DNA from: a virus
Direction: 5' to 3' (one strand)
Virus record (IMG/VR): IMGVR_UViG_3300032307_000622
Coordinates: 32,001 to 96,000 of that record
DNA: 64,000 nt
The first letter of the stretch is position 1. The number at the start of each line of letters is the position of its first letter. The position numbers and the translations under genes were made by a program. The notes beneath the pieces were generated by a model. It was not told the DNA's origin, did not search any database, and worked only from the letters and a program-made list of their open reading frames with translations. This document shows, in pieces, positions 1 through 64,000 of this stretch.

Positions 1-132
1 TCGTTCTGATGTTCCATAACGAGTGTTCCATACCTCTAGGTAAGGAATAACATCTCCTTCACGCTTAGCCTTCTTCGTCACCTTAGTTAGACGCTTTGGC
101 TGAGCCTTCTTGGCCTTTGGAAATACTGCCAC
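1..132 (-). CDS. Hypothetical basic protein, runs off the window edge (MAVFPKAKKAQPKRLTK...)
   Basis: Manual translation; GTG start at 132, AAGGAG RBS, promoter at 160-188. Confidence 0.65.
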   Translation of the reverse strand, partial: MAVFPKAKKAQPKRLTKVTKKAKREGDVIPYLEVWNTRYGTSER

Positions 133-159
133 TTTTTTCTCCTTGTTGTTTATGTATTA

Positions 160-188
160 ATTGTAGACTATTCAGTTATGTTTGTCAA
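160..188 (-). promoter_or_regulatory. Sigma70/SigA-type promoter TTGACA-N17-TACAAT
   Basis: Near-consensus hexamers with a 17-nt spacer. Confidence 0.8.
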
Positions 189-193
189 TAGCT

Positions 194-448
194 TTATCCA
201 AGCAAATCATCTAGAGTTTCAAAGCCTGTGTCTTCTATCTCCATGCCAGTTAGAAAAAGATCGAAAGTTTCATTAACAAACTTTTCAGCCATTGTACTTG
301 GCTCTACGATCCTGTTTGCCAGCATGTATGCTAGGGGCAGTCCGATATCGTTATACTCAATAAAGTCCTTAAACTCTTCGTCATCACGATAGTTGAGCCA
401 GAGGTCTCCCAGTATCTCTGTCTTACTAGTAAAAGAAGTTGTTTCCAA
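194..448 (-). CDS. Hypothetical acidic protein (probable TTG start at 448; ORF extends to 514)
   Basis: ORF track; purine-rich RBS before 448. Confidence 0.7.
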   Translation of the reverse strand: METTSFTSKTEILGDLWLNYRDDEEFKDFIEYNDIGLPLAYMLANRIVEPSTMAEKFVNETFDLFLTGMEIEDTGFETLDDLLG

Positions 449-632
449 AATCTTCTTCCTCTCTCTCATACCTTGCGGCATCAGCAATTTCCATAAATCT
501 TCTATAAGTGACATTTGGTGCTGACCTTGCTATGTATTCTCCAACTTGGTCAAGGTCTAGTGTCACATTGTTTACGAGTTTAGATAATTGCTCTGCCACC
601 TTTTCATTATCGCTTTTTGTTCGCTTTCCCAA
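426..632 (-). CDS. Hypothetical protein
   Basis: ORF track; AGGAG RBS; promoter at 654-682. Confidence 0.7.
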   Translation of the reverse strand: MGKRTKSDNEKVAEQLSKLVNNVTLDLDQVGEYIARSAPNVTYRRFMEIADAARYEREEEDFGNNFFY

Positions 633-653
633 TTATACAAATCTCCTGTGCTT

Positions 654-682
654 ATTGTACCAAAAATGGTTGGGGGTGTCAA
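654..682 (-). promoter_or_regulatory. Promoter TTGACA-N17-TACAAT with extended -10 TG
   Basis: Read directly from sequence. Confidence 0.75.
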
Positions 683-758
683 GAGTGAAAGTAGGAAATC
701 TCTCAACACCCCCTCAGTGCCCAGCTACCCAACCAGGCACCTTACTAGGGAGCTAGGC
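672..758 (-). ncRNA. Candidate two-hairpin sRNA; 3' hairpin loop AUUUCCUACUUUCA is anti-RBS
   Basis: 14-bp stem needs tandem G-U pairs that form only on the minus strand; loop complements GAAAGUAGGAAA. Confidence 0.55.
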
Positions 759-775
759 TCAACCTAATAAGATTA

Positions 776-1123
776 TTAAACTACATCTTCCCAGTACTTG
801 GGCAGTTCATCGAAATACTGCTTTAGCCTATCTGACATCTTATCCCAATACTCTAGCTTGAAGCCGTGTAGGCCATACCATGTGTCAACCTCAGTCCTGA
901 AGTATTCATCCTGGTTTAAACCCAAGGCCACAATCTCCTCACCTGTTAATCTAATAGGGTCATTGCTGTACTCTTGAGAGTTACCCTCATTATACGTGTA
1001 GACATGAATGCACCAGCTAGCAGGGTCCCAATATGACTCCCCTCCAGCATCTAGCTCCTCTGGCATATAGATGTTTAAATCATAGTCAATAAGAGTCTTA
1101 TCTCTGTTCTTGTTCCTATACAT
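776..1123 (-). CDS. Hypothetical protein (probable start 1123; ORF extends to 1186)
   Basis: ORF track; start coupled to the upstream gene. Confidence 0.7.
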   Translation of the reverse strand: MYRNKNRDKTLIDYDLNIYMPEELDAGGESYWDPASWCIHVYTYNEGNSQEYSNDPIRLTGEEIVALGLNQDEYFRTEVDTWYGLHGFKLEYWDKMSDRLKQYFDELPKYWEDVV

Positions 1124-1508
1124 ACTTTGTAACATAGCCGTAGCCCTCACATTCTTGGCAGTCTGGGTCTCCCCATTCGTTGCCACGCTTCTCTAACATT
1201 TCTTCGTCTTCACTGTAGCACTCACATTCTGTTTCTACAGATAGGATAACTTCATAGTCTGTGTCATCTTGCCACGGTACCTCGCAAACATGATAACTAA
1301 TCCTATTAACCCAAGCAATACCTGCCACTAGCAGGCTAGACATGTCTCCGTCCACCCATGTCCAAACATAGTGTGGGTCTAGGGATTTGATGTACTCCCA
1401 TTCCTCACCATAGGTTTCAAAGTTGTAATTGTTGGTGGGCACGAGGTGATTTTGCTTTGGCTTGAATTCTTCTTCAAAAGCATCCCAACCTTGGATTTCT
1501 CTAAACAT
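1116..1508 (-). CDS. Hypothetical protein with C-terminal CxC...CxxCxGxG zinc-finger-like motif
   Basis: ORF track; CECY...CQECEGYG. Confidence 0.75.
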   Translation of the reverse strand: MFREIQGWDAFEEEFKPKQNHLVPTNNYNFETYGEEWEYIKSLDPHYVWTWVDGDMSSLLVAGIAWVNRISYHVCEVPWQDDTDYEVILSVETECECYSEDEEMLEKRGNEWGDPDCQECEGYGYVTKYV

Positions 1509-1532
1509 TTCCTACTCTACTTTCTACTGGGG

Positions 1533-1763
1533 TTATTTCCTAAAGACATTATAGCCTGACATACCGACTTTGTCAACAGCAGTTCTCTGAACATCCATCC
1601 AAGCAGTCTCACCAAAGAAATACTTAGGTCGCTGCCCTTCAATAACTAACTTATAAAAGTCATAGTAGCGATCAGACTCCATAACCTGGACGGTATTGTA
1701 GTGATAGATCCTGGTCCAAGTGGTATCTTTTACACTAGGCTTTTTATCAACATAAATCTGCAT
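1533..1763 (-). CDS. Hypothetical protein
   Basis: ORF track; TAATG coupling. Confidence 0.7.
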   Translation of the reverse strand: MQIYVDKKPSVKDTTWTRIYHYNTVQVMESDRYYDFYKLVIEGQRPKYFFGETAWMDVQRTAVDKVGMSGYNVFRK

Positions 1764-1867
1764 TAGACTCTCTTTCCTTTGTATAAATCTACACCAAGAC
1801 CTTTATTGATCTTCTTGCCACACCATGTACATGCTCCATAGCTATAGTAATGCATGTGTTTACTCAT
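1763..1867 (-). CDS. Small CxxC protein (MSKHMHYYSYGACTWCGKK..., 34 aa)
   Basis: Manual translation; RBS; stop overlaps the next start. Confidence 0.6.
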   Translation of the reverse strand: MSKHMHYYSYGACTWCGKKINKGLGVDLYKGKRV

Positions 1868-2003
1868 CTACTTATCTCCTAGGGTTGAAGGGTTTGATAA
1901 TCAATTATCTCAAATTCTGCGAAAAAAGTCAAGCTGTTCGTAATTCTTTTTTATCACTAACAATATTATGTAAGTTATGCTGTCGCCCCAGAATGGGGTC
2001 CTG

Positions 2004-2213
2004 TTATAGACCCCACTCCTCTGTAAAGTTATCAAGTTCAATGTGACGAACTTTGTCATCATCTCCAGCAAGGATAGCCTCAACATAGTCAAGCCTGTCC
2101 ATAGAAGACATGTCCTCTAGATTAGACCACTGCTGTTCGTTGAGGGCATTGAAGTCAAACTCCAATACGATAGAAGAGCCGTTGTATTCACCGTCATTAG
2201 TTACCCATGCCAT
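2004..2213 (-). CDS. Hypothetical acidic protein
   Basis: ORF track; GGAGG RBS. Confidence 0.7.
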   Translation of the reverse strand: MAWVTNDGEYNGSSIVLEFDFNALNEQQWSNLEDMSSMDRLDYVEAILAGDDDKVRHIELDNFTEEWGL

Positions 2214-2386
2214 TAGTCATCCTCCTGTATTCTAATTGTCGCAAGAAGTATTCCGAGAGCCTGCCGTGCTGACATTATGTCGAGAGCAGGATTGTCTATC
2301 GCATTCTTGATTGTTCTTTCTACATAGGCAATGGTGTCAACCATACCTTGCTCGTAGCCAATCTGTTCTAGTTCTGATACAGCCAT
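2213..2386 (-). CDS. Hypothetical protein (MAVSELEQIGYEQG..., 57 aa)
   Basis: Manual translation; coupled to neighbours at both ends. Confidence 0.65.
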   Translation of the reverse strand: MAVSELEQIGYEQGMVDTIAYVERTIKNAIDNPALDIMSARQALGILLATIRIQEDD

Positions 2387-2598
2387 CAGTAGTTGTCCTC
2401 GTATTTCGGTAGTTGGTCATAGGGATAGCCAATAGCACCTAGAACATTTTCATAGGCACTGATAAGGCCATTGAAATAGTCCTTAGAACTATCGTTCATG
2501 TCTAGCATGTTGTAGTGTGGCACAAGCTCATCTAGTCTTCCCAATAGATACTTTGCCAAACCGTTCATAGTTACATAGTCTGCGTCTTTACTCAACAA
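2386..2598 (-). CDS. Hypothetical protein
   Basis: ORF track; GGAGG RBS. Confidence 0.65.
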   Translation of the reverse strand: MLSKDADYVTMNGLAKYLLGRLDELVPHYNMLDMNDSSKDYFNGLISAYENVLGAIGYPYDQLPKYEDNY

Positions 2599-2722
2599 CT
2601 GTTGCCTCCCATGCTCCGTCAGGTAGATTAGCGTGATACTCTAATGCCATGTCAATAGCCTCATCTTCATCTAAGGCTTCTACTTCATACTCGCAAGTAT
2701 AAGTAACTAGATACTTCTTCAT
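2588..2722 (-). CDS. Small acidic protein (MKKYLVTYTCEYEVEALDEDEA..., 44 aa)
   Basis: Manual translation; resembles 3209-3400 and 7584-7745. Confidence 0.65.
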   Translation of the reverse strand: MKKYLVTYTCEYEVEALDEDEAIDMALEYHANLPDGAWEATVVE

Positions 2723-2817
2723 TTTACTTTCTCCAACATCTCTGCCAACTTCTTCAGTTGCTCAGGGGTAAGGTTGTTCAATATATCTTCGTTGATTAGG
2801 TTGCTATTTGTCCACAT
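2719..2817 (-). CDS. Small, probably leaderless protein (32 aa)
   Basis: ATG 7 nt after the -10 hexamer at 2825-2830; ATGA overlap with the next gene. Confidence 0.55.
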   Translation of the reverse strand: MWTNSNLINEDILNNLTPEQLKKLAEMLEKVK

Positions 2818-2824
2818 AGAAACC

Positions 2825-2847
2825 ATTGTAGCGTTAGGGTCTGACAT
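2825..2847 (-). promoter_or_regulatory. Early promoter ATGTC-N12-TACAAT
   Basis: One of 15 equally spaced copies. Confidence 0.75.
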
Positions 2848-3234
2848 TTATTCCTCGTCTTCCTCTCCAAAGAATTGTCCAATAACAGTAACAAACTTAT
2901 CAGTCTCATCATCATTGGTAAACACAGCGTTGATGAATCTCAGGGAACAAGAATCCTCATACCAAGTAAGGACTAGGTCTTTCATCGCAGCAGGGGTATC
3001 AATAATAGTCTTATCATAACCATAGCCAATCATCTTCTCAGTCTGCTTAGCATCCATGTTTAGATAAATTTTGTGACAGCCATCAAAGGATACTGAGTCT
3101 GTTTGGTACATCAGGTCATCTAGGTTTGTTTCCTGGTTTCCCTCGCATAGATTACAGAAAGGGGTACAGTCAAAGTTGCCTTCGTGATTAGGGCATTCGA
3201 TGGTGGTATCAATCATTGTCATCATCATCTTCAT
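2848..3234 (-). CDS. Hypothetical protein with N-terminal Cys/His motif
   Basis: ORF track; CPNH...CTPFCNLC; true start probably near 3213. Confidence 0.7.
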   Translation of the reverse strand: MKMMMTMIDTTIECPNHEGNFDCTPFCNLCEGNQETNLDDLMYQTDSVSFDGCHKIYLNMDAKQTEKMIGYGYDKTIIDTPAAMKDLVLTWYEDSCSLRFINAVFTNDDETDKFVTVIGQFFGEEDEE

Positions 3235-3400
3235 CCTCCTCTAGCTCCTCAACATCAATGTCATAGACACCATCATAGGTAATGTCGTTGTCCATAGAAT
3301 CTCCCCAACTAGTCCAAGCTAGCTGTTCGGCTGCCTCTGCTGATTCTGCTTCTAGCTCACCAGCAAAGTCAATACGCATCTTCACATAGTATTTGGGCAT
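3209..3400 (-). CDS. Small acidic protein
   Basis: ORF track; AGAAAGTAG RBS. Confidence 0.7.
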   Translation of the reverse strand: MPKYYVKMRIDFAGELEAESAEAAEQLAWTSWGDSMDNDITYDGVYDIDVEELEEDEDDDDND

Positions 3401-3426
3401 TTATCTACTTTCTTTAGGGTAGGTCT

Positions 3427-3449
3427 ATTATGACATGACCCTCAGACAT
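3427..3449 (-). promoter_or_regulatory. Early promoter ATGTC-N12-CATAAT
   Basis: Motif copy. Confidence 0.7.
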
Positions 3450-3553
3450 TTTGTAGTTTCTGGGAAAAAAGTTATGCGGTCGTAATTATTTTTTTATCTT
3501 AATCTATATGATTATTGAAAACCTGGGCGGCTCAATTTCGATCCATGAATGGA

Positions 3554-3580
3554 GGGCAGTTTATACTCATGCCCAGGAGT
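3554..3580 (-). ncRNA. Compact H-type pseudoknot, copy 1 (ACUC CU GGGCA U GAGU AUAAAC UGCCC)
   Basis: Covarying stems across 4 copies. Confidence 0.65.
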
Positions 3581-3585
3581 GTTGC

Positions 3586-4590
3586 TTAGTTAGCTAAAAC
3601 CAACTGAAGCAGTCTGTTCTTTTCAGCAGTTGTCACTGGGTCAAAACCAGAAGCAGCTGCTAGGATAGATTCGTTAGAACCACCACGAGCAGAGCGGTAC
3701 CAGTCTAGTCTTTCAGTTAGAGCGTTGAAAGCTCCCCACTTAGTTCCAGCGATTGTGTTGTTATACTCACCAACATAGATTGCGTTGATTAGGTCAATCT
3801 TATCGTTGTGCTTTTTGAATGAGCCCTTAGAGTCTTTTTCTGGGGCAGGGTAAGCGAGTTCAACAATCTTGTCAAACTGTGCCTTGGTGATTTCAGTTTC
3901 AATCATAGCCTTAGCCATCTCATCAAACTTATCCATGTAAGCGTTAGCCAAACCAAGAGCCTCTCTAGCTTGCTGAACTTTGCCAGAAGCTGTTGCGGTG
4001 TGTCTAATCTTGAATGACTGCTTGACACTTCCACCTCTGCCACGATTACCAAGAGCAAGGTTTAGAGTGTTAGCACATACAACACGAACTGGTGTGATAC
4101 TAGCTTGAATGGCAACAGAACCATCATGGCTAGTGTTGATTAGAAGATAAGTGTTTACCTTATCAGACACGCCGTTAGGGTCTAGGATAGTCTCACGCTC
4201 AAGAGCAAGAGAACCAAAAACCTGTCTGCCACCCTTGATAGAGCCAGCAGTCTCCCAACGACCTCCGCCATCTAGCATCAGGTCTCCGAAATCAAACAAG
4301 TCTTCATTCTGAAGCGGAACATAACGCTCACCAACTACGCCAAGAACATCATTTTGTTCTGAGTTGAATGGGTTAGTTCTAGTTACGAATGAGTAACCCT
4401 TGTCTGAAGCAAAACCATCAGGAATTGCTACATCTTCCAAGCGAACATTCCAGTTAGACAAGTGTGCCAAGTCTAGCATCTCTGCTGTGGTTACTTCCTT
4501 GTCAAAGACTGTGCCTAGCCCATGCCAAGCTGGCTGGCGAAGGGAAGCAAAAGCGGTCTGTCCGTTTACGGTCTCTAGCTCATGTGCCAT
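3586..4590 (-). CDS. DUF932/DUF945 family phage/plasmid protein
   Basis: MAHELE...AWHGLG N-terminus, Y..LQNE, WETAGS..GG, SHDGS, TPVRVVCANTL motifs. Confidence 0.9.
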   Translation of the reverse strand: MAHELETVNGQTAFASLRQPAWHGLGTVFDKEVTTAEMLDLAHLSNWNVRLEDVAIPDGFASDKGYSFVTRTNPFNSEQNDVLGVVGERYVPLQNEDLFDFGDLMLDGGGRWETAGSIKGGRQVFGSLALERETILDPNGVSDKVNTYLLINTSHDGSVAIQASITPVRVVCANTLNLALGNRGRGGSVKQSFKIRHTATASGKVQQAREALGLANAYMDKFDEMAKAMIETEITKAQFDKIVELAYPAPEKDSKGSFKKHNDKIDLINAIYVGEYNNTIAGTKWGAFNALTERLDWYRSARGGSNESILAAASGFDPVTTAEKNRLLQLVLAN

Positions 4591-4628
4591 GTTTTTCTAC
4601 TTTCTGTTAGGGGATTTCTAATAATCTA

Positions 4629-4657
4629 ATTATAGGGTTACCCTCCGACATTGTCAA
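4629..4657 (-). promoter_or_regulatory. Perfect TTGACA-N17-TATAAT promoter containing the ATGTC box
   Basis: Read directly from sequence. Confidence 0.9.
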
Positions 4658-4781
4658 GGATTCAGGGCAAAATAATTAATCTTCGTAAATAACAGTTTGG
4701 TAACAAAATGGGGGCCGCCCAAATCCACCCACTCAGTATTTGTGATCACGAGATCTTCAGCTTTTGTGTGGGTGGCTGGGT

Positions 4782-4808
4782 GAGCAGTTTAGCGACATAC
4801 TCAGGTCG
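4782..4808 (-). ncRNA. Compact H-type pseudoknot, copy 2
   Basis: CGAC CU GAGUA U GUCG CUAAAC UGCUC; U-G wobble fixes the strand. Confidence 0.65.
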
Positions 4809-4817
4809 TTTGTCTGT

Positions 4818-5264
4818 TTAGATAAGTTCCATTACAGACGAGTAAGATGAAGCAGAAACTTCCTCTTGCGTAGTCATACGAAGCACCTTGAGATTACGCT
4901 CTAGGATTTCCTTACGAGTTGAGTGTTCCCTACCAAACCACTCACGCTGGTTAGGCTTGCTTGGCTCAGTTGGCTTCTCTCCCAACCCAATTAGTTCTGG
5001 GTCTAGGACAAGTTCCAGCCTACCATTGTAGTTGGTTGAGATACGAATAACGCTATCGTAGTCATAACCAATCTTGGCAGAGTTGTTCTTGAGATACTCA
5101 GAAACAGCACTAGCAACCTTCTTCTTGTATTCCTCAGTTGCCAACTCATACTGCTTACGCTCATCTGCGTAGTTTGCTACTGCCTCGTCAATCTTCGCAA
5201 TAGACTTCTCAATGTCTGCGATTAGAACGGATACAGGGATTTTTACGGACATAGTTCTAGCCAT
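4818..5264 (-). CDS. Hypothetical coiled-coil protein
   Basis: ORF track; AGAAAGTAG RBS; own promoter. Confidence 0.8.
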   Translation of the reverse strand: MARTMSVKIPVSVLIADIEKSIAKIDEAVANYADERKQYELATEEYKKKVASAVSEYLKNNSAKIGYDYDSVIRISTNYNGRLELVLDPELIGLGEKPTEPSKPNQREWFGREHSTRKEILERNLKVLRMTTQEEVSASSYSSVMELI

Positions 5265-5296
5265 AATTTATTTCTACTTTCTTTCAGGGTAATTAC

Positions 5297-5319
5297 ATTA
5301 TACATAGGGGGTAGGACAT
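5297..5319 (-). promoter_or_regulatory. Early promoter ATGTC-N12-TATAAT
   Basis: Motif copy. Confidence 0.8.
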
Positions 5320-5334
5320 TTATTTAGTTGTGGT

Positions 5335-5363
5335 GAGCAGTTTATCTTGACTTGCTCAGGTCA
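5335..5363 (-). ncRNA. Compact H-type pseudoknot, copy 3
   Basis: UGAC CU GAGCA A GUCA AGAUAAAC UGCUC. Confidence 0.65.
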
Positions 5364-5373
5364 GAGGAGGTGA

Positions 5374-5520
5374 TTACTTTACAGTAGTCCAGCGAGGCTG
5401 TCCGTTTACATCAAGGCGAACACGAGCAGAGCCACTAGGGTTCTTTACGATTTCCTTGATAGTTCCAACGACACCAGACTTAGCGGTGGTGAACTGTGAG
5501 CCAACAGTTAGATTTACCAT
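5374..5520 (-). CDS. Small basic beta-rich protein (MVNLTVGSQFTTAKSGVVG..., 48 aa)
   Basis: Manual translation; AAGGAAG RBS; own promoter. Confidence 0.75.
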   Translation of the reverse strand: MVNLTVGSQFTTAKSGVVGTIKEIVKNPSGSARVRLDVNGQPRWTTVK

Positions 5521-5584
5521 TTTGCTTCCTTTTCCGCCCCAGAGGGACTGTTTTGATTTATTACCAACCTTTGTTGATAGGTCT

Positions 5585-5613
5585 ATTGTAGCCTAACCCT
5601 CCGACATTATCAA
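5585..5613 (-). promoter_or_regulatory. Early promoter TTGATA-ATGTC-N12-TACAAT
   Basis: Motif copy. Confidence 0.8.
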
Positions 5614-5688
5614 GCATTGTTTTATAACATTTCTGGGGAAAATTGTTATACTTCGTAACTTGACAAAATGTTGATCTTGGGGCGACAC

Positions 5689-5718
5689 AAAACCCCCAGG
5701 ATGTCAAGTCCCAGGGGT
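5689..5718 (-). terminator. Intrinsic terminator after the 5726 gene
   Basis: CCCCUGGGA/UCCUGGGGG stem followed by UUUU. Confidence 0.6.
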
Positions 5719-5725
5719 AGTGTGT

Positions 5726-6274
5726 TTAGACTGCTTGTTCTTCTTTGAGGTACGAGTATACTCCGCACTTTGCTCTCTCACAATAGTCCTCATTAGTTAT
5801 CTCACGGACCTCTTGGAAAGTCAGAGTCAAAGTATTGTCTCCGTAGGTTGTAGCAAAGGTTTGGTTATCAAGATTTATGATGTAGATACCCTCACAGAAT
5901 AAATCATCATTCTTGAACTCTGGGTCTAGCACTAGCGGCACAGGGTCAGTAGCGTTGACAATTACCTCAAGAATACCAGCACCAGTATCTCTAGTTAGGC
6001 TAGGATAGTCCTTACTAAACCTCTCGCCATCTTCCAGACTTCCCATACCATCTTCTCTAAAGTAGTTGGCATAGATTTTCTTTAGCTCCTCATCACTTGC
6101 CTGATAGGTCAGGTGTAGGTCAAAGTTTTTCTCTAGCTTTTCGATGTTCGTTGGCTTAGACAAAAAGTTTACAATAGTGATACCCTGCCCACTTGGATAG
6201 TGGTCCCATTGACCATACTGGGCTACTACTGTCTTTCCGTTGTAAATTACCTCTGTAATTCCTCTAGTTCCCAT
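5726..6274 (-). CDS. Conserved phage hypothetical protein (MGTRG...QYGQWDHYPSGQG)
   Basis: ORF track; ATG at 6274 after GAAAGTAGG RBS. Confidence 0.8.
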   Translation of the reverse strand: MGTRGITEVIYNGKTVVAQYGQWDHYPSGQGITIVNFLSKPTNIEKLEKNFDLHLTYQASDEELKKIYANYFREDGMGSLEDGERFSKDYPSLTRDTGAGILEVIVNATDPVPLVLDPEFKNDDLFCEGIYIINLDNQTFATTYGDNTLTLTFQEVREITNEDYCERAKCGVYSYLKEEQAV

Positions 6275-6302
6275 TTTCCTACTTTCTTTTGTTGGTGAGA
6301 TT

Positions 6303-6325
6303 ATTATACATTGGGGGTCAGACAT
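6303..6325 (-). promoter_or_regulatory. Early promoter ATGTC-N12-TATAAT
   Basis: Motif copy. Confidence 0.8.
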
Positions 6326-6380
6326 TTAGGTTCTTAATTCGTAACTGTTATAAAGCTGTGATCTGGGCCGCCCTAAAGGT

Positions 6381-6463
6381 GGCCAGTTTTTCGTCATGGC
6401 CAGGACGTGGTCCACATGTTAGAAAGGATAAGAAGTGTGGACCATCTTGCCCCTATGCAAGAT
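6381..6463 (-). ncRNA. Candidate sRNA: short hairpin, anti-RBS hairpin (loop CUUCUUAUCCUUUCUAACA) and pseudoknot copy 4 (6381-6407)
   Basis: Perfect 7-bp and 9-bp stems abutting CGUC CU GGCCA U GACG AAAAAC UGGCC. Confidence 0.6.
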
Positions 6464-6535
6464 CTATTTTCTGGAATATACAAATATGAGACATGCTATT
6501 CCTAGGAAGTACAGAGCCCAGTGATACAGCTCCAT
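6464..6535 (-). CDS. 23-aa single-TM peptide MELYHWALYFLGIACLIFVYSRK
   Basis: TAATG coupling to the upstream gene; hydrophobic. Confidence 0.5.
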   Translation of the reverse strand: MELYHWALYFLGIACLIFVYSRK

Positions 6536-7254
6536 TACTTTTTACTCGCACTAAACAATATGTCATTGCGAGCAAATACGCATTGTCCGCAGGTAACGCA
6601 GGCGGAACCCTTGTCGCTAATTAGCGGAAGTTTCTTAGCATTCTCAGGGCACGGTATTGCAGACTTGACGGTGATAGACAACATCCGCTCTTTACCGCTA
6701 GCAAAATTGTTAGCAAGATATGCAAGCTTTACGCCACTATCTTTCTTTAGCTTTTCTGCCAGCTGCCAGTTGTCATCATCAGTTGAGAAGTATAGTGCAA
6801 GGTTGTCAACATCGCTAAGAATTGGAACAGCAAAATCTGACCTCGTGTATACCCAGAATTGAATTTGGGGGAATGCCTTGATTACATTCTTCCAGGCCTT
6901 AGTATAGTCTTCACTAAAGAAGTCACCATCCCAGTGAATTCGAAACAGCTTTTCTGCATTACGCTTGTCACAATCTTTCTCAAACTCTTGAATCATTTGA
7001 TAAATTAGAATTTCCATTTCCAATTCATCTGCATTACGTAGCAGGTCCCAATTGTTTATGAGAACAGCTTTTACGCCCTTGTAGACTTTTTCGAGCTTGC
7101 CTGCATAACAGACTTTCTCGCATACACTTGTTGCTCCAGGGCAGGAATAAGCTTTCCCTGAAGGAAGGCCAAAAGTGTTCGCAATAGTTGGCGTTTTACC
7201 ATTTGGAGAGACTGCATTAGTTACCTTTCGGTCTTTAGAACGGATTAGGGGCAT
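6535..7254 (-). CDS. Gp88-family protein (radical-SAM-like Cys motif)
   Basis: CPGATSVCEKVCYA, FRIHWDGDFF, WVYTRS, CP...CVTCGQC; start 7254 after GAAAGGA. Confidence 0.8.
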   Translation of the reverse strand: MPLIRSKDRKVTNAVSPNGKTPTIANTFGLPSGKAYSCPGATSVCEKVCYAGKLEKVYKGVKAVLINNWDLLRNADELEMEILIYQMIQEFEKDCDKRNAEKLFRIHWDGDFFSEDYTKAWKNVIKAFPQIQFWVYTRSDFAVPILSDVDNLALYFSTDDDNWQLAEKLKKDSGVKLAYLANNFASGKERMLSITVKSAIPCPENAKKLPLISDKGSACVTCGQCVFARNDILFSASKK

Positions 7255-7276
7255 TAGGGGTCCTTTCAACAGTTAT

Positions 7277-7299
7277 ACTATAGCAGGGGGTACCGACAT
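7277..7299 (-). promoter_or_regulatory. Early promoter ATGTC-N12-TATAGT
   Basis: Motif copy. Confidence 0.75.
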
Positions 7300-7584
7300 C
7301 TATAGCTCTTCGTAGTATACCCAACCATCTAAGTGGTGAGCCTCTATGATAGCGTGAACAGGGGCAGCGGTAAGTCCTCTATAGCCAATACCCTCAGGAA
7401 GTCCAACTAACTTATCAAACTCACCCTCATTAGCTAAGTCAATAGCCTGAATACAAACAGGTACCATAGACTTAGGTACAGGGGGGAAGTGATTAGAAGT
7501 TAGGTGCCACTCAATAGCTTGCTCTAGTGTAATTGAACCAATCTCAGCTAGCTCTCTAAATTCTGTTGCGTGTAGTGAACCCAT
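7300..7584 (-). CDS. Hypothetical protein (HLTSNHFPPVP...HHLD)
   Basis: ORF track; ATG 7584 coupled to the upstream gene. Confidence 0.75.
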   Translation of the reverse strand: MGSLHATEFRELAEIGSITLEQAIEWHLTSNHFPPVPKSMVPVCIQAIDLANEGEFDKLVGLPEGIGYRGLTAAPVHAIIEAHHLDGWVYYEEL

Positions 7585-7745
7585 TACTCTACCTCTTCCG
7601 CTTCGGCAACATACCATTCACCCTCATCACCATCATTGATAAGGTTAGACTTACTTAGATACTTGTTAGCCTTTTCATAGGCCTCTTCTTCATTTTTAGC
7701 ATTGACAATAATGAATCCGTCATAAGCAACAGAATACTTTCCCAT
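7584..7745 (-). CDS. Small acidic protein (MGKYSVAYDGFIIVNAKNEEEA..., 53 aa)
   Basis: Manual translation; AGAAAGG RBS. Confidence 0.7.
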   Translation of the reverse strand: MGKYSVAYDGFIIVNAKNEEEAYEKANKYLSKSNLINDGDEGEWYVAEAEEVE

Positions 7746-7783
7746 TACTTTACCTTTCTTGTTGAGGGGTGTTGAACTCTAAT

Positions 7784-7812
7784 AGCATAGCACCTACCAC
7801 AGACATTGTCAA
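7784..7812 (-). promoter_or_regulatory. Early promoter TTGACA-ATGTC-N12-TATGCT
   Basis: Motif copy. Confidence 0.8.
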
Positions 7813-7865
7813 GCAGGTGGCCGTACAAGTTTTCTGGTCTAATTAGTCTTTGGCAGTCTGTACAG

Positions 7866-8018
7866 TTATAGGTTTTCTTTGATAGCATTTCGTCTATTTT
7901 CACTTCTTGTGCCTTTCTTTGGCTTAGGGGTTATTACAGTGTGCTTAGACTTTAGCATAGAGTGAAACAACGCTTGACTCTCAGCCTTGCGTCTTGCTTC
8001 ATTTCTTTTTCCTAACAT
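7866..8018 (-). CDS. Small basic leaderless protein (50 aa)
   Basis: Manual translation; ATG 6 nt after the -10. Confidence 0.65.
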   Translation of the reverse strand: MLGKRNEARRKAESQALFHSMLKSKHTVITPKPKKGTRSENRRNAIKENL

Positions 8019-8024
8019 ACTAAA

Positions 8025-8047
8025 ATCTTAGCATAACCCTCTGACAT
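8025..8047 (-). promoter_or_regulatory. Early promoter ATGTC-N12-TAAGAT
   Basis: Motif copy. Confidence 0.75.
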
Positions 8048-8164
8048 TTTGGGAAAATTCCTGGGGCATTTTTAATAGACTACGTAAAGTTATTTCTAGA
8101 TCAGAATTGGGGCGGCACAACCAACGGACATTGTCAAGTGCGACACGCCGTAGTTGTGAAAGTT

Positions 8165-8272
8165 TTAGAACGGTGGTTGGTTTTTGCGGTATCCAATTCC
8201 GTGAGCAATCACATACACAACCGCAATTAGAATTAGGTCAATCATTAGGTTGAATCCGTTGTAAAAAATCAT
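8165..8272 (-). CDS. Small single-TM protein (35 aa)
   Basis: Manual translation; GAGG RBS. Confidence 0.6.
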   Translation of the reverse strand: MIFYNGFNLMIDLILIAVVYVIAHGIGYRKNQPPF

Positions 8273-8389
8273 TTAGTTTTCCTCTCTTGTTGTGAATAGG
8301 CTACCAACACCCTCAGACATTTTATCTTCTGAGAGCATTAGGTCAATTTGGAAAATTAGGGTTTCTAGTTCTTCTACTGATAGGCTCAC
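8273..8389 (-). CDS. Small hypothetical protein (38 aa)
   Basis: GTGA overlap; GAGGGG RBS. Confidence 0.45.
   Translation of the reverse strand: MSLSVEELETLIFQIDLMLSEDKMSEGVGSLFTTREEN
8298..8320 (-). promoter_or_regulatory. Early promoter ATGTC-N12-TAGCCT
   Basis: Motif copy. Confidence 0.65.
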
Positions 8390-8556
8390 TTGTCCCCCTC
8401 CCACTCTAGGATTAGTTCTGCGATACGCTTGGCATCTTCTAGTGGCACATTAGGCATTAGGTATCCAACCATTCTCGCATAAGGGTATTGAGCCTTAGTC
8501 TTTAGAACTGCTAGGGCTGAGTCTAGTAGTTCGTGTGATTCTCTGTTGTAAGCCAT
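8386..8556 (-). CDS. Hypothetical protein (MAYNRESHELL..., 56 aa)
   Basis: Manual translation; AGAAAGGA RBS. Confidence 0.7.
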   Translation of the reverse strand: MAYNRESHELLDSALAVLKTKAQYPYARMVGYLMPNVPLEDAKRIAELILEWEGDK

Positions 8557-8582
8557 TTATTTTCCTTTCTTCTGATACTTAG

Positions 8583-8605
8583 AATCTAGCATAGGGGTAT
8601 GACAT
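8583..8605 (-). promoter_or_regulatory. Early promoter ATGTC-N12-TAGATT
   Basis: Motif copy. Confidence 0.7.
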
Positions 8606-8606
8606 T

Positions 8607-8756
8607 TTAGACTAGTTCCAGATACTCTTCTGGAAAATCTTCGCCAAGATAACTCCTGGCATCATCTAGGGGCATTAGTCCCTTGTAGTCATTACACTCG
8701 TGGCAAACATAGTCATTGACTAGGTTCATACAAAACACACAAATTGTTTCAGTCAT
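8607..8756 (-). CDS. Small zinc-finger-like protein (CVFC...CHEC, 49 aa)
   Basis: Manual translation; GAAAGGA RBS. Confidence 0.7.
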   Translation of the reverse strand: MTETICVFCMNLVNDYVCHECNDYKGLMPLDDARSYLGEDFPEEYLELV

Positions 8757-8760
8757 TTAT

Positions 8761-8946
8761 TTAGTTTCCTTTCGTTGATAGTTCTAACTTAGCATAACCC
8801 TCAGACATTTTCTTGGGCAACACGCTGTAGTGATAGGGCAGGTGGTTTGCGTCCCACTGCTTGCGGTCTAGGTAGTAGCTAGTGCTTGTTTCTTGGACAT
8901 AGCCACAGCCTTTACATTCAGTTTTACGCCACATTCTTCTACTCAT
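8761..8946 (-). CDS. Small CxxC protein
   Basis: ORF track; AAGGA RBS. Confidence 0.6.
   Translation of the reverse strand: MSRRMWRKTECKGCGYVQETSTSYYLDRKQWDANHLPYHYSVLPKKMSEGYAKLELSTKGN
8786..8808 (-). promoter_or_regulatory. Early promoter ATGTC-N12-TAAGTT
   Basis: Motif copy. Confidence 0.7.
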
Positions 8947-8971
8947 TTATTCCTTCTTTCTAACTACTAAA

Positions 8972-8994
8972 AACCTATCACGACCCTACGACAT
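8972..8994 (-). promoter_or_regulatory. Early promoter ATGTC-N12-TAGGTT
   Basis: Motif copy. Confidence 0.7.
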
Positions 8995-9150
8995 TTTGGG
9001 GACATTTAGGGGTGTGTCGTGATACTTGTTATCATTTTGTTATAATTCTGGGGGGTCTAGATCTAGTGTCTTAAATTGATCTGGGTACTAAATGTGGGCG
9101 GCACACAAAAGCGGATCTGTCAAGCAGACACGCCGTAGATTTAGAATTTT

Positions 9151-9261
9151 CTAGTGAATCTCACCATACTCATTCCAGCATGACTCACAGCCATACTCAT
9201 CTTCTTCTACTACGAAGACTTTCTCTACTACTACATCGCATAATTCACAAACTGAAAACAT
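9151..9261 (-). CDS. Small zinc-finger-like protein (CELC...CESC, 36 aa)
   Basis: Manual translation; AGAAAGGATAA RBS. Confidence 0.7.
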   Translation of the reverse strand: MFSVCELCDVVVEKVFVVEEDEYGCESCWNEYGEIH

Positions 9262-9371
9262 TTGTTATCCTTTCTTTTATTTATCTTTATTTATCTTTAT
9301 ACTTATACTCTACTCCCTATTGTCCCTTTGTCAAGTTGACACGCCGTTATTTTTATAACTTTTTGGTAACA

Positions 9372-9488
9372 CTACCTGCTAGTGCTTTCGCAGTAGAGGC
9401 ATCCACCATTTACAGTTTCTGGAACTGTTGAGTGGAAGTCACAGACATAAGGCCTGCCTGTGGTTTCTATCTTTTGAATCTTTATCAT
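9372..9488 (-). CDS. Small CxxH/CxxC protein (38 aa)
   Basis: Manual translation; AGAAAGGATAA RBS. Confidence 0.65.
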   Translation of the reverse strand: MIKIQKIETTGRPYVCDFHSTVPETVNGGCLYCESTSR

Positions 9489-9512
9489 TTTTTATCCTTT
9501 CTTTATACTATT

Positions 9513-9535
9513 ACTCTATAAAGGGGGTCTGACAT
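9513..9535 (-). promoter_or_regulatory. Early promoter ATGTC-N12-TAGAGT
   Basis: Motif copy. Confidence 0.7.
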
Positions 9536-9630
9536 TTTGGGGGATTTTTAGGGGTGTTTTATAGAATGTTACTATTTTGTTATAAACGTCGCCACCTTTC
9601 GGTGGGAATGTCAAATCGACACGCCGTGTT

Positions 9631-9804
9631 TTAGAAATTTTCTTTGTATAGCAAGTGAGTGATCACAGCAAACAAAGAAGCTACAACAACAAAGCCAGTG
9701 CCCAAGACCAGGCCATACATTATGAATCCATTGAGTGGAAAAAACCACATTGAAAAAATTGCGGTAAGTATTGAAGCAATTGTTAGAGTTAGGGTTGTTC
9801 TCAT
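9631..9804 (-). CDS. Small two-TM membrane protein (57 aa)
   Basis: Manual translation; AAAGGATAA RBS. Confidence 0.65.
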   Translation of the reverse strand: MRTTLTLTIASILTAIFSMWFFPLNGFIMYGLVLGTGFVVVASLFAVITHLLYKENF

Positions 9805-9895
9805 TAGTTATCCTTTGCTAGTTCTGTTTCTAATACTACAATAGAGGCAATAGCCTTGTCAAATTCTTCCCAAGTGTCAAAAGTTAGAGTTATCA

Positions 9896-10087
9896 TTACC
9901 AAGCCCTTCTAGTTCCAAGTGCCTTAGCAACCTTGATTAGTCCGTTGATTTCGTTGATTAGTTCCCAACTAGGGTCATCAGAGATAGACATTAGCAAGTC
10001 AATCTCATCTTCTACAGCCTGTAGATTTAGGAGATTTACCTTAGCGTATCTAGTTAGGCTATCTGTTGGGGTTGTGTATCTTTTCAT
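9896..10087 (-). CDS. Hypothetical protein
   Basis: ORF track; AGAAAGGATAA RBS. Confidence 0.7.
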   Translation of the reverse strand: MKRYTTPTDSLTRYAKVNLLNLQAVEDEIDLLMSISDDPSWELINEINGLIKVAKALGTRRAW

Positions 10088-10107
10088 TGTTTATCCTTTC
10101 TATCTAG

Positions 10108-10130
10108 ATACTAGCATAAACCACCGACAT
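10108..10130 (-). promoter_or_regulatory. Early promoter ATGTC-N12-TAGTAT
   Basis: Motif copy. Confidence 0.75.
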
Positions 10131-10131
10131 T

Positions 10132-10260
10132 TTAGTCAGTGATTTTCACAATCTCAAAACCCATTTTCTTTAGGTTCTGAACCTGTGTTTCTAGAGTGTT
10201 TGGCATAGCACCAAACCAAATCATTGAGGAACCAACTTTGTTTACAAAAATCTTTTTCAT
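10132..10260 (-). CDS. Small hypothetical protein (42 aa)
   Basis: Manual translation; AGAAAGGATA RBS. Confidence 0.65.
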   Translation of the reverse strand: MKKIFVNKVGSSMIWFGAMPNTLETQVQNLKKMGFEIVKITD

Positions 10261-10513
10261 TTTGTATCCTTTCTATTTATCTAATTTATCTTTATATATA
10301 TATCTAAACATACTATTAGTGAAAAGTCAAGTATCAAAACATACAAACTTTAGCGTGTCGTTTTGTAGGGTTCAAACAAAAGTTATTAACAGAGTTATTA
10401 ACAGGTGGCACTAGTGTGTGCTCACTAAGTTTTTTGTTGTGTTTGTTGTAAAATCTGCATCATACATCTCTACAAAATATTCAGATTTTGCAAAATATAA
10501 AATTTTTCAGATT

Positions 10514-11149
10514 TTACACTGTGGTGGGGTATTTTTTAAAATACTTCTCTAGCTCTGCATCTTGCAGGATTTGCATATTTTGGTAATGAGAAGGTAGCAG
10601 GTATTCTGATCCATCTATTGACATCTGACAAACCAGGATGTCTAAATAATCATTTTCAGAAAAATTGGTTGGTGGTCTCCAATGCATTTGGTGAGATCCA
10701 GAAAAGACTAAAGCTTCATTAGATGCGAGGGTATCACATGTATCATATGCACATAGCTCCCAATCCAAAGTACTATCCAATTGAATAGATAAAGTAATAG
10801 ATGGCTTCTTTAGCTGATTGTCGCTATGTGGTCTTAGCTCTGGCTGATGTCCAGTTTTAGTTGTATATCTAGCAAAATGTACTTGTGCGGTCTTAAGAGA
10901 TAGTCCTGTAACATCTTCTGTAAAATCTCTTATTGTTAAAAGAAAGTTATTGTCAAAACCTTTAATATATGCAAAATATCCTAGCTCTGGAACATTTAGA
11001 TATTCTAGACCTTCTCTATTATCTGGCGGTAGATCAGGAGCTAGCTCCTCTGGGAAAGCATTCTTGACGCATTCATACACATAGGCATAATCCTCCTGAG
11101 ATAAAACATCCTTGACAACAAAAGGCTTAAATTCTGTTAAGTTCGTCAT
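10514..11149 (-). CDS. 2OG-Fe(II) oxygenase-family protein
   Basis: FARY...LRPHSD...HWRP (HxD...H triad). Confidence 0.75.
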   Translation of the reverse strand: MTNLTEFKPFVVKDVLSQEDYAYVYECVKNAFPEELAPDLPPDNREGLEYLNVPELGYFAYIKGFDNNFLLTIRDFTEDVTGLSLKTAQVHFARYTTKTGHQPELRPHSDNQLKKPSITLSIQLDSTLDWELCAYDTCDTLASNEALVFSGSHQMHWRPPTNFSENDYLDILVCQMSIDGSEYLLPSHYQNMQILQDAELEKYFKKYPTTV

Positions 11150-11765
11150 TTAGGCTTCTTTCCAGTAAGTGCTTATACTTCTCGATAAACTGTCCTGATA
11201 TCTTATCCATTTCGTCAAAGTAGCTATCCTCCAAGACGGTATCATCGTCATCTTCAATATATGTCTGCAAGATAATCACATCAAAGTAATCATCGTCTTT
11301 AAATTCTATGTCTGGTCTCCAGTGTACATCCTTAGATCCAGAGAAAAGCAATATCTGGTTCTTTTCTAGATTATATTTCTCGTCGTTCACATAGATATCC
11401 CAATCTAGTGTTGTATCTAGTTCTATAGTAGCTGTTAGGGATGGTCTCTTTACCGCCCTATCTACGTGCGGTCTTAAACGTGGACGATATCCAGAATCTC
11501 TTGTGTACCGTGCAAATAGGACACCTGGCAAAGCTACTGTGGCATGGAGGATATCTTCAAGCTTTTCTCTAATTGTTTCAACGACATCATCCTTAACTAC
11601 GTCAAAGTAAATAATAAAGCCGTTGTTGTCGATAACAGCAAAACCATCGTCATACTTGCCAAGATCATTTTTTAAGTTGTTTTCGATCTTTTCATGTACG
11701 GCCTCATATACCAAATCATAATGTTCTTTAGTTAAAAAATCTGAGGCTACAATAGTTTTTTCCAT
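11127..11765 (-). CDS. 2OG-Fe(II) oxygenase-family protein, paralog of 10514
   Basis: FARY...LRPHVD...HWRP; probable leaderless ATG at 11765. Confidence 0.75.
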   Translation of the reverse strand: MEKTIVASDFLTKEHYDLVYEAVHEKIENNLKNDLGKYDDGFAVIDNNGFIIYFDVVKDDVVETIREKLEDILHATVALPGVLFARYTRDSGYRPRLRPHVDRAVKRPSLTATIELDTTLDWDIYVNDEKYNLEKNQILLFSGSKDVHWRPDIEFKDDDYFDVIILQTYIEDDDDTVLEDSYFDEMDKISGQFIEKYKHLLERSLNDELNRI

Positions 11766-11787
11766 AGATATATGATACACTATAGTT

Positions 11788-11838
11788 ATGTGTAATGGCA
11801 ATTGTACTTGTGGCAAAGAGCAGCCACAGCCAAAGTAA
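11788..11838 (+). CDS. Possible 16-aa Cys-rich peptide MCNGNCTCGKEQPQPK
   Basis: TGaTACACT 6 nt before the ATG; fills the intergenic gap. Confidence 0.4.
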   Translation: MCNGNCTCGKEQPQPK

Positions 11839-12033
11839 TTATCGGATTATAGTATATTCTTTTAGCAGGTCGTAAAGCTCTCCGTTTACACGGTTTAGCT
11901 CAGGCTGCATCTCTTCTATTGCCTTGTCGATCTTTTCAGCCGAACCACCAATATTCAGCATTGCTTCACGATTCATCTTGTTAATGTAATCTGTCATTAA
12001 CGCTACAACTTCATCTCTAAACATTTCTACCAT
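11839..12033 (-). CDS. Hypothetical protein
   Basis: ORF track; GGAG RBS before 12033. Confidence 0.65.
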   Translation of the reverse strand: MVEMFRDEVVALMTDYINKMNREAMLNIGGSAEKIDKAIEEMQPELNRVNGELYDLLKEYTIIR

Positions 12034-12224
12034 TTCTCCAAAGGGCATTTAGCCTGTCTTAAAGTGGATTTCAATTTCATAAAACATCCACACTTTTTGC
12101 ATTTCGTAAGACGCTTGTCCAGCCATGGACATTGGTTACAAATTGCAAGTCTCTGTTCGATAAGTTCTCTATCGCTCCTAGGTTGGCTAGGATCAAATAG
12201 ATCAAAAAACTTCACATCGCCCAT
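12027..12224 (-). CDS. Small Cys-rich protein (DUF6171-like; RLAICxxC...CKKCGCFM..K...CP.xKW)
   Basis: Motif; paralog of 21530; leaderless promoter. Confidence 0.8.
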   Translation of the reverse strand: MGDVKFFDLFDPSQPRSDRELIEQRLAICNQCPWLDKRLTKCKKCGCFMKLKSTLRQAKCPLEKW

Positions 12225-12381
12225 CTATAAATGATACCACACATAGGCTACATGTTGCATATATGTTTATGCATATTGGGTAGATAGGGTGTATGGGATC
12301 TCTTATTCCGCCGAGCTACATCCGCCGAATTTAATTTCTATTTTTACGCCGAACTAAAAAATCAGTTATAATTGTTATATT

Positions 12382-12699
12382 ATGACCCCCATCGAAATAA
12401 CTAACATGATACTGGGAATTGTAATTTCCGTAGGAACCATAATCTCAATTGCCGCCCTGGGAATCAGATGGCTAGTCAAGCATTATTTTGATGAAATTAA
12501 AGCAGAGCTAAAACCTAATAGTGGATCAAGTATAAAAGATCAGGTTACTAGACTAGAAAAACAAATGGTAGAGTCTCAGGAACAGCGAAAAGAAGCTAAC
12601 AAAAAAATAGATCACATGTACGATCTGCTTATTGAATATATCGCAAAAAGCTCAGAGCCAAAAAACTCAGCAAGAAAAACTACAAAAAAATCAAGCTAA
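12382..12699 (+). CDS. Membrane protein with TM segment and coiled coil (possible holin or lysis accessory)
   Basis: N-terminal TM; ELKPNSGSSIKDQVTRLE motif. Confidence 0.65.
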   Translation: MTPIEITNMILGIVISVGTIISIAALGIRWLVKHYFDEIKAELKPNSGSSIKDQVTRLEKQMVESQEQRKEANKKIDHMYDLLIEYIAKSSEPKNSARKTTKKSS

Positions 12700-12897
12700 A
12701 AGCCGATTATTATATTATAATATAAAAACTAAATCGTAAATTTAATATTTAAGATATCTTATATATAGATATATATTATACTCGAATATCAGCTTTGTCA
12801 AGTCATTTTTTGATAACAATTGTGTAAATTTTTTGTTACATTTTGATAAACTGTGAAAACATACATATAATAAGAAACTTTATGTTATAATTTATAC

Positions 12898-12950
12898 AAC
12901 TAGTGTTCAGGGAAGTCTCTCATACCCACGTCCTTGAACACTAGTTTTAT
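12898..12950 (+). ncRNA. Candidate ~50-nt single-hairpin sRNA with loop AGUCUCUCAUACCCACG
   Basis: TGtTATAAT 6 nt upstream, 16-bp stem with a G-U pair on +, U-tract after. Confidence 0.65.
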
Positions 12951-12977
12951 TATTTTTACTGGTATAATTAGAGTATT

Positions 12978-13361
12978 ATGGCTAATTGTGGACCTCAAGT
13001 ATTCGGTGCTGATCCGATGAATCTTAAATGGCAAATTGTTAGGGGAGATACCTCTCCTCTGAGGGTAGAATTTTACGAAGATGACGAAGTAACCCCATAT
13101 GATACTACTGATTGGGAATTTGCTGCCTCTGCCTATGATTTTAAAGCAGATACCGTGGATGAGCTTGATATTGAAGTCGGAGATGGGTATGTAATTATTA
13201 CAGCACCCTCAGACATAACTCAGTACTGGGGCACTGGATATAGATCGTCCGTAGCAGAATTAGCCTTTGATCTCCAAGTCATAGTTGATGGAGAAACCGT
13301 CTGGACACCTATTGTTGGTACCATTTCGGTTATTGGAGACGTTACAGGAGGAAGTTTATAA
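12978..13361 (+). CDS. Virion/baseplate adaptor-like protein (BppU N-terminal-like)
   Basis: VRGDT...FDLQ...GTISVIGDVT; paralog of 18170 and 24837. Confidence 0.6.
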   Translation: MANCGPQVFGADPMNLKWQIVRGDTSPLRVEFYEDDEVTPYDTTDWEFAASAYDFKADTVDELDIEVGDGYVIITAPSDITQYWGTGYRSSVAELAFDLQVIVDGETVWTPIVGTISVIGDVTGGSL

Positions 13362-13552
13362 TGCCAACAGTTAAAATTGTGCCTTTCCCAGGCGGACCTG
13401 GCCCACGTGGCGAACAGGGACCAAGGGGGTACCAGGGAGATCCTGGGCCAACCTATACTCCAACAGGAGCTTCAGGAACTTTTGTTTCAAATGATAACAA
13501 AACGATAACAGTTGTTAATGGAATTATTACAGCAATCACAGAGGGAGATTAA
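13361..13552 (+). CDS. Small collagen-repeat protein
   Basis: GPGPRGEQGPRGYQGDPGP. Confidence 0.7.
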   Translation: MPTVKIVPFPGGPGPRGEQGPRGYQGDPGPTYTPTGASGTFVSNDNKTITVVNGIITAITEGD

Positions 13553-13553
13553 T

Positions 13554-13838
13554 ATGGCAACATCACATGCACTAGTTACTTTAGGAAATTCTACAGCTAC
13601 AAGGCTTACCCCAAACGGAGTTCACTCTGGTATGGATATCACTATTCAAAACGTAAGTGACGAAAACTATGTTTACATTGGTGGTGAAGACGTAAACCCT
13701 GAAGACTTTGGATACCGCTTGAGCCCTGGCCTAGCTATTTCCTTTGAGCTTCCTGGAAAAAACGCACTTTATGCCATTGCAGACGAAAATGAAACTTTGA
13801 TCGCAGTTCTAAAGACTAATCTGGAGACTGGTAACTAA
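13554..13838 (+). CDS. Putative virion protein
   Basis: ORF track; GGGAG RBS before 13554. Confidence 0.7.
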   Translation: MATSHALVTLGNSTATRLTPNGVHSGMDITIQNVSDENYVYIGGEDVNPEDFGYRLSPGLAISFELPGKNALYAIADENETLIAVLKTNLETGN

Positions 13839-16800
13839 TGGCTAGATTTTCTCAGAATTCATCCAGTAATGATGCATCAGCACTAAACTACGTACAGGTA
13901 GTTGGAACGCAGCAGGTAATCTCATCTGCCCCAAACTCAATTATTGACCTAAACATTACAACTACTGGTAAGCCAGTTCAAATCTCTATAACTGGTGAGG
14001 GTGCAAATGCAAATGCTGGATCTTGGCTAAGACTCAACCTATTCCGTGACAACGTAGAAATCGGAAACGCAATTCAGCTTGAGTCCTCTGCAGCTTCTGA
14101 GAACGTACCATTCGCAATTAACTTTATTGATGCAGTAGAAGCAGGTACATATAACTATTCTGCTCGTGTTACATCTATTACTGGTGGTAACTGGACATTT
14201 GGTGAGGCTGCTGGTCCTGTTATGAATGCCGTTGAGCTTACTGGTTTTGAGGGTGATCGTGGTCCTAGGGGATTTACTGGAGCTGACGCTCTATGGAACT
14301 TTACTGGTGCCTATGACCTTGGTGCATCTTACGCTATCGGAGATGTTGCAACTTATGAAGGACAAACCTGGTACAGACTAGATGCTAACGGCGGTAACAC
14401 TGGAGATACCCCAGTAGAGGGAGACTTCTGGACTCTAATTGCACGTAAGGGTGACACTGGAGATACCGCAAATATTGCTGACTTTGTGTTTGAAGTTGAT
14501 CCTGATAACCTCAGCACGATGACTGTGGCTAATCACGACATGGCAATTCGCACTACTCGTGATGATAACCAAGATGCAGACATAAGTATTGAATCTGCAG
14601 ATGACGTTTGGGTTTACGCAAATGGAGATGACATTCATCTTTATGCAGCAGACGACGTAGAAATTACTACTAACAATAACGGTGACACGTCCTACAACTG
14701 GGAGTTTAGAAATACTGGTGGACTAAAGTTCCCAGATGGCACTGTTCAGAATACCGCCTATACTGGTGGCTCAGGTGGCGGTGGCAACACAGCTGACTTT
14801 GTATTTGCTCTTCATGAGGACGGCGAGGACACTGAAAGCAGAATGACGATCCACAACCACGACATGCGTATTGAAACGACTCGTGATGGTGAAGAAGATG
14901 CAGACATTGAGATTAACTCAGCAGATGATGTTTGGATTACAGGATACGACGAAGTTGAAATTCGTTCAACTACCGATGAAGTAAGAATTATTACAAATAA
15001 TTTCCAAACTCAATGGCACTTTAGACCTGATGGTGGCATTCTCTTCCCAGACAATACCGTCCAGACAACTGCCTATACAGGTAATGACGCAGGTCTTCCA
15101 CAAGACTTGGGAACTTCAGATAGCCCAACATTTAACAAGATTATTCTTACAAGCAATAACGGAGAAGCAGACAACATTGCAATTGGTGATGACGCATTTG
15201 TTGGCGATGCCAATGTTGCAAACCACGTAGCAATTTTTGGTAACCAAGATTCAACTAATGGCGGTATTATTCTAGGTGACGGACTTACAGAGACACTATC
15301 TTCTGATGGCTCAAACCTTTTTGTAACTGCAGACAACGACATTGTTCTTAACCCTGGAAGTACATATGCTTACATTGGTACCCCAGAACTAGACGGAAGC
15401 AATAGAATTGCCAAGATGTCTGACATCCAAGGTGGCGGACCAGACAGCCACGGTAACTTTGAGTTCAATAACAGCGAAATGTTTACCGAAGGCTCAATGG
15501 ATATTAATGCTAAGCGTGAGGATTCAGCATTAGGTGCTGCTATTGAGCTAGACCCAAATGATGGCTATATTGCTCTTTTTGCATACTCAAGCCCTAGAAC
15601 TAATTCTTTCTCACCAGACGACTGGTCAGATGCAATGTGGTTAACATGGGGAGAAGGTGGAAGCCAAGTAGTTCTAAGTGGTGCCAGCTCAATAACCACA
15701 TACATGGGTGAAGAATTTAACTCAGCACCTTTCCAGTCTATAAGCGTAAACGGTTCAGATTTTTACTCCTATCAGGGGGGATCAAGTGGAGACGGTCAAA
15801 CAACCATCTATCTATCAGGTGGTTCTCCAGACTTCCCTACCACTGTAACTTCACTTGAGTTTAAGCATCAGACCGAATCACGCATTGAAATTGATGATGA
15901 CGATGAGGAAATCTTGATCCAGGGTATAGGTTTAGATGTAAACCTTGAGTCAACAGAGGGCATTACGTTTAGGTCTAATCTAAATAGCAATACAGAATAT
16001 ACCTGGGCAATGGGATCAAATGGCGAATTTAGACTTCCTGGTGACGGATACATTCAGAACGTTGCCAATGGTTCTGGTGACGGCAGTGGGAACGACACAA
16101 TCAAAATTGTTCCAGACTCAAGCCTTGACAATGACCAATACATAATCATTGATCCAACCTTTGGTTCTCCAAACCACATTCACATTCGTGCAGGTGGTGA
16201 GCAGGATAACTCAAGTGCAGACTTGATTCTCGGTGGTGAAAGAACTCACGTCAGGCTATCTGACACCGATGGGGCAGTCTACGTTTCTTCGAAGCGAGAA
16301 GACACAACCACCGCTTATGTAAACGGCGGTGGCTTTGAGGCTAATGTTCTAGCCATCGTTGGAGATCTATCGCACATCCAGCCATATGCAAACTTCAGTG
16401 TTGAGGTGGGCGGAGATCTCTATCAGATCGACTATGTAAGCTACAACTCTGGCACAAACGTAACTCAAATTACCGCAACCCCAGCAACGTTTGAAATGAA
16501 CGGTGTCTACGTAATCCACCAATCAAACGGTGAAAACTACTGGGCATTTAACGAAAACGGATATCTAATGGGTCCTGCAATGGGTAGCCTAGGTGTTACA
16601 GGTATTATAAATGCTGATGGTGACCTATACGTTCAGTCCTCCAATGACAATGTATCTGTTAGCAGTGGTGCAAGCATAAACCTAAATGCTAACAATGCTG
16701 TTAGAGTAACTACAGATGGTGGGGATTCGGCTTGGGACTTTGGTGCTGACGGAAAGCTGTACGGTCCAGGAGAAGAGGGTACTCTAATACTTGGTGGAGA

Positions 16801-17398
16801 GCTTTTGACTACAGATAGGAACATGTCAATCAGGTCTACCCAGCAGTCAGTAGTTCTAAGTGGACAGCTTGGAGAATTCCTGGGAAGTTCAGATGATGCA
16901 AGCAGCCAGATTGCAACTATTGGAGATGTAAACGCAGCTAGATTTGGTGCCTCAGCATCATTCTTTAGCACGGTAGACCAGGGTCCATCTGCTGCAAACA
17001 CAATCCAGGCATTTACCTTTAACAATACTGATTGGGCAACTGGAGTTACACTTGGTAGCACAACTCAGATAACGATGGCAAATGCTGGAAAGTATAATAT
17101 TGCGTTCTCAGCTCAAATGCACCAAACCAATAGCTCTGGCCTTATCAACATCTGGCTAAACAAGAACGGTACTCCGCTAGCAAACTCAAACACAAAGTTT
17201 GCAATTACTTCTAATAATCCATACTCTGTTGCAGCACTAAACCTGTTTGTAGATGCTGCTGCTGGTGATTACTACGAACTTATGTGGTCTTCTGACAGCC
17301 AACACACGGTAATGGAATATGAGGCAGCAACTGGTTCTGGAGCAACACTCCACCCAGCAGTACCATCAGTTATTTTGACGGTAAATCAAGTTGGATAG
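13838..17398 (+). CDS. Large tail fibre/receptor-binding protein with internal repeats
   Basis: 1186 aa; short GXY stretch, carbohydrate-binding-like Y.IGDV.TYEG..W motif, FPD.TVQ.TAYTG repeats. Confidence 0.75.
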   Translation: MARFSQNSSSNDASALNYVQVVGTQQVISSAPNSIIDLNITTTGKPVQISITGEGANANAGSWLRLNLFRDNVEIGNAIQLESSAASENVPFAINFIDAVEAGTYNYSARVTSITGGNWTFGEAAGPVMNAVELTGFEGDRGPRGFTGADALWNFTGAYDLGASYAIGDVATYEGQTWYRLDANGGNTGDTPVEGDFWTLIARKGDTGDTANIADFVFEVDPDNLSTMTVANHDMAIRTTRDDNQDADISIESADDVWVYANGDDIHLYAADDVEITTNNNGDTSYNWEFRNTGGLKFPDGTVQNTAYTGGSGGGGNTADFVFALHEDGEDTESRMTIHNHDMRIETTRDGEEDADIEINSADDVWITGYDEVEIRSTTDEVRIITNNFQTQWHFRPDGGILFPDNTVQTTAYTGNDAGLPQDLGTSDSPTFNKIILTSNNGEADNIAIGDDAFVGDANVANHVAIFGNQDSTNGGIILGDGLTETLSSDGSNLFVTADNDIVLNPGSTYAYIGTPELDGSNRIAKMSDIQGGGPDSHGNFEFNNSEMFTEGSMDINAKREDSALGAAIELDPNDGYIALFAYSSPRTNSFSPDDWSDAMWLTWGEGGSQVVLSGASSITTYMGEEFNSAPFQSISVNGSDFYSYQGGSSGDGQTTIYLSGGSPDFPTTVTSLEFKHQTESRIEIDDDDEEILIQGIGLDVNLESTEGITFRSNLNSNTEYTWAMGSNGEFRLPGDGYIQNVANGSGDGSGNDTIKIVPDSSLDNDQYIIIDPTFGSPNHIHIRAGGEQDNSSADLILGGERTHVRLSDTDGAVYVSSKREDTTTAYVNGGGFEANVLAIVGDLSHIQPYANFSVEVGGDLYQIDYVSYNSGTNVTQITATPATFEMNGVYVIHQSNGENYWAFNENGYLMGPAMGSLGVTGIINADGDLYVQSSNDNVSVSSGASINLNANNAVRVTTDGGDSAWDFGADGKLYGPGEEGTLILGGELLTTDRNMSIRSTQQSVVLSGQLGEFLGSSDDASSQIATIGDVNAARFGASASFFSTVDQGPSAANTIQAFTFNNTDWATGVTLGSTTQITMANAGKYNIAFSAQMHQTNSSGLINIWLNKNGTPLANSNTKFAITSNNPYSVAALNLFVDAAAGDYYELMWSSDSQHTVMEYEAATGSGATLHPAVPSVILTVNQVG

Positions 17399-17453
17399 CT
17401 TTTAGCGTTACAACAGCATATATTATTCTTTAATAATCTGAGATAATATATGT

Positions 17454-18155
17454 ATGCCAACCTCTAAAAGTATGGATTTCCCAAAAACAAACTATGCTGC
17501 TGCAGTTAGTAAATCAAAATCAGATGAGCCATTCCTTATTCCAGTAGCTGGACCACAGGGACCAGCTGGAAATCCTGGTCCAAAAGGAGATCGTGGAGAG
17601 CCTGGCCAGCCTGGAAAAGATGGTTTGCCAGGACCAAAAGGAGACAAGGGAGCACCAGGAAAAGATGGAAAATCTTATTTGGGCTCTTACGGACAAAGTA
17701 TTGGTTGGGCAAAATATATAAATTCTAAACCATCATCAATAGCACTTGGCTCAGACCGTGGAGAGGATGGTTGGGTAACAGTTTTTATCAAAGACGATGA
17801 CAAAATAGAAAGCTACCTACCAGAAGGCGGAGTTTCTCTATACAACAAAGAAGTTAAAAGATTTAACTTTAAGGGCCTAAAAACTGGTACGCAGGTTCAA
17901 ATTGTTTATAACTTTGTGATAACAACACTTAACCCAAATACCGAAGTATGGGCAAGAACCATTTTCCCAGAATCAAAAAATGAAACAACCACTTTTGTGG
18001 CATCCTTAAAGTATCAATATGAGTATGATTTGTCTACGACCCACAACTTCACTATTGATACTGATATAGACAGATCCTCTGGTGCCATCATTCAGCTACG
18101 TACTGATATGCAGTCTTCTGTCAAGCTAAAATCAATATATATATCAGTTTATTAG
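17454..18155 (+). CDS. Collagen-like minor tail protein
   Basis: About 13 consecutive GXY triplets; leaderless start. Confidence 0.8.
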   Translation: MPTSKSMDFPKTNYAAAVSKSKSDEPFLIPVAGPQGPAGNPGPKGDRGEPGQPGKDGLPGPKGDKGAPGKDGKSYLGSYGQSIGWAKYINSKPSSIALGSDRGEDGWVTVFIKDDDKIESYLPEGGVSLYNKEVKRFNFKGLKTGTQVQIVYNFVITTLNPNTEVWARTIFPESKNETTTFVASLKYQYEYDLSTTHNFTIDTDIDRSSGAIIQLRTDMQSSVKLKSIYISVY

Positions 18156-18169
18156 TGTATAATGATATC

Positions 18170-18517
18170 ATGGCTTTTCCAGGTACCCACAACATTTCAT
18201 ATTATCAGGGAGATACCCTAGAATTTACTATTAGGCCGAAGGCATCAGATGGCTCAGCATTTTCTCTAGATGGATATTCCAGCAAATTCTTTATTGCTGA
18301 CAGAAGGGGTCCATCTTTTACCGTTCAGCATGAGTGTACTGCAACTATATCTAATGGTGCAGTGTTTTGCACAATTTCTCCAGGTGTTGGTAGATTACTA
18401 ACTGCTGGTACTACATACTTTTATGATGTTCAAATAAGCAAATCTGCAGGGGCGGTTATTCACACTTTGCTAACTGGAACAATTTCAGTTACAGCAGACA
18501 TTACTGGAGCTGCATAG
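18170..18517 (+). CDS. Virion adaptor-like protein (BppU N-terminal-like)
   Basis: YQGDT...YDVQ...GTISVTADIT. Confidence 0.65.
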   Translation: MAFPGTHNISYYQGDTLEFTIRPKASDGSAFSLDGYSSKFFIADRRGPSFTVQHECTATISNGAVFCTISPGVGRLLTAGTTYFYDVQISKSAGAVIHTLLTGTISVTADITGAA

Positions 18518-19077
18518 TGACCGTATTAGTTGCAAACGATGACTTAACTGTAATTGGTGGACCAACATCAATCAATGTTAGTTTAGATATTGGGGCAACT
18601 GGAAAACGTGGAAGCCGAATATTCCTAAGTCCTGGTAATCCAAATGATGTTGCAATTGGACAGACTCCAGAAGTTTTTGACTTAGTTATAAACGTTCTTA
18701 GATCAGATCAGGAATACCTGTATCTGTATCAGTATCAAAACTTAGGTGCTGCTAACCAATGGGTGCCTCTTTTTAAGCTAATGCCAGACACATTTTCAGA
18801 AAATCTAACAAAGCTATTCGTTGATGGAGAAACTGAGATTAATGTTCCAATATTTAGCATCACCTCAACTGAAAACCTAACTGCCCAAAATTTTAATGTT
18901 CAATGTTCAGTGATTGAGGCACACCCAGTAGTTTCTTCTGTATCTATTGGAGAAATTCAAATAATTGACGATGTACAAGTTTTACCGCTTTCTGTAAGTT
19001 CTGTAGAGTTCGTTGATGGCGAATGGACACCATTGTCTGGAACTAAGATAGTTCATTTAACGATTACTGTGGTATAA
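18517..19077 (+). CDS. Putative virion structural protein
   Basis: ORF track; operon context. Confidence 0.65.
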   Translation: MTVLVANDDLTVIGGPTSINVSLDIGATGKRGSRIFLSPGNPNDVAIGQTPEVFDLVINVLRSDQEYLYLYQYQNLGAANQWVPLFKLMPDTFSENLTKLFVDGETEINVPIFSITSTENLTAQNFNVQCSVIEAHPVVSSVSIGEIQIIDDVQVLPLSVSSVEFVDGEWTPLSGTKIVHLTITVV

Positions 19078-19096
19078 TTTAAAATGGTGATAAAAC

Positions 19097-19819
19097 ATGG
19101 CATCTGAAAATATTGGCCCCATATATACTACTCAAATTCCAGGGTACGAAGACTCTGCTGATATTCAGGCAGCACTAAAGCTATATCACTATGGAACAAC
19201 GACTGTTCCAACTCAAGAATCTCAAATAGTACCAAACTCTGTCGCTGGACACATAAAGGCCCTTGATACAAGAGTAGATACCATAGAATCTTTAGGTGTG
19301 GGATCATCATATACAAACGTAGAGCCAACATCTCCAGTAGAGGGCTTTATTTGGGTTAAGGCCGATAGCACAGTTCCACAATTTAATGTCCCTACATGGA
19401 AACTTAAAGGCTCTGGAAATCTTTCTGGAACATCTTTCTCAGTTTCTAATATTTCTGGAGAAAAGGTTTACTTAATACTAAAAGATTGGGGACATTCAAA
19501 TACTGGAGAAGATGTTGGCCTAGTTATTAAGTTTAATTCTGATTCTGGACCAAACTATGTTAATACTGGAGGGCTTACTTCTGCCTCTGGTTTATATTCT
19601 CCAGAGTTTCCAAATACAACAACTCAAGATTTGACGGTAGAAATAGATTTAGCAAACACTGCAGCAGCTCTTAAACCAGTTGCAACAATTGCAGATACTT
19701 CTGCTGGTCCATATTTTGGATACTACAAGAATACAAATGAAATTACATCAGTTCAGGTAACACTGTCTAGCACTGGAAACTTTGATACTGGATCTTACCA
19801 AGTCTGGAGTTATGAATAA
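19097..19819 (+). CDS. Putative minor tail protein
   Basis: ORF track; operon context. Confidence 0.65.
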   Translation: MASENIGPIYTTQIPGYEDSADIQAALKLYHYGTTTVPTQESQIVPNSVAGHIKALDTRVDTIESLGVGSSYTNVEPTSPVEGFIWVKADSTVPQFNVPTWKLKGSGNLSGTSFSVSNISGEKVYLILKDWGHSNTGEDVGLVIKFNSDSGPNYVNTGGLTSASGLYSPEFPNTTTQDLTVEIDLANTAAALKPVATIADTSAGPYFGYYKNTNEITSVQVTLSSTGNFDTGSYQVWSYE

Positions 19820-20451
19820 TGTCTACTATTTCTTCTACCCCTAAAGTTGCCTACATCTATGACTCTCAAACAGATACATGGCACCCAACTGCTGGAGCAG
19901 CAAACACCTCAGAAAACTATTCGTGGTCTGGCGAACACACCTTCAACGATTCTGTAACCCTGAACGATGTAGTTGTTGCAAAAGCTGGCATTAATAATTT
20001 TCAAAATCCTACAGCGAGAGATGCAGCAATTCCAAGTCCAGCTAACGGAACAGTTTGTTTTGTTAGACAAGACAATTCTGGAAATTCAATTAGGCAAATT
20101 CAATATTATTCTTCAACCAGTTCACGATGGGTAAACTACTATGACGCTCAGCTTGAAAATAAAACTGCCAACTATGTTATTACTCTAAGCGATAGTGCTA
20201 AGGCAATTACAATGGACTCATCTTCCGCAAACACTGTCACTGTTCCAGCAAATTCTACAACAGCAATTCCTGTAGGAACTATCGTAACAGTTATTCAGAC
20301 TGGAACTGGTGCAACATCTTTTGTAGAGGCATCAGGAGTAACAATAAGAAGCAAAAACTCCCACAAAACTTTAAATACCCAGTATTCAGCTGCACAATTA
20401 GTAAAAACTGATACCGATATTTGGATACTATTAGGCGATCTTAAGGCATAG
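19819..20451 (+). CDS. Tail-fibre protein with C-terminal domain shared with 29396 (...W.L.GDL.A)
   Basis: Visible paralogy of the last ~95 aa. Confidence 0.7.
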   Translation: MSTISSTPKVAYIYDSQTDTWHPTAGAANTSENYSWSGEHTFNDSVTLNDVVVAKAGINNFQNPTARDAAIPSPANGTVCFVRQDNSGNSIRQIQYYSSTSSRWVNYYDAQLENKTANYVITLSDSAKAITMDSSSANTVTVPANSTTAIPVGTIVTVIQTGTGATSFVEASGVTIRSKNSHKTLNTQYSAAQLVKTDTDIWILLGDLKA

Positions 20452-20459
20452 GAGGTCCA

Positions 20460-21461
20460 ATGTTAAATGCTGGAATCCTTGCATCTTCGTCTTCCCTAGT
20501 TTTAGTGCCAGATCTATCAAACTTTAATCTTGCCCAGGTTAACTCAGCATTGCAGACAGCTGGGCTTGTTGTTGGCACTGTTACGACTACAGGAACAAAC
20601 GCTACACCATCAAATAGTGGACTAGTTTCCTCACAATCGCCAACTGCTGGAACGCTTGTTGAAAGATTTAGTCAGGTAAATTATGTAACCTACTCATATA
20701 CAGCACCAAGTCCAACACCAACACCAATTACGCCAACACCAGTTACACCAACCCCAGCAAACTGGTATGCAGCTGGGTGTTGTAACGGTTCTCCAATATA
20801 TGATTCAGATAATGACTATAATACTCTTAATCAAAGATTTACAGCATCATGTGCTGGTGGAACGCTAACAAATACATCTATTGGTACTACATCTTTTATG
20901 TCTGTGACCTGTACTCCAGCTCCAGTTCCAGCTCCATCACAAGATATTCCAGTTTGGTATGGTGCTGCCTGTTGTGGAGGAACTGCAATAACATCTTCAA
21001 GTGCCGCTAGCTCGTCAAACGTTTATGACAATCTTGATGCAAACTGTATTGGCGGAACAATTTATAACGCAACAGTTATTTTGGGAACTTTTGGAAATCC
21101 AAGTTATCCATCTATTAGCTGTACCTCAACACCTACACCAAGTACGCCAACACCAGGTGGAACAGTCTGGTATTGTAGCTATAGCGGAACTGATGGATCT
21201 GCTAGAACAACCCAGACATCAGATTTAACACAAACAGGAGACTGTGACTATGCTGTTGTGTGTAGCACTTCTGGATATCCAGCCTACCCAAGCTATACCC
21301 CATGTGGTGGCTCTACACCTACACCAACACCTACACCAACACCTACACCTACACCAACTCCATCTGGCGGAGGAACTTGTGGTTCTGCTTGTGGAAACTG
21401 TCTAGACTATGGATGTACATGGTATTACAGTGGACCATTTGGCCCATACTGCCAATGCTAA
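20460..21461 (+). CDS. PASTA-domain protein with Cys-rich modules and Pro-Thr linkers
   Basis: VPDL...AL..AGL...G.VSSQSP.AG; WYxxxCC modules; (TP)n. Confidence 0.75.
   Translation: MLNAGILASSSSLVLVPDLSNFNLAQVNSALQTAGLVVGTVTTTGTNATPSNSGLVSSQSPTAGTLVERFSQVNYVTYSYTAPSPTPTPITPTPVTPTPANWYAAGCCNGSPIYDSDNDYNTLNQRFTASCAGGTLTNTSIGTTSFMSVTCTPAPVPAPSQDIPVWYGAACCGGTAITSSSAASSSNVYDNLDANCIGGTIYNATVILGTFGNPSYPSISCTSTPTPSTPTPGGTVWYCSYSGTDGSARTTQTSDLTQTGDCDYAVVCSTSGYPAYPSYTPCGGSTPTPTPTPTPTPTPTPSGGGTCGSACGNCLDYGCTWYYSGPFGPYCQC
21313..21363 (+). repeat. 6-nt ACACCW tandem repeat encoding (TP)n
   Basis: Read directly from sequence. Confidence 0.8.
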
Positions 21462-21529
21462 AAATATCATTTTTGTGATCAAGCGAACTTGTGATATAAT
21501 TTTTATGATATGAGAGGACACGCCTTAAA

Positions 21530-21769
21530 ATGGAAGAAAACTTAAATCCTTGGCAAAAATATAAGAAAAATCTTGGTGACACCAGGGTTTGGGACATGGT
21601 AAATCCAAATGCAGAACGAGTTGATGATGAGACTGCAGCAAAAAGGCTTGCAATTTGCAATGAGTGTCCAGAATTAATTAAACTTACAAAACAGTGCAAA
21701 AAGTGTGGATGCTTTATGGCTGCAAAAACTAAATTGGGTAGGGCCACCTGTCCTCTAGGGAAGTGGTAA
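21530..21769 (+). CDS. Small Cys-rich protein (DUF6171-like)
   Basis: RLAICNECP...CKKCGCFMAAKTKL..ATCPLGKW. Confidence 0.8.
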   Translation: MEENLNPWQKYKKNLGDTRVWDMVNPNAERVDDETAAKRLAICNECPELIKLTKQCKKCGCFMAAKTKLGRATCPLGKW

Positions 21770-21770
21770 T

Positions 21771-22367
21771 ATGAAAAAAATCGAACTTGCAACTGGAATT
21801 ATGGTTTATGATGATGTTATTCCAAATCATGAATCACTTGTAAACGACATTGAAGAAGTTGTGTCATCAGGAGCTGTCTCTTGGCAGGCCGCCGCAGTAA
21901 AGACATATGACCAACCAGCAGTGGATACTAACAGTAGAGACACTAGCACAATATCTGTTCCATATAGCTCACAACCTGCGGTAGATTATTCAAATCCACA
22001 AACAACTTTCTATGGAGAGCTATCAAACATTTTTTATTCAAGCTTTGATCCTATTGAGCGTGATTATATGAATTCTTTTGGGATAAACTTTAAAGATCAT
22101 TATCCTTGGGACATTCTAAAATATGGTATTGGTCAAAAGTTTACGAACCATATAGATGATCACACAGACTATCCACGTAGAGTTTCTACTGTTTACTATA
22201 TGAATGATGATTACATGGGCGGTATGATTCATTTTCCAAGATTTAACCTTAGCTTCAAGCCAAAGGCAAATCAGATGATTCTCTTCCCATCAAACTATGT
22301 TTATAACCACTCTGTTGTTCCAGTAATAGAGGGTACTCGCTATGCAGTTGTGAGCTGGATTAACTAG
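21771..22367 (+). CDS. Prolyl-4-hydroxylase-like 2OG-Fe(II) oxygenase
   Basis: HID...YMNDDYMGG...FPS...HSV.PV..GTRY. Confidence 0.9.
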   Translation: MKKIELATGIMVYDDVIPNHESLVNDIEEVVSSGAVSWQAAAVKTYDQPAVDTNSRDTSTISVPYSSQPAVDYSNPQTTFYGELSNIFYSSFDPIERDYMNSFGINFKDHYPWDILKYGIGQKFTNHIDDHTDYPRRVSTVYYMNDDYMGGMIHFPRFNLSFKPKANQMILFPSNYVYNHSVVPVIEGTRYAVVSWIN

Positions 22368-22368
22368 C

Positions 22369-22959
22369 ATGAAGGAACCAGTGATTCTAGACTCAGTATT
22401 GAGTTTTGAGGATCGTAACGAGCTTGTTAATGCAGTAAAAGACTATAAGCGATTTGAATTCCAGCCTGGATTTTCTAGATACATAGCATCAGATATGACA
22501 ATATCAAAGTTGGGGGAACTGGCAAATAGCCTAATTCCATTAGCAAGAAAAACCTTTAATAGTAACACTTTGCTACCAAGCTATACGCTTTTTTCTCATT
22601 ATGAGGGAGCTAACCCACCACCAAGCTTGTACAAGCATAAAGATGACAATGCCTGTACATATACGATAGACCTATGCCTATATCAAACTGAGCCATGGGA
22701 TTTATGGGTAGATGACAAATCATACACGCTACAAGAAAATCAAGCATTAGGGTACTATGGCAACGATCAACTTCATTGGCGAGAAAAGTTTCCAAAGCCA
22801 GGGGCTCAGCATGTTGCCATGGTATTTTTTCATTTTGTAGAACCAGATCATTGGTGGTTTACAAAGGGTAGCTCATATCTAAACGTTATTCGTGGACAAC
22901 TTACTAATGATGCTTGGGAAAAAAGCGAGTCAATTCGGAAAAGTATGAATAATGTCTAA
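22369..22959 (+). CDS. 2OG-Fe(II) oxygenase-family protein
   Basis: LYKHKD...C...HWRE. Confidence 0.75.
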   Translation: MKEPVILDSVLSFEDRNELVNAVKDYKRFEFQPGFSRYIASDMTISKLGELANSLIPLARKTFNSNTLLPSYTLFSHYEGANPPPSLYKHKDDNACTYTIDLCLYQTEPWDLWVDDKSYTLQENQALGYYGNDQLHWREKFPKPGAQHVAMVFFHFVEPDHWWFTKGSSYLNVIRGQLTNDAWEKSESIRKSMNNV

Positions 22960-23433
22960 AGCAGTATTCTTGGTTGACCAAGCACTCCAGTTTTTTCCAC
23001 CATTTGACATTTGATAAGCAATTCTTGCATTAGTTAGTGGATCATACAAATCCTCATTGGAGGATAGTCCATACTTTTTTCTACGATCAGGCCCCATTGA
23101 GCCAGTCATATTAATCTGAAATAATCCATAGCAATTGCTAGACTTGTTTAGTGCCATTGGTCTTTTTGTAGATTCCTTTACGACAATGGCCCAAGCATAC
23201 CTTAGCTCATATCCCCTAAATCCAGCCTCTTTTAAAATTGAGATAAGCTCTTTATCAGATAACATGGTTTTTGGGGTTCTAGTAGACTTAATAATCTCGT
23301 AGTCTCCACGTTCAAATGAAACTGTGTACGTGTTTGGAACTACCAGGCTCTGAGTCTTTGGAGAATTCAAGAATCCAAATGTGGATATAGATAGGGTTGC
23401 ACTAATTAACCCAATAGCTATGATTACATGCAT
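22930..23433 (-). CDS. Lytic transglycosylase (SLT/lysozyme-like) with N-terminal signal or TM segment
   Basis: AWAIVVKES...YGLFQIN...DPLTNARIA...W..WST. Confidence 0.85.
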   Translation of the reverse strand: MHVIIAIGLISATLSISTFGFLNSPKTQSLVVPNTYTVSFERGDYEIIKSTRTPKTMLSDKELISILKEAGFRGYELRYAWAIVVKESTKRPMALNKSSNCYGLFQINMTGSMGPDRRKKYGLSSNEDLYDPLTNARIAYQMSNGGKNWSAWSTKNTALDIIHTFPN

Positions 23434-24071
23434 TAGTTTTCAAGTATCCTAACAAAGGTAATTTCGCTTTTCTTAAATTTTTCATCAGAAAGAGATACTA
23501 GCTCTGTTACAGTTCCCTTACGCCTAGCGTGAATGATTTCATTATTTCCAACGTATATCCCAATGTGATAATACTTTTCAGCATTATAGTGACGGAATGC
23601 AACCAAATCTCCTACTTTGGGATAGTCCACATGAAATCCAGCATAAAGAGCTTGCTTTGTTGCAGAATGCTCTAGCTCAACACCAAGACCACGATAAAAC
23701 CAAAGAGTCAGCCCTGAACAGTCCCACCCACTTGGGGTAGATCCACTAAATACATACCAGGTTTTATTTACATAGTTCCTTAGCTCAGAGACTCTTATTT
23801 CTAGCAATAGCTTGTTCTCTTTGAGCATCTTTTGTCGTTGTTTTTCAGCCTCAATCTCCAAGAGCTTTTCTTGTTGAATTTGAACAAGCTCTAATACGTC
23901 TTGTTGCTCTTGCCCAAACATCTCTGAGACGCTTTGGGGTATTACCTGACTATATGATTTTTCAGGCATCGTTGAATCTGATACAGCCTTGGCTTTTTCT
24001 GGGGTTTGAGTTGTAAGGCCCATAATAATTAGTCCAAAGACTACAATTGCAGCAATTTTTTTGTTATCCAT
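23433..24071 (-). CDS. NlpC/P60 peptidoglycan endopeptidase with signal peptide
   Basis: YVFSGSTPSGWDCSGL...GDLV.F...HIGIYVG...IHA; start 24071 after AAGGAGG. Confidence 0.9.
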   Translation of the reverse strand: MDNKKIAAIVVFGLIIMGLTTQTPEKAKAVSDSTMPEKSYSQVIPQSVSEMFGQEQQDVLELVQIQQEKLLEIEAEKQRQKMLKENKLLLEIRVSELRNYVNKTWYVFSGSTPSGWDCSGLTLWFYRGLGVELEHSATKQALYAGFHVDYPKVGDLVAFRHYNAEKYYHIGIYVGNNEIIHARRKGTVTELVSLSDEKFKKSEITFVRILEN

Positions 24072-24314
24072 TGCTACCTCCTTTTTATTCTTTTCGTAGT
24101 TACGGCTCTTACACAGCCTCACCGACAATATTTTTATTAGTGCGATAGCAATAAAATTGTCTGTTTTTTAGAGTTAGTACTCAATGTCACTTTGTTGTTA
24201 CTCTGTTTCATCGTTTTGTCCTCCTAGAACAAAAACTCCCTTTTCAGGAAGTTGGATATAATTATACCATTATTTAACCCCATGTTCAACTTTTTTGCGT
24301 GGTATAATTATTGG

Positions 24315-24818
24315 ATGGCAACTGGACAATCGGACGCATATGATCTACCCTATCCATTAGCAGAGGATAATGTTAATGTTCATGGGGATATTAAGCAGCT
24401 AGTAGAAAAACTTGAGGCTGTCTTGCCCCTAGCATCATATTCACAGGTAAATGTGTTAAATAATAGTGGACAAGTAATTAATGCTGGAGATCCAGTATAT
24501 GTTACTGGATATACCACTGCTACAACGGTAGCTAAAGCTACACAAAGTACAACGGCACCAATCTTAGGATTGGCAAAAAGTTCAATCGTTAACAATGCTA
24601 ATGGAATTGTTGTAGTGTCTGGAATCATTCAAAATATTAATACATCTGCATTTGCTGCTGGAGATATTTTGCATGCAGGAACAAACGGCGGACTGACTAA
24701 CGCAGAATTGCCTGGCGGAGCAGTAGCCGTTGTTGTTTATGCAGCTGAAAATGGAATAGTCTCTGTTGACTCAAAAGGTAATGGAACATGGGGGGCACTA
24801 AAAGCTGGACTAGCTTAA
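24315..24818 (+). CDS. Putative virion protein
   Basis: Leaderless ATG after TGGTATAAT; LPYP N-terminus. Confidence 0.7.
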   Translation: MATGQSDAYDLPYPLAEDNVNVHGDIKQLVEKLEAVLPLASYSQVNVLNNSGQVINAGDPVYVTGYTTATTVAKATQSTTAPILGLAKSSIVNNANGIVVVSGIIQNINTSAFAAGDILHAGTNGGLTNAELPGGAVAVVVYAAENGIVSVDSKGNGTWGALKAGLA

Positions 24819-24836
24819 TAGTGATATAATGATAAA

Positions 24837-25229
24837 ATGGTAAGAACAGCTGCTTATAATGTAGGGAACACTCCTCCAAGAGTTACTTGGACAGTTGTTC
24901 GTGGCGATACCGCATCATTTAGGGCATACGTAACAGATGACTTCAAAGTAGCCTTAAATATCCCAGACTGGACAATTTCCATGAAGATCAAGCGTCCAAA
25001 TCTTGCCATCAATGCTGGAAAGATTACGGATGATGCAACCCTTGTTTTAATTCTATCACCAGAACCCATTGATGGCGATGGGGCTGGAGAGTTTACAGTT
25101 TCTTTAACAGCAGAAGAGTCTAATGTTCTTCAAACTGGGGATATTTTTGACATCCAGCTATCTGATGCTACAAGAGTTTGGACAGTTGCTCAGGGCAGCA
25201 TGATAATTCTTGAAGATGTGACAGACTAA
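24837..25229 (+). CDS. Virion adaptor-like protein (BppU N-terminal-like)
   Basis: VRGDT...FDIQ...GSM...EDVT. Confidence 0.65.
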   Translation: MVRTAAYNVGNTPPRVTWTVVRGDTASFRAYVTDDFKVALNIPDWTISMKIKRPNLAINAGKITDDATLVLILSPEPIDGDGAGEFTVSLTAEESNVLQTGDIFDIQLSDATRVWTVAQGSMIILEDVTD

Positions 25230-25453
25230 TGGCCTTTGTAAAGATTTCGGAACGCAACTATTCTTCTAAAATAAAAAAGCATTTTAGCTATGGCATTTTT
25301 AGAATTGGCAAAACTTCTAGAAAAGTAGAGATAAAAGAGGTTCTTCCTTTTAGGATTAAGTTTACAAATACCAACATTAGAAGCAACTATGGACCAGGTA
25401 ATGCTGCCCCAATCGGAATAGCAATTATTGGCCTAAACAATTACGTAATGTAA
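25229..25453 (+). CDS. Hypothetical basic protein
   Basis: ORF track; TAATG coupling. Confidence 0.65.
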   Translation: MAFVKISERNYSSKIKKHFSYGIFRIGKTSRKVEIKEVLPFRIKFTNTNIRSNYGPGNAAPIGIAIIGLNNYVM

Positions 25454-25476
25454 ATAAACAATGATATAATTTAATC

Positions 25477-25923
25477 ATGTCTAGAACAACCCTATCTTAT
25501 GTAAAGACCAGATTTGAGACTGGTGACCGTCCAGAGCAGCAAGACTACGTTGACCTAATTGATACAGTGTCAGCCCAGTCAACTGACCTTGGTACTTTTG
25601 GAAATAACGAAAACACAATCAATGAAATCGAAAACGTAACAGTTCTTGATAGCTTTGATGCGACTGTTTGGAGAATGGTTAAGTACCTGATTTCTATTTC
25701 TAAAACCACAAACGGAGATAATAAGTTCTACGCAACAGAATTGACCATACTAGTTGACGGTAACAACGTTAATGTTAGCGAATATGGAACGATAGACAAC
25801 GATGGGAATATGGGAACCATAAGCGTCTCTAGAGCTGGAGATACAGTGGCAATTACACTAACTCCAGATTCAGTAATCAAGCCAGTAACTGTACGTTATG
25901 CACGTATGGGACTTAAGGCATAG
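25477..25923 (+). CDS. Putative virion protein (FETGDRP motif)
   Basis: C-terminal domain resembles the C-terminus of 25941. Confidence 0.7.
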   Translation: MSRTTLSYVKTRFETGDRPEQQDYVDLIDTVSAQSTDLGTFGNNENTINEIENVTVLDSFDATVWRMVKYLISISKTTNGDNKFYATELTILVDGNNVNVSEYGTIDNDGNMGTISVSRAGDTVAITLTPDSVIKPVTVRYARMGLKA

Positions 25924-25940
25924 ACTAATAGGAGATAATA

Positions 25941-28844
25941 ATGGCAACAGTAAACAAGAATTTTAAGGTCAAGCATGGCTTGGTCGTTGAAGGTACCACA
26001 GGTACCATTGCTGGTGAGGACATCCTTACCAAAAAGCAAGAAGATATTGATTATATTATTGATCAAGTTGGTGGCTCTGGTGTTCCTACTAATACCCCAA
26101 ATACCCTAGTCCTTCGTGATGAAAACGGAGACTTCGCTGCTAACGATATTACAGCAAATGAAATTAGCATTGGCTCAATAGGTCGCATTTACGATGACGG
26201 TGGCGACATGGTCATTGACAATCTTGATGGCAACGATGTTACGATTAATGCTGATGATATTAGACTTAATGCACAAGATGATGTTCGTGTCAGTGCAAAC
26301 GATTTAGTTCAGCTTACATCTAATAATGGAGACATTGAGCTGGTTGCAAATGGCAATGTCTACATTGGGACTGACAATAGTCCAGAATATGTGGTAGTTG
26401 CCAAGGGAACACTTGACAGCCACATTGGTGATGTAACTGTTGACGGCACTGCAGGAAACACTGTAACTGACAGAATTGCTACTGCTAAGCAGGAAGCTAT
26501 TGATGCTGGTTCTTCAGACGTAACCACTCACTCAAACCTTACAACTGGAGTTCACGGTGTAACTGGTGATGTTGTTGGAACAACTGACACTCAGACACTT
26601 ACAAACAAGACTCTTGGTTCTGGAACTAATCTTTCTGTAAACCTAGACATGAACGGTAACAAGATTGAAGATCTTGGAACACCTACTGCTGGTACAGATG
26701 CTACAACTAAGAACTATGTAGACGATGGAGATACCGCAACTCTTGGTTCCGCCAACTCCTACACAGATGACGAAATTACTGCACTAGACACTTCTCTAAA
26801 GGCTTATGCAGACCAGGCAGAGTCAGATGCAATTAGCTCAGCAGCTTCAGCTGCAGCAGCTCTATATGCACCACTTGCTGGAGCAACCTTTACTGGTGAT
26901 GTTATCCTTCCTGGAGACCCTACCCAGGCTCTAGGTGCAGCTACAAAGCAGTACGTAGACGCAGTTGCAGAAGGACTACACGTTCACGCATCTACAGTTG
27001 CAGCTACTACCGCAAACGTGGATCTTGCAACAGGTGGATTGCTAACAATTGATGGCGTAGGTCTTAATGAAGACGAGCGTGTTCTTGTTAAGAATCAGTC
27101 AAATGCAACTCAGAACGGTATCTACCTAGCCAAGCCTGGTGCTTGGGTACGTGCAGATGACTACAACTCTGCTGCAGAAATTCAGGGTGGTGACTTTACC
27201 TTCGTAACTGGCGGTAACACTTACGCAAATACTGGATGGGTTCAGACAAATGTTGTAACAACTCTAGGAACATCCACAATTAACTTCGACCAGTTCTCTG
27301 GTGCTGGAGAATATGTTGCAGGTACTGGTCTAACTCTAAATGGAAACTCATTCGCTATTGATGATACCGTTACAGCTACCAAGTCTTACGTAGATGGCGA
27401 AATTTCAGACCTAGACGCTGCTGCTCAAGGCTATGCAGATGATGCAGAGGTTGATGCAAAAGCGTACACTGATCAGCGTGAAAGTGCAATCACAACTGCT
27501 TACCAAGGTTATGCAGATAACGCAGAAGCTGATGCAAAGCTTTACACAGATCAGGAAATTTCTGCTCTAAACACTGATGACATTGAAGAAGGTCTTACCA
27601 ACGAATACTTCACAGATGCTCGTGCGAAAGGATCTGCTGCAGATCTTTTGGTAAATGCTAATAAGACAAACATTACCATTACTGGAAACGAAGATGGTCT
27701 AACCATTACTGCAGAAAATGGTGTTGCTCAGTCTACCACAGACGATTTGACTGAAGGATCAGCAAACCTATACTTCACAGATGCTCGTGCTCAGGCTGCA
27801 GTTGCAGGAGATATAACTACTGCAATAAACGCTCTTGACACTGATGCTATTGAAGAGGGCGTAGGCAATCTTTACTTTACAGATCAGCGAGCACTTACTG
27901 CTACATCTTCAGCATATGACCCAGCAGGTTCTGCTCAGGGTGCTTATGACAATGCAGTGTCTTACACAAACACAACGCTTGAAAATTACACTCCAACAAA
28001 CTCGCTAGATTCAGTAGTTGATAATTTTGGATTCCTCAAGCAAGAAGATCTTACAGGCTATGCAACAGAAACCTATGCTAATAATGCTGCAAATACAGCA
28101 CAGCAAAATGCAGAAAGCTATGCAGATTCCAAGATCAGTGATTCCTCATCTGCCTCAGACAAGGTTTGGTCCGCATACAAGACAAGCACTGAGATTAGTC
28201 TTGCTCAGGCAGCTGCAGAGCTACACGCAGATAACGCAATTGCTGCTCTCGTAGATGCTGCACCATCAACTCTAGACACTCTAAATGAGTTGGCTGCAGC
28301 ACTTCAGGATAACCCAGACATCATTTCTGACCTTCAGGATATTGCTGCTGGAAAGCAGGATACACTAACTGCTGGAGCAAACATTGACATTACAGGGGCA
28401 ACAATCTCTGTAACTGGTCTAGACACTAACGATGTTTCTGAGGGTACAAACCTGTACTTTACAGACCAGAGAGCAATTGATGCAGTTCAGAATACAACTC
28501 CAGTCTTCTCAGCAGTTGATATTGATTCAGTTGCTAAGCAGGTTGCAGCAAGTCTTGAAGCATCAACAGCAGGACTTCAGGTAGCATATGCCTGGAACAA
28601 GTCAGAATATCGTTCAGCAGAATTCCTTGTAAAGGTTGAAACCTTGACAAACTCTGAAATTTCAAAGATTCTTCTGACACTTGATTCTTCAGACAACATT
28701 GCAATTACTGAATATGGAATTGTTGGAACAAATGGCTCAATGTCATCTGTTTCAGCAGGTATCTCAGGATCAGATGTACAACTTGAGGTAACAACCACTA
28801 ACAATAACTCAGTAGTTACTGTTATGGGAACTCTACTAGCATAA
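25941..28844 (+). CDS. Long tail fibre protein
   Basis: Repeated ATK.YVD and TDD..EG..NLYFTD.RA motifs; RVLVKNQ...QNGIY. Confidence 0.8.
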   Translation: MATVNKNFKVKHGLVVEGTTGTIAGEDILTKKQEDIDYIIDQVGGSGVPTNTPNTLVLRDENGDFAANDITANEISIGSIGRIYDDGGDMVIDNLDGNDVTINADDIRLNAQDDVRVSANDLVQLTSNNGDIELVANGNVYIGTDNSPEYVVVAKGTLDSHIGDVTVDGTAGNTVTDRIATAKQEAIDAGSSDVTTHSNLTTGVHGVTGDVVGTTDTQTLTNKTLGSGTNLSVNLDMNGNKIEDLGTPTAGTDATTKNYVDDGDTATLGSANSYTDDEITALDTSLKAYADQAESDAISSAASAAAALYAPLAGATFTGDVILPGDPTQALGAATKQYVDAVAEGLHVHASTVAATTANVDLATGGLLTIDGVGLNEDERVLVKNQSNATQNGIYLAKPGAWVRADDYNSAAEIQGGDFTFVTGGNTYANTGWVQTNVVTTLGTSTINFDQFSGAGEYVAGTGLTLNGNSFAIDDTVTATKSYVDGEISDLDAAAQGYADDAEVDAKAYTDQRESAITTAYQGYADNAEADAKLYTDQEISALNTDDIEEGLTNEYFTDARAKGSAADLLVNANKTNITITGNEDGLTITAENGVAQSTTDDLTEGSANLYFTDARAQAAVAGDITTAINALDTDAIEEGVGNLYFTDQRALTATSSAYDPAGSAQGAYDNAVSYTNTTLENYTPTNSLDSVVDNFGFLKQEDLTGYATETYANNAANTAQQNAESYADSKISDSSSASDKVWSAYKTSTEISLAQAAAELHADNAIAALVDAAPSTLDTLNELAAALQDNPDIISDLQDIAAGKQDTLTAGANIDITGATISVTGLDTNDVSEGTNLYFTDQRAIDAVQNTTPVFSAVDIDSVAKQVAASLEASTAGLQVAYAWNKSEYRSAEFLVKVETLTNSEISKILLTLDSSDNIAITEYGIVGTNGSMSSVSAGISGSDVQLEVTTTNNNSVVTVMGTLLA

Positions 28845-28862
28845 TAAGGCAAAGGTGATAAA

Positions 28863-29324
28863 GTGACTGTAGAAAATAAAGACTTTAAAGTCAAGCATGG
28901 TCTTCAGGTTGCTAACGGCGGTATATTTGGTGCTGCAGTTGTGGTTGGTACTCCAACAGAAAATACACACGCTGCAACTAAAGAATATGTAGACTCTGTA
29001 GCAGCAGCTCCACTTGTCCCAATTGAGTCAGATGCCCCAGAGGCTCCAATAGATGGACAGATGTATTTTGATGCAGAATCAAAGAGATTAGCAATCTATC
29101 ATGATGGAGTTTGGACAACACTTGCAACATTGGCAGATGCCGCAGAGTTGCCACAACACATTCACGATACAGCAATTGGCGGTACTGGTTTAATCGTAAG
29201 TACTTTCGTAGATGCTGGGTTTTATAACGATTCTTCTTCTACACCAGTAGATGCAGGATACTATAACACATCGTCTTGGAATGAGACTTGGGATGGCGGA
29301 CTAGCTATCGACAACTTTAACTAA
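28863..29324 (+). CDS. Short fibre-associated protein
   Basis: N-terminus NK.FKVKHGL.V shared with 25941. Confidence 0.7.
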   Translation: MTVENKDFKVKHGLQVANGGIFGAAVVVGTPTENTHAATKEYVDSVAAAPLVPIESDAPEAPIDGQMYFDAESKRLAIYHDGVWTTLATLADAAELPQHIHDTAIGGTGLIVSTFVDAGFYNDSSSTPVDAGYYNTSSWNETWDGGLAIDNFN

Positions 29325-29395
29325 TTCATAATAAAATAGATGATATAATTATGAATAGAACACTTGGGTAAACCCCACTTAGAGGAGATATAGAC

Positions 29396-30967
29396 ATGGC
29401 AACAAGAATGCAACAGCGACGAGGCACTGAGGCTCAGTGGACCTCTGCAGACCCAATCCTGGCTTCTGGAGAAATTGGTTTTGAGTCCGATACTGGTCAG
29501 TTTAAGATTGGTGATGGTATCAATCACTGGTCAGACCTATCCTACTTCAAGGATCTTAGCGATCTTGGTGGAACCCTAGATGATTATGTTCCACTAACTC
29601 AAAAAGGTTCAGACAATGGAGTTGCCACACTAGATGGCAATGGGTATGTTCCAGTTGACCAGCTTGGCAATGTTATTGGAGATGCTCCACAAATCTTGGA
29701 TACACTAGGAGAAATTGCTAGTGCTGTTAATGATGCAAATGGAATTGTGTCAAGCAAAATTGAAATTGCCATTGGAGAAGAAGCTACCGCTAGGGACACT
29801 GCAATAGACACTGCAGTTCAGACTCTAACTGGACTTATTAATGATGAAGAAAATGCTAGAATAGATGCAATTCACGACGAAGCTGATGCAAGAGCAGAGG
29901 CAATCTCTAGTGCAATCGGAACCCACTCTAGCGACACTACAAACGTTCACGGTATCGCAGACACATCTTTGCTTGTTACAACAACAACTGCACAGGGCTA
30001 TGTTTCCACTCACAATTCTGAGACTGAAAACGTGCACGGCATTGCAAGTACCGCAGACCTAGTAACAAAGTCTGCAACTCAATCTCTATCAAACAAGACC
30101 ATTAACACCGCAGACAATGACATCACAGTTGTAGCTGCAGACATTAGCGATGTTACTGCCTCTGCTGCAGAGCTTAATGTTCTTGACGGAATCACCGCCT
30201 CAACTACAGAACTAAACTATGTAGACGGAGTGACATCTGCCATCCAGACTCAGCTAAATGCCAAGGCACCCATAGCTGACCCAACATTTACAGGAACTAC
30301 CACTACAGCAAATCTTTCTATTACTGGAAACCTTACTGTTGGCGGAACAACCACAACTGTTAATGCAACAGACTTGAGCATATCAGACCCACTAATTTAC
30401 ATGTCTAGCGGAGCCTGGACAACAGATATCGTAGACGTAGGATTCCTTGCTGCTACAGGTGAAGTTGGAGGAACTGAGCAAGACCACAAGCACTCTGGAT
30501 TGTTCCGTGACGTAAGTGATAACAAGAAATGGAAGCTTGTTTCGAATGTTCCACACCCAGTATCAAATACTGTAGACCTGACAAACGCTGCATACGACAC
30601 CCTCAGATTGGGTGCGGTTGAGTTCTCTGATGGTGTACAGGTTAAGCAGGGTGTTCCATCCCTTACTGAAATTAACCAGAAGACATCTGCTTACACAACT
30701 GTTCTAACAGACCGTGATAAGCTTGTAGAGATTAATTCATCTTCTGGTGTAACTGTTACAATTCCTACAAACTCATCTGTGGCCTATCCAGTCGGAACAT
30801 CATTTGATATTCTGCAAACTGGAACTGGGCAGGTAACAATTGCTGGTGCAGGTGGCGTAACTGTAAATGCAACACCTGGACTAAAGCTACGTACTCAGTG
30901 GTCATCTGCCACCCTATTTAAGAGGGCAGAAAACACCTGGGTTGTCTTTGGAGACCTTTCAGCATAA
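29396..30967 (+). CDS. Tail fibre with Mtd-N (major tropism determinant N-terminal)-like domain
   Basis: QRRGT...W...P.LASGEIGFESDTG.FKIGDG...W..L.Y. Confidence 0.8.
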   Translation: MATRMQQRRGTEAQWTSADPILASGEIGFESDTGQFKIGDGINHWSDLSYFKDLSDLGGTLDDYVPLTQKGSDNGVATLDGNGYVPVDQLGNVIGDAPQILDTLGEIASAVNDANGIVSSKIEIAIGEEATARDTAIDTAVQTLTGLINDEENARIDAIHDEADARAEAISSAIGTHSSDTTNVHGIADTSLLVTTTTAQGYVSTHNSETENVHGIASTADLVTKSATQSLSNKTINTADNDITVVAADISDVTASAAELNVLDGITASTTELNYVDGVTSAIQTQLNAKAPIADPTFTGTTTTANLSITGNLTVGGTTTTVNATDLSISDPLIYMSSGAWTTDIVDVGFLAATGEVGGTEQDHKHSGLFRDVSDNKKWKLVSNVPHPVSNTVDLTNAAYDTLRLGAVEFSDGVQVKQGVPSLTEINQKTSAYTTVLTDRDKLVEINSSSGVTVTIPTNSSVAYPVGTSFDILQTGTGQVTIAGAGGVTVNATPGLKLRTQWSSATLFKRAENTWVVFGDLSA

Positions 30968-30990
30968 TTAAAGAATTAAGGAGAATATAA

Positions 30991-31716
30991 ATGGCAGCAA
31001 ATAAAAGAGCAGGAAAGAAGTCTCTTGCACAAAATGATTATCTGGCTCCAGCAGCCCCATTAATTGGGACTGCGGAAGATACTGGAAGCGGTAGATCTTT
31101 TAATGATGCCAAGGTTCTTGTAACATTTACTCCTCAGGGACCAAATGATGCTACTTCGTTCACAGTAACATCTTCTCCAGGAGGATATACTGCAACAGAT
31201 TCATCCTCTCCAGTTATTCTTACTGGGCTTCAGTCAGGAGTATCCTATACATTTACAGTAACAGCAACTAATTCTTATGGAACTTCTGCTCCATCTGCAG
31301 CTACCTCTGCAATTACAGCAACAACTGTTCCTGCTGCCGTAGGTACGCCATCAGTTAGCTCCCCATCAGCTGGTATTGACAGAGTTAGTTGGGACGCTCC
31401 TGCAAATGGTGGAAAAGCTATTTCTAGCTATTACTGGTATTCCTCTGATGGAAAGTCTGGAACGACATCTTCAACAACAGTAGATGTTAGCCAGGAGCAG
31501 GGAACATCTCAGACATACCAGGTTTATGCAACGAATGCTAATGGAAATGGAGCATCGTCTCCAAGCTCAGCTTCAGTCACCACAACCTTCTCCTTTGCAC
31601 CTTTTGGTGCGTTTGGATTCTCACCATTTGGATTCTCTCCATTCGGCTTCTCGCCCTTTGGCTTCTCTCCATTTGGGTTTGCTCCAAACTGGTATGGCTG
31701 TGCTGGCTGGTGCTAA
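30991..31716 (+). CDS. Fibronectin type III domain protein with C-terminal (FGFSP)n repeats
   Basis: TGLQSGVSYTFTVTATN.YG and W.AP.NGG..I..Y Fn3 motifs. Confidence 0.85.
   Translation: MAANKRAGKKSLAQNDYLAPAAPLIGTAEDTGSGRSFNDAKVLVTFTPQGPNDATSFTVTSSPGGYTATDSSSPVILTGLQSGVSYTFTVTATNSYGTSAPSAATSAITATTVPAAVGTPSVSSPSAGIDRVSWDAPANGGKAISSYYWYSSDGKSGTTSSTTVDVSQEQGTSQTYQVYATNANGNGASSPSSASVTTTFSFAPFGAFGFSPFGFSPFGFSPFGFSPFGFAPNWYGCAGWC
31588..31686 (+). repeat. Degenerate 15-nt repeat encoding FSPFG pentapeptides
   Basis: FSFAPFGAFGFSPFGFSPFGFSPFGFSPFGFAP. Confidence 0.85.
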
Positions 31717-31775
31717 AAAATTGCAACAAAATCTCCTATAGTGTATAATAAAATATATCGTTAGGAGATTTTATT

Positions 31776-32435
31776 ATGGACACCATGTCCCCACTAAAAA
31801 GTGTAAGCCAATCAACACAACCACATCGCTTTTTTGAAGCTTTTTTGGATAATGACCTTGAAAAGTTAAAAACAGAGCTAATTGATAGGTACGAAAAGAT
31901 TAGACGAGCAGAGGTCTCTGGGGTAGGAGATCTAAGAGAAGACGAGCTTTGGAAATCTTCCAATAGTGTCTCTACAATGAAATGGAGAGAATATAACGTC
32001 TTCCAGTTTCACATTGATGGGGTTCGCAAACTATATAACGCAGTTTCCCAAATGGTCAAAGATGCCTGTGCCCACTACGATCTAGATTTTCAAAAAGAGC
32101 AGTTTATGCTTCAGGGATGGTTTAACATTAATGAGGCACACAATGGAAAGCTAGACTGGCATGATCACGGAGGCAGCGGTGCTCCAAATTTCCATGGATA
32201 TTATTCAGTTTCTGCAGAACCATCAACAACTCACTACATTGTTTTTGGAACAGAAGTAGAAAACAACAATAAAAACAATCGTGCAATTCTCTCTGAGATG
32301 GGCCACCCTCATGCTATGGGGGACTGGGATTGGTCAGGACCTAGAATTACCATCGCATATGACGTAATACCACTAAGAAGCCTGCAGACTCCAGTAGGCA
32401 TGACACAGGAGCAGCATTGGATACCTCTAAACTAA
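31776..32435 (+). CDS. Putative 2OG-Fe(II) oxygenase/cupin-fold protein
   Basis: GWFN...WHDH...HGYY...GHPH...RITIAYD. Confidence 0.7.
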   Translation: MDTMSPLKSVSQSTQPHRFFEAFLDNDLEKLKTELIDRYEKIRRAEVSGVGDLREDELWKSSNSVSTMKWREYNVFQFHIDGVRKLYNAVSQMVKDACAHYDLDFQKEQFMLQGWFNINEAHNGKLDWHDHGGSGAPNFHGYYSVSAEPSTTHYIVFGTEVENNNKNNRAILSEMGHPHAMGDWDWSGPRITIAYDVIPLRSLQTPVGMTQEQHWIPLN

Positions 32436-33070
32436 TTAGTCCAAAGCCACCACACAAGTTCTTTGACAGGTTCTTAGATAATGACCTAGATGATATGTAC
32501 TCTTATCTTTATCTAAAGGCACAAGACTTAGTTGCTGGCAAAATTGGGAACGTCCCACAAGAAATTTTGTCAAAGTTTAATATCTATAATGGTGCACCAA
32601 CACAGCTAGGTGACTACTACAATATATTTACGTGGGATCATCCAGGAATAAAGAAGCTCAAGGATGCCTTAGCTGACACAATTCAAGAAGCCTGTGAGTA
32701 TTACGGAATTGACTATGCTAAGGAAAACTATTTTATTAATGGATGGTTTAATTTAGACTTTAAAACTGAGGGTGAGGGAGCTGGAGTTTCCCCACTTAAA
32801 CATCCAGAACACTATCACGACCACGCAGGTGGAACTGGAATTCCAGTATTCCATGGATATTACTGTGTAAACGCTGAGCCATCCTCAACCTTTTATAAAA
32901 TAAAAGATACTGACACTGTTTTTGAAAATATTAATAAAAACAATAGATTAGTTGTTTCAGAAACTGGACATCCTCACGGCCGTGATGACTGGTTTGATGA
33001 CAGATACAGGATTACAATTGCATACGATATTGCAAGCGAACCAATAATAAGAAATGGAGTTAAGCTTTGA
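32417..33070 (+). CDS. Putative 2OG-Fe(II) oxygenase, paralog of 31776
   Basis: Same HDH...GHPH...RITIAYD motifs. Confidence 0.7.
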   Translation: MDTSKLISPKPPHKFFDRFLDNDLDDMYSYLYLKAQDLVAGKIGNVPQEILSKFNIYNGAPTQLGDYYNIFTWDHPGIKKLKDALADTIQEACEYYGIDYAKENYFINGWFNLDFKTEGEGAGVSPLKHPEHYHDHAGGTGIPVFHGYYCVNAEPSSTFYKIKDTDTVFENINKNNRLVVSETGHPHGRDDWFDDRYRITIAYDIASEPIIRNGVKL

Positions 33071-33204
33071 AAAAAGTAATATGTTTAATCATTGGGCATA
33101 ATCTACAGTCTAGCCAATGTCCAGTAACGAAGGCAAAGCTTTCATCCTGCAGTCGTTGCGGTATGGGGCAGGGCAAATCACACTCATCTATGAGTTTTAG
33201 CTAA
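33067..33204 (+). CDS. Small Cys/His protein (MKKVICLIIGH...CP...CSRCG, 45 aa)
   Basis: Manual translation; TTGA overlap with the upstream stop. Confidence 0.6.
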   Translation: MKKVICLIIGHNLQSSQCPVTKAKLSSCSRCGMGQGKSHSSMSFS

Positions 33205-33215
33205 TTGGACTATTT

Positions 33216-33815
33216 ATGGAAATTGTAAAAGGCTTTTTATCAAGAGAAGACGTTGAGGTTGTTGCTAACTACATAGCAACTATAAAGTTTAATACCAAAG
33301 ACGAACATGTTCCACTACACGATAAGCTATATACAGAATATAATGCTCAGTTTGACCTTCACACACGTGGAGAAATGCCAGACTATATACTACAAATATT
33401 TTCCAAATATTCAAAAGCATTTTATGAAATTATAGAGTCTAGATTTCCAGGAGAATACCTTCCACCAATGTTTTCAAAGCACTATATTGCTAGGTACATG
33501 GTTGGTGCAGAAACTGGGCCACAGTTCGATAATACAAAGCCAAAAGGGACCTACAAGTCAATTATTTTTTGGAATAACGACTTCGATGGCGGCAACCTTG
33601 TATTTCCTAAATTAGAAAAGACAGTAAAGCCAGAACCTGGCGATCTAGTCTTTTTTGAAGAGGGTGAAGAAAACATGTGTGCAATTACAAAAATTCTATC
33701 AAAGCCATTGTATTTTTCAGAAGCCTGGATTGGTAAAAAGGGACAGCTTTGGATGCCCAGTAACGAACCGTATGAGAAGGTTCAGTGGGATAACTGGGAA
33801 ATAAAAGGCTTTTAG
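33216..33815 (+). CDS. 2OG-Fe(II) oxygenase-fold protein with degenerate metal ligands
   Basis: NNDFDGGNLVFP...PEPGDLVFF present; HxD replaced by QFD. Confidence 0.7.
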   Translation: MEIVKGFLSREDVEVVANYIATIKFNTKDEHVPLHDKLYTEYNAQFDLHTRGEMPDYILQIFSKYSKAFYEIIESRFPGEYLPPMFSKHYIARYMVGAETGPQFDNTKPKGTYKSIIFWNNDFDGGNLVFPKLEKTVKPEPGDLVFFEEGEENMCAITKILSKPLYFSEAWIGKKGQLWMPSNEPYEKVQWDNWEIKGF

Positions 33816-33834
33816 TATGATAAAATAGACTACA

Positions 33835-36800
33835 ATGTCTAGTCCATCTAACCTCTATGCAGAAAAGATTTTTAGTGAGCATCCACTGGCACTTTGGGCT
33901 TTAGACGATGTGGTTGACTATAAGTCATTAATTACAGAATCTGACAGGAACATTTCTCTTTGGCCAGACATTTCTGGCGGAACAGCACAGACAGTATCTG
34001 TAGTTGACGAGCCATTTCCAAATAGCGTTACAACAGAAATTACTGGAAGTTTAACAGAAAACAGTTTTGCAGAAATAGAGTGCATTAGCCCCATAACAAT
34101 TGGTGACGATGGGGTTCTCTTTTCTAGCCTAGATAGTGATTTGGGCACTTTCACAATAGGGTCATATTTTTATACAGACTCTGCCTATTTATCTAAGGTT
34201 GAAATTGGATATGAGTACTATGATACTGTATCTGGTAGCAACGTCCAAAGAACAAAATCATTTAATACTTCTGTTTCAGGCAGATGGTTCTTTGTTGCAG
34301 AAACGTTCGATATCCCAAGCGACAACTCTAGCCTAAGACTTGTTATAAAAATTGAGTATTCTGGTGGTGCAGAATCAACAAACGACTATAAGTTCTTAAT
34401 CAATGGATTATCTCTTGGCCAATGGTCAGAAAACTTTAGCTCAACATCCCTTGGCTCTCAGATAATTGACATTCCTAGCAATATTTTAATTTCTGGAAAA
34501 GCAATTGAGGCAAAGTCATATGGGCTTCAGGAAACCCCAGGGTACTATCTAATAAAGTCATCTGGGTCAATCTCCTGTAAAAATGGTGGCCTGCCAATGG
34601 TTTATGGGGCATCAAATACAACAATCTTGTCTCCAAATGAAAATAAGCCATCGCTAATTGTTCCAGGCAATGGGTTCTTAAATGATTATGGAAAGTATAA
34701 GGACTATACTGTTGAGTTTTGGATAAAGGTTTTGAATGACTCTTTAGAGCAAAAAAGAATCTTTGGTCCAATCTCTTCAAGTGACGGACTGTACGTAAAA
34801 GGCCCCTTTATTATTTTAAAAATTGGAAATTCTTATGGATCGTATTTTGTTGGTGAATGGTTTAGGCCAATGCTCATTAATATTAAATATGGCCCAACTT
34901 CAGCAGCATTGTTGATTAATGGAGAGGTTGTTATATCCTTATCTTTGTCAGAATCAGACATTAATTTTCCAGCAAAAATTAACAATCAAAAAGATCAGGA
35001 CTGGCTAGGATTTTACTCTTATGAGGATGTTCCCACAATAGAGTTGGATTGTGTGGCTATCTATCCATACCAAGTATCACAAATACTTTCAAAAAGAAGG
35101 TGGGTCTACGGCCAGGGAGTTGAGTTCCCAGAAAATATTAATGCTGCTTATAGCGGAACTTCCGTATTTATTGATTCAACATTTGCAAAGCATTCAAATA
35201 CATACTCGTACCCTGATCTAGGAAAATGGGATCAGGGGGTTGTTGATAATCTTGTTACCGAAAATGGAATTCTTTCTGTTCCAAGCTATCAGCTACCCAC
35301 TATAGCTTTTAACAATAAAAACAGAGAGACCTGGATTAGAGACATTTCATTAGTACAAAATGAAGAAAAGAACTTTATGTGTCTAAGGCCAAACTCATCT
35401 TGGACAAATACAAATGGTTATTTTCTTATTGAAAATCTTGGATTTTTAGATAAAGACGTAAAGGGATTTTATGGAGTTTTTAAACAAAAATCTAAAAATC
35501 TTAACAAGGAAATTCTTTTTGAAATAGAAGATGTAGGCACGTCAAACTACTTACAAATATCTATTGATGATAGCCAAATAGTTTATACCATGTCTTATGG
35601 GTCGCAGTTGTCAACCATCTATACTTCAGAAATTAGATATGTTGGTGAAGAGTTTTCAATTGGTCTAGACTTCAGGGCATTCTCTGAATATTTTGGTGGC
35701 AACACTGCAGCATTTTTTGGCAAAAAATCATCACTAAGGCTATATGTTGGTGGTAACAAAAAGTTTGAAAATAGCTTTAGTGGCAACATATACTCTATTG
35801 GAGTTTGTACGGAAAGAAACTTTTCTAAGATTTCACAATTTTTTAACACAAAAGGCTTGACACTTGACTATGTAGATATGTTTGGCGTTGACGGAGGAAT
35901 CCCAATAACAGAATATTGGGAGACTCTTTATGACGGCAAGATTCCAACAACTACAACTTGGGATCTACACGTTAATCCAGACAGCAACTATCCTGCACCA
36001 TCCATAGTGGCAACCCAATCCTTCGCTGACTTTATTGCAAGCTACACAGTTAAACTATTTGAGAATTTTGATAAATTCAACATAGGTGTTTCTGTAGATT
36101 CATATTGGGAAGATTACATACCGCTAACCTATATGGCAAAGTATGTTACTGATCCAAATGGTGACTCCAGATATGATCTTGATTTTATTCAATTTAATGT
36201 TAACTATCCAGCACCATCTAAATTTGTTCAGGAAGATGAGTCTAGTTCTTGGACATATGAGGAACTTAGAGAAAAGTTCTACTCTCCAGTTCAAAGAACC
36301 TATGAATCATTAGATAATCAACTATTTACTGGATATGAAAATTATAACGATTTAAAAAATAAATCATTCAAAACTTATAAATACGATACCTTCGGAGCAC
36401 AGGTCAGAACCTTTATAACATTCCAGTATTTGGCTTCAGGAGCAAATGCACCCTATAGCTATTTTACAAATACAATAAGGCCAGATAAGGACGGTACTCT
36501 CGTGCCTGGGTCATACGTTATAGGCTATGACGAAGATAGCAACCCAATCTATGACAGCTTTGAAAATACGATGTACGAGGTTGTTGACAATATGGTTATC
36601 TATCCTCCAAAACATATAGACTTTAACGAACTAGCAATCGTTACACATATGGACATTGTCGTTGATGATATTGTTAGTCATCCAGTTCGAATAAGAAAGT
36701 TGCAATATGCGTCTCAGGCACTAAATGATTCAGTGCCAACAATGATTGGTACAAAGTTTGGTACAGAAATTTACCCATACAGAAAAACTGGCGTGTATTT

Positions 36801-37602
36801 TGACTACAAAAACCTCAACCCTTTTACAACATACAGAGGATCTAGCCCATACCTGTACATGACAAGAAATAGCGGAATTGAGCTTAGAGGTAGATTCGAT
36901 CCTCTTATTAATCGTGGTATAAAGATTCCTATAAATGCTACTAAGTCATCAGAGTACAGGGTAATTGCTATGCAAATGGCCATGCGGTATGACCAAGACT
37001 TTTTCCCATATTCGCCAATGCAGATTTTTGAAATAGAGTCAAAAAACTCTATAATTAAGTTTTACATGGTGTCTGTTCACCCTCAGGGCAAGAGGGCAAA
37101 GATTTATGCAATTAACTCTAGAACTGGAAGACTAGAAAATGGAATCTCTTTTTACTGGAATGGCAAAATCGTAAAAGAGCCAGTCCTAACAGTGAAAGAA
37201 TGGGGAATGCTGGGAATTGGATTCTCCAACAGTTTGATCTATGACAGGTATTTTGGAGGAATAAGGATTACTGGTCCAATTTTAATAAACAGTATTTCTC
37301 ACTACAAGAGCACAAGCCTACAAGAAGTTCAGCAAGTAACTACCAGGCCATGGTTTAAGGTTCGCTCAGTGGGACTAACTGAGTTTGACTGGCAATTCTG
37401 GGAGTCTTCCTATATCTGGAATGGTGTTTTGGTACTATCCTCAACAAGCTACTATGGGGTTGGCCCAGAAGATATCTATAAGACCTATACTGGAACAAAC
37501 AAGATTATCGTTGATGATGAAAGAGTCTTTAGTCTTGGCAACTATGAGTATAGAGCATTAAATAACGTTATTTGGCAATCCAATGTGCTAAATGCGGTAT
37601 AA
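33835..37602 (+). CDS. Large virion protein (LamG/concanavalin-like segments)
   Basis: P.ALWALDD N-terminus; YTVEFW motif; 1255 aa. Confidence 0.65.
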   Translation: MSSPSNLYAEKIFSEHPLALWALDDVVDYKSLITESDRNISLWPDISGGTAQTVSVVDEPFPNSVTTEITGSLTENSFAEIECISPITIGDDGVLFSSLDSDLGTFTIGSYFYTDSAYLSKVEIGYEYYDTVSGSNVQRTKSFNTSVSGRWFFVAETFDIPSDNSSLRLVIKIEYSGGAESTNDYKFLINGLSLGQWSENFSSTSLGSQIIDIPSNILISGKAIEAKSYGLQETPGYYLIKSSGSISCKNGGLPMVYGASNTTILSPNENKPSLIVPGNGFLNDYGKYKDYTVEFWIKVLNDSLEQKRIFGPISSSDGLYVKGPFIILKIGNSYGSYFVGEWFRPMLINIKYGPTSAALLINGEVVISLSLSESDINFPAKINNQKDQDWLGFYSYEDVPTIELDCVAIYPYQVSQILSKRRWVYGQGVEFPENINAAYSGTSVFIDSTFAKHSNTYSYPDLGKWDQGVVDNLVTENGILSVPSYQLPTIAFNNKNRETWIRDISLVQNEEKNFMCLRPNSSWTNTNGYFLIENLGFLDKDVKGFYGVFKQKSKNLNKEILFEIEDVGTSNYLQISIDDSQIVYTMSYGSQLSTIYTSEIRYVGEEFSIGLDFRAFSEYFGGNTAAFFGKKSSLRLYVGGNKKFENSFSGNIYSIGVCTERNFSKISQFFNTKGLTLDYVDMFGVDGGIPITEYWETLYDGKIPTTTTWDLHVNPDSNYPAPSIVATQSFADFIASYTVKLFENFDKFNIGVSVDSYWEDYIPLTYMAKYVTDPNGDSRYDLDFIQFNVNYPAPSKFVQEDESSSWTYEELREKFYSPVQRTYESLDNQLFTGYENYNDLKNKSFKTYKYDTFGAQVRTFITFQYLASGANAPYSYFTNTIRPDKDGTLVPGSYVIGYDEDSNPIYDSFENTMYEVVDNMVIYPPKHIDFNELAIVTHMDIVVDDIVSHPVRIRKLQYASQALNDSVPTMIGTKFGTEIYPYRKTGVYFDYKNLNPFTTYRGSSPYLYMTRNSGIELRGRFDPLINRGIKIPINATKSSEYRVIAMQMAMRYDQDFFPYSPMQIFEIESKNSIIKFYMVSVHPQGKRAKIYAINSRTGRLENGISFYWNGKIVKEPVLTVKEWGMLGIGFSNSLIYDRYFGGIRITGPILINSISHYKSTSLQEVQQVTTRPWFKVRSVGLTEFDWQFWESSYIWNGVLVLSSTSYYGVGPEDIYKTYTGTNKIIVDDERVFSLGNYEYRALNNVIWQSNVLNAV

Positions 37603-37620
37603 TGTGGTATACTAATGGTT

Positions 37621-37998
37621 ATGAATTCTGAAAAAGAACAATTTCCTGGTCAAGTTGGTGACTCTAAGGTAACAATTTTAGATAAGCAGTATGACTGGGG
37701 TATCTATTTCTGGAAGAAGGCTAACGGCAAGCCTTTTACAGATGGTCATGGAAACGTATTAAACATACCGTCCCATAGGGGTGACGCACTTCAGATTCAT
37801 AAATTGGTTCAGGAAGCTACGGCTCTTGGACAAGGGGATGGCTCATATGAGTTTATGCCAGGCGTGTCAAGAGTGTCTGATGAAGAGTATAGCGAACAGG
37901 TTGATAGGATGAAGCAGGGTCTGATTCCAAACCTGAATGACATAGGAGCAGTCATGGCAGCAAAAGAAACATTCGACAAGTATGGAAGTGACGATTAA
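37621..37998 (+). CDS. Conserved hypothetical protein upstream of the portal
   Basis: ORF track; leaderless start. Confidence 0.75.
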   Translation: MNSEKEQFPGQVGDSKVTILDKQYDWGIYFWKKANGKPFTDGHGNVLNIPSHRGDALQIHKLVQEATALGQGDGSYEFMPGVSRVSDEEYSEQVDRMKQGLIPNLNDIGAVMAAKETFDKYGSDD

Positions 37999-39626
37999 TG
38001 TCAGAACAGCACTACATTAGAGATCTTGGTTTGGCAGAACTTGACGAAGAGGTTAATGCTTTTAAGGATCAAGATCCATTTGCCAAGCACTGGGACAGCC
38101 TAAAGCTATTTTCAGGACTAGACAAGAACTTTAAGCGTAGGTCAGACAGAATCGCAAAGGCAGATGTTTCTGCAATCGGCAACAATGTCGATACGACTAA
38201 TCAGAGATATCAGGATAGTGCAAAGACTGTAAGTCGTGGTATTGACGGTGCATACTCAAAAGAAATTAACCCTGGAATCGTATATCGTAACGGATATGGC
38301 ATGTTTGATGTCATTACTCCACCATGGAATCTTTATGAGCTAGCAAACTACTACGACACATCATTTGCCAACCACGCTGCTATTGATGCAAAGGTTGAGA
38401 ACATTGTTGGCCTTGGATATGAGTTTAAAGAAACTCAAAGAACCCTTATGGCCTTGGAGTCATCTACCAATGAGTCTGCTACAGAAAAAGCACGAAAGAG
38501 AATAGAACGTGCTAAAGTAGAAATGCGTGAATGGCTAGAGAGCCTAAACGATGATGACTCTTTTATCGTAACAATGGAAAAAGTTTTTACTGACGTTCAA
38601 GCGACTGGAAATGGCTATCTAGAGGTTGGTAGAACTGTCAGTGGCAAAATTGGATACCTTGGTCACATTCCATCAACCACAATGCGTGTCCGCAGATTGC
38701 GTGATGGATTTGTACAAATTATTGGGCAGAAGGTTGTTTATTTTAGAAACTTTGGGGCAAAGAATCAAAACCCACTAACTACTGATCCAAGACCAAACGA
38801 GATCATTCACTTTAAGCAGTATTCACCACTAAATACTTTTTATGGTGTTCCAGATATCATGTCTGCTATTTCATCACTGCATGGAGATCAGTTGGCATCA
38901 CAATACAACATTGACTACTTTGGAAACAAGGCTGTTCCAAGGTATGTTGTGACACTAAAGGGTGCAAAGCTATCTGAAGAAGCTGAGGATAAGATGTTCA
39001 GGTTCCTACAGACAAGCCTAAAGGGCTCTAGCCACAGAACCTTGTACATTCCATTGCCAGCAGACTCTGACACCAACAAGGTTGAGTTTAAAATGGAACC
39101 AATTGAAAATGGAGTACAGGAGGCATCGTTTAATGAATACCGCATTCGAAACCGTGACGATATTTTGGTTGCACATCAAGTTCCGCTTTCCAAAATCGGC
39201 GGAGGCGATTCATCAGCTATCGCAGCTGCTTTAGCACAGGATAGGACCTTTAAGGAACAGGTCGCAAGACCAGCACAAAGAAATCTGGAAAAGCTAATCA
39301 ATAAAATTGTTAAGGAGCAGACCGATATTCTAGAGCTCAAGTTTAACGAGCTCACCCTGACTGATGAAATTGCACAGTCTCAAATACTTGAACGCTACGT
39401 TAAGAATCAGATTATGGTTCCTAATGAAGCTAGAACGATTCTTGGATTGCCACAAAGGGCGGACGGAGATGAGCCGCTAGAGCTTAGTGCCAGGGCTGCA
39501 GCTGATGCCAAGGGAAATATGGCTGGATCCAAGACAAGGGATTCTGAAAGGGCAAACAACTCTTCAGATAATACTGCGACCATCTCTGGTCGTAATCCAA
39601 AGGGAGAGGGAAGATCTTCTCAGTAA
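37998..39626 (+). CDS. Portal protein
   Basis: TGNGYLE, EIIHFK.YSP...YGVP, YF.N.AVP motifs; position. Confidence 0.9.
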   Translation: MSEQHYIRDLGLAELDEEVNAFKDQDPFAKHWDSLKLFSGLDKNFKRRSDRIAKADVSAIGNNVDTTNQRYQDSAKTVSRGIDGAYSKEINPGIVYRNGYGMFDVITPPWNLYELANYYDTSFANHAAIDAKVENIVGLGYEFKETQRTLMALESSTNESATEKARKRIERAKVEMREWLESLNDDDSFIVTMEKVFTDVQATGNGYLEVGRTVSGKIGYLGHIPSTTMRVRRLRDGFVQIIGQKVVYFRNFGAKNQNPLTTDPRPNEIIHFKQYSPLNTFYGVPDIMSAISSLHGDQLASQYNIDYFGNKAVPRYVVTLKGAKLSEEAEDKMFRFLQTSLKGSSHRTLYIPLPADSDTNKVEFKMEPIENGVQEASFNEYRIRNRDDILVAHQVPLSKIGGGDSSAIAAALAQDRTFKEQVARPAQRNLEKLINKIVKEQTDILELKFNELTLTDEIAQSQILERYVKNQIMVPNEARTILGLPQRADGDEPLELSARAAADAKGNMAGSKTRDSERANNSSDNTATISGRNPKGEGRSSQ

Positions 39627-39689
39627 TTTGTTAATAACTTATTCACATAGTTATTAACATGTTATAAAAGGAGGTATAATTAAACTACC

Positions 39690-41042
39690 ATGACTATAGC
39701 AAAGGCACAGTGGAATTCTGAGGGCGATCTCGTTCGCCTATCCATGCCATTCTCTAAAGTAGATAAAGAGCGTAGAATCGTCTCTGGATTTGCCACACTT
39801 GACAATGTGGACAGACAAAAGGATATTGTCACATCTGAAGCTTCTTTGAAGGCCTTCTCAAAATTCCGTGGCAACATTAGAGAAATGCACCAACCACTAG
39901 CTGTTGGTAAAATGGTAGCTTTTAAAGAAGACAAGTACTTTGACCCAGAGTCAAAAAAGTTTTATTCTGGAGTATATGTTTCTGCATATGTTTCAAAGGG
40001 TGCTCAGGATACCTGGGAAAAGGTTCTAGATGGTACCCTGTCTGGTTTTTCTATTGGTGGAAAAATGAATAAGTGGGATGACGCTTATGACGAAAAGATG
40101 GACTCTACTATTCGAATTATTAAGGAATACGATCTAGTGGAACTATCACTAGTAGACACTCCAGCAAATCAGTTTGCAAATATTTTATCTGTTGAGAAAG
40201 TTGACGGTGTAGATGTGATAAAGGGTGATGGAGTAAATACAGAAATTGAAAATGTTTTCTGGGATCCAGAATCTCAAATTGTTATGCTATCTGAAAAAGA
40301 AGTTGAAATGAGTCCCACTTCTGGAGCCCCAATGCAGAATATAGGTTTCGTTGAGAAAAACGATAACGAAAAAACAGAAATGGTAAAATTCTTAGTTGAT
40401 AGTGCTAAAGGCATTAATACAATTGAGATTAAGAAGGAGGCAAGTCCTATGACTGAAGAAAATACTACTGCAGCTGAAGATGCTGCGGTTGAAAAGTCAC
40501 AAGAGGTCGCTCCAGAGGCAGAGGCCGTTGCTGAGGATGTTGTAAAGACAGACGAAGCTGAGGTTGCCAAGACAGATGACATGGATGAAGATGACAAAGA
40601 GGAAGAGTCCGAAGATGAAGACATGGACAAGTCCGCAAAGAAGTCTAAGGACATGGAAGAAGACAAGTCATATGATGACAAGAAGTCTGAAACTGTTGAT
40701 GCAGCTGAAGAGGTATCTAAGTCAGACGATGCACTTGAAACTGCAGTTGCAGATATCAAGTCAACCGTTACCAAAGCCTTTAGCGATCTAACAGCAGTTG
40801 TTCAAGCTCAGGCTGAGCAGATTGCTGAACTACACAAATCTCTAGCTACAGTAAAGAATGAGGTAACTGCAAGCAAGGATGTGTTTAATGAGTTTGGAAA
40901 GAGGGTTGATGCTGTTGAGGCTGACACCGCTTTCCGTAAGTCTGGTGATCTAGGCGAGATCATTCAGGAAACTCAACCAGAACAGGTTGAGAAATCCCTA
41001 TGGGGCGGTCGTTTCCTCAAAACTGCCGATTTATTTAGATAA
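39690..41042 (+). CDS. HK97-type prohead protease with acidic scaffold-like C-terminus
   Basis: GFAT.DN.D, IREMH, GFSIGG, ELSLVD.PAN. Confidence 0.9.
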   Translation: MTIAKAQWNSEGDLVRLSMPFSKVDKERRIVSGFATLDNVDRQKDIVTSEASLKAFSKFRGNIREMHQPLAVGKMVAFKEDKYFDPESKKFYSGVYVSAYVSKGAQDTWEKVLDGTLSGFSIGGKMNKWDDAYDEKMDSTIRIIKEYDLVELSLVDTPANQFANILSVEKVDGVDVIKGDGVNTEIENVFWDPESQIVMLSEKEVEMSPTSGAPMQNIGFVEKNDNEKTEMVKFLVDSAKGINTIEIKKEASPMTEENTTAAEDAAVEKSQEVAPEAEAVAEDVVKTDEAEVAKTDDMDEDDKEEESEDEDMDKSAKKSKDMEEDKSYDDKKSETVDAAEEVSKSDDALETAVADIKSTVTKAFSDLTAVVQAQAEQIAELHKSLATVKNEVTASKDVFNEFGKRVDAVEADTAFRKSGDLGEIIQETQPEQVEKSLWGGRFLKTADLFR

Positions 41043-41065
41043 AAATCACTTAGGAGGTGACAATT

Positions 41066-42208
41066 ATGTCGGAAGAAATTATTAAGAATCAGCCAGGAGA
41101 GTCTGGCGAGCTAGGAGGCACAGCTCCTGGTCTATATCAAGGACAGGGTGCTTTTGCATCTGGTTCAGACGCAGGTGCTAACATTCCTGGTAACTATACT
41201 AATGGTGGTGTTGTTAACAACATCCCAAATGCTGAGCTAGGTCTTACATCTGGTCCAAACGCTGTTAACCCTTCAGGTGATGCAGGCAGTGGTATCCTAC
41301 GCCCTGAACAGGCACGTCGTTTTATTGACTACGTGTGGGATGCAACAGTTCTCGCCAAGGATGGCCGCCGTGTAACCATGAGAGCCAACACAATGGAGCT
41401 TGAGAAGGTTAACGTTGGAGAGCGTGTAATTCGTGCAGCTGCACAGGCTCTGGGTAACTACGAAAACACTGGTGCTCAGTTCACCAAGGTAGAACTTACA
41501 ACCAAGAAGATTCGTCTTGACTGGGAAGTATCTGCTGAAGCTCTAGAAGACGGAATTGAAGGAGGTGCACTCGAAGACCACCTTGTACGTTTGATGACAA
41601 ACGCATTTGCGAATGACATTGAAGATCTAGCGATCAACGGTACAGGAACTGGAAACGATGCATTCCTTTCAATTATGAACGGATTCGTAAACCAGGCTAA
41701 GACTGGTGACGCACACGAGTCTGTTGTAACCGTAGCTGACAATGCTTGGACTCCAGAGGTAATGCAAAACATTATCTTGGCAATGCCACGTAAGTACCGT
41801 GCACTTAAGAACAACCTTAAGTTCTACGCTGGTACTGACGCATTCCAGGGAATCATCAAGCACAACGGTACCCTAGCTGACGCTATTGCTGAAGCATTTG
41901 CTGGAACTCCAGCAGGTACCCCAGCTAACCGTCAGGCTTACCTAGATGGTACTGGACAGACTTTCGGTGGAGCACGTACTACTCGTGTTCTAGGTGTAGA
42001 TGTTCAGGAAGTTCCTTACTACCCTGCAGGTTATGTAGACCTTACATTCCCTCAGAACCGTGTATGGGGTTTCCAGCGTGACATCACAGTAAACCGTGAG
42101 TACAAGCCAAAGAAGGACACCATTGAGTACACCGTATTCGTACGCTTTGGTATCACTTGGGAAGAAGAGGATGCAATTGCATTCGCAGATGCAGGAGCAG
42201 ACAGCTAG
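41066..42208 (+). CDS. Major capsid protein
   Basis: GILRPEQA..FID, LED.IEG, DIEDLAING; strong RBS, codon bias, terminator. Confidence 0.92.
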   Translation: MSEEIIKNQPGESGELGGTAPGLYQGQGAFASGSDAGANIPGNYTNGGVVNNIPNAELGLTSGPNAVNPSGDAGSGILRPEQARRFIDYVWDATVLAKDGRRVTMRANTMELEKVNVGERVIRAAAQALGNYENTGAQFTKVELTTKKIRLDWEVSAEALEDGIEGGALEDHLVRLMTNAFANDIEDLAINGTGTGNDAFLSIMNGFVNQAKTGDAHESVVTVADNAWTPEVMQNIILAMPRKYRALKNNLKFYAGTDAFQGIIKHNGTLADAIAEAFAGTPAGTPANRQAYLDGTGQTFGGARTTRVLGVDVQEVPYYPAGYVDLTFPQNRVWGFQRDITVNREYKPKKDTIEYTVFVRFGITWEEEDAIAFADAGADS

Positions 42209-42228
42209 TCTGTAACTGAATTCCTTTT

Positions 42229-42263
42229 AGGGGGCAGGAGTTTTTTGGCTCCTGCCCTCTTTT
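42229..42263 (+). terminator. Intrinsic terminator after the capsid gene
   Basis: AGGGGGCAGGAG/CTCCTGCCCTCT stem followed by T-run. Confidence 0.8.
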
Positions 42264-42298
42264 CAATATCTGTTATAATTATAGTTTAGGAGGTTATT

Positions 42299-42766
42299 AT
42301 GTCTGAAAATACAAATAACGAAGATGTCGTACCAGCAATGCTAGAGCCAGGTGAAGCAGTCATTCCACTAGAATATGCAAAAAAGAATGAAGATGCTATC
42401 AATAGCCTAGTCGAGAAGTACAAAGAGTCTGTAGAAGTTGCAGAAGCTAAGGAAGCAGAAGAAGATAATATTGTATCTGCTCCAGAGCCAGTAGAAGAAA
42501 AGCCAGCACTTGGCTTTGTGGCAAACGGTGTCATGGGATCAACCACTGTACCAGCTAAGTCTCAAAAGAAAGAGACTGTTGTAAAGAAGAAGGAAAAGAA
42601 GGATATCACAGCAGTTTACTCCACAAGGAATGTAACCTGGAATGGTGTCGGAAAAGTCTACATTGGATACAACATTGTTACAAAAGAAGCAGCTGACAAG
42701 TGGGCAACTCGTGACCACATCCGCATTGCAACTCCAGAAGAGGTTGCTAGGGAGTACGGCGTATAA
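42299..42766 (+). CDS. Hypothetical head-associated protein
   Basis: ORF track; AGGAGG RBS. Confidence 0.75.
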   Translation: MSENTNNEDVVPAMLEPGEAVIPLEYAKKNEDAINSLVEKYKESVEVAEAKEAEEDNIVSAPEPVEEKPALGFVANGVMGSTTVPAKSQKKETVVKKKEKKDITAVYSTRNVTWNGVGKVYIGYNIVTKEAADKWATRDHIRIATPEEVAREYGV

Positions 42767-43681
42767 ATGGAGATTTTGAGAGTCGCTGAGAATATTAGCT
42801 CAAATGGAATTGGGGTTACGATTCAGGTACCAGGAACACACTCTGAAAGAGAGCATGTTCTGACGATAACTGATCTCAGCGATCTCTCTATCTCTACATC
42901 AATCATTGACACTTCTGGCGGTAGCCAGCTTACTTTCTATCTTGATCCTAGGTATGATGCATCTTACTCAGTTGATCTATCATTAGAAAATGTATCAATC
43001 TTTTCAGAATCTTATGATTTGATTAGACCATATGTAAATCCAAATAGCATGGGGTCTACTGCATCAGAAATAGCAGAATACAAGAAGTGGGAAATTATAG
43101 CTAGAACCATAATTGACAATTATGCAGAGGGCGTTGATTTCTATAACAAGAAGTCAGTTTATCAAACTAGAGGGTCAAATGCTGACTATATGCCAGTATG
43201 GAAAAATGCCAATTCGGTATTAAAGGTTTACGAAAACAATATTCTAATATATGATATTAATGACCCAGATTCCTATGCAGATGAGTTCCGCATAACTCTA
43301 GATAAGTCTGCAATATACAGAGTTGAGTCTGGAGAGGCCAACAGAATATCATCTCCAACAATAAAGCTACCAGCTAGCAGCGGAGATATTGCAACTGCTA
43401 TTTTTAACTACGGAACTTTCCCAGAACGATATGACTACACCTTTATTCTTGATGAGGGCTTTTCAAGTCTGCCAACAGATATCGTCTACGCTACAGAGAT
43501 GCTGATAGATGATCTTAAATGCGGTAAGCTTGACTACTACCAGAGATATGTCACATCTTACAACACTGACCAATTTAGAATTCAATTCGATAAGAGCATG
43601 TTAGAGGGAACAGGAAATATAGTAGTCGATAAGATACTTGACAAGTATGCTAAGCCTATTAAAAAAGTCGGAGTATTGTAA
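42767..43681 (+). CDS. Putative head-tail adaptor
   Basis: Position; C-terminal TGN..VDKIL..Y. Confidence 0.65.
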   Translation: MEILRVAENISSNGIGVTIQVPGTHSEREHVLTITDLSDLSISTSIIDTSGGSQLTFYLDPRYDASYSVDLSLENVSIFSESYDLIRPYVNPNSMGSTASEIAEYKKWEIIARTIIDNYAEGVDFYNKKSVYQTRGSNADYMPVWKNANSVLKVYENNILIYDINDPDSYADEFRITLDKSAIYRVESGEANRISSPTIKLPASSGDIATAIFNYGTFPERYDYTFILDEGFSSLPTDIVYATEMLIDDLKCGKLDYYQRYVTSYNTDQFRIQFDKSMLEGTGNIVVDKILDKYAKPIKKVGVL

Positions 43682-44130
43682 TGGCTGTTTGCGAAACCCC
43701 AGACTTCATCTACCCAATGACAATGAATATTTTTTATCCCATAGTTGAGCAAGGCCCCTATGGTAATGTGAAAAGACAATGGATGCACGACAAGACTGCT
43801 GTTTGCAGTTTGTCTTCAGGTAGCGGAACTTCGACAGAAGAAGTTAAGCCAAACATTAATATTACGCAAGATACTATAATTGTTGGAAGAGTTAAAAGCG
43901 ACATAAGGGTTTCTTCAAAAAAGGAAAACAATAGCATAAATAACATTCTTGTTACAAATATTTGTGATAGATCTGGAAACAGTATTTATAGCGAAACTGC
44001 TGGTCCACGTGCTGGCAAACCAACCCTGTTTGAGGTAGCCTCTAATGAACCAGTTGTCGGACCATTTGGATTAGTAGAGTACTACAAGGTAGTTTTACGC
44101 AGGTCTGAGAATCAGGCGGTAGAGATATGA
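43681..44130 (+). CDS. Putative head-tail stopper
   Basis: Position and size. Confidence 0.6.
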   Translation: MAVCETPDFIYPMTMNIFYPIVEQGPYGNVKRQWMHDKTAVCSLSSGSGTSTEEVKPNINITQDTIIVGRVKSDIRVSSKKENNSINNILVTNICDRSGNSIYSETAGPRAGKPTLFEVASNEPVVGPFGLVEYYKVVLRRSENQAVEI

Positions 44131-44801
44131 AGATGAGAACTGACGATTCGGTTTTTATGAAAGATATGCAGAACATCATTGATTACTCAATAGGCTTTCT
44201 AGATGGCGTACAAAGAGGAAAGAATAGGTTTTTTGAAAACCTTGGCAAAAAGACTATTGACTCAGTTAAAAACTATGTAGATACTATGGCAAAGGTTGAT
44301 GACCAATTGCTACAGCATGTTTATGAGTGGGGCATGTCTGGAAGTCCAGATGCAAGGCTTTTTGACCTAGACTATTCAATAAGAAATAATGGTCTCTCAA
44401 TTGGTTCAACGTTTAAGCAATCTACTTCTGTAAAGGCTGGATCCAATGTTCCTTTTTATGACAAGGCAAGAATTATGGAAGAAGGCATTCCAGTAACAAT
44501 TCGTCCAAAAACTGCAAAGACGCTCGTTTTTGATGTAAATGGGGAAACAGTTTTTTCAAAAGGTCCAGTCAACGTTGTTAATCCAGGTGGTATGGCAGCC
44601 CAGGGTGGACTTCAAAAAACACTAGATAGATTCTTTGATGTATACTTTAGTCAAGCCTTCTTGTACTCAAGCGGTATCTCTGACTATCTAAAGAAGCCTA
44701 GCCTCTATAAGAAAAATATTAATGCAGGTAAGCGTGGAGGAAGAGCCACTGGAATATCTACAGGGTATAGATGGATAGCTAACGCAGGAGCAGAAGCATG
44801 A
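44127..44801 (+). CDS. Putative neck/tail-completion protein
   Basis: Position; MEEG...IRPK.AK.LVF. Confidence 0.55.
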   Translation: MKMRTDDSVFMKDMQNIIDYSIGFLDGVQRGKNRFFENLGKKTIDSVKNYVDTMAKVDDQLLQHVYEWGMSGSPDARLFDLDYSIRNNGLSIGSTFKQSTSVKAGSNVPFYDKARIMEEGIPVTIRPKTAKTLVFDVNGETVFSKGPVNVVNPGGMAAQGGLQKTLDRFFDVYFSQAFLYSSGISDYLKKPSLYKKNINAGKRGGRATGISTGYRWIANAGAEA

Positions 44802-45466
44802 GCATAAGGTCAGCAGAAGAAGTTTCCAATGGTTTAATAAATACTCCAATGCTTTGGATAAATGAGTATTTAAAAGAAAAGCTGGCAAACTTTTTAGAAA
44901 TTGGAGTTCCATTTTTTCCACCATCGCCAAACACTATAGATGATCTGACAGAAACATTTGTTAATATTGGTGGTCAAAATTATGGATATGGTGGAATTCG
45001 TTGCACCTATGATAGGCTAACAAGGCTTAGAAGATCTCCAATGCCACATATTAAGGGCGAGCAGCTTTTGTATTACTTCTTTGCAACTTCAGAGGGTGTG
45101 ACAGAAAAAATGGTAGCAGTAACAGAGCTAACCCTGAGACTAATGGATCGTGAAGATGAGACTGCAGAAGAGATTAATAATTGGGCCAAGGGTAAGACAT
45201 TTGCTGGACTTTCTCCAAAATTCTACTTTCACAAATTTAGGGTATATCAGCTAGAAGAGGTAGCAGACATCATAGACTTTGGAACAGCCAGAACATATGG
45301 TGGAAACAAGATAATCATTGAATATCAGTATCATTTGGTGCCAGAGCTAAATCCAGAATGGAATGATCCAGATTATCCTAATAATTCTGGAATAAACATA
45401 AATGGTGGAGAAGGTTTTGATGAGACCAAACCATATGATCCAAATAAGTATCTACCTATATCCTAA
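44798..45466 (+). CDS. Putative tail terminator
   Basis: Position immediately before the major tail gene. Confidence 0.55.
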   Translation: MSIRSAEEVSNGLINTPMLWINEYLKEKLANFLEIGVPFFPPSPNTIDDLTETFVNIGGQNYGYGGIRCTYDRLTRLRRSPMPHIKGEQLLYYFFATSEGVTEKMVAVTELTLRLMDREDETAEEINNWAKGKTFAGLSPKFYFHKFRVYQLEEVADIIDFGTARTYGGNKIIIEYQYHLVPELNPEWNDPDYPNNSGININGGEGFDETKPYDPNKYLPIS

Positions 45467-45531
45467 AAGGCTGGTATACTTAACTTGAGGAAACAACGCC
45501 CACTAATTCAAAAGAAGAAGAGGTGAATATT

Positions 45532-46176
45532 ATGGCATATACACGTGGTTCAAGTGCTAACATTATTGTTGGTGCTGCAGCACTATTTACTTATGAAGCT
45601 GGAGACCTTTCAGACACAGACCTACCAGCAGTGGTAGACGGCACATCCTTTAAGGATACGCTAAGTACTGATACAGACTTCCGTAACGTAGGTTACACCA
45701 TGAATGGTTTGGAGCTTCAGTTCCAGCCAGACTTTGGTGAGGTACAGGTTGACCAGGTTCTTGACGTTGCAAAGCTTTACAAGCAGGGCATGCAGGTTAA
45801 CCTAAACACAACCTTCGCAGAAGCAACACTAGAGAATCTACTGTTCGCTCTTGCAGGCCAGGATGATGATCTTGCGAACATCGCATCTGGTCAATGGGCA
45901 GCAGGAAACCCAGCACTAAATCTATCTGCAGGTGACATTGGAGAATGTCCAGTAGAGCGTGGTTTGGTTGCGGTTGGTCCAGGTACAGGTGACTGTGCAA
46001 TTGGTGACGAACTAGAGCGTATTTACGTAGCGTATCGTGCACTTTCGATTGAGAGTGTTACAGTTGGTGCAAAGCGTGATGAGGCTACTATGTTTGAGGT
46101 TTCATTCCGTTTGCTACCAAATGACAGTGCTTCGTACGGTAAGATTGTTGACCGTACAATTCCAGCTCAGTCATAA
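45532..46176 (+). CDS. Major tail tube protein
   Basis: NIIVGAA, VGYT.NG.EL, VDQ.LD, T.AEATLENL motifs. Confidence 0.85.
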   Translation: MAYTRGSSANIIVGAAALFTYEAGDLSDTDLPAVVDGTSFKDTLSTDTDFRNVGYTMNGLELQFQPDFGEVQVDQVLDVAKLYKQGMQVNLNTTFAEATLENLLFALAGQDDDLANIASGQWAAGNPALNLSAGDIGECPVERGLVAVGPGTGDCAIGDELERIYVAYRALSIESVTVGAKRDEATMFEVSFRLLPNDSASYGKIVDRTIPAQS

Positions 46177-46190
46177 ACTATAATTTAATA

Positions 46191-46231
46191 GCAAGGCCGT
46201 TTAGCTTTATAGCTAAGCGGCTTTTGCATTT
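46191..46231 (+). terminator. Intrinsic terminator after the major tail gene
   Basis: GCAAGGCCGTTTAGCT/AGCTAAGCGGCTTTTGC stem. Confidence 0.7.
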
Positions 46232-46245
46232 GGTATACTTATTGG

Positions 46246-46929
46246 ATGCCAACAAAGATATACGACTCAGATACCGTCAGCCTAATAGACGGAACTGAGA
46301 TATACGTGACTCCACTTAAGATCAAGTATCTAAAGGAGTTTATGATTAAGTTTGAAGAGGTCAGAAAGGCAACAAACGATGACCAGGCAATAGACAGCTT
46401 GGTTCAGTGCGTTAAGATTGCCATGAAACAATACTGCCCTAGAATAAAGACTATAGAAGATGTGGAAGATTCAATAGATCTTGCCACAATGTATAAAATA
46501 ATAGATGTTGCAGCTGGCATATCTCTAAAAGAGAATTCTGAAAAGCCTATCAAAGATCAGGCAAATGAGGGAGGAAGCTGGGACGAGCTAGATCTTGCAA
46601 AACTAGAATCTGAAGTATTTTTGCTGGGTATCTGGAAAGACTATGAAGAACTAGAAACATCTCTTTCTATGCCTGAACTAGTTGCAACACTATCCTCAAA
46701 ACGAGAGCTAGACTATCAAAGCAAAAAATTCTTGGCTGCAATCCAGGGCATAGACCTAGATGAGCAATCTGGTAAAAAGGATGCTTGGCAAGAAATGAAG
46801 GCTAGAGTCTTCAGTAGAGGAAAAGCAAAAGATGCAAATGATATAACAGCACTACAAGGCCCAAATGCTCAAAAGGCTGGATTCGGAATTGGCCTAGGCA
46901 TAGGCTATGAGGATTTGACTAAAAAATAA
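46246..46929 (+). CDS. Tail assembly chaperone, long form
   Basis: Between tail tube and tape measure; N-half paralogous to 46983. Confidence 0.7.
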   Translation: MPTKIYDSDTVSLIDGTEIYVTPLKIKYLKEFMIKFEEVRKATNDDQAIDSLVQCVKIAMKQYCPRIKTIEDVEDSIDLATMYKIIDVAAGISLKENSEKPIKDQANEGGSWDELDLAKLESEVFLLGIWKDYEELETSLSMPELVATLSSKRELDYQSKKFLAAIQGIDLDEQSGKKDAWQEMKARVFSRGKAKDANDITALQGPNAQKAGFGIGLGIGYEDLTKK

Positions 46930-46982
46930 GGCCTCCGTGTGTTATAATTGATTGACCCAAAATGGTTATATGAGAGGAAAAA

Positions 46983-47309
46983 ATGTCTACAACAATTAAT
47001 GAGGAAAAGAAAGTCCTACTTATTGATGGCACAGAGATTAGCGTTCGTCCACTAAAGATTTCGCTACTTCGTGACTTCATGAAGAAGTTTGACGATATTT
47101 CAAAGGTTGCTGATGACAACAATAAATCCATGGATATCCTGATGCAGTGTGCTCAAATTGCTATGAAGCAGTACAAGCCAGAAATTGCTGAAGATATCAA
47201 GAAGCTAGAGGACCTTCTAGACCTGCCTACAGTTTACGTAATTGTAGAAGCAGCATCTGGTATCAATCTTGGCGGAACAGGGATTGTTGGAACTACAGCA
47301 GCAAATTAA
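46983..47309 (+). CDS. Tail assembly chaperone, short form
   Basis: LIDGTEI.V.PLKI..L..FM.KF shared with 46246. Confidence 0.7.
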   Translation: MSTTINEEKKVLLIDGTEISVRPLKISLLRDFMKKFDDISKVADDNNKSMDILMQCAQIAMKQYKPEIAEDIKKLEDLLDLPTVYVIVEAASGINLGGTGIVGTTAAN

Positions 47310-47331
47310 CAACGAATAGAGGTGCGAATGA

Positions 47332-50300
47332 ATGGCTGATATTGAGACCAGTATTGGTATCAATCTTGATACGTCCAATGCACTAGCAGCTATTAAGAAT
47401 CTCCAAAGAGAGATTTCAGCCTTTCATACCGCTCTCGCCAGGGGCTCATCAACTGCCGCTGCCGCTTCTGCCAGTCTACAAAAAGACTTAATAAACAACC
47501 TAAATGCTACTGGCAAATTCTCTGCCAGCATGACTAACATTAAGTCAACGACTGAATCATTTACTTCTGCACTAGAAAAAAACAAATTCTCCATGGGAGA
47601 ATACTTCCGCTATGCAGGTGGAGCAAGCAAGACCTTTGGCCAAAACTTTACAAAAGAATTTAACACAATTGAGAAGGTAGCTCGTGAAAGAGTTAAAGAC
47701 CTTCAGACACAGTACATACAGCTTGGAAGAAATGCCAACGGATCTCTAGAAGCAATAAAGATCAGACCAATGGTGCTTGATCTTAAAGATGCTGGAACAC
47801 AGATGCAGATTGCTGCACAAAAGCAGCAAATTTTTAATCAGCTTCTTCAGCAAGGTTCAACAAACCTTTTGAATTTTGGTAAGAACACCCAGTGGGCTGG
47901 TAGACAGCTTATGGTTGGTTTCACTATTCCATTGTCTGTATTCGGAAATCTTGCTGCAAAAACCTTTATGGACCTTGAGAAACAGGCCATTAAGTTTAAG
48001 CGTGTTTATGGAGAGTTATTTACATCTCCAGAAGAAACAGACTCAATGATCAAGTCTCTTCAAGAGCTTGCCTTAGAATTTACGAAATATGGTGTTGCAG
48101 TAGAAAGTACCATGGATCTTGCAGCATCAGCTGCAGCTATGGGTAAAACTGGAACAGATCTTTTGGGGCAGGTTACTGAAGCAAACAGACTAGCAGTCCT
48201 TGGTAACGTAGAACAACAGCAGGCACTAGAAACAACTATTTCTGTAACCAATGCTTTTGGGGTAGCGACAGAAGACCTTGCTAGCAAAATTGACTTTTTG
48301 AACGCAGTTGAAAACCAAACTGTAACATCTATTGAAGACTTGACCATTGCCATTCCTAAAGCAGGTCCAGTTGTTCAACAGCTTGGTGGAAACGTAGAAG
48401 ACCTAGCTTTCTTCCTGACAGCGATGAAGGAAGGTGGAATTAATGCATCTGAAGGTGCTAACGCTCTAAAGTCTGGTCTTGCATCTTTGATTAACCCAAC
48501 AGGCAGAGCAGCAGAAATGCTTTCTGGATTTGGAATTAACATCAAGGGCATTGTTGAGGCCAACAAGGGTGACGTTAAGGGTATCGTAATTGATTTTGCA
48601 AAAGCCTTAGACACACTAGACCCACTAAACCGTGCACAGGCAATTGAGCAGCTATTTGGTAAGTTCCAGTTTTCACGTCTTTCCACTCTATTCCAAAACG
48701 TAATTGCCGAAGGTACTCAGGCAGAAAGAGTTTTGGCACTAACAAATGCAACCACAGCTGAGCTAGCAGCTTTGTCAGAAAAAGAACTTGGAAGTGTTGC
48801 AGATTCTACAACCTTTAGATTCCAAAAAGCTATTGAAGAATTGAGGGTAGCGATTGCACCAATTGGAGAACAATTCTTAAAAGCAGTTACTCCAATTCTA
48901 GAATTTGTAACTAAAATTTTAAACTCTTTCAACTCTATGAATGAGGGAGTCAGAAACTTTGTTGTTGTTGGTGGAGCAATTCTGGCAGGTCTTGGTCCAG
49001 TATTCTTAATGCTATTTGGTCTTTTAGCCAATGGTGTAGCCAATATAATTAAGGGATTCTCTGCAGTCAGAGGCCTATTCCAAAAAACCAAAGAGTCTAC
49101 AACGACCCTTGGTGAACAAATGGACTACATGACTCGTGAACAGTTGGAGGCAGCAGCTGTAGCATCTTCTTTGGAACGTGCACACATGCAACTAGAGCAA
49201 AGGTTCACTTCTGAAAAAGATGCGGTAATAAGGCTTATTGAAGTTTACAATAAGGCTATTCAGGCAAAAGCTAGATTCTCAACTGTTCCTGGTGTTGGTC
49301 CTGCAACAGGAATAAAGCTTGCATCTGGAATTGTTTCAGTTCCTGGTCCAAAGGGTGCTGGAGACATTGTTCCTGCAATGCTTTCTCCAGGTGAGGCAGT
49401 TATTCCAGCAGATAAGGCCAAGCAATATGCACCACTGATTAATGCAATGATTTCTGGAAACATACCTGGATACCAGTTTGGTAAAAAGGCCGATATTGCA
49501 CAAGGATTTAGATCTACTGGAAGTTTCTACACCAATGCTTCTCATATGGCAGGCCTTGATCCAGAATCACTTATGGCAAGTGTTAGAGCTGCTGGCCAGG
49601 CTGATGTGGAATTTGGCGATCTAGAAATTAGGCTTGTAAAGCTAGTTCCAATTCTAGATGAATACGGAAAACAAATTGAGCTTAATGGTAAAAAGCAGCT
49701 AGAGGCAATAGAAACAATTAAGAGGGTAAGAGATTTAACAGAAGAGGATGTTAAGGATCAAACTGCTTTTGTGCGTGGTCAAACTTTTGGTGGAACAACA
49801 GTTCTAGAATCAGCTGCAAGAAATTCTGGTGCATATGAGGCATCTCGTAGAGCACTTGCAAGGCAAGGTATTGATGGTGCAAGAGGTGCTTCATTTACTC
49901 TACAAGACGTAGTGTCCATGGGAGAAGGTGCTGAGTTAGCACTTGAGCAGGCAGCTTCTAGCGGACAAGACATGGCAACTGCATTTAATAAAAATGCAAA
50001 AAGATCAGAGCAGGTTCAGGCTGAGCTAGAGCTGCTTGTCAGAGAAGCAAGGGAAGCTCGTGAAGCCCTTTCCTCATCTAGCTCAATTGAAAAGCAGTAT
50101 GCTTTTTCTAGAGACAGAGCAGTTACAGGAATACAGCAAGCACTACTAAGAGATAACCAGTATTCTTCTGACATCGAAAGGGCAGCAGAGGCACAGAGAA
50201 GGGTCGCTACTGTTGACCAACAATATGCAAGATTGCGTCAGAGTGGTTTGGATGAGGTAGAGGCATTAACAAGAGCACAGTCAATGCTTCAAGCTAAAAT

Positions 50301-53300
50301 GGTTTCTGCCTCTACGGCAGTGGATGGCTTTATTACCATTGTTGCTGGACAAGGTTCTGCATCCAAGTTTGCCCTAAGGCCAACAGCAGCATTTGGAAAG
50401 GCCGCATCAAGAGGTTACAGTATTGAGGGCGGACCAGAGGCTATTTCTGCAGGTCGTGGGCCAAGTGCAGCTGACTTAATGACAAAACGTGTAAAAGAAA
50501 TAGAGGCACTTGGACATAGCACAGAAATAGCTATGCAGATGGCATTTGATGAAATTATGGATGCCGCAAGACGAGGACTAAGAATTAGTTCTCCTTCAGG
50601 AACATTTGACGAGCTAGCCATGAATGTAGAGGCTGGTGTTAATCAAGCAGGCCCAGAAGTAAGGGAAGCTGGTCAAGCATTGGGCACAGGAGTCGCTCAA
50701 TCAGTTAATGCAGTTGCTCAAAAAATTTACAAGGTACCAGGTGCAAGACGTGCTACAACAGACCAGTCTGTATACTTGCAGGCTATGTCAGATCAGATAT
50801 CTGGAATTGTTGCAAGAGGTGCTCAAACACAAAATAGATTTATTTCACCAAATGTGGGTCCAGCCACCATGGCATCAGACATAGCATCAAGAAAGCTACT
50901 CCTGGTTGCAGGAAATGCAGAAGAGGCATCTTCTAAACTAAGTAGCTTTGGCACTAAGGCAATGAATGCTAGCTTTGCCATGAGCTCCATAGCTGCAGCA
51001 TCATCTATATTTGGAAATGATCTTGGCTGGCTTAGCGAAGCAATTTACGGAATTACAACAGGTTTGTTTGCTCTTACAGGAATCGTACAGGTTCTCTCTA
51101 TGCTTGAGGCTAAACGAGCTGCAATTGCAGCAAAAGAAGGTGCAAAGAATCTTATTGATGGAATCCTGAATGCACTTTCTGGAACAAAGATTGGTCAATC
51201 AGTAACCATGGCTGGTGGATTGGGTGCCTTAAAAACTGGTAAGCTGTCAACAAATCTTTCAAACTTAGCTGTAATAGCTAGAACACTTTGGTCCAACCTA
51301 AGCTGGGTAAGCCAGGGTCTGTTAAAACTAGCTCCAATTGTTGGAATGTCTGTTATAGCATTTGGTGCGATTGCTCAAGCCTCAAAGGATAGTAGAGCAA
51401 GACTTGACTTTATGGGTAAGGCTGCATTCACGGCAGGAGAAAATCTTAAAGCAATTGCTGGAATCATTGGCTTTGATCCAATCAGAGATCCTTCAGAGTA
51501 TGGAAGAGGAATACAAGCTCCTGCTACTGGAACAAGTGTTTCAGAACAAATTGGTGCAAGCGATCTGGCAAATAGCGATGCACTAAATAGTCTTATTGCA
51601 GAAAATGGAACTTATTTCCAAGAGTTTGAAGGATTGAAGAAGGCATCACTTGAACAAGCTGGACAACAGATGACTTCGCTCATGAATCAGCTTATTGCCA
51701 TTTCTCCTGAGGGTACCGATATATCTAAGATTAGAGAGTTCGTTATTGCTCTTGCAAACAAGGCTGGAAAAGAAGGAATAACTCTAGGAATTGCAGTAAA
51801 TCCATATGCAGACCCAGAAACATTTGATCAGAATATTTCAGCAGTTATTGAAGATTTGCAAGGCAGAACTACTGAGCTTGCTACTGATATAGTTGAAAGA
51901 CAAAGAGAACTTTCTCCAAGTGGTCAGCCAATTAAATCAGGTTCATCAAAGGGAAGGCAACTACAGGTTCAATTTGGGGCTGATGCTAGACAAGTCTTTA
52001 ATGAAACAGCCTCAGCTTTTGAACAACTCAGAACAGCTCTAGGTGCAGGAACTATTGGACTAGACGAGTTTAACCTTCGTTCAGAAACACTAACCAACAA
52101 CTTAAAGAATATACCATCACTAATTGCAAGTCCAGCAATGAATGAGCTAATAGCAACCTATGGAATTGATGGAGAGCTTGTTTCTGGAATAACAAATCTG
52201 ACCAATAAGCTTGCACTTCTTCAAGCACTTCAGATGGGGGCAGTAGTTGATCCTGCAATCATAACTGCACTTGATGCTGCTGATGATGCTAATGCCACTG
52301 ATGCCGAAAAGGCTGCAGGAGCACAAGCCCTGATAGATCTTGAAAATGCAAAGGAGGCCGCAATTGAAGATACTATTGATGCTTCTAAAAAATTAGCTGA
52401 GCAAAATATAAAGACTCAGGCATCTGTAGACCTATCCGCCATAGAAACTGAGATAACTCAAAATAAAGAAATACTTGATCTGGCACCAAAGCTTGTTAAA
52501 GCTGGTATGGACGAGGCTGATGCATATGAGGCATTGACTGATGCAAAGTGGCAGAATATTTTTGCTAGTGCAAAGATTAAAGACTTAGAGGCAGACCCAG
52601 ATGGAAATGTCACAACAAATATTGATGCTGCTGTAGAAGCCTACAATAGATGGAAGGGTAGCATAGAGGCAGTTGATGATGCAAATGAAAAGGCTACATC
52701 TTTAAAGAATTTTGATGACTATGTTAAGGACCTAGAGGAAGATAAAAAGATCAAGGCTGATCTTGAATCTAATTCAAAATTGGCAGCAGATGCTCAGCTA
52801 ATTCTTAATAATGAAATGCTAAAATCAGCATATGTTGCTGCAGTTGCTAACGGAACTGTTGATGAGTTTATCACAACCCTTGCTAAATATAAAAACCTTG
52901 CTCCAGCTACTGGTGGTACTGCAGAACAAACTCCTTTTGAGCAAGCAATTGAGCAGCTAAAGGATCAAAGAAAAGAAATTATCAACACGTCTTCAGCATT
53001 CAACAAACTTAGGTCTGCTGGAGTTGAGGTTACTAAAGCATTTAGAATTGCCAAAGATCCAATTCTTGCTGCTGCTTTGGCTGCAGAAAAGGTTGGTACC
53101 AAAAAGTGGAAAGAACTTGTTGCTCTTATAAATAAGGTTAATGCAGAAGCAGCTGTAGCAGAACTAAGAAATCTAACTAATCAGAATATTGCAGAGTCTG
53201 AGACTACTCAGCAAATAGCTTCTATCGAAAAGTACCTATCTAAGATTGGATATACTGCTGAGCAGGTTGAAAGGGTCACATCTCAGATCGGAAACAACCC

Positions 53301-54708
53301 AGACATTCTTAAGAAGTTTGCTGATGACATTAAGGATGGAAAGGTTAACGCAAAATCAATTAGAGACTATCTTGCATCAGTTAAAAACATTAAGATTGGC
53401 CTGACTATTGAAGACATGGAAAATAAGGTTAACCAAGCTTTCTCAGATATATCTGCTGCCTTTGCTGCAAAGAGAGAGCAGATAAGTATTGATTTTGAAA
53501 TGGGCACAAATATCAGTGGTAAGAATAAGATTAATCCATTAACAGGTCTACCATACAACACAACTGCAATTCAAAAATCTATCAAGGAAGCACAGGAATA
53601 TATTGCAGAAAGAGAATTCTCAATAGATAACTATGAGTACCAGCTCATGGGCATTCAAGAAAAAGAAGAAAAGATTAATGAATCCTATGACAAGAGAATT
53701 GATGCCCTTGACAAGGTTCAAAAGCTTAATGAAAAGAATGCACAAATTGGTAAAGACCAGCTCAACATTGCCAATGCTCTAGCAACAGGAGACATTGCGG
53801 CAGCAGCAGCAGCTGTCCAGGAGGCAAGACAAAACGAAGCATCCAGAGCTATTGATTCTCAAAAGAATGCTCTTGAGGCTGCAAGAGAAGTAGAGCTTTC
53901 TAAAGTTCTTGCTACCAATGGAATGACTCGTGTTCAAATTGAATCTAAGATTAAAACACTTAAGGATGAAATTCTTAAAAAAGAAGAAGAGACTCTTGAG
54001 CCACAGCAAAGAGCTTTGGACCTAGCTAATGGCTACAAAGACGCAGCAGATAAGTCAGTAACATATCTTGAGAAAAATGAGTCAGAGTGGAAGAAGATAG
54101 AGAATGGAGTTAGGCTTGCTAAGGTAGAGGCTGAGGGGTACAAGAAGGCTATTGAAGATGCTATCGCACTAATACCACAACTACAAGCAGGATTTGCTGC
54201 AGGCGGACTTGGCAATAATGGACAAAATGTAGATCCAAACAAGGCAAGAATTGATGCTCTGAACAAGCAGATTACTGCTAACCGCACAGCAGTAGCAGCA
54301 AGTAAGGGAACCACAGCAAATGACAAGAGGTTGATGGCACAAAACGTTAAGCTAATCAAGGAGTTGCGTGACCTAACTGGAGATCCAACTGCTGGAAAGC
54401 CAACCAAAAAGAACTGGGGTGGACTTATTAAGAAGTTCTCTATGGGAGGATTTGCGATGGGTAGCGATACAGTTCCAGCAATGCTAACACCAGGTGAGTT
54501 TGTAGTTAGAAAATATGCCGTTAAGGATTTTGGATTGGACAGGTTGAAGTCAATAAATAACGGAACCTTCAATGGCGAATCAGTGTATAATTATGAGTTG
54601 AACGTGAATATGTCTGGAACAAATCTAAGTGCAGACGATGTTGCAAGAACTGTTATATCTAAGATTAAGCAGATAGATTCACAAAGAATAAGAGGAAATA
54701 GTTTCTAA
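47332..54708 (+). CDS. Tape measure protein
   Basis: 2458 aa, Ala-rich and helical; TP901-like core; D.VPAML.PGE motifs. Confidence 0.93.
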   Translation: MADIETSIGINLDTSNALAAIKNLQREISAFHTALARGSSTAAAASASLQKDLINNLNATGKFSASMTNIKSTTESFTSALEKNKFSMGEYFRYAGGASKTFGQNFTKEFNTIEKVARERVKDLQTQYIQLGRNANGSLEAIKIRPMVLDLKDAGTQMQIAAQKQQIFNQLLQQGSTNLLNFGKNTQWAGRQLMVGFTIPLSVFGNLAAKTFMDLEKQAIKFKRVYGELFTSPEETDSMIKSLQELALEFTKYGVAVESTMDLAASAAAMGKTGTDLLGQVTEANRLAVLGNVEQQQALETTISVTNAFGVATEDLASKIDFLNAVENQTVTSIEDLTIAIPKAGPVVQQLGGNVEDLAFFLTAMKEGGINASEGANALKSGLASLINPTGRAAEMLSGFGINIKGIVEANKGDVKGIVIDFAKALDTLDPLNRAQAIEQLFGKFQFSRLSTLFQNVIAEGTQAERVLALTNATTAELAALSEKELGSVADSTTFRFQKAIEELRVAIAPIGEQFLKAVTPILEFVTKILNSFNSMNEGVRNFVVVGGAILAGLGPVFLMLFGLLANGVANIIKGFSAVRGLFQKTKESTTTLGEQMDYMTREQLEAAAVASSLERAHMQLEQRFTSEKDAVIRLIEVYNKAIQAKARFSTVPGVGPATGIKLASGIVSVPGPKGAGDIVPAMLSPGEAVIPADKAKQYAPLINAMISGNIPGYQFGKKADIAQGFRSTGSFYTNASHMAGLDPESLMASVRAAGQADVEFGDLEIRLVKLVPILDEYGKQIELNGKKQLEAIETIKRVRDLTEEDVKDQTAFVRGQTFGGTTVLESAARNSGAYEASRRALARQGIDGARGASFTLQDVVSMGEGAELALEQAASSGQDMATAFNKNAKRSEQVQAELELLVREAREAREALSSSSSIEKQYAFSRDRAVTGIQQALLRDNQYSSDIERAAEAQRRVATVDQQYARLRQSGLDEVEALTRAQSMLQAKMVSASTAVDGFITIVAGQGSASKFALRPTAAFGKAASRGYSIEGGPEAISAGRGPSAADLMTKRVKEIEALGHSTEIAMQMAFDEIMDAARRGLRISSPSGTFDELAMNVEAGVNQAGPEVREAGQALGTGVAQSVNAVAQKIYKVPGARRATTDQSVYLQAMSDQISGIVARGAQTQNRFISPNVGPATMASDIASRKLLLVAGNAEEASSKLSSFGTKAMNASFAMSSIAAASSIFGNDLGWLSEAIYGITTGLFALTGIVQVLSMLEAKRAAIAAKEGAKNLIDGILNALSGTKIGQSVTMAGGLGALKTGKLSTNLSNLAVIARTLWSNLSWVSQGLLKLAPIVGMSVIAFGAIAQASKDSRARLDFMGKAAFTAGENLKAIAGIIGFDPIRDPSEYGRGIQAPATGTSVSEQIGASDLANSDALNSLIAENGTYFQEFEGLKKASLEQAGQQMTSLMNQLIAISPEGTDISKIREFVIALANKAGKEGITLGIAVNPYADPETFDQNISAVIEDLQGRTTELATDIVERQRELSPSGQPIKSGSSKGRQLQVQFGADARQVFNETASAFEQLRTALGAGTIGLDEFNLRSETLTNNLKNIPSLIASPAMNELIATYGIDGELVSGITNLTNKLALLQALQMGAVVDPAIITALDAADDANATDAEKAAGAQALIDLENAKEAAIEDTIDASKKLAEQNIKTQASVDLSAIETEITQNKEILDLAPKLVKAGMDEADAYEALTDAKWQNIFASAKIKDLEADPDGNVTTNIDAAVEAYNRWKGSIEAVDDANEKATSLKNFDDYVKDLEEDKKIKADLESNSKLAADAQLILNNEMLKSAYVAAVANGTVDEFITTLAKYKNLAPATGGTAEQTPFEQAIEQLKDQRKEIINTSSAFNKLRSAGVEVTKAFRIAKDPILAAALAAEKVGTKKWKELVALINKVNAEAAVAELRNLTNQNIAESETTQQIASIEKYLSKIGYTAEQVERVTSQIGNNPDILKKFADDIKDGKVNAKSIRDYLASVKNIKIGLTIEDMENKVNQAFSDISAAFAAKREQISIDFEMGTNISGKNKINPLTGLPYNTTAIQKSIKEAQEYIAEREFSIDNYEYQLMGIQEKEEKINESYDKRIDALDKVQKLNEKNAQIGKDQLNIANALATGDIAAAAAAVQEARQNEASRAIDSQKNALEAAREVELSKVLATNGMTRVQIESKIKTLKDEILKKEEETLEPQQRALDLANGYKDAADKSVTYLEKNESEWKKIENGVRLAKVEAEGYKKAIEDAIALIPQLQAGFAAGGLGNNGQNVDPNKARIDALNKQITANRTAVAASKGTTANDKRLMAQNVKLIKELRDLTGDPTAGKPTKKNWGGLIKKFSMGGFAMGSDTVPAMLTPGEFVVRKYAVKDFGLDRLKSINNGTFNGESVYNYELNVNMSGTNLSADDVARTVISKIKQIDSQRIRGNSF

Positions 54709-55370
54709 TGGCTACCAATAATTATATGTCTGGAAGAAGAAAGTATGACAGGCCACAAGCCCTGCTATTTTCAGAAAACCCAGGAGTAATTGATGATGGA
54801 GCTCGTGTTCCAATTGGACATGAGTCTGGCACAAATACTGTTTCAGTATCTAACCCAAGGCTGCTAGACCAGTTTATGATTCTTTCTGACGATAATCGTC
54901 AACCAATAGATGTAAAAATTATTAGAATAGAAAATCGTGAACGTATGGTTAATGGGAGGATGCGTTCACATCATATAGCAGACAAGAGATCCTTCTCTAT
55001 TTCTTGGACCATGCTTCCATCTAGGTCATTTTCATCTAAGCCAAATTTTTCAATTAATACTGGAGAAACAGGCCTCAATGTTTCTGGAAGTCCTACGTTA
55101 GCCGATAATAGGTATACGACAGATGGTGGTGCAGGTGGTGTAGAACTAAAAGACTGGTATGACAGACACAAAGGATCTTTTTGGGTTTTTGTAGCATACG
55201 ACAATTATAAAGAGCTTGGTCTGGCTCATCCAAACAACATTCTTGCAACGCTACAAAGATATAATGAAGTTGTAGAAATGTACATAACAGACTTCAATTA
55301 TTCAATTCAGAAGCGTGGTGGAACGAACTACGACTTGTGGAATATATCAATGACACTTGAGGAAGTTTAG
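54708..55370 (+). CDS. Distal tail-like minor tail protein
   Basis: Directly after the tape measure; ends W...MTLEEV. Confidence 0.7.
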   Translation: MATNNYMSGRRKYDRPQALLFSENPGVIDDGARVPIGHESGTNTVSVSNPRLLDQFMILSDDNRQPIDVKIIRIENRERMVNGRMRSHHIADKRSFSISWTMLPSRSFSSKPNFSINTGETGLNVSGSPTLADNRYTTDGGAGGVELKDWYDRHKGSFWVFVAYDNYKELGLAHPNNILATLQRYNEVVEMYITDFNYSIQKRGGTNYDLWNISMTLEEV

Positions 55371-55371
55371 T

Positions 55372-58300
55372 ATGTTTCAAGATGTCTTGTTACAAAATCA
55401 CCTAGAGACAGCCAGCTCAGTAAAGTCTGAGTCTATTGTTATTGCTGAATGGAACATGAATTCCTTAGAGAATATTCGTACACTTGGCAACTACAGGCAT
55501 CGTCCACTAGACCCATCAGGCTCAGTATACAAGACAACAATTAATACGTTTGATCCAAATGATGATGGAAATTTTTACACTAATGCAACCTACTCTGATG
55601 TTAAGGTTGATGGTGGATTTAGAGACAACAACCAGCCAATATTTTTTGAGTCAAGGATTGAAAAAGAGCAATCCCTATATTCCCTAGAAGAATGTTTTGG
55701 AAAATTCAGGCCAAGATCTGGAATCAATAAGCTAAGATATTTTGATAATAAATTCTCACATCACAGCAACATAAATATGGCCCAGAGACCAAGATACTAT
55801 ATGGCAGATAAGTATGACTCTTTTAAGTATTGGACATCTTATAGAATTGAAAATAATATAGAAAGAGGAATTGCCAAAAATAGTTTTAATGGTCAATTCT
55901 TTATTGACGATGCAGCACCATTTGTTGTTTATAAGGAAAGTGTTCCAGCAAATAGATTAACCATAAAAATGCAGACCAATGTTGGAGATATTGATCTAGG
56001 ACCATTTTCAAATTCTTTTGGATCATTTCCAGATCCACTATATGGAAATTCAAACAAGACTACCCCAGTTAAGTGGAAGATTCAAACACTGCAAGACGGT
56101 GCATGGGTAGATGCAAAAACTTTTGATGCAAGTTCTACACGACTAGATGGCTCTCCAATAGTTGGTTCAGATGGCTATGTAGAACTATATTTTGGAATGA
56201 TTGTCCCTAGAGAGTATATGGGTATATTTAAGCATGCAGGCATCTTGTACTCAGATTTAGTTTTGCCAAAAAACCCTTTTGAGGGCGAAGCCTTTTTGGT
56301 AAAAAGCAGTGATGACGATCTAGGGCAATATCACATATGGTTCAACAACTCATATAGAACATTTACTCCAACATATGGATGGATGCTGTATCATGAGTCT
56401 GATGTAATTTTGAATGGGTTGGTTGAAAACTTGTCCAATCCAGATACCTATATTGATATTGGCTCAGGGAAAAGACGGTACAGGGACATAGAATATATTT
56501 CTGGTATAAGGGTTGTTGTAGACACTATGAATAAAATAGACTCAACCTTTGACTTAATTGAAATGTCACCAAGACTAGTTGGAGACATATCAGATATGGT
56601 TCTGGACTTTAATGTTAGCAAGCATGCATCAGATCTTGGTGTTAGCGGTTTACCAGTTGGACAGCTTTTGGCATCATCTGGAAGCTTGTCAATTTTTGAT
56701 GAAGCCCAAGTCTTCAATAGCAATAATCCAGATAGCCTGGTTTCAGCTCATCTAGATAAGAAAATTAAGTTTAAGTTTTATGAAGCGATTTTAGAAGCAG
56801 AAGATATTGCAAATTACTATGTACCAATAAAAACACTATACTCTGACACAATGCCTAAAACCGATAGCAATTCAAAAAGAGTTACTATTCCTCTCAGAGA
56901 TATGTTTTTTTATTTTGAATCACTAACAGCACCACAAATATTTCTCCAAAATGTTTCTGTTAGCTATGCAGTGTCTTTCCTATTGGACAACATAGGATTC
57001 TCTAACTATATGTTTAAGAGGGCACCTGGAGAAACTGAAATGACGATTCCTAGTTTCTTTATTGGAACAGACAAGTCTGTTGCCCAAGTTCTTCAAGATA
57101 TAGCAGTTTCTACACAAACTGCAATGTTCTTTGATGAGTACAATAACTTTATTATGATGAGCAAAAACTATATGTTGCCATCAGAATCAGAAAGACCAAC
57201 TGACATCTCTCTATATGGGCAAGACATTCTAGTAGACTCTAATGGAAACGAATACCCATATATAGATCAAGTTAGCTCAGTTGCAATGCTTCCAAAAGAC
57301 AAGTTTGGTGGAGCATATACGGTTGGAGTTAACCAGGAAATATATGTATGGTCAGACACCCAGAATTCTCCAGTATCTGCAGGCCTTTATCGTAGAACTA
57401 AAAATCCTGCAAACATTGTAGAAATTTCAGCTGAAAACAATAGCATCTACAATGACGGTAGAATCAATTACACCTCTAGGTCTTTGCAAAAAACTTATGG
57501 TTCTATTAGACAAGCATATCTTTTAGACCAGGACAAAACATGGGTATATAAGCCAGCATTGCTTTGGGAGGTAACTGGCACTGACAGAACTAGGTCAATC
57601 AATGGAGAAATCTCTAGTCAGTCATCCTATGTTTTAGGAGCAATGCCATTAAATTCTCGTCTTAGTGAAAGGGTTCCCCAAGTAGTCAACCATAGGGTTG
57701 TAGACAATATCATGGACCTTGGTGAAGGTGTTTACTGGATTACCAGATATAACGGATACTTTTATGCTAATGGAGAAATTATACGGTATGACGCTGTTCA
57801 ATTTAATATTCCTAAAACTGTTTCCACATCAACTGGGGTATCTGTTGTAGACAACAATGTTTGGATTACTAGCATTGAGGAGTATGACAGCTATTTCTCT
57901 AAGCTTTCTTTTAATGGAAAAATTTACCCAACAGGTTTGGTAAGAATATACTCACAACCAAAATATGAAACTGTAGATGGGGTTGCTAGGTTAAAGAATG
58001 GACCAGTTGAGAAACACGGTAGAGGCCAGTTTGGAACCACAATCTCTAGCCATGAAGCAGGGCTTAGCGACTATTGGTCTAACCCATCTAACAGAAAAGC
58101 ATGTGTTATGGACTCATCATACCTATTTTCTGATAAAGACATTCCAGCAACTGCAATTGGACCAGCTGGTATTAGTCCATCAATTGCGTCAAAAACTACT
58201 GTTAATGGGGTAATAAAGAATTTCCTAAGCTCCTCATACATAACTGAATCAGAGCTTAATGGTCTTAGATCTACACAAACTGGAACCGTTCAATCGTCTG

Positions 58301-59817
58301 CACTAATCTTGAATGGTCCATCATTTACAACTACAGAAAAGCCCCTAGACTCTGTTACATATGTTCACAAAGCACTTGGAGATCACTATAGACACTTTGG
58401 CACTAGAATGAGAATTGTTGGCAAATCAGAAAACAATCTAGATAAGTTTCAAACTCCTATAGGAAGCACACCATATTATTCTGGAATTGGTGTCAATGAC
58501 TCTACTGTAAACATTGCTGGCTCCTCTGGAGGACTGGCAGTGATGGTAAACCCACAAACAAATGTTGGATATTATTTTGAGCTAATTGCTTTATCAGATA
58601 CGAAGTTGGAAAATTCTACGAACAACGATATCTACAATATTATTTTTTATAAGGTAAAGCAAAAGAATGGAACCACAGAAGCAATCCCAATAAAATTGTG
58701 GGCAGGCCTAACCCAAATTCTAGTAGATAGTGGAACATTTGTTGGACAGTCTAGAATAATTGGCGAAGAAGCTACAACCGTATACGACCTTGCTGTAGAG
58801 TATGAAAACATAGGTTCATCAAGAAAGTTCTATCTTTATTTAAATAATAATATTGTTGCCATTGTGGAAGATGATGACCCTTTGCCAATTTATAACAATA
58901 TGGCACTCTTTGTACGTGGATCTGCAAGGTGCATGTTTGAAAATCTTTATGCAATAACAAACAACTATAGCAGGGACACCTCCTATATTTTGGATACGCC
59001 AGTAAATTCTGTTTTTGGCGATGACGAAATTAGCGTAAATGAGTCATTTAGAAAGTACTCCATGAGCGGTATGATTCAATCAACATATCTTTCTGGAATA
59101 GCCTCAGCATCTCCGCCAAAGTACAATCTTTACTTTGAGGAATTTGGAACCATCATGAGGGAAGCTGCATATTTTAATGTTCGATATGATAAAGCATATC
59201 CAGCACTATATGCCAAGCTATCTCCAACATTTAATAATTTAAAGGGATACACAACATCTGGATTTGTGGCTGGAGCCTATGGTGCAGAGTTTTTGATCTT
59301 TAATTCTACAGATACCGCTCTAAGCCTGGACGAATCCAGCGGAAACTATTTAAGAATACAGGGCGTGACATTTACGCAACAGTCTTCAAATGAATTAACT
59401 GTAGATGATTATTTTGCAAAGAAGAGTGACTCCTCTAATCCACAAATATCTGGATCGAACTTAGTCTATTCTCCTTTGGTCGCAGAGCAAGAATTTTTAG
59501 ACATAAAATATAGTCGTGCAACCCATGGCAGAAAAGAGTTTTCTCTAGATGCAGAATATGTTCAGACTAGAGATGACGCAAACTCTTTGATGGGCTGGCT
59601 TGTTTCAAAAATTATGAAACCTAGAAAGTCTGTAGGGTTAAAAATATTTTCAATGCCAATCTTGCAACTTGGAGATATTGTAAATATTAGGTACATGAAT
59701 AAGAAGGGCTTTGACGAAATAGCTTCTGATAACTCTAGGTTTGTGATATATAGCATAGAGTATAATAGAACACCCAATGGACCAGAAATGACCGTATTTT
59801 TAAGTGAGGTAGTCTAA
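55372..59817 (+). CDS. Large tail tip/hub protein
   Basis: Position; ~1480 aa; P.LQLGDIV near the C-terminus. Confidence 0.7.
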   Translation: MFQDVLLQNHLETASSVKSESIVIAEWNMNSLENIRTLGNYRHRPLDPSGSVYKTTINTFDPNDDGNFYTNATYSDVKVDGGFRDNNQPIFFESRIEKEQSLYSLEECFGKFRPRSGINKLRYFDNKFSHHSNINMAQRPRYYMADKYDSFKYWTSYRIENNIERGIAKNSFNGQFFIDDAAPFVVYKESVPANRLTIKMQTNVGDIDLGPFSNSFGSFPDPLYGNSNKTTPVKWKIQTLQDGAWVDAKTFDASSTRLDGSPIVGSDGYVELYFGMIVPREYMGIFKHAGILYSDLVLPKNPFEGEAFLVKSSDDDLGQYHIWFNNSYRTFTPTYGWMLYHESDVILNGLVENLSNPDTYIDIGSGKRRYRDIEYISGIRVVVDTMNKIDSTFDLIEMSPRLVGDISDMVLDFNVSKHASDLGVSGLPVGQLLASSGSLSIFDEAQVFNSNNPDSLVSAHLDKKIKFKFYEAILEAEDIANYYVPIKTLYSDTMPKTDSNSKRVTIPLRDMFFYFESLTAPQIFLQNVSVSYAVSFLLDNIGFSNYMFKRAPGETEMTIPSFFIGTDKSVAQVLQDIAVSTQTAMFFDEYNNFIMMSKNYMLPSESERPTDISLYGQDILVDSNGNEYPYIDQVSSVAMLPKDKFGGAYTVGVNQEIYVWSDTQNSPVSAGLYRRTKNPANIVEISAENNSIYNDGRINYTSRSLQKTYGSIRQAYLLDQDKTWVYKPALLWEVTGTDRTRSINGEISSQSSYVLGAMPLNSRLSERVPQVVNHRVVDNIMDLGEGVYWITRYNGYFYANGEIIRYDAVQFNIPKTVSTSTGVSVVDNNVWITSIEEYDSYFSKLSFNGKIYPTGLVRIYSQPKYETVDGVARLKNGPVEKHGRGQFGTTISSHEAGLSDYWSNPSNRKACVMDSSYLFSDKDIPATAIGPAGISPSIASKTTVNGVIKNFLSSSYITESELNGLRSTQTGTVQSSALILNGPSFTTTEKPLDSVTYVHKALGDHYRHFGTRMRIVGKSENNLDKFQTPIGSTPYYSGIGVNDSTVNIAGSSGGLAVMVNPQTNVGYYFELIALSDTKLENSTNNDIYNIIFYKVKQKNGTTEAIPIKLWAGLTQILVDSGTFVGQSRIIGEEATTVYDLAVEYENIGSSRKFYLYLNNNIVAIVEDDDPLPIYNNMALFVRGSARCMFENLYAITNNYSRDTSYILDTPVNSVFGDDEISVNESFRKYSMSGMIQSTYLSGIASASPPKYNLYFEEFGTIMREAAYFNVRYDKAYPALYAKLSPTFNNLKGYTTSGFVAGAYGAEFLIFNSTDTALSLDESSGNYLRIQGVTFTQQSSNELTVDDYFAKKSDSSNPQISGSNLVYSPLVAEQEFLDIKYSRATHGRKEFSLDAEYVQTRDDANSLMGWLVSKIMKPRKSVGLKIFSMPILQLGDIVNIRYMNKKGFDEIASDNSRFVIYSIEYNRTPNGPEMTVFLSEVV

Positions 59818-59818
59818 G

Positions 59819-60316
59819 ATGGTAGATGCAGTTCCAACGCAATATTTCTTGGAGACCAAGGTATCTCCACCAAGGCCTGCTATTAAAATAGCTACACCAG
59901 ACCTAATATTAGAAAATAACGAACAAGTTCAAATTGATGTTATGACAGACCTAATCTTTGAAGATATTGGTGGTCAAGAGATAATTAATATTGCTAGAAA
60001 CGATTCTGTCAATGGGCAAAACATTCGGTATAGCCCAATCAAAAACCTATTGGACATTAACTTTCAATATAACTCTAAAAACATTATATCCCTTGAGAAC
60101 ACATCAGAAACCTTTTTCAATAACTTTCCGATTAAGCTAGATGCCCACATTCCAAATGTTGGTAATGGTCCAAACGGAGAGTATGTTTATATAGATAGTC
60201 AAACTGGAAATCTAATTATAAATGTTATAAATATGCAGAATAATGAGCAGGTGGAGGTCCAGATTTTGGCTGCAGGACAGATCCTAGATGATACAATATA
60301 TGAGGATGAATCATGA
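59819..60316 (+). CDS. Minor tail protein
   Basis: ORF track; operon context. Confidence 0.6.
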   Translation: MVDAVPTQYFLETKVSPPRPAIKIATPDLILENNEQVQIDVMTDLIFEDIGGQEIINIARNDSVNGQNIRYSPIKNLLDINFQYNSKNIISLENTSETFFNNFPIKLDAHIPNVGNGPNGEYVYIDSQTGNLIINVINMQNNEQVEVQILAAGQILDDTIYEDES

Positions 60317-61470
60317 TAACTAATACTGGCAAAGACATTATTGCAAAATATTTAATTGGACAGGCTCCAGCCTATGCCTCATATATTGCCGTTGGCTGTG
60401 GTGCCAGGCCACTAGCCTCTGACGCAACTCTTGGTGATTACTCTGAAAAAAGAAACTTAGATTTTGAAATGTTTAGAGTACCTATTGTTTCTAGAGGATA
60501 TGTTAATGAAAATGATATATCTAAAGTTGTGTTTACAGCTGAACTACCATCAGAAGAAAGATATGAAATAACAGAAGTTGGAGTTTATTCGGCTGGGTCT
60601 AACCCTGCAGTTGGTGCCAACGGTAGCAAAACCATTTATGCTTTTAACAATGAGGCTTGGGAATATCACACCGTAAGCCCAGCACAAGCAATTGCTATTC
60701 CAACCATATATGAGCCACTAGACGGAGACTTTAGAGACAACACAATTCATGACGAGGTTGGCTATCCAGCTTACAACAAGCCAGTATTTCAAACAAATGC
60801 AGACAATCGAATATTTACTGACGAGGATAGAGTTGCTAGGCATGAAAGATGTAGATTCTTAAATAACATGATTGCGATTGCTGGCAATGATTCAACATTA
60901 AACGTTTCTGGCGGTCACCTGTCTCCAACAGCAGGATCAAACCACATACATTTACTTGGTGCAAACCTAGATTTAAATCAGAATGCACCAAATGATGAAT
61001 TGCGTCTTGCGTTTTCAGTAATCAATAAGGTGGTGGATGGTCCAGATCCAGACAAGGTAAAGATTTTACTAGAGTTTGCATCTACAGATGTTCACAATGA
61101 GGCTGGATCGCAATATGCAAGATTTGAGGTAATCTTAGAAAACGGAAATACCCAGGGCAAGCATGATTTTTCAACTAATAGATACGTGGTTGCCAAAAAG
61201 CAAATGCAGGAGTTATATAAGAGCACAGGGTTTACCTGGAGCACTGTTGACGTAGTTAAGATTTATGCGTCTGTAGAAAAGAACGGAACTCCATCAGCAG
61301 ACTACTATGTTTGTCTAGACGCACTAAGGCTTCAAAATCTGTCTTCAGCAAACCCTCTATACGGTTTGACAGGATACTCAGTTATTAGAAATACAGACTC
61401 AAGAGCAATCGTAAAGTCAGCAAACACAACTAACTTTATAGAGTTTAGGTTTGCAATGGGAGTGCAGTAA
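60313..61470 (+). CDS. Minor tail protein
   Basis: MITNTG...IAVG.G...EITEVGVY N-terminus typical of fibre-collar proteins. Confidence 0.65.
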   Translation: MITNTGKDIIAKYLIGQAPAYASYIAVGCGARPLASDATLGDYSEKRNLDFEMFRVPIVSRGYVNENDISKVVFTAELPSEERYEITEVGVYSAGSNPAVGANGSKTIYAFNNEAWEYHTVSPAQAIAIPTIYEPLDGDFRDNTIHDEVGYPAYNKPVFQTNADNRIFTDEDRVARHERCRFLNNMIAIAGNDSTLNVSGGHLSPTAGSNHIHLLGANLDLNQNAPNDELRLAFSVINKVVDGPDPDKVKILLEFASTDVHNEAGSQYARFEVILENGNTQGKHDFSTNRYVVAKKQMQELYKSTGFTWSTVDVVKIYASVEKNGTPSADYYVCLDALRLQNLSSANPLYGLTGYSVIRNTDSRAIVKSANTTNFIEFRFAMGVQ

Positions 61471-61973
61471 TGGCAGATCCTGGAATCAAAAACGTAACAA
61501 TTTTTAATAATGATCTACCAATTATAAATTCAAAAGTAAAGGGGTATGCTGTCCGATATCGCATCGTGTCTGAGGATAAAAACAGAGTTTCACATTGGTC
61601 ACCAACACACTATATTGATGCAGGCTATGTCTACCTTCCCCAACTGACTCCAGAAGTAACAAAGTCTGGGAACACCATTTCAATAGTTTGGAATAAGGTT
61701 CGGATACAAAAATCTGGCAACCTAATTGGAACAATTAGAGACTATGATATTTGGGTTAAATGGGGCAAGGACGGAGAGGGTGACTGGATTTATGATGGCA
61801 AATCAAACATAAATAGCATATCTATGATAATTCCGCCAACATACTCAGTAAATGGTGTTGATCAAGAAGAGCGACCAGACGAACTATCTTTAGAGATTTA
61901 CCTGGAGAGCGTCCCAGTATCAAGGAGCAACCAGCAGCTTTTGGTCTATTCTCTATCCCAGATTACCGTTTAG
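61470..61973 (+). CDS. Minor tail protein
   Basis: ORF track; coupled start. Confidence 0.6.
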   Translation: MADPGIKNVTIFNNDLPIINSKVKGYAVRYRIVSEDKNRVSHWSPTHYIDAGYVYLPQLTPEVTKSGNTISIVWNKVRIQKSGNLIGTIRDYDIWVKWGKDGEGDWIYDGKSNINSISMIIPPTYSVNGVDQEERPDELSLEIYLESVPVSRSNQQLLVYSLSQITV

Positions 61974-61989
61974 TGATATAATATAAGTT

Positions 61990-62436
61990 ATGGCTAAAAT
62001 TCCACTTCCCCAAAGAGGGCAACCAGTAGATCTTACATATTTGTACGAAATTGCAAATGCTGTTAACAACCTATCAACACAAATATCTCCATCTTCGTAT
62101 AAGTATGTCACAGTGGATACCCCTACTTCTGGAAAGCAAAATGTTAAGGCATCAGAGGCAAAAATTATTGGTGGGTATATTGAGGTAGCAAACAATAGTA
62201 CTGTTTCAGCCTCTAACGAAAAAGAGTTTTCGTATGCCATAACTGGTGGAGAATTTAAGTATGCACCAATAGTTACCGCTACCCCAGTTATGATAGGAAC
62301 TACTGATGCTGGAAAAAGTGCTAGCATAATTTTAAAAAATGTAACAACCTCAAAGGTTGAGGGTGTAGTAAAGTTTAACGTTTCTGGTGATGCCAAGGTA
62401 GGAATTAATTTAATTATCATTGGCATTCCAAACTAA
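61990..62436 (+). CDS. Minor tail protein
   Basis: ORF track; leaderless start. Confidence 0.6.
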   Translation: MAKIPLPQRGQPVDLTYLYEIANAVNNLSTQISPSSYKYVTVDTPTSGKQNVKASEAKIIGGYIEVANNSTVSASNEKEFSYAITGGEFKYAPIVTATPVMIGTTDAGKSASIILKNVTTSKVEGVVKFNVSGDAKVGINLIIIGIPN

Positions 62437-62446
62437 GGGAATCATC

Positions 62447-62992
62447 GTGCCCATTAATAAAAAAGGCAGCATTGAGCAAGAAGGGTACAACTCTGCACCA
62501 ATAATTCCTGGCAGCAAAAAAGTGTGGTTCTTAAATGGTGACCTTGTTAGAGTTCATCATCACAATAAATCAAATGGCATAATGTCTGTTTATAATATTA
62601 TTCAAGATAGAATTGAAAGTTGTTTAATTAGTGATTTTAAGAAAAATCGTGAAAGAGCTTTTACTGTTGGAGAAACGGCAACTCTTGTAAATAGACACAA
62701 AAAGTATATGCCCAGCCTAATGAAGCGTGGTATTATTCCACATCCCACAGGATCGCAAAAGGGCGGATCAACAGGCTGGCAGGTAAGAAGTTATTATTCA
62801 GAGTCGCAAGTTAGAGAAATTCGTGATATACTTGCCTCATATCATATGGGTAGGCCAAGAGGAGACAGGCTTATTACCAATGACATCACTCCATCCAAAC
62901 AAGAGTTGACAAGGCGTATGGGGGATGGTATACTAACGTATACAAGGACAGAAGACGGAAGATTTATTCCAATTTGGAGTGAATCAATATAG
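62447..62992 (+). CDS. Helix-turn-helix (MerR-like) DNA-binding protein
   Basis: FTVGETA.LVNR...RG.IP...R.YYSE; probable GTG start at 62447. Confidence 0.6.
   Translation: MPINKKGSIEQEGYNSAPIIPGSKKVWFLNGDLVRVHHHNKSNGIMSVYNIIQDRIESCLISDFKKNRERAFTVGETATLVNRHKKYMPSLMKRGIIPHPTGSQKGGSTGWQVRSYYSESQVREIRDILASYHMGRPRGDRLITNDITPSKQELTRRMGDGILTYTRTEDGRFIPIWSESI
62906..62934 (+). promoter_or_regulatory. Promoter TTGACA-N17-TATACT with extended -10, inside the HTH gene
   Basis: Read directly from sequence. Confidence 0.8.
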
Positions 62993-63005
62993 TTAGGAAA
63001 TGGGT

Positions 63006-63197
63006 ATGGAAGAGACTAAGGTCACTGTATCGCTAGGATATACACTTAATTTGGGTAATTTTCAATCACTAAGAATTGATATAGGCATTCAAGACTCCAA
63101 GAGAAATGGAGAAACAACCAACGATGCCTTTGAGCGTGTTTATAAATACGTTGAATCTAAGCTTTCAGAAAAAATTGCTGAGAACCAGGAAAGCTAA
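63006..63197 (+). CDS. Conserved small phage protein (GYTLNLGNFQSLRID)
   Basis: ORF track; start at 63006 or 63000. Confidence 0.75.
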   Translation: MEETKVTVSLGYTLNLGNFQSLRIDIGIQDSKRNGETTNDAFERVYKYVESKLSEKIAENQES

Positions 63198-63508
63198 TGG
63201 CAGTAGAACGCAAAGACCGAATGGCTTTGCTTTCTCGCTATAGCAAGCTGCATACAGCTAAGTATAAAGAAAAGCCATTATTAAACCTAAATGTTGAGCA
63301 GTGGTCAGCAGATGCTCTTATAGAGTCCTACGGAATAGCATTCTGCTATGATCTGCTAGAATACTATTTTGAAGTTGCTCAGTCTCCAACATGGAAATAT
63401 TTTGCTAACTATGCAGACAAACTAATTGAAGCAAGAGAAGATTACAAGAAAGATTTACAGGAAAGGGCTGAACGCCGTAAGGCAGCTAGGGTATGGTTAA
63501 GTGAATAA
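63197..63508 (+). CDS. Hypothetical protein upstream of the helicase
   Basis: ORF track; coupled at both ends. Confidence 0.75.
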   Translation: MAVERKDRMALLSRYSKLHTAKYKEKPLLNLNVEQWSADALIESYGIAFCYDLLEYYFEVAQSPTWKYFANYADKLIEAREDYKKDLQERAERRKAARVWLSE

Positions 63509-64000
63509 TACAGAGTCTAAACTAATTTCTGCAGTTCTTGCAGACAAGCAAATACACGTTCTTTTGCAGGCAAATGTTGATACCTTGCTTCGTACCCACA
63601 ATGATATTTGGAATTTTATAAGAAACTATTCTGAAAATAATGGCTCCTTGCCACCATCCACATTGGTAGTAGAAAAGTTTAGAGACTTTCAGCCAGTTAA
63701 TGAGGTGGGATCTACAAAGCATCACCTGGAGGAGCTGCAGACTGAATATCTTAATGACAGCCTAAAGGATATTCTTCGTTCTGCTGCAACTGAGGTACAG
63801 GGTGGACAAGGCTCAAAGGCACTGGAAGAGCTTATAACAAAAACTTCTGAGCTAAAGAAAAACACTTCTGTCATTAGAGATATTGATGCTACAGATTTAG
63901 AATCAGCTGTAGCGTATTACGAAAATGTTCAAAAGCAAAAAGAGCTGGGTCAGCTTGGAATTAAAACTGGCCTAGCAGGTTTCGACAACTATCTTCCTGC
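63501..64000 (+). CDS. DnaB-like replicative helicase, N-terminal part (truncated by the window)
   Basis: Open frame MNNTESKLISAVL...GIKTGLAGFDNYLP; the G..TG...D motif precedes the DnaB ATPase domain. Confidence 0.75.
   Translation, partial: MNNTESKLISAVLADKQIHVLLQANVDTLLRTHNDIWNFIRNYSENNGSLPPSTLVVEKFRDFQPVNEVGSTKHHLEELQTEYLNDSLKDILRSAATEVQGGQGSKALEELITKTSELKKNTSVIRDIDATDLESAVAYYENVQKQKELGQLGIKTGLAGFDNYLP

Follow-up and report, generated by a model that had tools for sequence, protein, structure and literature searches.

The GP88-family gene of an uncultured phage is followed by a modular, conserved and structured 3' untranslated region (3' UTR), which is composed of a first hairpin (H1), a second hairpin (H2) in its middle, and an H-type pseudoknot. 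As judged from comparison with related sequences, H1, H2 and the knot all exist as RNA structures in the sense of the gene. The loop of H2 keeps the octamer UCCUUUCU in the sequences compared while its stem drifts, and H1 keeps the motif UAGGGG; by predicted base pairing, H2 alone complements 9-12 nt of the AGAAAGGAUAA-type ribosome-binding sites (RBSs) of small early genes. It is tentatively proposed that this region is an anti-initiation-site module, stably capped by the knot, that might occlude the start of the GP88 gene and the early RBSs of this type, either in cis or following its processing. The features of the unit and of its surroundings are the following, in coordinates of the window, i.e., of the whole 64-kb stretch of DNA that was analyzed:

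6535..7254, minus strand: GP88-family gene (Pfam PF17338 GP88, E 3.3e-55)
7246..7267, minus strand: GP88 translation initiation region, which H1 and H2 are proposed to target as a bipartite site (complementarity)
6464..6535, minus strand: 23-aa hydrophobic micro-ORF MELYHWALYFLGIACLIFVYSRK (ORF reading), with a one-base overlap between its ATG and the GP88 stop codon (TAATG)
6444..6463, minus strand: hairpin H1, stem AUCUUGC/GCAAGAU and loop AUAGGG, carrying the conserved UAGGGG (sequence)
6408..6444, minus strand: hairpin H2, whose loop shows UAUCCUUUCU; 9-bp stem and 19-nt loop (fold and 20 variants)
6380..6407, minus strand: H-type pseudoknot, first copy (covariation; CM score 47.3 bits, E 4.8e-12)
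6303..6310, minus strand: extended -10-like box TGTATAAT before the next gene, read from the sequence, which marks the end of the unit's transcription context

The window corresponds to bases 32001-96000 of an IMG/VR record of 116,302 bp with direct terminal repeats. Its G+C content is 37-43%, and its minus strand carries genes at 3.5-11.8 kb. No DNA relatives of the phage were found among 50,697 named phage records. Its portal protein is 46-48% identical to the portals of 120-134-kb Streptomyces phages, which account for 127 of the 231 matching records, and this resemblance makes an actinobacterial host plausible. The sequencing runs listed as containing the phage sequence are DNA metagenomes, and the clade in which the element occurs is one of uncultured phages that have 116-kb genomes with direct terminal repeats.

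The ORF list opens the GP88 gene at a TTG at position 7269. The ATG at 7254-7252 (MPLIRSKD...) is the likely start and was chosen because an N-terminus of the MPLIRSK/MLIRSK type and the Shine-Dalgarno (SD) sequence are conserved in relatives. A search with the GP88 protein retrieved 29 related viral loci. The H1-H2-knot unit is found after the GP88 gene in the 14 closest of them (L002-L015, 79-90% identity) and is absent from the 15 more distant ones (L016-L030). On the minus strand of the window, the end of the GP88 gene is followed by the 23-aa micro-ORF, H1, H2, and the abutting pseudoknot. The first-pass annotation had placed the RNA behind a 23-aa membrane peptide ORF coupled to the GP88-family gene, an arrangement that the TAATG overlap confirms. 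The micro-ORF, with its hydrophobic core and basic C-terminus, is an optional part of the unit, found in 6 of the 10 distinct related loci and missing from the other 4, and in several relatives the element begins directly after the GP88 stop codon. The gene located downstream of the unit varies among relatives. In the window, this gene starts with the ATG at 6274-6272, preceded by the RBS AGAAAGUAGGA and by the box at 6303-6310, which is absent from the promoter scan listing because its -35 hexamer is poor. The same scan gave no promoter-like site between the GP88 gene and H1, and the unit therefore looks like a 3' UTR rather than a separate sRNA gene. The minus-strand sense of the RNA unit annotated earlier is supported by G-U pairs (see below).

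The stem of H2 is formed by UGGUCCACA (6444-6436) and UGUGGACCA (6416-6408) on the minus strand, and its 19-nt loop, CUUCUUAUCCUUUCUAACA (6435-6417), contains the octamer. The first-pass annotation had described a minus-strand hairpin with an anti-SD loop next to a pseudoknot, and this arrangement recurs in related contigs. In 20 of 20 distinct variants, per-sequence folds yielded a hairpin that abuts the knot and shows UCCUUUC in its loop, with the hairpin ending 0-4 nt, mostly 0-1 nt, from the knot. The stem sequences differ among these variants, and levels 1-9 of the stem show 3 to 5 pair types each. In the loop, the octamer alone is invariant, and its flanks vary. The anti-SD loop of H2 is, by this comparison, under selection. 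Per-sequence folds were used instead of a common alignment, as MAFFT followed by RNAalifold on the 20 variants recovered only helix P2 of the knot, the drifting stems being left unaligned. As a whole, the 201-nt region is no more stable than its shuffles (z = -0.59), and the case for the H2 unit consequently rests on the comparison of relatives, not on energy. The display of an anti-SD motif in a loop, as expected of an anti-SD sRNA, is thus found in all 20 distinct variants; a promoter and a terminator belonging to the RNA itself were found neither upstream of H1 nor on the minus strand, respectively. The octamer is presumably identical to the 3' tail of actinobacterial 16S rRNA.

Five RBSs had been reported to be complementary to the loop of H2, and all of them proved to be exact matches, of 12, 11, 11, 11, and 9 nt:

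10091..10102, minus strand: RBS with the 12-nt loop complement UAGAAAGGAUAA, exact match, 4 nt before ATG
9265..9275, minus strand: RBS with an 11-nt loop complement, exact match
9492..9502, minus strand: RBS with an 11-nt loop complement, exact match
10265..10275, minus strand: RBS with an 11-nt loop complement, exact match
9808..9816, minus strand: RBS with a 9-nt loop complement, exact match

A small minus-strand ORF opens with an ATG 3-5 nt after each of these sites, and additional loop matches of 8-9 nt are found at 8563-8570 and 8956-8964. Two classes of RBSs can be distinguished in the phage, AGAAAG(G/U)A-type in the early minus-strand block and AGGAG/GGAGG-type for the late plus-strand genes. 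The predicted duplex energies with the H2 loop have a median of -9.7 kcal/mol for the early block vs. -5.8 kcal/mol for the late genes, a predicted preference of the loop for the early class. This bias of 3.9 kcal/mol was reached by none of 100 composition-matched shuffled loops (mean 0.66, maximum 3.0), and the presence of four early targets at or below -13 kcal/mol was equaled by 1 shuffled loop in 100. The pairing bias was tested on initiation regions only, with shuffled-loop controls. If G-U pairs are allowed, the CU-rich loop has 212 genome sites at or below -11 kcal/mol, which makes it promiscuous, and its top single partner among initiation regions belongs to an unrelated plus-strand gene, at genome position 15186.

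The extent of the loop-RBS matches depends on the locus. The loops of L038 and L047 are complementary over 15 nt to a repeated stop-RBS junction, with three such matches in L038 and two in L047, and in the related locus L051 the longest match is of 13 nt and occurs once. The loop of L036 matches the RBSs of its own phage over only 8 nt. The mean longest match was 10.7 nt with RBSs of the same phage vs. 9.9 nt with those of other phages, with no clear co-variation. As own-phage matches are hardly better than cross matches, the loops appear to complement an RBS consensus common to the group rather than co-evolving targets.

H1 adds a second complementarity, which was absent from the first-pass annotation and is new here. 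The initiation region of the GP88 gene is made up of GAAAGGA (7267-7261), CCCCUA (7260-7255), AUG (7254-7252), and a second CCCCUA (7251-7246). When these motifs are set against the UAGGGG of H1 and the anti-SD motif of H2, it follows that H1 then H2, read 5' to 3', constitute a split complement of the region in the correct antiparallel order. Among 191 candidate regions, that of GP88 ranks second for the combined predicted energy of the H1 and H2 duplexes, the first being that of the same unrelated plus-strand gene at 15186, and it is the best H1 target, at -15.3 kcal/mol, among the best 12 of the 191 regions. H2 pairs with the GP88 SD sequence itself over only 7 bp. All 9 distinct GP88 loci that possess the element have both the SD sequence and the CCCC run in the initiation region, vs. 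4 of 14 without it. As four GP88 loci have the C-run in the absence of the element, this association may be inherited rather than selected. In 19 of the 139 distinct viral elements listed, the 110 nt that precede the knot contain UAGGGG, carried by stems that vary; for elements with H1 only, the initiation regions of the preceding genes have no C-run (2 of 2 examined).

The knot of the unit has the sequence CGUC-CUGGCCAU-GACG-AAAAAC-UGGCC(A), with 27 nt at 6407-6381 and the terminal A at 6380. Helix P1 pairs CGUC with GACG, L1 is a C, helix P2 pairs the UGGCCA of the hairpin loop with the UGGCCA of the tail, and L3 is AAAAAC. Its general shape comprises a P1 of 4 bp, an L1 of one C, a P2 of up to 6 bp, an L2 of one pyrimidine, and an L3 of the form NNAAAC, and its consensus can be written NGUC-C-UGGNCA-Y-GACN'-NNAAAC-UGN'CC. 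Two further copies are present in the window:

3554..3580, minus strand: second knot copy, 5 nt after the stop codon of a DUF932 gene (covariance model, 24.4 bits, E 3.3e-5)
4782..4808, minus strand: third knot copy, 9 nt after the stop codon of a 148-aa ORF (covariance model, 16.9 bits, E 0.0055)

In the copy at 3554-3580, P1 is ACUC/GAGU, with a compensatory change from G-C to C-G. In that at 4782-4808, P1 is CGAC/GUCG (U-A to A-U), and one P2 pair has changed from G-C to A-U. A fourth copy, at genome 20423-20449, has a C-G to U-A change in P1, and its P2 is GGGC/GCCC in place of GGCC/GGCC. Covariation was computed on an ungapped alignment of 137 viral knot sequences among the matches listed. 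The variable pair of the loop-tail helix, between columns 15 and 31, is formed in all 137 (GC 53, CG 28, AU 27, UA 27, GU 2), the neighboring loop-tail pair is C-G in 108 and U-G in 29 of them, and six pair types occur at the first P1 pair, which is formed in 114 of the 137. Shuffles gave a covariation score of 0.088, vs. 0.250 for the alignment, a value that none of 500 shuffles reached. The remaining pairs of the knot were fixed by the search pattern, and their covariation is seen in the three other copies of this phage. The U-G pairs in 29 of the 137 listed knots and the G-U pairs in the stems of the relatives would be mismatches on the other strand, which fixes the minus strand as the RNA sense. 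The pseudoknot proposed at first pass is thus real, by covariation and by the compensatory changes in its copies, but it cannot be regarded as a cap special to this RNA, since it is multi-copy and widespread.

A strict pattern for the knot retrieved 31 viral stretches and none in species genomes. With a looser pattern, at least 119 viral stretches were found, for which 139 distinct elements are listed, as well as at least 120 stretches in bacterial species genomes, for which 121 distinct elements are listed. With as many as 2 mismatches allowed, the pattern is absent from the Streptomyces phages Coruscant and Tomas. The anti-SD string is missing at 117 of the 139 distinct viral knots listed, and, as most knots listed lack H1 or H2, the function of the knot appears to be independent of an anti-SD role. 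In other phage groups, unrelated hairpins occupy this place next to the knot. Of the 139 viral elements listed, 132 have an upstream ORF of 60 codons or more on the same strand whose end is no farther than 400 nt from the knot. In these phage elements, the stop codon and the knot are always separated by 5 nt or more, and by 5-9 nt in 44 of the 132 listed, and the next start codon after the viral knot comes at 20-30 nt in 29, and at more than 100 nt in 55, of the 119 elements listed. Several knot copies adjoin genuine tRNAs, and some are found inside phage tRNA arrays, e.g., 3 nt before a tRNA-Arg gene in two high-G+C contigs; these two contigs also encode tmRNA and GOLLD RNA.

The three knots of the window follow three consecutive early genes, each ahead of the next promoter. 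The intergenic layout after the knot is common to all three, with a GGGCGGCCC-like block, TTACGA/TTAAGA motifs, a promoter with an AATGTC box, and a AGAAAGUAG RBS; a perfect TTGACA-17-TATAAT promoter is located at 4657-4629. The fourth copy is found after an Hsp20 gene and before a GroES-like gene. A PHROGs search on the genes flanking the other viral knots identified only Hsp20, upstream of four copies.

The bacterial knots reside mostly in MAGs, of Desulfobacterales, Omnitrophota, Planctomycetes, Chloroflexota, and others among the matches listed, and their neighbors include genes for Rrf2 and ArsR regulators. In 87 of the 121 distinct bacterial elements listed, the knot is preceded by a micro-ORF, which encodes M(K/T)RFMIPRVAHC..GC or MDITIKYMLRPVAHCKEGC and has an SD-like motif in 75 of the 87. 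Its third-position changes are synonymous, which indicates that it is coding. No credible Pfam or NCBIfam family was found for the bacterial micro-ORF peptides. The end of the last conserved codon is located exactly 7 nt before the knot in 77 of the 87 micro-ORFs listed, and the stop codon lies inside the knot, at +2, +14, or +20, in 64 of them. This register suggests that the knot works at the ribosome.

How the knot relates to described RNA elements was examined from several angles. No Rfam 15 family matched the window at gathering scores. In a search of 6250-6560 with E values up to 10, three weak, chance-level matches were obtained, the best of them to MicA, on the other strand, with 21.2 bits vs. 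a gathering score of 41. No Rfam family overlapped the knot in 10 viral and 18 bacterial loci. In the preQ1-I riboswitch, a specificity cytosine directly precedes the P1 3' strand (UC or AC), according to the consulted portion of PMC11625349. The position before GAC in the knot is most often U (100 of the 139 distinct viral elements listed), followed by C (28), A (8), and G (3). Membership of the preQ1-I class, as defined in that portion, was therefore rejected, given a cytosine in only 28 of the 139 and no Rfam match. The knot is an H-type knot with an A-rich L3 (NNAAAC), as preQ1-I is, and this resemblance is one of shape only. A frameshift-stimulating knot was likewise rejected, as the knot follows stop codons and has no conserved slippery site upstream in the 139 elements listed. 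Apart from the stop-codon signal, no position upstream of the knot is conserved among these elements, and the string AGU AAA AAG UAA that precedes it in the window is not retained in relatives. A tRNA or tRNA-like element was rejected as well: ARAGORN detected no tRNA gene in the 64-kb window, and no conserved CCA follows the knot, the base at +1 being A in 89 of the 139 elements listed, with a mix of C and U thereafter. With respect to an intrinsic terminator, no terminator-like site is present on the minus strand at 6300-6470, the only one there being on the plus strand, at 6366-6384. By a simple test, a terminator-like hairpin with a T-run occurs within 90 nt after the knot in only 2 of the 139 viral and 9 of the 121 bacterial elements listed. 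A literature text search returned no description of the knot, of the bacterial micro-ORF, or of a phage anti-SD RNA; the supplementary list of PMC10690425 (8,495 candidates), a source covered by the search in part, may include the motif. As far as this search and Rfam show, the knot appears to be undescribed.

In the mechanism that we tentatively favor, the loops of H1 and H2 would base-pair with initiation regions of the early class and occlude them. Either the 3' UTR might fold back and pair in cis with the mRNA of which it is part, or a processed form of it might act in trans. Early translation would thereby be limited or shut off, and late genes with GGAGG-type RBSs would be left untouched. 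The knot, with its 6-nt A-rich L3, would be of a compact, triplex type, sited where terminating ribosomes need not melt it, and probably provides the RNA upstream of it with a stable 3' cap or an insulator. A broader interpretation, which we consider doubtful, is that the knot represents a very widespread, undescribed class of translation-coupled RNA, either a ribosome-operated switch or an exonuclease-proof cap, by which the fate of the cistrons on its flanks could be decided, and which in this phage clade would have been joined to a two-loop antisense copy of the start region of an early gene, yielding a device for early shut-off made of RNA only. As part of this doubtful interpretation, phages would keep the knot just outside the footprint of the terminating ribosome, with a minimum of 5 nt between it and the stop codon, and many anaerobic bacteria would hold it in a fixed 7-nt register after a conserved, Cys-containing micro-ORF that has its stop codon within the knot.

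Four other explanations have been considered. It is rather unlikely that the element is 3'-end or intergenic punctuation only, i.e., an exonuclease stop, a processing mark, or a cistron insulator, with the loops conserved for a protein or for tertiary contacts such as one between the GGGG of H1 and the CCUU of H2. Such a role would fit the position of the window's knots, each behind one of three consecutive early genes and ahead of the next promoter, the multi-copy and widespread occurrence of the knots, mostly without H1 or H2, their proximity to tRNA genes in phage arrays (e.g., 3 nt before tRNA-Arg), and the unrelated hairpins that abut them in other phage groups; the 5-nt minimum distance from stop codons also fits a structure that needs to stay folded. 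However, punctuation leaves unexplained the invariance of the loop octamer on drifting stems, the bias of the loop toward early RBSs, which is beyond all 100 shuffles, and the ordered complement that H1 and H2 form with the start of the adjacent gene. The minus strand has no intrinsic-terminator features, moreover, and a terminator-like hairpin with a T-run accompanies the knot in 2 of the 139 viral elements listed. That the knot is a translation-coupled sensor or regulator of the downstream gene, acting as a ribosome-entry barrier or as a ligand-binding knot with H1 and H2 as accessory expression-platform hairpins, is quite improbable, even though 87 of the 121 bacterial elements listed follow a micro-ORF with a strong SD, with the 7-nt register in 77 of the 87 and the stop inside the knot, many phage knots lie 20-30 nt before the next start (29 of 119 listed), and the architecture, with its one-C L1 and A-rich L3, is like that of small ligand-binding and frameshift knots. 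A promoter follows each knot of the window, and the transcripts of the downstream genes thus need not carry it; in addition, these genes are mutually unrelated, there is no Rfam riboswitch match, the preQ1-I specificity cytosine is present in only 28 of the 139 elements listed, and no conserved slippery site lies ahead of the knot.

Another alternative is that H2, perhaps with H1, mimics the 3' end of the host 16S rRNA and is a decoy for a defense or toxin RNase, a maturation nuclease, or a ribosomal protein. This alternative is very improbable. The octamer, presumably equal to the actinobacterial 16S tail, as stated at first pass, is the sole invariant stretch between varying flanks, and the variant L051 extends the match to CUCCUUUCU. 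Nevertheless, the loop of one subgroup complements 15 nt of an RBS junction (13 nt in the related locus), which exceeds what the 16S tail can supply, and the invariance of the loop is expected under the pairing model too, since SD sequences are themselves constrained by 16S rRNA and an anti-SD loop would therefore be invariant as well. Finally, there is next to no likelihood that the plus-strand AGAAAGGATAAG is the RBS of a real plus-strand gene, the circumstance named at first pass as fatal to the RNA. In the window, a GTG located 6 nt after the RBS-like motif does open a 29-aa ORF (6435-6524). This gene was rejected because in 13 of the 20 distinct variants no ATG, GTG, or TTG is found 3-12 nt after the motif; the ORFs of the other 7 are of 13-36 aa and mutually dissimilar, and the structure under selection is assigned to the minus strand by its G-U pairs.

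Several known systems resemble the proposed anti-initiation-site module in part. Gram-positive bacteria have anti-SD sRNAs, including RsaE/RoxS, with C-rich loops, and the actinobacterial 6C sRNA. Like these, H2 has a pyrimidine-rich anti-SD loop complementary to the SD regions of several mRNAs. In contrast to them, the RNA described here is phage-encoded, has no promoter-like site of its own and is probably a 3' UTR, and its motif is CU-rich and fits the AGAAAGGA RBS class; a second loop, UAGGGG, appears aimed at the C-run of one start region, and the element ends with a pseudoknot rather than a terminator. The C4 antisense RNA of phages P1 and P7 precedes its target and is excised by RNase P. 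The present element is similar in that it is a phage RNA in the operon of its target, with two loops directed, here by complementarity, against two neighboring sites over the RBS, but it comes after the target gene, and its sequence is unrelated to that of C4. In phage T4, RegA and RegB are proteins that shut off early mRNAs. Selective silencing of early genes through a feature of their initiation regions is also what is proposed here, except that the effector would be RNA and not protein.

The knot, for its part, can be compared with two types of structures. Bacterial terminator and REP hairpins and the triple-helix ENE elements of eukaryotic viruses are structured 3'-end protectors. The knot resembles these protectors in lying right behind a coding region, and by analogy its triplex-type fold is a plausible block to 3' exonucleases; to our knowledge, no pseudoknot-based 3'-end protector has been described in bacteria or phages. 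In preQ1-I and luteovirus-type frameshift knots, the A-rich L3 lies in the minor groove of P1. With the luteovirus-type knots, and with preQ1-I, as presented in the consulted portion of PMC11625349, the knot shares a similar length (27-28 nt), two stacked helices, an L1 of one nucleotide, and a 6-nt A-rich L3 (NNAAAC). It differs in that it has no Rfam match, no conserved specificity cytosine, and no slippery site, follows stop codons, and possesses a longer P2 (6 bp) and an L2 of a single nucleotide.

If the proposed pairing takes place, the phage would separate its early AGAAAGGA-type RBSs from its late GGAGG-type RBSs by RNA complementarity and silence the early ones, and an RNA would thus perform a shut-off of early genes known as the work of proteins in T4. 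The knot combines strong covariation and a strict geometry relative to stop codons and to the micro-ORF with a presence in at least 119 viral and at least 120 bacterial stretches, and it belongs to no Rfam family. It is thus an abundant candidate for a new RNA element that would act where translation termination, mRNA decay, and downstream initiation meet.

In addition to the copy of the knot (a 27-nt H-type pseudoknot with helices P1 and P2) that lies behind the GP88-family gene, the same phage carries three others:

window 3554-3580, minus strand: knot copy just 3' of the DUF932 gene
window 4782-4808, minus strand: knot copy just 3' of a 148-aa ORF
genome G000:C1:20423-20449 (L177:524-550), plus strand: knot copy just 3' of an Hsp20 gene and 5' of a GroES-like gene

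Relative to the copy behind the GP88-family gene, both helices show compensatory changes in these three additional copies. Tandem knots, with two copies approximately 6-35 nt apart, are found at other loci (L074, L152, L186, L188, L263, L265, L266, and L294), and some of the second copies harbor further compensatory changes, such as the replacement of G-C by A-U in P2 of L074.

Three early intergenic regions have a common layout:

window 3300-3586, minus strand
window 4590-4818, minus strand
window 6274-6380, minus strand

In each of them, a block resembling GGGCGGCCC comes after the knot, then the motifs TTACGA and TTAAGA, next a promoter whose hexamers flank an AATGTC box, and finally a AGAAAGUAG RBS. 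A perfect promoter, TTGACA-17-TATAAT, is present at window 4657-4629 (minus strand), and the DNA motifs of these regions are also found in relatives. Across the whole genome, RBSs fall into two dialects, AGAAAG(G/U)A in the block of early genes on the minus strand (window 1-12 kb) and AGGAG, GGAGG or AGGAGGUG in the late structural genes. A terminator-like hairpin (window 6366-6384, plus strand), built from the tail of the knot and a downstream GGCGGCC, is followed by AGTTTTTCGT; it pairs better in the plus-strand sense, with G-U where the minus strand has A-C, and could stop antisense transcription.

Other viral contigs place the knot in different gene contexts. In one group, probably marine or freshwater (L073, L083, L109, L126, L138, L156, L158, L166 and similar contigs), a conserved CTTGACAG.CCTGGTAGACTGA box, which may be a phage promoter, precedes a variable hairpin, the knot, and a gene starting with MFES.. 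that is devoid of an SD. In several unrelated viral contigs (L104, L134, L151, L153, and L177), an Hsp20-family gene lies 5' of the knot, and the encoded proteins end in ...KKPK.I.IK/N. Knots are also found within phage tRNA arrays, 3-11 nt away from tRNA genes (L040:5306-5408 and L057:8646-8750; also L067, L082, L088, L099, L137, and L190), with tmRNA and GOLLD RNA genes also present on L040 and L057.

Among the listed matches in bacterial and archaeal genome contigs (L178-L297), mainly MAGs of anaerobes, a conserved micro-ORF precedes the knot in 87 of the 121 distinct elements. Predicted from its sequence to be strongly translated, it encodes the peptide M(K/T)RFMIPRVAHC..GC or MDITIKYMLRPVAHCKEGC, which matched no known family. 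Its register to the knot is constant at 7 nt, with its stop codon within the knot, and the genes adjoining these units include Rrf2 and ArsR regulators.

Follow-up and report, generated by a model that had tools for sequence, protein, structure and literature searches.

A conserved hairpin RNA of an uncultured lake phage and its covarying partner at the head of a helicase operon

An uncultured lake phage has, just before its array of structural genes, a short hairpin whose loop carries a stretch complementary to the translation start of a gene 50 kb away. Does this element act as an RNA on the distant gene, or does it serve the genes beside it? We analyzed a stretch of 64 kb (hereafter the window) of the 116-kb phage genome, for which a preliminary description, made from the letters and their open reading frames, had proposed a self-contained small RNA that turns down replication genes. 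A WhiB gene is present in the phage genome, which makes an actinobacterial host more likely, and the host is probably an actinobacterium; a psbA (Photo_RC) gene was not found in the phage genome. The features of the two sites are listed in Table 1.

Table 1. Positions, in the window, of the hairpin locus and of its predicted target
Feature	Position	Strand	Remarks
Extended -10 promoter box, TGTTATAAT	12883..12891	+	Putative function, from sequence and family conservation
Hairpin body	12898..12946	+	Arms 12898-12913 and 12931-12946; loop 12914-12930
Loop seed, CAUACCC	12921..12927	+	Pairs with GGGUAUG of the target; wider conserved 15-mer at 12915-12929
T-rich tail, TTATTATTTTT	12947..12957	+	Likely 3' end or terminator tract, from sequence
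Second extended -10 box, TGGTATAAT	12960..12968	+	Promoter-like site for the downstream gene array, from sequence
Downstream syntenic gene	12978..13361	+	127 aa; phrog_1084; anchor for finding relatives
Promoter-like site of the target	62906..62934	+	TTGACA (62906-62911), 17-nt spacer, TGgTATACT (62926-62934)
Target site on the mRNA	63001..63017	+	UGGGUAUG, GA bulge, AGAGACU; duplex with the loop; seed partner GGGTATG at 63002-63008
Target gene	63006..63197	+	63 aa from the second ATG (65 aa from 63000); phrog_5189, E 1.6e-21
Overlapping cistron	63197-63508	+	103 aa; phrog_11101; ORF call
DnaB-like helicase ORF	from 63501, past the window end	+	phrog_19, E 8.7e-9; 406 aa in the whole genome

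The hairpin is a conserved plus-strand RNA

The promoter box, stem, loop, and T-rich tail were all found where the preliminary description had placed them. The stem consists of 16 pairs, including one G-U, and closes a loop of 17 nt; the 66-nt stretch has a minimum free energy of -23.9 kcal/mol (z = -6.79), and none of 200 shuffles folds equally well. Among 56 distinct relatives, compensatory (two-sided) changes were seen at 13 of 13 stem pairs. Of the cells at these pairs, 97.1% are paired, a value reached by 0 of 500 shuffles, and slid controls gave 31 to 52%. The extended -10 box follows the pattern TGnTAnnnT, of which T, G, T, A, and T are invariant in 56/56 aligned family members; it lies 6 to 7 nt upstream of the stem, and the RNA is predicted to start where the stem begins, at about 12897-12898.

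At most positions of the stem, G-U or U-G pairs are found among the relatives (about 85 cells), against only 2 A-C cells, which identifies the hairpin as a plus-strand RNA. The same asymmetry bears on a reading at the level of DNA, in which a cruciform or a single-strand hairpin would serve as replication origin, nick site, or packaging signal. Such an element would suit the surroundings, which are AT-rich, promoter-dense, and intergenic, and at which gene orientation and GC skew change. A symmetrical cruciform, however, is not expected to tolerate plus-strand G-T and hardly any A-C, as a plus-strand RNA is, and the reverse strand scored 17.8 to 26.5 bits with model R1, compared with 58 to 92 bits for the forward matches, with one exception; we consider a DNA element scarcely credible.

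With the same model the window hairpin scored 80.4 bits, and no other credible copy was found in the window. Relatives were gathered through the neighboring phrog_1084 protein, hence without selection on the loop: at least 550 contigs encode this gene, 80 loci were sampled, and an R1 match lies directly upstream of the gene in 73 of them. Rfam gave no match at gathering score over the 64-kb window and, at E values up to 10, weak chance-level matches only, the best of which reached 19.4 bits against a threshold of 99. A scan for tRNA and tmRNA found none in the window, and a DNA search with positions 12300-13400 against 50,697 phage records returned no match. A search of main texts in the literature gave no description of the hairpin RNA, and among the papers listed for the loop letters all were unrelated by title (eukaryote and methods papers). 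We conclude that the hairpin is a conserved plus-strand RNA, clearly beyond chance, and that it belongs to a large RNA family absent from Rfam.

Does the hairpin then simply end or begin a transcript? A general promoter and terminator scan of the window was uninformative (10 promoter-like sites versus 9.5 expected) and includes neither the -10-only promoter nor the long-loop hairpin of this locus; stem and T-rich tail are present, but the scan tool makes no terminator call because of the 17-nt loop. The claim that the RNA is self-contained would suit the window hairpin with its T-rich tail but may not hold throughout the family: among 47 distinct hairpins, the stem is followed by at least 4 T in 26, by 3 in 6, and by fewer in 15, so that transcription may in some cases continue into the structural genes. 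Such read-through, together with the T-rich tail 3' of the window hairpin, would suit a cis-acting element heading the structural array, whether a terminator or attenuator, a 5' stabilizer, or a loop to which a protein of the phage or the host, for example an antiterminator, would bind, the distant complementarity being incidental. The position of the hairpin, between a small upstream plus-strand ORF and the long plus-strand array in the window and in relatives, fits as well, and a promoter placed directly before a strong hairpin recalls the late-promoter/terminator arrangement of lambda. A plain terminator nevertheless leaves the conserved loop unexplained, and the second -10 box, conserved at the same position in most relatives, makes read-through into the array unnecessary. 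Within the loop, TACCCAC is retained in 18 of 19 loop types (unbiased set) and in 42 of 47 distinct hairpins. The 5' part is variable, which argues against one fixed protein site. A protein site also predicts no stepwise change of loop and distant start, always to the complementary base, of the kind set out below, and a cis-acting element is decidedly unlikely.

The loop could also be the same module as the PhotoRC-II motif (RF01717) of T4-like cyanophage psbA leaders (Weinberg et al. 2010, PMC2864571), acting through a shared factor, as a decoy or common binding site, and not on phage mRNA. The exact loop 15-mer is identical to the conserved linker plus first stem bases of PhotoRC-II, and the stretch is at least partly single-stranded; among the class-B loci, which came in 38 distinct contexts, 5 were tested and all scored 54.8 to 85.6 bits with RF01717. 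PhotoRC-II differs, however, in having two hairpins and a linker upstream of psbA, in its phage group, and in its probable host, and the window hairpin gave no RF01717 match even at E up to 10. The conserved parts differ too, the 3' TACCCAC being conserved here and the 5' CGUCUcUCAUAcC there, where the remainder is a covarying stem, and our phage encodes WhiB but no psbA. Any 15-mer recurs by chance in a large collection, as illustrated by about 8 unrelated singleton matches among the 118 listed. On the cyanobacterial side, the 15-mer was absent at up to 2 mismatches from 80 psbA loci, and 5 picocyanobacterial genomes held 12 matches versus 15 for a control. Action through such a shared factor is highly improbable. 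A reading on the side of a cyanobacterial host was rejected, nothing having been found in the psbA loci or the picocyanobacterial genomes. Presumed resemblances of the loop to the initiator-tRNA anticodon arm, to Rho-binding C-rich tracts, and to rRNA segments were considered and not used as evidence.

Complementarity to the gene preceding the helicase

The loop had been described as pairing, over 15 bp with a 2-nt bulge, across the start of the first gene behind the 62906 promoter. RNAduplex returned the same duplex (8 bp, 2-nt bulge, 7 bp; -21.6 kcal/mol), which spans both ATGs (63000 and 63006) of the 63- to 65-aa ORF; the target leader is weakly structured (z = -1.31). The promoter letters were likewise found. 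They lie inside the 3' end of the ORF at 62420-62992 and recur in the relatives G001 and G002 and in type-2 genomes (defined below), a conservation that is ambiguous because it falls within coding sequence. The overlapping genes that were said to follow are also there, with ORFs from 63197 and 63501, the latter matching phrog_19. The target protein has no Pfam family, and in the Atlas it falls in unnamed viral clusters only, the nearest named cluster, at 0.75, being a lead only; we label the gene as one of replication because of its position before the helicase.

No other non-self site of the 116-kb genome, on either strand, pairs as well with the loop; the second best reaches -19.8 kcal/mol. 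The preliminary description had named the genome-wide rank as a check, but 10 of 20 shuffled loops found a genome-wide best site of -21.6 kcal/mol or better, and duplex energy was therefore rejected as evidence for the target. Relatives carry two forms of the pair, type 1 (CAUACCC/GGGUAUG) and type 2 (UAUACCC/GGGUAUA). Cognate and noncognate duplexes show little contrast (mean, -14.0 versus -13.0 kcal/mol), since the U variant still wobble-pairs with G.

In a type-1 screen of 9 complete genomes, an exact complement of at least 7 nt lies at the start region of the target gene in 7, and this family ranks top among 527 for such complements; G015 also carries one, hidden from the screen by a mis-called start. 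With a shuffled 15-mer (1,000 trials), some family had sites in at least 7 genomes in 9.2% of trials and in at least 8 in 4.7%, so that the family-level test of seed conservation is borderline. The same test on 4 incomplete type-2 genomes was kept out of the evidence because of mis-called starts. In 9 of 13 genomes the target complement falls within the best 1 to 2% of candidate start sites. In G001 and G002 the site scores -14.5 kcal/mol and lies outside the top matches. What is conserved is only a seed of 7 to 10 nt (YAUACCC/GGGUAUR); the full 15-bp duplex is particular to the window genome. The 8-mer TATGAGAG, which had been noted in the leaders of genes 21530 and 46983, does occur there but is not conserved, the site being present in at most 2 of 9 genomes per family.

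The seed covaries with the target start among relatives

Covariation of loop and target in relatives had been named as a check on the pairing, and for the first gene before the helicase it was found. Loop and target start region were paired in 31 related phage genomes. Where the loop carries CAUACCC (n = 20), the target reads GGGTATG in 18 and GGGTATA in none; where it carries UAUACCC (n = 10), the target reads GGGTATA in 7 and GGGTATG in none. One or the other site thus lies at the target start region in 25 of the 31 genomes and tracks the first seed base: the C/G and U/A states are perfectly associated, with 25 genomes concordant (18 + 7), none discordant, and 6 without a site. Among these 6, G027 keeps GGTATG, G029, G031, and G073 keep only GGGUA, and G012 and G030 retain no part of the target site, although in G030 the start region is able to pair with the 5' side of that genome's loop.

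A tree was built from 700 nt adjoining the target and has 11 unresolved forks. On it, G062 (U/A) is sister to G076 (C/G) with support of 98/99, and independent contrasts number 2 on well-supported branches and 3 on all branches, every one concordant. We conclude that the switch of seed and target arose two or three times independently. When 2 to 5 random changes were placed on the tree, the pattern was reproduced in 0 of 50,000 trials per setting; a formal sign test gives p 0.5, the contrasts (2 to 3) being too few. Phage mosaicism could mean that the history of the hairpin differs from that of the target-flank tree. Some one-sided changes lengthen the helix, namely the loop UUUCAUACCC of G026 with GGGUAUGAAA, the target GGGUAUGAGA of G017, and the target GGGUAUAG of G043. 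GGGTATG is also retained where the ATG within it does not share the reading frame of the ORF, as in G001.

The RNA might still be a general riboregulator with a C-rich loop that acts mainly on mRNAs with G-rich ribosome-binding sites, either those of the host or many of the phage, the gene at 63006 being one of many or a minor one. The universally retained core of the loop is short and C-rich, the target is reduced to GGGUA in three of the genomes above, and complements of 7 to 10 nt lie at other starts, in a 224-aa family in 5 of 9 genomes and in a 67-aa family in 3 of 5; AATGGGTATGA is found in 3 of 3 type-2 genomes that have the gene concerned. C-rich small RNAs that act through their loops are known in Gram-positive bacteria without Hfq. 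It is nonetheless with the phage gene at 63006 that the loop covaries base by base, and the other candidate families are less conserved, and we think it unlikely that this gene is only one of many targets or a minor one. A general riboregulator would be compatible with antisense action on the gene at 63006.

Proposed mode of action and relation to known systems

We propose that the hairpin is probably a trans-acting antisense RNA of about 55 to 60 nt that would keep translation from starting on the first cistron of the transcript leading to the DnaB-like helicase. Host RNA polymerase would start at the extended -10 promoter, at the base of the 16-bp hairpin, and the transcript would be ended by the hairpin and its T-rich tail. 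The apical loop would then display the pyrimidine-rich seed, CAUACCC in the window genome, for pairing with GGGUAUG, which lies on the same strand, 50 kb downstream, in the Shine-Dalgarno/start-codon region of that cistron; in the window genome this pairing could extend to 15 bp. With the start codon covered by the duplex, 30S binding would be blocked; we infer repression rather than activation from this arrangement. The helicase would be turned down too, since the next cistrons overlap, via translational coupling or mRNA decay. A more ambitious proposal also covers timing: this abundant lineage of lake phages would run much of its temporal program by minimal promoter-plus-hairpin RNAs, each masking with its loop the ribosome-binding sites of one block of genes, and the hairpin at 12898-12946 would shut down the replication genes once the structural array is active. 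In a bolder variant, the 12 to 15 nt shared with the cyanophage PhotoRC-II leader would be a mobile module for pairing or binding that unrelated phages of aquatic habitats pass among themselves. We regard this broader program as rather unlikely.

Several known regulators resemble the proposed RNA in part. T4 RegA is a protein translational repressor; the proposed shut-off of early or replication-gene translation at start regions is alike, but the effector here is proposed to be an RNA. The 6C RNA of actinobacteria and RsaE/RoxS of Firmicutes use a C-rich loop seed that pairs with G-rich ribosome-binding regions. They share with our RNA the C-rich seed in a hairpin loop, whereas the RNA described here has no Rfam match, is a single hairpin encoded by a phage, and has a seed that includes the start-codon complement. 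The C4 RNA of P1/P7 and the Sar RNA of P22 are described as antisense RNAs with which these phages cover the ribosome-binding site of their own ant mRNA (PMC12197685). They are likewise short phage RNAs (68 to 77 nt) that pair with the translation start of the phage's own gene and time its expression, and C4 is listed there as trans-acting (PMC12197685). Our RNA has no sequence or Rfam relation to them (no window match at gathering score); its target precedes a helicase gene and not an antirepressor gene, it is encoded 50 kb from that target, its seed lies in the apical loop of a single hairpin, and its host is probably an actinobacterium. A tie to replication is described for the trans-acting phage small RNAs VpdS of vibriophage VP882 and PreS of lambda (PMC12197685; bioRxiv 10.1101/2024.10.31.621285). 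These too are small (about 50 to 88 nt) and act in trans on replication-related expression, but they operate in Proteobacteria, PreS on the host dnaN, whereas the predicted target here is a phage gene. VpdS and PreS depend on Hfq, which, to our knowledge, is lacking in actinobacteria, the probable host group.

Nearly all known phage-encoded regulatory RNAs come from phages that infect Proteobacteria or staphylococci. The table of a 2025 review lists no regulatory RNA from actinobacterial phages, and the terms "actinobacteria" and "mycobacteriophage" do not occur in its main text (PMC12197685). The hairpin adds a structurally proven RNA family that is present in most sampled members (73 of 80) of a group of uncultured phages very common in fresh water. 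With a specific target that covaries with its loop, in the first gene of the helicase operon, it provides a concrete case in which control of phage replication genes by an RNA can be tested in hosts that lack Hfq. Reporter tests could use the natural C/G and U/A pairs directly as compensatory partners, and orthogonal seed/target pairs could serve as simple translational switches in actinobacteria.

A conserved hairpin RNA ahead of the structural genes

The hairpin, its -10 box and its T-rich tail were all found as the preliminary description had given them, as were the 15-bp match to the start of the replication genes, the promoter there, and the overlapping genes leading to the helicase. The 66-nt hairpin stretch folds with a free energy of -23.9 kcal/mol (z = -6.79), a stability reached by none of 200 shuffled sequences, and R1, a model of the hairpin family scored in bits, detects one copy only in the window. 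Tail-fibre, portal, protease, and capsid genes lie in the array 3' of it. Relatives share this arrangement, in which minus-strand genes are followed by a small plus-strand ORF, ∼200 nt of intergenic DNA holding the hairpin, and a long plus-strand array.

Features of the hairpin locus and of the proposed target region (window coordinates)
Feature	Position	Strand	Basis or context
-10 box TGTTATAAT	12883-12891	+	sequence
Stem, 16 bp including one G-U	12898-12913 with 12931-12946	+	begins six bases past the -10 box
Loop, 17 nt, AGTCTCTCATACCCACG	enclosed by the 12898-12946 stem	+	sequence
T-rich tail TTATTATTTTT	directly 3' of the stem	+	sequence
Second box TGGTATAAT	12960-12968	+	followed by the gene at 12978
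Near-consensus promoter-like site	62906-62934	+	sequence; 5' of the target
Overlapping ORF	63197	+	next cistron after the target
Overlapping ORF, matches DnaB-like helicase families	63501	+	follows the ORF at 63197

With the downstream protein as bait, the hairpin was found at the same place in 13 of 15 related viral contigs; the 13 stems are quite different and the loop is nearly identical. A search for the exact 15-nt loop motif (the 15-mer, 12915 to 12929) gave at least 118 stretches, and among the matches listed were at least 55 distinct sequences of the window's hairpin type. An alignment of 56 distinct sequences, where the 15-mer is invariant by construction of the search, was used to examine covariation. 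The five specified bases of TGnTAnnnT (T, G, T, A, T) never change, and each of the 13 stem pairs has substitutions in both arms; pairing holds in 97.1% of 724 cells, compared with 79.0 ± 0.9% in shuffles, none of which (0/500) reaches 97.1%, and sliding the partner by 1 to 3 columns as a control leaves 31 to 52% paired. G-U or U-G pairs are seen at the majority of stem positions and A-C accounts for only 2 cells, a pattern consistent with an RNA transcribed from the plus strand and not with a DNA cruciform. Two candidate loop-closing pairs, G-C and U-A, never vary in this alignment, and may close the loop further, exposing 9 to 11 bases that end in YAUACCC.

Because the loop-motif search biases the set, R1 was also applied to 80 loci found only via alignment of the neighboring protein, a scan in which at least 550 relatives were confirmed. 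A plus-strand match lies directly 5' of the gene in 73 of the 80 loci (72 at 58.8 to 92.3 bits, one at 38.1), against reverse-strand scores of 17.8 to 26.5 bits; upstream sequence is too short in two of the remaining seven, and the other five are without the hairpin. Of the 47 distinct hairpins in this set, 26 have loops with GTCTCTCATACCCAC and 14 have TGTCCTATACCCACC, with several rarer types making up the rest; TACCCAC is present in every type but one, and the 5' half of the loop is variable. The T-run 3' of the stem has at least four residues in 26 of the 47, three in 6, and fewer in 15. Rfam gave no match in the window at the gathering score, and nothing relevant at E values up to 10; the family is absent from Rfam.

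Several further features of these loci were observed. The very AT-rich intergenic DNA at 12700 to 12880 has several promoter-like sites on both strands, and coincides with the switch of gene orientation and GC skew. Most relatives (contigs L007 to L017 and L311 to L364) have a conserved TGTCCGTTTTGT-like element ∼35 to 50 nt 5' of the stem, at about position -35 of the small-RNA promoter; it is missing from the window and from L003, and lies on the opposite strand in relatives without the hairpin (L336, L340, and L355). This element may be a regulator site. On the 15-kb contig L028 (13032 to 13110, minus strand), the same loop, including the CC after it, is found on a stem of only 7 to 9 bp with no -10 box; it could be a copy that has diverged or moved.

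Probable host and a motif shared with PhotoRC-II

The full virus record, of which the window is bases 32001 to 96000, is 116,302 bp, and its two ends share a 123-bp repeat. The portal protein is 46 to 48% identical to portals of 120- to 134-kb Streptomyces phages. A WhiB-family protein is encoded outside the window (G000:C1:14684-14857; 48.9 bits, above the cut-off) and points to a host that is probably an actinobacterium. No photosystem reaction-centre protein is encoded anywhere in the phage genome. Two neighboring paralogous ORFs of 211 and 229 aa (10514 to 11816, minus strand) match a PHROG annotated as ferrochelatase (E values of 2.8e-5 and 1.7e-8).

The 15-mer has a second recurrent context, in at least 38 distinct sequences 5' of psbA in T4-like cyanophages. 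Rfam identified this leader as PhotoRC-II (RF01717) in all five loci tested (54.8 to 85.6 bits), where the 15-mer forms the conserved linker and the beginning of the second stem (for example, in contigs L048:1637-1733, L079:5867-5962, L023, L085, and L068). A TATAAAT box precedes it there, which we take to resemble a T4-type late promoter. The shared motif is probably due to chance or convergence, since the conserved sub-parts differ between the two families, the probable hosts differ, the window has no match to the PhotoRC-II model at E values up to 10, and the 15-mer is absent, allowing up to 2 mismatches, from the host psbA leaders of 80 cyanobacterial loci.

Predicted pairing of the loop with the start of the replication genes

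RNAduplex pairs the loop with 63001 to 63017 in two helices of 8 and 7 bp separated by a 2-nt bulge (-21.6 kcal/mol), covering both ATGs of a 63- to 65-aa ORF (phrog_5189, E value of 1.6e-21), for whose protein no recognized family was found. This is the best non-self site genome-wide on both strands (runner-up, -19.8 kcal/mol). Set against the possibility of many equally good random targets, raised in the preliminary description, the single-genome match did not hold up: in an identical scan, 10 of 20 shuffled loops had at least one site in the genome as strong as or stronger than -21.6 kcal/mol. By duplex energy the match in this genome alone is not more than chance, and the case for the target therefore depends on relatives.

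Nine complete genomes with the type 1 (CAUACCC) loop were screened for exact loop complements of at least 7 nt in start regions. The phrog_5189 start region was the top family, with a complement in 7 of 9 genomes (next families, 5 and 3); G015 also has the site, hidden from the automatic screen by a mis-called start. With shuffled 15-mers (n = 1,000), some family reaches at least 7 genomes in 9.2% and at least 8 in 4.7%; family-level target conservation on its own is borderline. Ranked by longest exact complement, the target falls in the top 1 to 2% of candidate start sites for 9 of the 13 genomes ranked; in G012, G013, G014, and G031 it does not stand out. In G001 and G002 the site gives only -14.5 kcal/mol, compared with genome-best matches of -19 to -23.6. 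GGGTATG persists even in genomes such as G001, where the true start lies 5 nt downstream and the ATG of the motif is not in frame; its conservation is therefore not that of a start codon.

In 31 genomes, the loop was then matched with the start region of the target. The loop-target covariation in relatives that the preliminary description had proposed as a check was borne out: a loop C goes with a target G, a loop U with a target A, and no genome is discordant.

Loop seed and target motif in 31 genomes
Loop	Genomes	Target GGGTATG	Target GGGTATA	Other target
CAUACCC	20	18	0	G012 GTTGTTATG; G027 AGGTATG
UAUACCC	10	0	7	G031 and G073 GGGGTAATG; G030 GGAGGAACAATG
Divergent (G029)	1	0	0	GGGGTAATG

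In G030, the changed 5' part of its own loop pairs with the target instead. One-sided changes, namely, a loop UUUCAUACCC opposite GGGUAUGAAA in G026 (10 bp) and targets GGGUAUGAGA opposite UCUCAUACCC in G017 (10 bp) and GGGUAUAG opposite CUAUACCC in G043 (8 bp), point in the same direction. Cognate duplexes gain on average only 1 kcal/mol over noncognate ones, a small margin that would follow from a C-G to U-A change passing via a tolerated U-G step.

The ∼700 nt on either side of the target, minus the start region, served to build a tree (30 rows, G051 left out) that is short and leaves 11 forks unresolved. On it, G062 (U/A) falls outside the main type 2 (UAUACCC) clade (98/98) and groups with G076 (C/G) as its sister (support of 98/99); 3 changes are required for each trait. 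Well-supported branches offer 2 independent contrasts, and all branches together 3, with the target concordant in every one; these are too few for significance (sign test, p = 0.5). Random placement of 2, 3, 4, or 5 changes on the tree, weighted by branch length (50,000 trials each; 25 of the 30 rows, with G012, G029, G030, G031, and G073 set aside as lacking the site) never reproduced the loop tip pattern, and came within one mismatch in 9 to 22 trials. The hairpin's history may differ from the target-flank tree owing to the mosaic nature of phage genomes.

The 8-mer TATGAGAG, which the preliminary description had placed in two other leaders, is indeed present there (21509 to 21516 and 46969 to 46976), complements the 5' half of the loop, and overlaps the Shine-Dalgarno-like GAGAGGA of genes 21530 and 46983. 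It is not conserved in relatives (the family of gene 21530 has a site in 2 genomes, and gene 46983 formed no cluster), so neither gene was counted as a target. Separately, TGGGTATG occurs at the start region of two further small-gene families in some genomes, which may be secondary targets: one in 3 of 5 genomes (G001 41913, G016 100735, and G011 83857; whole-genome coordinates, hairpin strand) and the other, a minus-strand gene with AATGGGTATGA, in 3 of 3 (G021, G043, and G045).

Predicted role of the hairpin RNA

We consider it rather likely that the hairpin RNA acts as an antisense RNA on the target start region. The earlier proposal of a regulatory sRNA is supported in its core, a genuine small RNA with a loop that covaries with its target; its reach has narrowed to a seed of 7 to 10 nt and one well-supported target. 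No description of this RNA was found in the literature. It resembles P1/P7 C4 and P22 Sar, classic phage antisense RNAs, in the proposed masking of a start region, and the loop-seed sRNAs of Hfq-less Gram-positive bacteria in the proposed mode of action, but belongs to none of their families. Actinobacterial hosts of this kind are not known to have Hfq. Table 1 of the review PMC12197685 lists phage sRNAs solely from phages of Proteobacteria, Staphylococcus, and cyanobacteria, and the words "actinobacteria" and "mycobacteriophage" occur 0 times in its main text.

The anatomy of the locus predicts an RNA of ∼55 to 60 nt, which would start at the stem base and end in the T-rich tail. Its loop seed would nucleate a duplex with GGGUAUG (-4 to +3 relative to the start codon), which would lengthen to 15 bp in this genome. 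Since folding of the target leader is weak (z = -1.31), pairing would hide an otherwise open start region, predicting repression rather than activation. Both of the following cistrons overlap the gene before them, so this effect could extend to the helicase. With the RNA gene at the head of the structural array, it is plausible that the hairpin RNA shuts down the replication block.
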